From: an uncultured archaeon
Lineage (GTDB): Archaea; Asgardarchaeota; Lokiarchaeia; Sigyniarchaeales; SOKP01
Assembly: GCA_964388035.1 (NCBI GenBank)
Contig: CAYLZE010000104.1
Coordinates: forward strand, 1-18,596
Direction of reading: 5' to 3'
Length of the DNA stretch: 18,596 nt
Positions 1-18,596 of this stretch are shown in pieces (the first letter of the stretch is position 1; the number at the start of each line of letters is the position of its first letter). The translations under genes were made by a program, and so were the position numbers. Under the pieces are notes generated by a model. That model was not told the DNA's origin and did no database searches. It saw only the letters and a list, made by a program, of their open reading frames with translations.

Positions 1-142
1 TTAATTGTTAGTTGAGCAAGAATACACCATCGGTTCATTAATAAACATATTTCTTTTTAGATGCTTTAAAATAATTCCACTTGATTGGATCCATTTTAAT
101 ATTAATTTAATAGAATATAATATTAATAAAAAAAAAGATAAA

Positions 143-400
143 TTAGTTTCCACCTATAACCCTTGCCCATAAGGATAATTTATCATTTTCCTCCAAACCA
201 AATTTATGGATGGCATCATTAATAGTTATGGTCCCAGGGAGTTCTTGCCCTTTTAATACCAAGGTATAAGAGCGTTGCTCTGCACTTATAATTCCCATGT
301 GTTTTATAATAATGTCAACAATACGCTCAACTTGGTGGTGCTCTTTTACATCTAACTTAATTATTTTTCCAGTTCTGGAATCCTCCACAGTAATTCGCAT
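143..400 (-). CDS. Eukaryote-type ubiquitin-like protein (beta-grasp), precursor ending in Gly-Gly-Asn
   Basis: 85 aa. Aligns by eye along the whole of ubiquitin: MRITVEDSRTGKIIKLDV ~ MQIFVKTLTGKTITLEV; LVLKGQEL ~ LIFAGKQL; FGLEENDKLSLWARVIGG ~ YNIQKESTLHLVLRLRGG. AAGGAG lies upstream of the ATG, and a U-tract (A-run 128-136 on +) lies downstream. Confidence 0.85.
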   Translation of the reverse strand: MRITVEDSRTGKIIKLDVKEHHQVERIVDIIIKHMGIISAEQRSYTLVLKGQELPGTITINDAIHKFGLEENDKLSLWARVIGGN

Positions 401-840
401 TCTTCTTCGCTCCTTTTTCTCTCATCCTAAGGATTTATTTACTCATTAAACCTAATCTTTTAGATTTATATTTAAATATAGTAAGATGGATTTAAATTAT
501 ATTCGTTTTTGTGGTTTGATATTTATACTAATCATCTACCAAGCAATTTAAAAAATAATAAATGTTGCTTCCGTCGGGATTACCTTGAATCCCAATTCAG
601 GGATTATTTCCCAAAAATGAAAATAGCGAAGATGGAGTATGGATGTGGTCAAAAAAAGATATTTTTAAATAAATTATAATAATTGGCTAATCATCGGTTA
701 ATGTTTCCTTAATCTTAAAATAAATCTTTCAACAGAATTTTGCATTAAACGATTTAAACATGAGAAGAATATTTTCTATTAAACCAGGGAAGTAAAATGA
801 TCAGGTTGATGGGGTTAAAAATGGAAGGGACTATTATTGC

Positions 841-1386
841 TTAATAGTCCTTAATGTTGAATTTACTCATATAATACTCGTCTTCAATGATTTCCTTAGA
901 AAAGGATTCCAACCTCTTAATCTCTTTTCCAATATCTTTGGTTTTCCGTAATTTACCTATTTCTTTAAATAATTTTTGAGCATCACTATAAGTATTAATA
1001 CATTCATTATAATTTCCCGAAATTTCTAAATCTTCTGCTATGAAGACTAATCCTTCAGCCACATCTAACTTCTTGCCATACTTCCGCTGGATCCTAATCG
1101 CTTGCCAATGATTCTTCATGGCTTCTGCATGATTCTTGAATATGGAATATAATCTTCCTAAATCCCTATATACAAGAGCCTCCTGCTCATATAATTTATT
1201 ATCTTGGCAGTATTTCAACAGATCATTCAAAAAGGTAAGATAAGTCGCTTTTTCAATTTCTCTCGACCGATCAATGGTGGTATTCAGAGCTTTTTCAAAT
1301 GCATCCAGTGCATCTGATATTTTTTTTTCCTCAAAGAATCTTTTTGATTGCTCAAAAAGATTGTTTTTCACCATAATTGCATCCAA
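841..1386 (-). CDS. Tetratricopeptide repeat (TPR) protein
   Basis: Repeated TPR-like helices (ALVYRDLGRLYSIFKNHAEAMKNHWQAIRI; AEGLVFIAEDLEISGNYNECINTYSDAQKLF). GAGGTG Shine-Dalgarno (1395-1400, minus strand) sits 8 nt before the TTG start. Confidence 0.8.
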   Translation of the reverse strand: MDAIMVKNNLFEQSKRFFEEKKISDALDAFEKALNTTIDRSREIEKATYLTFLNDLLKYCQDNKLYEQEALVYRDLGRLYSIFKNHAEAMKNHWQAIRIQRKYGKKLDVAEGLVFIAEDLEISGNYNECINTYSDAQKLFKEIGKLRKTKDIGKEIKRLESFSKEIIEDEYYMSKFNIKDY

Positions 1387-1752
1387 TTATGTGACACCTC
1401 TTTTTTTTTTAATGAATGGAAAAATTAGTACAATACAATATATGATTAAATCTATTTTTAAATCTTTTGTTATTTAATTAGATGGGTATTTAATCTATCT
1501 TGTCCAATTAAATATTTTTATTCAATCTTTTTTTCATTATATCTTTTTTATTAGAAAGATTAAGTTTGATATAATAAAGTTCATATCTTTCCAAGCAATT
1601 TTAATTTTCTTTCATTTATGAAAATTTTTGTTTCCAAGCATGAACCTTTTTTGACGAAATTCTTTTTAAATCACTTTTCAAAAAATTTATATTATAATTT
1701 AGGAATAAAAAAATAAATAGTTAATAATTATGATTTTAAGATATTCATCATT

Positions 1753-2415
1753 TTAATAAACCCATCCCAAGATTCCGCCAAAAATCACATTTAAAATGAT
1801 TGCAATAGCGTAAATTCCACCGATAGCAATCACTTTATTCTTTGCAGACTTCAGTCCCATCACAATATTAGCCATCGCAACAAAAGGGAAGTAGCCGATC
1901 AAGAAGATTAACCATACTCCCGCGAAAGATAAATTCCACCAGGGATATTCCCATATTAAAAGTCCTGCTATGTTTAATATACATTCCACTATGACACACA
2001 ATACTGAGAAGATAATTGCCATGAACCAGCGGTTAGGTAATCCCAAAATCTTTTTTTCTTTATCGGGGGGAAGCATGTAGTAATAAATTATTCCCGCAAT
2101 GAGGAACCAGAAGATGATCTCAATATTCCATCCCACCATAACTTTAAAAGCACTGGGTCCAGGAGTGGTCCAAACTGCCGAAATTTGGGTTGCAGCAAAG
2201 ACCATGCCATTCCAGGTTTCATTTATAAAATCCATACCGAAAATGACCAATCCTGCAACAATGGGATCCCAATTTCCCGATTTTTTCGCCTTGGAAACTT
2301 CGACAGTGTAGATGTATAACACGATAGCCAAAAAAGGAATCACGTACCAGGTTAAGGTGCTCAGATCTCTCAACCCTTGCAAAGCTTGGCTTGAGGCTTC
2401 CGTTATTAAGAGCAT
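1753..2415 (-). CDS. Multi-pass integral membrane protein of unknown function
   Basis: 220 aa with about 6 hydrophobic segments and polar intramembrane motifs (DFINETWN, GWNIEI, VEC). AAGTGAT RBS-like sequence upstream of the ATG. Confidence 0.75.
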   Translation of the reverse strand: MLLITEASSQALQGLRDLSTLTWYVIPFLAIVLYIYTVEVSKAKKSGNWDPIVAGLVIFGMDFINETWNGMVFAATQISAVWTTPGPSAFKVMVGWNIEIIFWFLIAGIIYYYMLPPDKEKKILGLPNRWFMAIIFSVLCVIVECILNIAGLLIWEYPWWNLSFAGVWLIFLIGYFPFVAMANIVMGLKSAKNKVIAIGGIYAIAIILNVIFGGILGWVY

Positions 2416-2629
2416 TATATATCACTTTATAGAGAGGTTCAGTTTGAGTTTTTTAATGTTTATTATTGATATTTAAATATCGATTGAAGGCTTAATAAAC
2501 CTTTAGAAAATCTGCATTATTGCAAGGTCATGTACAAAGCTGTAATTTTAAGATGAAATGCTTTATTCAAAAAAGTAATTTTAACAACTTCAAGAGTGAG
2601 ACCGTTGAATCCAAGATTTAAGAGGCATT

Positions 2630-3772
2630 TCAATTAAATTCGGATTCAATTTCTTGCGCGACAGTAATGATAAATTTTAATTCTTCAAAATTCTCATCCA
2701 ACATGGCTTTAAGCAAATAAATTTTTAATTGCTTGAGTTTTTCAATATTTAACGTGAATTTAAAATCCAGATTCTTTTGCAGCTGATCTAGCTTACTATA
2801 GAGGGTTTTTGCATAGATCATGTCAAATTTTCTTGAATTACAAACGATATTTTTAAATTCCGCCAGATAGACGAATTTATTCAATTCCTTGAGCATTTCT
2901 CTTCCGAGTTTATTTAAATGATTAATATTATCTACAAATCCTGTTCTCATACTGAGTTCTAATTCTTGCTGATAATCATTAAAAAGGCTTTCGAAATAAT
3001 TATTCATTTCTTTTTCAATGGATTTTGTATTGGTTTTTGGATTCATGAGAAAGGATACTGTAAACTTATCATAATTATATGTTTGTAACTTGATATTTTT
3101 CCCTTCTAAAATTAATCCCGAGAGTTGCCTGATATTAATCTCCCGGGAAAAGTGTTCTAACGCACTAACCATCATAGGAATTAATTCTTTATCAAAGGTT
3201 TCCAGACGTTGGATTTTTAGATAATTTTCAATTGCTCCCTCATACAATTCAAACACTAATAAAGATTTTCCTGATTTATCGGCAATGAAACATCCGATAA
3301 ATGAGGGAGTATAGTTTAGATTTTCAAGTTGAGAGTACTCTTCGGGGAGATAAGAAACTTCTCTTTCAGCATTTAACGAGGAACTTGATTCTCCGGATTC
3401 CTTCTTCCATTCATTTATGGTAGAGGTCTCTTTAAAATGGTTATTTAATAAAATCTTCCCCCTATGGGTAAGAGAAAAGGCAGGATCTCCAGCAATAATG
3501 ATTTTTTGAAGGATTTCTGCCTTTTCTAATTCTTCCAAAGCCTCTTCGATCTTGATATTAGGATATTTCGTCAAAGTCTTGATAAGTTCTTGAAAGGTAA
3601 TGACAATTTTACATTCGATTACTTTTAACAAGCTTAAAACGATATCCAGTACTTCCTTATTAAGCAAATCTAAGGAGAAATCCTCTTTTGTCCATTTTAA
3701 ATCAATTTTAATGGATTTTTCGTTCATGAACTCTATATCTCCATAACCCCATTCTATTACTTTAAGAAACAA
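2630..3772 (-). CDS. Winged-helix + longin/roadblock-like domain protein (possible true start ATG at 3727)
   Basis: aa ~40-112 follow a wHTH pattern (ITFQELIK...IEEALEELEKAEIL...FSLTHRGKILL). A Ser-rich linker follows. aa ~158-298 show the beta-beta-alpha-beta-beta-beta-alpha-alpha longin pattern (FIADKSGKSLL...DKELIPMMVSALEHFSREI...ILEGKNIKLQTYNYDKFTVSFLM). The CDS is solid; the domain calls are inference. Confidence 0.6.
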   Translation of the reverse strand: MFLKVIEWGYGDIEFMNEKSIKIDLKWTKEDFSLDLLNKEVLDIVLSLLKVIECKIVITFQELIKTLTKYPNIKIEEALEELEKAEILQKIIIAGDPAFSLTHRGKILLNNHFKETSTINEWKKESGESSSSLNAEREVSYLPEEYSQLENLNYTPSFIGCFIADKSGKSLLVFELYEGAIENYLKIQRLETFDKELIPMMVSALEHFSREINIRQLSGLILEGKNIKLQTYNYDKFTVSFLMNPKTNTKSIEKEMNNYFESLFNDYQQELELSMRTGFVDNINHLNKLGREMLKELNKFVYLAEFKNIVCNSRKFDMIYAKTLYSKLDQLQKNLDFKFTLNIEKLKQLKIYLLKAMLDENFEELKFIITVAQEIESEFN

Positions 3773-3967
3773 CTTCTATTTAAAACTAAGTGTTTTGGAA
3801 ATTGTGATCACTCTTATCTCAATAAAACGTAACAAAACATAATAATAAATTAACATGAGTGTAAAAAAAGGATCAATTTTATATTTTCTTACATGTCGGA
3901 TTGTTTTAGCAAATCGTAAAGGGACAAGGGGAGTCAAATTGGAGAAGTTTCCTTGCCAAAGAGGGGT

Positions 3968-4747
3968 TCACTTAGCTATTTTATTGGCAATCATAGCTGC
4001 AGAAGCTCCTGCTCCGAATCCATTATCTATATTCACTACAAGCAAGCCCGGGGAGCACGACTGTAACATGGTGATTAAAGCCCCCTTACCTTCAGACCCC
4101 ATACCATAACCGCTTGATACCGGAACTCCAATTACTGGAACATCCACTAATGCGGTGACTACTCCCGGCAGGGTTCCTTCCATGCCTGCACATACAATAA
4201 GCACGTGAACTCCATTTTTAATCATTTCACTCAATGGGGAAAAAAGTCGATGAATGCCGGCAATTCCTATATCAAAACTTGTCATGACCTTGCATCCCAT
4301 AGCTGTTGCGATTGCCTTAGCTTCTTCGGCAATCGGAATGTCCGAACTGCCTGCTGTTATTATGCCCACGATTCCTCCTTTTTTATCAAAAGAAAAATTA
4401 GGGTCTTTTATGATGATAATCTTCCCAAGTTCATTAATTTCAACTTTCTTTCCTTCTTGTTCTTGAAATCGAGACAAGATCATCTTTTTTTGATCTTCAT
4501 TATAACGGGAAATAATAGCAAATTTTTTGGTCTTAAGAAAGGTTTCTGTAATTTCATTCAATAGTTCGAAAGGTTTGTTTTTAGCATAAATTACTTCCGG
4601 AATTCCTGTTCTAACATGTCGGTTAATATCCAATTTGGCAAGGTCTCCCACTTCTTGAATCAGATTAGCTTTAAGCAGCTTTTCAGCTTCATCTATAGAA
4701 ATTTGCTGACTGCCCAGTAATTCTAATATCTCTCGTACGCCATTCAT
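3968..4747 (-). CDS. larB: Nickel-pincer cofactor biosynthesis protein LarB (NCAIR mutase/PurE-related)
   Basis: Family motifs AKLDINRHVRTGIPEVIYAKNK, TAGSSDIPIAEEA, DIGIAGIHRL, AGMEGTLPGVV, PVIGVPVSSGYG, MLQSCSPGLLVVNIDNGFGA. Confidence 0.93.
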   Translation of the reverse strand: MNGVREILELLGSQQISIDEAEKLLKANLIQEVGDLAKLDINRHVRTGIPEVIYAKNKPFELLNEITETFLKTKKFAIISRYNEDQKKMILSRFQEQEGKKVEINELGKIIIIKDPNFSFDKKGGIVGIITAGSSDIPIAEEAKAIATAMGCKVMTSFDIGIAGIHRLFSPLSEMIKNGVHVLIVCAGMEGTLPGVVTALVDVPVIGVPVSSGYGMGSEGKGALITMLQSCSPGLLVVNIDNGFGAGASAAMIANKIAK

Positions 4748-4753
4748 GATCTC

Positions 4754-7396
4754 TCAATTCCCATATGGATTTAATTCTTTAATCATTTTTTCCAGTGTTT
4801 CTTCCTTAGTTTCTCCAGAAAAGTTGGAGAAATAACTTTCAATGCCAAAATAATCTTGGGTAAAAGATGATTCCCCTTCTAACAAATTCGGGTGAAATAT
4901 ATCCCCATTTAAATTTGGAGGGGGTCCAAAAGTGAATACTGGCTTCCATCCCGCAGCAATCATTGAAAATTCGTTCTCATCATGATTGCTTGATTCCTCC
5001 TCGACTTTGCCCATCCATGTTTGATTTGAATAGATCTCCACCATCTCATTATTTTGTAATTGAATTTGAGCAAGTAAGTTGATGGCTCCTTTGTATCCAT
5101 CGTAATTGCGTGCCTTGATAGTGATGATATTATTTCCTTCCTCAAGAAATTTCGTAATATCGAAGGTTTTTACTCTATTTAATATGGGCAATAGGGACAT
5201 TGAATATCTGGACAGGACTTCTCCAACATGTTTCCCATTTACATGAATTTCCATGTGGTTTACGGCAATTCCTTGAAGAATGGCCTTCTTGATAGGTTGA
5301 TTTATCGTGAATTCTTTTTGAAAATATCTCGGTTTTAAGGCATCTTCCCTTTCTCGAGACCAGATCCATTCCGATTTCAGATAAGGATTCACAAAATAGA
5401 TATTATTTTTGATCTGTTGGATTTTTTCTTGATACTGTTTTATCAAGAAGTCAAATAAGTTTAAGATATTATCCAAGCAAGGACGTTTTGCTGCCTTCAA
5501 CCATAATGTTTCATACTCATCCCTCATATTTTTTATTTCTTCTATCATTTTTTCAATCTTTCTTACCAGCTCATTCATTTCCTCATCTGTTTTAAGATTC
5601 TGATTTAATATTTTGGAAACTTCAATCGATAAATCAATTTTTTTCTCTAAGAAGTCTACTAATTTAGCAGAAAATATAAGATAATCAAAATGTTCTTTCT
5701 CAAAAAGAATCATGGTCTGTAATCGTCTCTGGATAGATAGACAATCTCGACCGATTTGACCTAACTTTTTATAATTATCAAAGAGCGGAAGAGCATCTTC
5801 TTTATGGAAAGGATGCTTAAAAAAGTAGGTAAAAAATAGAGGAGGAAGCAAAAGCGAGACCCGATAATAAAGGGTGGCGCTCTTACTTAACTTGGTAAAC
5901 ATTTTGTAGTATAAAGTCAAGTCATCTCCCTTAAAACCATAAAAAAGAAATCCTTGGTCTTTTTTGAATTGTTCAAAATCAAAATTTAGCGTATTCCAAG
6001 CCACCGCCCCCGATAAGAGCGCTCCAAAAATCTCATTTTCTCTCAGGCTATAATACCGCATATCGCCCCAAGTCGAATTTAAAATGCCTAAGCACCCCTT
6101 ATCACGTGCTTCATATGCAGCTTTCGTGAAATATATTATATTTTTACTTGCATTCTTGTTATCAGGAAAATGACGTTGCCAATTTAGCATGGAAGGACTG
6201 ATAATGACTTGATATCCCGCTTCTAGCAATTTTTCTAAATCGGGAAAACTTTTTTTAGCCGTATAATCCCAATACATCAAGATAAGTTTTTTAGTCAAGC
6301 CAAGTAAGATTTCAGGGTTTTTTCTCACGATATCATCATACATTATCACTTTTTCATATCCGCAATTTTTGGCAATTCGATAGACTTTTTCATAATACTC
6401 AATTAAAGCTTTACTTTTTCCCTCCCTCTCGATTAATTCCTTCGAATTAAATCGTCCTATATCGAAACTTTCATCGCATCCCACATGGAAATACTTGGTC
6501 GAAAAGCAATCGCTCATTTTAGAGATATAATCTTCCAGGAATTCCAGTACTTGGGGATTAGAAATATCAAAAGAATGAGCCCCCGGAAATTCACCCAATT
6601 TTTGATATTCTTCATGCTGTAAAATATTATCCACGTGCCCTAAACATTCAAAAATCGGAACTAATTCTATAAACCTCTCTTTCGCATATTTATCGAGCTC
6701 TTTCACTTCTTCACAAGTAAGGGCGCCTCTATTCTTTCCGATTTCGGGATGCTTGGGATGAATAAACATGTCTTCCATGTAGAGACAATAAAAATTCATC
6801 TTATAGTGACTGATTATTTTCAAGTAACGTTTCGCATTATCCAAGGTACAGACTTGCCCTCGCGAAATATCTTGAGCTATCCCCCTTATTTTTAAATCGG
6901 GGGTATCTTTAATGATAATCTCGGGTAAGGATAGAGGGTCTTCCAGGACTCGATTTGAGGGGATTTGAGAAAGATGTTTTATATAAGCATTTTTTATGAG
7001 TTGAAATAAGGTCTGAAGCCCATAAAAAATACCTCTCTCGCTCGTTCCTATTATTAGAATCCTCCCATCACGGATTTCAAGATTGTAAGCTTCCACATTT
7101 TTCGGTTCTAAAAGATCTAATGAATTCAATTGATTCAAATCCATGCTTATATCCTCTATATTGTCCCCTCTTGCTAACTTAAACTTATATATTTGCGATA
7201 GAAATTCATTCAAATCTTTCAAAAACAAGTCGGAATTCTCAAGATTAAATGTGTGAAATAATGAATTCGAGGAAAGTGTGTAAATCGATCCTTTTTGCGA
7301 ATATTCAACTAATTTTGGCTTAGGGATAAGAATTAATTCTGGATCCAAATCCCCTTCAACTTGTTTTAATTTGGATATAATAATAGCTTTTATCAT
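4754..7396 (-). CDS. Glycoside hydrolase family 20 beta-N-acetylhexosaminidase (GcnA/HexD-like) with C-terminal rhamnosidase-N-like beta-sandwich
   Basis: GH20b domain (LIPKPK; EAYNLEI...GIFYGLQTLFQL), then IKDTPDLKIRG..DISRG, LYMEDMF, ECLGH, catalytic HVGCDE, MYWDY and TWGD. The C-terminus (EWIW...RYFQKEFTI...IHVNGKHVG...FDITKFLEEGNNIITI) resembles a galactose-binding-like/rhamnosidase N-terminal sandwich. No signal peptide is evident. Confidence 0.9.
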   Translation of the reverse strand: MIKAIIISKLKQVEGDLDPELILIPKPKLVEYSQKGSIYTLSSNSLFHTFNLENSDLFLKDLNEFLSQIYKFKLARGDNIEDISMDLNQLNSLDLLEPKNVEAYNLEIRDGRILIIGTSERGIFYGLQTLFQLIKNAYIKHLSQIPSNRVLEDPLSLPEIIIKDTPDLKIRGIAQDISRGQVCTLDNAKRYLKIISHYKMNFYCLYMEDMFIHPKHPEIGKNRGALTCEEVKELDKYAKERFIELVPIFECLGHVDNILQHEEYQKLGEFPGAHSFDISNPQVLEFLEDYISKMSDCFSTKYFHVGCDESFDIGRFNSKELIEREGKSKALIEYYEKVYRIAKNCGYEKVIMYDDIVRKNPEILLGLTKKLILMYWDYTAKKSFPDLEKLLEAGYQVIISPSMLNWQRHFPDNKNASKNIIYFTKAAYEARDKGCLGILNSTWGDMRYYSLRENEIFGALLSGAVAWNTLNFDFEQFKKDQGFLFYGFKGDDLTLYYKMFTKLSKSATLYYRVSLLLPPLFFTYFFKHPFHKEDALPLFDNYKKLGQIGRDCLSIQRRLQTMILFEKEHFDYLIFSAKLVDFLEKKIDLSIEVSKILNQNLKTDEEMNELVRKIEKMIEEIKNMRDEYETLWLKAAKRPCLDNILNLFDFLIKQYQEKIQQIKNNIYFVNPYLKSEWIWSREREDALKPRYFQKEFTINQPIKKAILQGIAVNHMEIHVNGKHVGEVLSRYSMSLLPILNRVKTFDITKFLEEGNNIITIKARNYDGYKGAINLLAQIQLQNNEMVEIYSNQTWMGKVEEESSNHDENEFSMIAAGWKPVFTFGPPPNLNGDIFHPNLLEGESSFTQDYFGIESYFSNFSGETKEETLEKMIKELNPYGN

Positions 7397-7609
7397 GAAG
7401 ATTACCTACTGTTTCACAAATTTAATTATGCTCAGTATTACTAATAATTTACGTTAAAATGGAGGAGCATGAACAACCATAACGAAACCAAATTATATAT
7501 AGTTTGATGAATAATAATAATGAGAATTAACCTCATCTATAGCACGCCATAATTATATTTCCATAAATTTTAAGAACAATTATTAAACTGCTTAAATTAG
7601 AGTTATATA

Positions 7610-8887
7610 ATGATAATTGTTCAAGGATATTCTCAAAAAATCGATGATCAATTTACTCTTAAAGTCACTACAGGTGGACGGGACAACATGGAAGTTTTCT
7701 CTCGTCTTTTGGAACTAAACACGACCGTTCACGGAGATCACGCGGCGAAATACTTTGAGTGGTTATTCTTAGAACATCCTAATAAAGATGAAATGTTATG
7801 GATCTATCTAGAAACTAATAACTCAAGGAAAATTGTATCCGGAATAGCATTATTTCCTCTAGAATGGAAAATTGGGAATATAGCCATCTCTATATGCGAA
7901 ATGGGATTTGTTGGTACATTAGAGCCATATCGTGGAAGGGGATTTATCTCAAAACTCAATGAAATATTTGAAAAAGCTATGACGGAAAGAAATTATGTTT
8001 TTTCCTTGATCCGAGGAATCCCTTATTATTATAGACGTTTAGGATATGAATTCGTCTTTCCATTAGATGATCGAATCATTTTATCACGGAATAAAATTCC
8101 CAATGATCAGAAGAATAATTTAATAATTAGACAAGCTACGCATCACGATTTAAATCTAATTCAAAAATTATATGATGATTTTTATGAACAATTCTATATT
8201 TTCAACATATTTGATAAAGAGGGCTATTTTTCTCGGTTTTGTAATAACCATTATAATAGTCATACATTATCAACTTATATATTAGAAGAGAAGAGAGAAG
8301 CTGTTGCATATTTTTCATTAGGGAAGTCATATGATAACATGGCGTATACGATTAAAGTACCTCACCTTACTTATCAACAAATGATAAAAGTCCTTCAATT
8401 TGTGAAGAATCTTCCTGAGAATGAGAATGCTTCAGATATACAACTTCATGTAAGACATGATGTAGAATTTGGAAAATTTATTTTTAATTTAGGTGGAATC
8501 CCACTTAATCGATATGGATGGCAACTCAAAATCCCTAACTTGAAATTATTCTTTCAATTAATAAGACCCATTCTGGAACAGAGAATTAAAAATTCAATAT
8601 ATCAAGGATTATCAACTACTCTAATCATTAGTAATTATCATGAAAATATTGAATTAAAATTTATAAATGGAGTAATTACTGAAATAGAACAGTATAGAGG
8701 ATATCCCGATCTGGAACTATGTGATCTTAGAATTCCTGGATCTCTATTGTTTAAATTGATCCTCAGCGATAAATCTTTCAATGAAATTAATGTTATATTT
8801 GATGACGCGAGCGTGAAAGATTCATCAAAACTATTAATTGAGGTATTATTTCCAAGAAAAAAGTCATATCCAGATACTTATTATTAA
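7610..8887 (+). CDS. GNAT family N-acetyltransferase, Eis-like architecture
   Basis: Acetyl-CoA motif A (MGFVGTLEPYRGRGFISKL) and YYRRLGYE. A second GNAT-like repeat begins IRQATHHDL, and the C-terminus is SCP2-like, ending LFPR. 425 aa fits Eis-like proteins. Confidence 0.85.
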   Translation: MIIVQGYSQKIDDQFTLKVTTGGRDNMEVFSRLLELNTTVHGDHAAKYFEWLFLEHPNKDEMLWIYLETNNSRKIVSGIALFPLEWKIGNIAISICEMGFVGTLEPYRGRGFISKLNEIFEKAMTERNYVFSLIRGIPYYYRRLGYEFVFPLDDRIILSRNKIPNDQKNNLIIRQATHHDLNLIQKLYDDFYEQFYIFNIFDKEGYFSRFCNNHYNSHTLSTYILEEKREAVAYFSLGKSYDNMAYTIKVPHLTYQQMIKVLQFVKNLPENENASDIQLHVRHDVEFGKFIFNLGGIPLNRYGWQLKIPNLKLFFQLIRPILEQRIKNSIYQGLSTTLIISNYHENIELKFINGVITEIEQYRGYPDLELCDLRIPGSLLFKLILSDKSFNEINVIFDDASVKDSSKLLIEVLFPRKKSYPDTYY

Positions 8888-9136
8888 ACTACTTTAATGT
8901 TATTCATTAAAAATCCATGGTACTAATCTCTATCAATATTATAAATTAAAAAATAGTAATTGAAAGGGATCAAATCGACTTCAAAAGATATCTAGTTCTC
9001 CAACGATGTTGAATTAATTTACTTTCAAATTTAAATCTTTATTCTTACTTATAAATAAAAAAAAAATAATAAGAACTCAAAATTTATATACATAACACAT
9101 AATTTAATATCAAATCCAAAGTAAAAGTGATATAAT

Positions 9137-10354
9137 TTGAAGATAGATTATACTTCGTATAAAGATGTAGACCTAAAAGGAAAAAAAGTGCTGATGCGTG
9201 TTGATATTAATTCTAACATCGATATGGAGCATCATAAAATAACTAGATCCCCACGAATAGAAGCATTAATTCCTGCATTAAAAGAATTAAAAGATAGTGC
9301 TATCGTTCTCTTAGCACATCAATCACGTCCCGGAGAGAAAGATTTTATTGATCTTGACCTGCATGCCAAAGAAATTGAATCCAAATTAGGAAAACCCGTA
9401 AAATTTGTAAAGGATATTTTCGGTGACGCGGCTCAAAAAGCTATTAAGGAGTTGAAACCGGGGGAAGTATTAGTTCTAAATAACGTGAGAAAGTGGGCCC
9501 CCGAAAATAAAGAAGTAAAGAACTTTGAGGATGCCGAAAAATTAGAATTGATTCAAAAATTAGCTCCGTTGTTTGACTATGTAATACAAGATGCATTTGG
9601 AGCTGCTCATCGTGCTCAGCCTTCCATAATCGGCTGGCCTAAAATGTTAGCAGGTCCTATAACAGTAAAAGAATTATATGCGCTAAAAAAGATTATCGAT
9701 CAACCAGATAAACCGATGGCAATGCTCATAGGAGGAGCAAAAGCGATAGACAAGTTTAAAGCCATGGAATATTGCTTTGAAAATGGAAAATTGGATTACG
9801 CCTTACTTTCAGGATTAACCGCAATTTTAATCTTCGAAGCAATAGGAAAAAGCATGGGCCAAGTGAACCATAATATTATAGCAAAAGATTTAGAAGCTAA
9901 TAATGAGATAATCAAAACTACCTACAATAAGTTTAAGGACAAAATAACTCTTCCAAAAGATTTAGTCATCGATGATAATGGCAAGAGAAAAATTATCGGA
10001 ATCGACGAGGCCGCAAAGTACAACACTACTACTGGAGATATAGGAGATAAAACCGAAGCAGCGTTCAAAGAAATCATGAATAAATGTAAAACCATCGTGG
10101 CAAATGGACCCCCAGGTATTTTTGAGAAGGAAGTGTTTAAAAAGGCAACGTTTGACATGGTAGATATAATGGCTGATGTAACAAAGAAAGGAACGTTTAC
10201 CATTATAGGAGGAGGAGAAATGGGTGCTGCCGCCGAGATGTCTGGAAAGGCAGATAAAGTCTCGTTCATATCCACCGCGGGGGGAGCCATGCTCGAAATC
10301 CTTTCGGGAAAAGATTTGCCCATGATTAAAGCATTAAGAGAAAAAAAAGCGTGA
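9137..10354 (+). CDS. pgk: Phosphoglycerate kinase (archaeal type)
   Basis: DLKGKKVLMRVDINS, LAHQSRPG, NNVR, DAFGAAHRAQPS, GGAK, NGPPGIFE, IIGGG, ISTAGGAMLE. TTG start preceded by AAGTGAT. Confidence 0.95.
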   Translation: MKIDYTSYKDVDLKGKKVLMRVDINSNIDMEHHKITRSPRIEALIPALKELKDSAIVLLAHQSRPGEKDFIDLDLHAKEIESKLGKPVKFVKDIFGDAAQKAIKELKPGEVLVLNNVRKWAPENKEVKNFEDAEKLELIQKLAPLFDYVIQDAFGAAHRAQPSIIGWPKMLAGPITVKELYALKKIIDQPDKPMAMLIGGAKAIDKFKAMEYCFENGKLDYALLSGLTAILIFEAIGKSMGQVNHNIIAKDLEANNEIIKTTYNKFKDKITLPKDLVIDDNGKRKIIGIDEAAKYNTTTGDIGDKTEAAFKEIMNKCKTIVANGPPGIFEKEVFKKATFDMVDIMADVTKKGTFTIIGGGEMGAAAEMSGKADKVSFISTAGGAMLEILSGKDLPMIKALREKKA

Positions 10355-10643
10355 GAAAATAGTCCAAATCTTAAAATTTCTTTTTCTTTATTTTGTTTCA
10401 ATTTACATGGAATATATTCTTAACAAAATGAATTCGTGTTTTGCTTAAATTAGAATTTTCCTCTGATCCCGTATACTTGACATTTAGGGGAAAAATTATT
10501 TTGGATCTTTCACTTTCCGTATCATAAAAACTAATGATTTTTGGGGATATTTTAAATCATTTCAATGGAAAAAAAATACGAAAAATTCTGAAAAAATATT
10601 TTTCGGTTTAATAGCAATTGGAACATTTTACCATTTCTAATTC

Positions 10644-11264
10644 ATGCCATTTTACTCAGATTCCTTTCAGGACCAAGTACAAATGATCTTGAATTGGATA
10701 AGCATTCCTTTTTATAGTATTTTAGGATATATAGGGTTAAAATTATTTGAAGAAAAGGCAGGATTTCTTGACATGTTGGACAAGGAAGTCACATCGAAAA
10801 ACCGAGTGATTTTTCCCTTAATCTTAGGTGTGATTTTTGCAATAGGTGCCATTATTTTCGACTTATTAAATCCCTATAGTGTTCCTGTCTTGCCCCTACC
10901 CTATTCAATTCCCTATTGGATTTATGTTGCTATTTTTGATGAGTTCTTCTGGCGCATGTTCGTTGCCACTTTTTTGATTTGGTTAATATCATTTAAGGTT
11001 ATGGGAGATAAGCATCAAGAAATCGTGTTTTGGGGCATAGCTTTCTTAGAAGCGGTATTGTACATGTTTCTACAGTTTAACATGTTCACCCAAATGGTTG
11101 GCCCAGTAACTTCTATTTTATTCGCTCAAATTATACTCATAAGTGGAGGTTACATGGTCGCTGCTTGCTATTCCTATAGAAAGGGTGGATTTTTAGCAGT
11201 AATGATACTTCGATTAACTCAATACATGATCTATCACGTTATTTATGGTAGCATTGCCTTTTAG
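10644..11264 (+). CDS. Membrane protein, degenerate CPBP (Abi/CAAX protease II)-like
   Basis: About 6-7 TM segments. AIFDEFFWR resembles CPBP motif 1 (EExxxR), but the positions expected to hold the motif His residues read YMFLQ and MILR. Confidence 0.55.
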   Translation: MPFYSDSFQDQVQMILNWISIPFYSILGYIGLKLFEEKAGFLDMLDKEVTSKNRVIFPLILGVIFAIGAIIFDLLNPYSVPVLPLPYSIPYWIYVAIFDEFFWRMFVATFLIWLISFKVMGDKHQEIVFWGIAFLEAVLYMFLQFNMFTQMVGPVTSILFAQIILISGGYMVAACYSYRKGGFLAVMILRLTQYMIYHVIYGSIAF

Positions 11265-11477
11265 GGAGTAATACCATTTTTTAAATAATTTTTATTTTTA
11301 GCACTATTTAATTTTTCTTTAAATTTTTAATGTTTATTTCAGCCATCCAAATGTTTCTTTACTATTGTCAATTTCATGATAAAATATTTATCCTTTCATG
11401 ATATACAATACATACCAACGTTTCAATAAGGTTATTATTGGATAAATTCTTACAAAAATTGAATAAAAAACCCACTC

Positions 11478-11579
11478 GGGCCGATAGTCTAGTGGTATGA
11501 CGTTCGCTTGACGTGGTGGTTAATTTCCTAGCCACAATCGAAATGCGAAAGGTCGGGAGTTCAATCCTCCCTCGGCCCA
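11478..11579 (+). tRNA. tRNA-Val(GAC) with a 30-nt intron at canonical position 37/38 (intron 11514-11543)
   Basis: Acceptor GGGCCGA/TCGGCCC plus discriminator A. D arm GTCT-AGTGGTA-TGAC. Anticodon stem TTCGC/GCGAA with GAC at 11510-11512. T arm GGGAG-TTCAATC-CTCCC. Central splice helix TTGA:TCGA with a 3-nt bulge AA|T, and intron hairpin GTGGTTA/TAGCCAC. CCA is not encoded. Confidence 0.95.
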
Positions 11580-11784
11580 TCTAATTTTTTATTCTATTAA
11601 ATATTAACATGACTTATCATAAAGGCTTTAAATCTTTAATTTCCTATGCAAAATAAGTTTAATCTCAGTAATTTCCTTTAACTTTATCCAATTCGAAGTA
11701 CTTTAATTCAATGGGAATTATAGTTTTATTAATGAAATTATAATTTACTAAAAAGATATTTATTAAAATGAGGTAGAATTTTTT

Positions 11785-12555
11785 TTGCAAACCGTTTCTA
11801 TTACAGATTTATCTTTAGAGCAAACCATTTCGGGATTAGGCTCATTAATTTTTGCAATCTTTTCAATAATTCTTGGCGTTAGGATAATTATGAATTATTT
11901 TATCGTAAAGAAGAGCATGGGCTTGAAACGCAAGGAGTTTATTTCAGTGGGACTTACATGGATTTTTCTTAGCTCGGCATGGTGGGGCGGCGGTTTTTGC
12001 TTTTTATCAATAGTCATTTTTCAGTATGCTTTTAGCATTCCCCTATATCTTTTTTTAGGAATCACATTCATCCCTTTTGCCTTAATCTTTTGGGTATATT
12101 CTTTCTTTCATTTATATTTAAAAAATCGACTTGCTTTAAAAAATGATCTTTCACTGTATATATTCATAATTTGTTGTTTAATATATTGGCTTGCCCTTAT
12201 GATTCTGCTATTTTATGATGACAAGCTTGTAGGAACTTACACGATCTTTCAAATTAGACCAGCCCTATTGCCTTTAATCTTTGAAATAGTTGCAATATTT
12301 TTTGCAGTAATTACTGGTGTTATTTTCTCTCTTCAAAGCATTAAGTCTCATGACAAAAAGATTGCGTGGAAAGGTCGCTTTCTCTTACTTGGATTTCTCT
12401 TATTTACCATCGGCGCCTTTTTAGAAGTCTTAGTCCCTCTGAATCCAATAGGACTTGTTTTTGTAAGATTAATTTTAATTGCTAGTGCGGCGAGCTATTA
12501 TTTAGGATTTCTTTTGCCTAAATTTATTGAAAAACAATTAGTAAAGGCTAGCTAA
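11785..12555 (+). CDS. Seven-transmembrane protein of unknown function
   Basis: 256 aa with about 7 hydrophobic segments separated by basic loops. GAGGT RBS upstream of the TTG start. Confidence 0.75.
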   Translation: MQTVSITDLSLEQTISGLGSLIFAIFSIILGVRIIMNYFIVKKSMGLKRKEFISVGLTWIFLSSAWWGGGFCFLSIVIFQYAFSIPLYLFLGITFIPFALIFWVYSFFHLYLKNRLALKNDLSLYIFIICCLIYWLALMILLFYDDKLVGTYTIFQIRPALLPLIFEIVAIFFAVITGVIFSLQSIKSHDKKIAWKGRFLLLGFLLFTIGAFLEVLVPLNPIGLVFVRLILIASAASYYLGFLLPKFIEKQLVKAS

Positions 12556-12882
12556 TATTGCCAAGGAAAGTCTAGCAATGATTTCTATGAATCTGAAAAT
12601 TCATACTTTTACTAAATTATAATAAATTATTTTTTTAATTCTCTCTCACTATAAATCACTAAAAGTATCAATAATGACATTGCTTGTTAAATCAATTCCG
12701 ATTATTTTAGCATTATTACTCCTAAATGTAAAATATCCCCCGGATTACGATAGAATTTTACTAATCTTGTGATTACTAATTTATGTTAATAAAAACCATA
12801 GCTTTTTTTATTTTTCCTTCCCTTATTTAGAGTGATATTAAACTTATTTAGAAGCTAACAAATATATAACGTCATATTTTTC

Positions 12883-13362
12883 ATGCCAATTCGAATTCCT
12901 TGGTCCCAGAGAGAATATCTCGGAATCGCATTCATGCTATTTGGAATGTGTGGATTCATTCAAATCTTAATTATTTTCATCGCACAGTATTTTTTAAGCG
13001 TGGGAAATTATTTAATTGTTATTTTAATCCCGATCGGAGTTATCCTGGCAACATTCTATGCCACTATTTTAATTTTTGAGAGTTTTGCTCAAACCGAGCG
13101 GAGAAAAAAGTTAAAAGATCAATTTCGGCAGCTAAAAAGAGCTAAAACCTTGTGGAATGACTTTCTATTTTTTCCCATCACTCGTCCATTATTGGTAATG
13201 CTCGGGATGTTTATTCCTTGTTATATAATCACCTATTACGTGTGTCTCTTTTTTTTAGAAAATATTGTATCCTTTGTAGTGGCAGAGAACGTGGCAGCCA
13301 TCGCCTGCTTGCTATTAGCAAATCTTTTAGAAAGATATCATGGAAAAGTGAAGAGAGTATAA
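12883..13362 (+). CDS. Four-TM membrane protein of unknown function
   Basis: 159 aa: two TM hairpins separated by a basic loop (ERRKKLKDQFRQLKRAK). Confidence 0.75.
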   Translation: MPIRIPWSQREYLGIAFMLFGMCGFIQILIIFIAQYFLSVGNYLIVILIPIGVILATFYATILIFESFAQTERRKKLKDQFRQLKRAKTLWNDFLFFPITRPLLVMLGMFIPCYIITYYVCLFFLENIVSFVVAENVAAIACLLLANLLERYHGKVKRV

Positions 13363-13626
13363 TCGCACGGTCTTTATAATTAATTGGTTTATAAGGCCTT
13401 ATCCATTAAATCTTTAATTCCTCTCGATCACTAATTTTTTCTCATATTTTGCTCATAGGAAAAAAAAATACCCTCTTTCAGAGAATAGTTTCAGAATTTC
13501 ATCTATTTCTAATTGTGTTTCTTCAACATCTTAGGATGATAGAGGAGAACATATATTAAACCATAATACTATATTTAATTATTCAAGTTGTATTTTAACA
13601 TTTTTGAGGAAAGTATAAGAATAAAC

Positions 13627-14475
13627 ATGAGTGTTGAAATTCGTTGTCCCATTTGTTCAAAACGGGGGACATTTACAATTTCAGAGGACTCTTTAAAGAA
13701 CGTGGAGCGGGGTTTATTAGCAGTAAATATAGCAGAGGGAATCGTATGCGAACATTCCTTTATTGCTTATGTCGATAAGAACCTGCAAGTACGTGATTAT
13801 TTCATGGCAGATTTTCAACTTGAAATGCCTGCAATAGAAGAAGTGAAGGAGGACGCTAAGAAAAGGATACCACCTAAAGAACAACTGGATATAGATTTGA
13901 TTAAGCTCAATATTACCCCCTCATTCCTTGTTTATGCAATCAGGATGATTTTCCACAAGAAAAGTCCTATTTTTATATTAAAAGAGGCATTTTTAAAGAA
14001 TCACTTGCTTACTTTTTTTGCTTTTATCACGGAGAATTCTTTTGATTTTGATTCTACCTTTCTAGATGAGGAAGAATACCAGAAGCAAAAGAGGGAATTG
14101 AAGAAAAGGATCATTTTTAAAGGAAAAGATGTTATTAACGACCCCGAGAAGGTTGCAGATTTAAAAAAGATGAACGTGGAGCAAAGCATGATTCAGATGT
14201 TTTATGCAGAGCCTGATGAAAGTACGAGTTTAATCCTTTTGAAGAATGAAATACAAAAAATACATGAAATGACGAAAATGTTAATAGACTTTATTGATCA
14301 AGAAGAGGACAAGGAGATCTTGAATACAAAAAAAATGATAGAACGGCTGACCTCAGAATATCACCAGAAAATTTCTATTAAGTTCTTTGATTTTTTATTA
14401 GACGTGATTGAATATTATTTTGAAAAAGAAATCCCTAATACTTCTAAGGTATCCGATTTTTTGGATCTTTTTTAA
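13627..14475 (+). CDS. Zn-finger (CxxC...CxH) domain protein, paralog 1 (start revised from TTG 13588 to ATG 13627)
   Basis: Starting at ATG 13627 gives MSVEIRCPIC and 282 aa, the same length as and colinear with 14704..15552. Motifs CPIC and CEHSFIAYVDKNLQVRDY. Confidence 0.8.
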   Translation: MSVEIRCPICSKRGTFTISEDSLKNVERGLLAVNIAEGIVCEHSFIAYVDKNLQVRDYFMADFQLEMPAIEEVKEDAKKRIPPKEQLDIDLIKLNITPSFLVYAIRMIFHKKSPIFILKEAFLKNHLLTFFAFITENSFDFDSTFLDEEEYQKQKRELKKRIIFKGKDVINDPEKVADLKKMNVEQSMIQMFYAEPDESTSLILLKNEIQKIHEMTKMLIDFIDQEEDKEILNTKKMIERLTSEYHQKISIKFFDFLLDVIEYYFEKEIPNTSKVSDFLDLF

Positions 14476-14703
14476 TCTTTCCCGTTTAATGATGATACCA
14501 TCTTTCATGCCTTGTAATGATAGCATTTTGATTTATTTTTACTTTCTTTAGTAAGTTGCTTGCACGATAAGTATAAAAATACGTGTTTTATACTGTATAT
14601 ATATATTCACATAAATCTTCAAACTTTAAATAAAAATGTAATTTTCAATTATTGAGATTCGGTTTTTATTATTATCAAAAAAAGTAAGTGAGAGAGTAGA
14701 GAA

Positions 14704-15552
14704 ATGAGTGTTGATATCCGTTGTCCAAGTTGTTCAAAACGAGGAAAGATTGAGGTATCTCAAGATTCACTCAAAAATGTAACGCGTGGCTTGCTAGCCG
14801 TGAACGTTTCAAAAGGGCTCGTCTGCGATCACTCGTTTATTGCTTATATTGATAAAAATTTGCAAGTGCGCGATTACTTCATGGCGGATTTTCACCTCGA
14901 ACTGCCCGTCATAGCAGAAGTAAAAGAGGACGCTAAGAAAAAGATACCGCCTAAAGAGCAACTCGATATCGATATTATTAAATTGAATATAACCCCTTCT
15001 CTCTTGACATACTTAATTAAAATGATTTTTCTGAAGAAAAATCCCGTGATCCTTATCGATGAAGCGTTTATAAAACAGAATCTTCAAGCTTTTTATAAAT
15101 TCATCACGGAAAATTCATTTGACTATAATTTTACCTACATGAATGAGGAAGAATATAAGAAGCAAAAGAAGGACCTTAAGGAAAGAATCGTGTTTAAAGG
15201 AAAAGAAATCGTCAATGATAAAGAAAATATCGTCGATCTGAAGAAATCTCATGTAGAGCAAAGCATGATTCAGAAATTTTTTGCGGAACTTGATGCAAGT
15301 ACGAGCTTGATCATTATAAAAAATGAAATACAGAAATTTTATGAATTAGCCAAGAATTTAATGGGTTTTATCGAACAAACGGAAAATAAGGATACGCTGA
15401 ATTCTAAAAAAATGATTGATTTCTTGAGCAAGGAGTATCAGGAAAAATTCTCCGTGAAAATCCTTGATTTTCTCTTGGAAATCATTGAAAACTATTTTGG
15501 AATGGAAGTACCCAAAAAATCCAACGTGTCAGATTTTCTCGGCTTCTTATAA
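14704..15552 (+). CDS. Zn-finger (CxxC...CxH) domain protein, paralog 2
   Basis: 282 aa with CPSC and CDHSFIAYIDKNLQVRDY. About 65% identical to paralog 1 by manual ungapped count. Confidence 0.85.
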   Translation: MSVDIRCPSCSKRGKIEVSQDSLKNVTRGLLAVNVSKGLVCDHSFIAYIDKNLQVRDYFMADFHLELPVIAEVKEDAKKKIPPKEQLDIDIIKLNITPSLLTYLIKMIFLKKNPVILIDEAFIKQNLQAFYKFITENSFDYNFTYMNEEEYKKQKKDLKERIVFKGKEIVNDKENIVDLKKSHVEQSMIQKFFAELDASTSLIIIKNEIQKFYELAKNLMGFIEQTENKDTLNSKKMIDFLSKEYQEKFSVKILDFLLEIIENYFGMEVPKKSNVSDFLGFL

Positions 15553-15897
15553 TTGCCATTCCGCAATAGACTAAAAAGGAAGGGGATAATTTCCACGCTA
15601 TTTCCCATTTGATCCTTAATTTATTGTAAAAGTAATAAAAAGTAGAATATAATCTATTCCTTCTCGTTTCAATTCAAACCAGAGAAACTTGAGCCTTCTT
15701 ATAAAGGAAAATATTATCTGGAGCCATGCATATCCTCATGAAACGCATCTTTCACGATCTTTTAATTAAGAATAATTGGATGATAGATATCCGATTATTA
15801 ATATAGAACCAATATAAAGCTTTTGAGAGGATGAACTTGAAATACTTTTTAAGAGAGAGAGGATAAAGAAGCAATAATACTTTCCAAATGGAAAAAT

Positions 15898-16146
15898 CTA
15901 TTGATCCGTATCCGAGAAGTTGTTTTTTAATTTATCCCTCAAACTCGTGAGCTCTTTTAATTTCTCTGTCAATTCTTGGAGCTTATCCGCTCGGTTTTTG
16001 GTAATCGCATCCAATTCCTTCAATCTTTCTTGCAAAAGTATCCTATTTTTTTCCAAGATTTCTAACCAAAGTACTTCCCTTTCTTTAGGATCCTCCATTT
16101 CTTGCAGTTTGTCGTATAATCGTTTCAATTCTTCCATGAAAGTCAA
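15898..16146 (-). CDS. Small coiled-coil protein (alternative start ATG 16137)
   Basis: 82 aa, strongly E/K/L-rich with heptad Leu periodicity, immediately downstream of tRNA-Gly on the same strand. Confidence 0.65.
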   Translation of the reverse strand: MTFMEELKRLYDKLQEMEDPKEREVLWLEILEKNRILLQERLKELDAITKNRADKLQELTEKLKELTSLRDKLKNNFSDTDQ

Positions 16147-16235
16147 ATCCGTTTAAGTCAGATAGATCATGGGGTTAGGACTATTAAAGTTATCTCTGAT
16201 TAGGAAAATTAAAAAGTAGGAATAGAAAAGTAAAA

Positions 16236-16354
16236 TGCGCCCTCCGGGGTTCTCGCAATGCTCGAAGCGAGTCAAATTATCGAACCCGGGTCACCAGGTT
16301 GGCAACCTGGTATAAATGTGGGTATGTTCCAACCTACCACTATACAAAGAGCGC
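16236..16354 (-). tRNA. tRNA-Gly(GCC) with two non-canonical introns: 19 nt at 21/22 (16334-16316) and 29 nt at 59/60 (16278-16250)
   Basis: Joining exons 16354-16335, 16315-16279 and 16249-16236 gives a 71-nt cloverleaf: GCGCTCT TT GTAT AGTGGTA TTAT A CCAGG TTGCCAA CCTGG TGAC CCGGG TTCGATC CCCGG AGGGCGC A. Anticodon GCC is at 16303-16301. Both junction pairs form BHB-type motifs. Confidence 0.92.
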
Positions 16355-16656
16355 CTTGATGAATATATAATTTAAAGGAATAGAAAGAAATAAAATTTAT
16401 TATTTCTGTACTTTAATAATTAGTTGTTTAGAATGCTAATTTTGGGTTGAAGATTTACTTCAATTCAGACTTCCTTAATTCTTTATGGAAGTAGGACAAA
16501 AGGCTCCATGTTCGTTGATATAAGGAAAATATATTAAATTTATGGATATGATATTAATTCATATTTGTATAAAGACTATATGATGAAAAAATAAATTATT
16601 TAAATAAGTCCTAATTACTTTTTATTAATTTTAAGCAAAGAGTTTGATGAAATCAC

Positions 16657-17253
16657 ATGTTAACAAAAATATCCAATTGGTTTTATAAAGTTGCTAAAGT
16701 TAAATGGATATTATCAATTCTACTTGCCTTTATCTCATGTATTCTCTTATATCCCGTTATTTATATCATATATCCAAACGCTATAGATTTTGTTTCTTTA
16801 GACGACTTAACTTTCTATAATTTGCAAGAAACCTACTTAATTTTAAAATCTTGGGGTAATGAAGGACGTGCATTAGAGTTATGGTTCCACTTAATATGGG
16901 ATACTATCGTGCCAATTTTATATTCTTTATTTTTTGCCTTATTAATATCTTGGTTTTTTCAACGAGGGTTTAATCCGACAAGTAAATTATATCGACTGAA
17001 TGCTATCGCAATTTTAGGTGGCTTTTTCGATATAATGGAAAACGTTTGCATTGAAATAATGATTGCATTTTATCCCACCCAATTAATCAGTATTTTCTGG
17101 TTAAAAACAGTATTTACAATGAGCAAATATATTTTTGGAGTCGTCCTTATATTCTTTATTTTAATTGGATTAGTTAAAGTAATCATGGTTGGGTTAAAGC
17201 ATCAAGAGGATCCTGTAAGCAAAAAGAATAATATAAATACCGATGATATATAA
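16657..17253 (+). CDS. Four-TM membrane protein of unknown function
   Basis: 198 aa with 4 hydrophobic segments and conserved-looking polar motifs (LDDLTFY, WGNEGR, DTIVPILY, FDIMEN). Confidence 0.75.
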   Translation: MLTKISNWFYKVAKVKWILSILLAFISCILLYPVIYIIYPNAIDFVSLDDLTFYNLQETYLILKSWGNEGRALELWFHLIWDTIVPILYSLFFALLISWFFQRGFNPTSKLYRLNAIAILGGFFDIMENVCIEIMIAFYPTQLISIFWLKTVFTMSKYIFGVVLIFFILIGLVKVIMVGLKHQEDPVSKKNNINTDDI

Positions 17254-17379
17254 TTTTTTATATTAAAGTGATCATAACGTTATCTACTTGAAAAAAGCAC
17301 ATGGAGATCCTAAAAATATTATCAAAATAGTACAGATATTTTACTAAAAATTCTAACTTACAAGCGAAAGAGAATGCGA

Positions 17380-17401
17380 TTTTTTTTTTTTAAAAAAAAA
17401 A
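17380..17401. terminator. Candidate bidirectional oligo-U terminator (T12 followed by A10)
   Basis: T12A10 lies between the convergent stop codons at 17253 (+) and 17438 (-), giving a U-tract on each strand as expected for archaeal intrinsic termination. Confidence 0.5.
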
Positions 17402-17437
17402 TGAAAATGTTATTTTTTCTTAAGGAATTAGTAAAAT

Positions 17438-18229
17438 TCATGCATTTGAAGATTTTTTCCATTTCCAAGCGTAATTAATGACGTTTTGGGGGCAGGTTAC
17501 CACGCAACTTCCGCACAATATGCAGTCTGCATCATACATATTGCCCGATTGAACCAACTCATCCACATCAAGTCCCATCACGCATGCTTTGCTGCATTGC
17601 TTGCATTTCGTGCATTTGGAATTATCCGCTTCCAAGTGTAAGGAAGGATACTTGAGAGCATTTTTAATTTTTGTTCCAATAATCCCGAAGATCGCCATCG
17701 GACATGCATAATTACAGAAAGACCGATTTCCCCCGACTAAAGTGAAGATTACTCCCATCGAACCGATAATTCCAAAATAAAACGCGAATTGTATGATATG
17801 AGCCCCTCCGAGGGATATTAATCCATTTGGGTCATCTAATGGGCTGGGATAATAGGGATTGAATCCAAAAATATAGCCCGCATTAAGGAGGGGACCTAAC
17901 GCTACTATTCCAATCCAGATGATGAATACCACGTATTTTATGCGTCTCCGCTTTTGTTTCTTAGCAGGGTCCAATTTTTTGGGAATTATATCAGCCAATA
18001 CCTCTTGAGTGGCACCCCATTGGCAAGCATATGCACAATATGCCCTTCCAAAAAACAAGGAGGAACCAAACCAAACAGAAAATATCAGAAAACTCAAGCT
18101 AATGTATCCTTCAAATCCACCTTGAATGATGAGATAAGGTGACATCCAATTAAACGTTATAGGCAGAACAATTACCCATAAAAATGTTATTAATTTCCGT
18201 AATTTTGATAATTTTCCATGTTGTCCCAT
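17438..18229 (-). CDS. Membrane-bound 4Fe-4S binding protein (NapH/MauN/YccM-like polyferredoxin)
   Basis: 4 TM segments, motifs GRAYCAYACQWG and RSFCNYACPMA, and two C-terminal ferredoxin motifs CTKCKQCSKAC and CILCGSCVVTCP. GAGGT RBS upstream. Confidence 0.9.
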   Translation of the reverse strand: MGQHGKLSKLRKLITFLWVIVLPITFNWMSPYLIIQGGFEGYISLSFLIFSVWFGSSLFFGRAYCAYACQWGATQEVLADIIPKKLDPAKKQKRRRIKYVVFIIWIGIVALGPLLNAGYIFGFNPYYPSPLDDPNGLISLGGAHIIQFAFYFGIIGSMGVIFTLVGGNRSFCNYACPMAIFGIIGTKIKNALKYPSLHLEADNSKCTKCKQCSKACVMGLDVDELVQSGNMYDADCILCGSCVVTCPQNVINYAWKWKKSSNA

Positions 18230-18243
18230 TTTTTATACCTCTT

Positions 18244-18596
18244 TCATTTTTTAGTCCTTGGTTTTAGACCTTCCTCAAGAATTTCAAATACAAATTCTAC
18301 TATCTCATCCGCTGTCGAGCCTGTATAGCGAGAGACATTTGGAGATTCCAGAAGATCGGAGATAACTCCTAAGGAAACTCTACTTAGAACAAAACCGATC
18401 AATCTTGGATCTTTATCTCGTCGGATTGCATTAACTTTCATAGCATTTTTCAGTACATCCAGAAAAATAGCCTCATATGCATGACTTTTGTCCAGATAGG
18501 TTTGTTCAATTTCCGATAAATCTTTTTTATCTTCAATATTTGGCAATTTTACTCCAATATCATGAAAAATAGTGGCATAGTTTGGATGCTGTTTAG
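18244..18596 (-). CDS. Probable TetR/AcrR-family regulator, C-terminal part (5' end outside the window)
   Basis: The frame stays open to the window edge (KQHPNYATIFHDIGVKL...). The helical pattern ..HPNY..IF / LKNAMKVNAIRRDKDP / FEILEEGLK is typical of TetR C-terminal domains. The HTH is not visible. The stop lies 14 nt before the polyferredoxin start. Confidence 0.6.
   Translation of the reverse strand, partial: KQHPNYATIFHDIGVKLPNIEDKKDLSEIEQTYLDKSHAYEAIFLDVLKNAMKVNAIRRDKDPRLIGFVLSRVSLGVISDLLESPNVSRYTGSTADEIVEFVFEILEEGLKPRTKK

Follow-up and report, generated by a model that had tools for sequence, protein, structure and literature searches.

At one end of the 18,596-nucleotide stretch of DNA analysed here, which we call the window, lies a short gene for a ubiquitin-like protein (Ubl) whose sequence ends in a diglycine followed by a single asparagine. 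An earlier reading, made from the sequence alone, reported that no conjugation enzyme gene lies within the window, which we confirm, and regarded the Ubl gene as stand-alone. This raises the question of what kind of protein the gene encodes, and whether the archaeon carries enzymes that would process it and attach it to other proteins.

A ubiquitin-like gene that standard annotation misses

The translation of the open reading frame at 143-400 (reverse strand) ends in ...LWARVIGGN before the stop codon. The features of the gene and of the adjoining contig edge are as follows.

143-400, reverse strand: coding sequence of the Ubl precursor, 85 aa, stop codon at 143-145 (from translation, homologues and fold model).
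410-413, reverse strand: Shine-Dalgarno-like GGAG, 9 nt 5' of the ATG at 400-398 (direct sequence reading).
149-154, reverse strand: codons of Gly83-Gly84, the predicted mature C-terminus and conjugation site (from conservation and profile alignment).
146-148, reverse strand: codon of Asn85, a one-residue C-terminal cap that is predicted to be trimmed (the residue is variable in the family).
1-73, forward strand: last base and TAA stop codon (2-4) of the cognate E2 gene, plus 3' spacer, at the contig break (from the match to contig C13).
5-142, no strand: 138-nt convergent spacer from the E2 stop to the Ubl stop (same arrangement in relatives).

Sequence searches returned 172 homologues of the Ubl at E ≤ 0.01, with identities of 73-90% among the 120 matches listed. 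These homologues indicate that the open reading frame is a genuine gene. All 120 homologues among the matches listed bear the product name 'hypothetical protein' and '-' in the precomputed Pfam field. In Pfam, the window Ubl gave no match to the ubiquitin family, PF00240, and fell short of its gathering score; its best match was Rad60-SLD at 17.2 bits, below the cut-off of 23.8, and NCBIfam returned nothing for it. With no Pfam match and a 'hypothetical protein' label among the homologues listed, the family is invisible to standard annotation. A phmmer search of the PDB with the single Ubl sequence retrieved polyubiquitin, ubiquitin and NEDD8 at E-values of 0.006-1. ThiS/MoaD-type families gave no Pfam or NCBIfam match for the Ubl even at E ≤ 10.

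Elsewhere in the window, an Rfam tRNA match of 57.3 bits was found at 11478-11579 (+), spanning 102 nt compared with 71 positions in the model; it is probably an intron-containing archaeal tRNA, and ARAGORN reported no tRNA in the window. Two paralogues in tandem, 295 and 282 aa long, at 13588-14475 (+) and 14704-15552 (+), share an N-terminal CPxCSKRG zinc-ribbon-like motif and have no Pfam match.

The predicted fold is that of ubiquitin

The Ubl was modelled by AlphaFold2 with the family alignment. The model is a beta-grasp of the order ββ-α-ββ-α-β, with a mean pLDDT of 83.7 and a pTM of 0.69. A Foldseek search of the PDB with this model ranked ubiquitin at the top (E 1e-7, TM 0.73/0.81, 27-30% identity), followed by NEDD8 and SUMO. 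VIA-align, run against 48,161 representative chains, also ranked a ubiquitin chain highest, with Z 11.7, an rmsd of 1.7 Å for 74 residues and 30% identity; the scores of other Ubls lay within about one Z unit of ubiquitin, but with identities of 12-21%. The 50 matches listed by either search, Foldseek or VIA-align, comprised ubiquitin-type modifiers, Ubl domains and other beta-grasp proteins, and none was a sulfur carrier (MoaD, ThiS, SAMP or Urm1). On the matches listed, Pfam, Foldseek and VIA-align support the sequence-only reading that the protein is ubiquitin-like and not MoaD/ThiS-like. We regard the window protein as a genuine precursor of a ubiquitin-type modifier. The three outcomes that would have spoken against the sequence-only reading did not arise: the fold is a beta-grasp, the protein does not group with MoaD/ThiS among the matches listed, and the diglycine is conserved.

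Predicted conjugation enzymes lie across a contig break

The first 73 nt of the window are the reverse complement of positions 690-762 of another contig of the same genome, C13, at 94.5% identity (4 mismatches over 73 nt). From this overlap C13 runs on into the C-terminus of an E2 (...DDIIVIDD and stop), and it carries the cognate E2-E1-JAMM-longin/GTPase operon, with E2 at C13:759-1328, E1 at C13:1489-2397 and JAMM at C13:2504-2995. The contig of the window, C104, breaks 1 nt inside the E2 gene. The match to C13 was the sole overlap found for the start of C104, and no exact k-mer overlap with any contig end was detected at k = 21-127.

Two relatives bear on how these contigs are ordered. In the closest relative, which has a 90%-identical Ubl, a single contig (L084) carries the genes for Ubl, E2, E1, JAMM, GTPase and LarC, a 244-aa gene and NikR, and matches the gene order of C13 over >10 kb. 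The Ubl-E2 spacer of this relative is 158 nt, compared with 138 nt in the window, and its contig has a NikR_C gene at 6532-7095. The sole other genome of the same genus (G162) is without the Ubl and without this E2. A single contig of G162 carries, in order, GH20, LarB, a 380-aa gene, genes for a membrane protein and a TPR protein, a stretch of 256 nt, and LarC with genes of 244, 191 and 332 aa. This is the order of the window genes joined directly to the C13 genes, with 256 nt in place of the cassette. From this synteny and the 73-nt overlap, we infer that C104 and C13 abut. The empty site in G162 therefore defines Ubl, E2, E1, JAMM and longin-GTPase, ~4 kb in all, as one presence/absence unit.

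The cassette is flanked by a LarB-like gene (AIR carboxylase family; window 3968-4747, -) and a LarC-like gene (Ni_insertion; C13:4254-5549, -). In G162, where the cassette is missing, 3.4 kb separate the two Lar genes. Directly upstream of the Ubl, on the same strand, the window encodes a TPR protein of 181 aa with a weak MIT-like match (841-1386, -); this protein also lies beside LarC in G162 and therefore belongs to the flank and not to the cassette. Where the Ubl would be expected on C13, positions 1-711 (+) hold a 5'-open HD-domain ORF. Positions 1-700 of C13 are unique in the assembly and have no counterpart in the closest relative or in G162. The HD-domain ORF (C13:1-690) may be a strain-level insertion or a chimeric join at the junction; the estimated contamination of the MAG is 7.3%.

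The view of the Ubl gene as stand-alone therefore did not hold. It looks so because the assembly breaks at the stop codon of the E2 in its own operon, at window 2-4, and the E2-E1-JAMM operon continues on C13. A gene that lies at the edge of a contig needs to be compared with the other contigs before it is called 'stand-alone'.

Other Ubls and conjugation enzymes are present in the same genome. An 84-aa Ubl passing the PF00240 threshold and ending in AGG-K lies on C33 (23061-23246, -). A second such Ubl, of 115 aa and ending in STAG, lies on C42 (15691-15861, -) next to a 408-aa E1 with an E2 match nearby, and a third E1/E2 pair is found on C38.

A conserved E2-E1-JAMM operon faces the Ubl

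The arrangement seen across the contig break recurs in other genomes. Two long contigs from other MAGs have the Ubl convergent with E2 (UQ_con), E1 (ThiF) and JAB genes, and at 29 further loci the Ubl adjoins orthologues of the C13 E2 (54-68% identity) and E1 (66-77%). In all 31 loci from other genomes, the Ubl is convergent (tail-to-tail) with the adjacent C13-type E2, and E1 and JAMM genes are also found beside it wherever the fetched flank reaches. The order JAMM-E1-E2 faces the Ubl in 18 of 18 wider loci. Upstream of JAMM in these 18 loci lie one to three longin/Roadblock-GTPase-like genes, which are full-length in 15, partial in two and absent from the fetched flank in one. The Ubl is more conserved than its own enzymes.

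The catalytic motifs of the enzymes are intact. In JAMM, E33, H103, H105, S113 and D116 are invariant in 19 sequences. The HPN motif and Cys113 of E2 are invariant in 20 sequences, with about ten extra residues between them relative to the canonical spacing, as read from the sequence. In E1, the GxGxxG motif, two CxxC pairs and Cys209 are invariant in 23 sequences. Among solved structures in the PDB, E1 is nearest to the active adenylation domain of Uba1/UBA6/UBA7 (5e-26, compared with 2e-18 for MoeB), E2 to eukaryotic UBC enzymes, and JAMM to the Caldiarchaeum Rpn11-like protein 6fjv (8e-13). E1 has 302 aa, the size of MoeB, so that neither a separate catalytic-cysteine domain nor a UFD is expected from its length.

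No RING was found by Pfam in the C13 cassette genes or in the cassette-upstream genes of a further locus (L011). RING (PF13639) matches in the archaeon's own genome were located only on other contigs (C8, C84, C25 and C31). A 67-aa gene upstream of JAMM in another locus (L014) was considered as a small RING and rejected, as it has no visible RING-like Cys/His pattern; its translation looks, by eye, like the longin/Roadblock-like N-terminal part of the GTPase protein of the cassette. The sequence-only reading had proposed a whole-genome search for such enzymes; E2, E1 and JAMM were located on C13, and RING matches on other contigs.

The diglycine is conserved and the residues after it are not

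A family profile was built from 39 members, and residues were counted column by column over 121 members. The diglycine aligns with G75-G76 of ubiquitin and is near-invariant, with G83 in 120 and G84 in 121 of the 121 members. The tail past it is 0-11 residues long and not conserved. At position 85, 34 members have F, 23 S and 10 L, whereas 15 have no residue there; only 4 tails are exactly GG-N. A conserved diglycine with a variable tail is the sequence pattern expected of a trimmed precursor. Of the earlier claim that the diglycine is masked by an asparagine, the conserved diglycine and the tail that follows it were borne out, but a single-Asn cap is not a feature of the family. Since the residue after the diglycine is variable, we regard the single Asn as incidental and the cap as optional. 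The 15 members that end at GG indicate that trimming is not universally needed, and a variable or absent residue 85 makes an obligate protease switch unlikely. We rejected the parallel with the GG-Asn ends of Rub1 and UBI4 polyubiquitin as coincidental, since the residue after the diglycine is not conserved. By analogy with Caldiarchaeum Rpn11 (PMC5654768), Asn85 would be removed by JAMM.

A conserved surface unlike that of ubiquitin

The family profile aligned Ubl residues 8-85 with ubiquitin 7-77. The Ubl is 8 residues longer and has two insertions relative to ubiquitin, SYT after R42 and A-x-H-K after D58. HMMER alignments and counts over the 121 homologues reproduced the residue mapping of the sequence-only reading. 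K11 of ubiquitin is kept as K12 in 120 of 121 members. The hydrophobic-patch positions L8, I44 and V70 are replaced by R9 (121/121), V48 (121/121) and W78 (120/121), which supports the altered binding surface proposed earlier. R72 corresponds to R (80 members) or K (40) at position 80, and R74 to I (61) or V (60) at position 82. The absence of lysines equivalent to K48 and K63 held in part: K63 corresponds to E71 in all 121 members, but position 52, equivalent to K48, is variable, with Q in 83, K in 18 and R in 14.

The R9/V48/W78 surface suggests that the Ubl has a recognition surface unlike that of ubiquitin. Judged from these residues, the distinct surface may keep the Ubl system apart from the other Ubls of the genome.

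The cassette is accessory and restricted to Loki-type Asgard archaea

Of 400 genomes of the phylum, the Ubl profile found the family in 77, which all belong to two taxonomic families within one order, f1 (72 of 134 genomes) and f4 (4 of 4). In f1, Ubl and E2 occur together in 68 genomes and are both missing from ~61, and most of the 5 discordant cases are contig-edge fragments or a fusion form. Several complete genomes are without the cassette, which is therefore accessory. When 1.84 billion representative proteins were searched exhaustively with the profile, 30 hits reached E ≤ 0.001; they comprise the Ubl family, a number of fusion proteins and, with the weakest scores, eukaryotic polyubiquitins, which are the only proteins that the profile detects outside its own family. 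The source names are Promethearchaeota or Lokiarchaeia MAGs, with a few labelled Hermod-, Hod- or Thorarchaeota, and the clusters of ten family members contained MAG records only and no cultured organism. The suggestion of a distinct Ubl lineage was thus upheld: the family is restricted to Loki-type Asgard archaea and is missed by PF00240.

Related forms occur outside the cassette. In the sister family f4 (L080, which is G279:C1:41500-51500, and L081), the Ubl has no adjacent E2, E1 or JAMM. The f4 Ubl is 72-74% identical and matches Rad60-SLD at 28.8 bits, above the cut-off; it lies next to genes for a UPF0047 protein and for a protein of 456 aa that combines a Ras-like domain with a zinc ribbon. 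Four long proteins (L053:1411-3039 (+), from G274:C59, and P0125, P0133 and P0134) start with or contain a family Ubl ending in ...VVGG. The protein of G274 has a second Ubl ending in ...QKGG and then a large unannotated C-terminal region. These long proteins look like polyubiquitin-like or fusion precursors.

Diverged Ubl paralogues with 55-63% identity, still GG-ended, were found at L055 (G207:C70:40000-54000), L056 (G188:C1:1982000-1993000) and L054:13427-13678, with no E1, E2 or JAMM nearby at these three loci. Most are convergent with a protein that bears the cassette-type GTPase domain at its N-terminus; the one case tested has a weak TPR-like match in its C-terminal part. Between two Ubl copies lies a gene for a multi-pass membrane protein whose C-terminus is weakly RING-like (L056:4161-5108).

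Proposed pathway and alternative explanations

We consider it likely that the Ubl serves as modifier in a conjugation cassette of five genes that is specific to the Loki-type Asgard lineage and is split here over C104 and C13, and that JAMM trims the modifier before E1 and E2 conjugate it. The cassette would have the layout [longin/Roadblock-GTPase]-JAMM-E1-E2, with the Ubl convergent on E2. Cleavage of the 85-aa precursor after Gly84 would most likely fall to the Rpn11-like JAMM metalloprotease. The free carboxylate of Gly84 would then be adenylated and thioesterified by the 302-aa E1, and the Ubl would be handed to Cys113 of E2 and attached to lysines of its targets. JAMM may also reverse the conjugation. 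The steps of trimming, activation (adenylation and thioester transfer), conjugation and deconjugation are proposed by analogy with the tested system of Caldiarchaeum subterraneum. In that system, pro-ubiquitin has a 9-aa tail that is first cleaved by Rpn11, and only then is the protein activated by E1 and E2 (PMC5654768; PMC6043591, in its available part).

An antiviral function of the bacterial Bil or ISG15-like type, in which the same chemistry would conjugate the Ubl to viral proteins, is improbable. In its four-gene composition the cassette matches the bacterial systems in the available part of PMC10557695. Its distribution is also that of a patchy accessory element, found in 72 of the 134 f1 genomes and missing from several complete genomes and from G162. 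It differs between congeners by a clean ~4-kb indel, occupies different chromosomal sites in different genera, and is accompanied in some genomes by extra paralogous Ubl copies. However, no other gene of the cassette is as conserved as the Ubl (73-90% identity among the matches listed), and such high conservation is unusual for genes in an arms race. Its neighbours in the archaeon's own genome, the Lar cofactor genes, a GH20 hydrolase and PGK, do not form a defence island. E1, E2 and JAMM have their nearest relatives of solved structure among eukaryotic or Caldiarchaeum proteins and not among bacterial Bil/Cap proteins. PADLOC (2023), which may lack Bil models, had no match for the Ubl or E2 and gave only generic CBASS matches for E1 and JAB, far weaker than those of Pfam ThiF and JAB.

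Very unlikely, in our judgement, is a ubiquitin-fold adaptor that is not conjugated and acts by binding, for example to the longin-GTPase-like protein, with no catalytic role for the diglycine. A near-invariant diglycine and strict co-occurrence with intact E1, E2 and JAMM are hard to explain otherwise than by chemistry at the C-terminus. Such an adaptor would nonetheless fit the tight association with one GTPase-like family, the Ubl paralogues that pair with proteins having the same GTPase domain (40-49% identity) with no E1 or E2 nearby, and the fusion forms with the Ubl as N-terminal domain, some of them without GG.

The least probable explanation, a sulfur carrier of the MoaD/ThiS/SAMP/Urm1 type served by a MoeB-like E1, draws on an E1 that is MoeB-sized, has two CxxC zinc motifs and matches MoeB and ThiF significantly in the PDB, but E1 scores higher against Uba1 than against MoeB, the Ubl has no ThiS or MoaD Pfam match even at E ≤ 10 and no sulfur carrier among the Foldseek and VIA-align matches listed, most members have a tail after the diglycine, and the cassette also encodes an E2 with HPN...Cys and a JAMM, neither of which, to our knowledge, sulfur transfer needs.

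The conjugation cassette is relevant to the archaeal ubiquitin systems that serve to reconstruct the origin of eukaryotic ubiquitylation. Loki-type Asgard archaea carry this separate ubiquitin-fold modifier beside other E1/E2 pairs and PF00240-type Ubls. The Ubl is gained or lost as a unit with E1, E2 and JAMM, with a longin-GTPase-like gene upstream of JAMM in most loci examined, and these four proteins make a compact set for reconstitution in biochemical work. It is also possible, though we lean against it, that some Loki-type Asgard archaea have a second, orthogonal ubiquitin code, with a mobile, self-contained cassette, an R9/W78 surface that insulates it from other Ubls, a longin-GTPase-like adaptor and dispersed RING-type ligases. 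If so, a eukaryote-style layout of multi-Ubl signalling would have arisen independently in an archaeon.

Comparison with known systems

The cassette differs from bacterial Bil in its archaeal host, in enzymes nearer to eukaryotic and Caldiarchaeum proteins, and in the lack of a PADLOC match for the Ubl and E2; it shares with Bil, as represented in the available part of PMC10557695, the set of Ubl, E2, E1 and JAB and a patchy accessory distribution. Ubiquitin clusters linked to ESCRT/UEV-Vps23 have been described in Asgard archaea (PMC9192718; bioRxiv 10.1101/2023.07.25.550441). Like these, the present cassette pairs an archaeal ubiquitin-type modifier with E1 and E2, but no ESCRT or UEV gene lies beside it in the loci examined. 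Neither the Ubl family nor the JAMM-E1-E2/convergent-Ubl/longin-GTPase layout is described in PMC9192718, bioRxiv 10.1101/2023.07.25.550441 or PMC5654768.

Eukaryotic ubiquitin and NEDD8 have the fold of the Ubl and provide its best structural match, with 27-33% structure-based identity, and the Ubl keeps the TGK hairpin, R42, R72 and the GG end. The cognate E1 is likewise closest to the active adenylation domain of Uba1. In contrast to ubiquitin, L8/I44/V70 are replaced by R9/V48/W78, K63 by an invariant Glu, K48 mostly by Gln and R74 by Ile or Val. The E1 is small and single-chain, and the cassette is accessory and not universal.

The operon of Caldiarchaeum subterraneum encodes a pro-ubiquitin, an E1-like and an E2-like protein and a small RING finger, with an adjacent Rpn11-like JAMM (PMC5654768; PMC6043591, in its available part). 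Both systems have a beta-grasp precursor with residues after the diglycine, clustered with E1, E2 and an Rpn11-like JAMM with an intact metal site. The Asgard Ubl is nevertheless a separate sequence family, and its profile did not retrieve Caldiarchaeum ubiquitin from the PDB. It is transcribed convergently to its enzymes, its tails are short (0-11 aa; none in 15 of 121 members), no small RING gene was seen in the cassette, and a longin/Roadblock-GTPase-like gene heads the operon. Collectively, these comparisons place the Ubl cassette among the known archaeal ubiquitin cassettes, of which it is a family-level variant.
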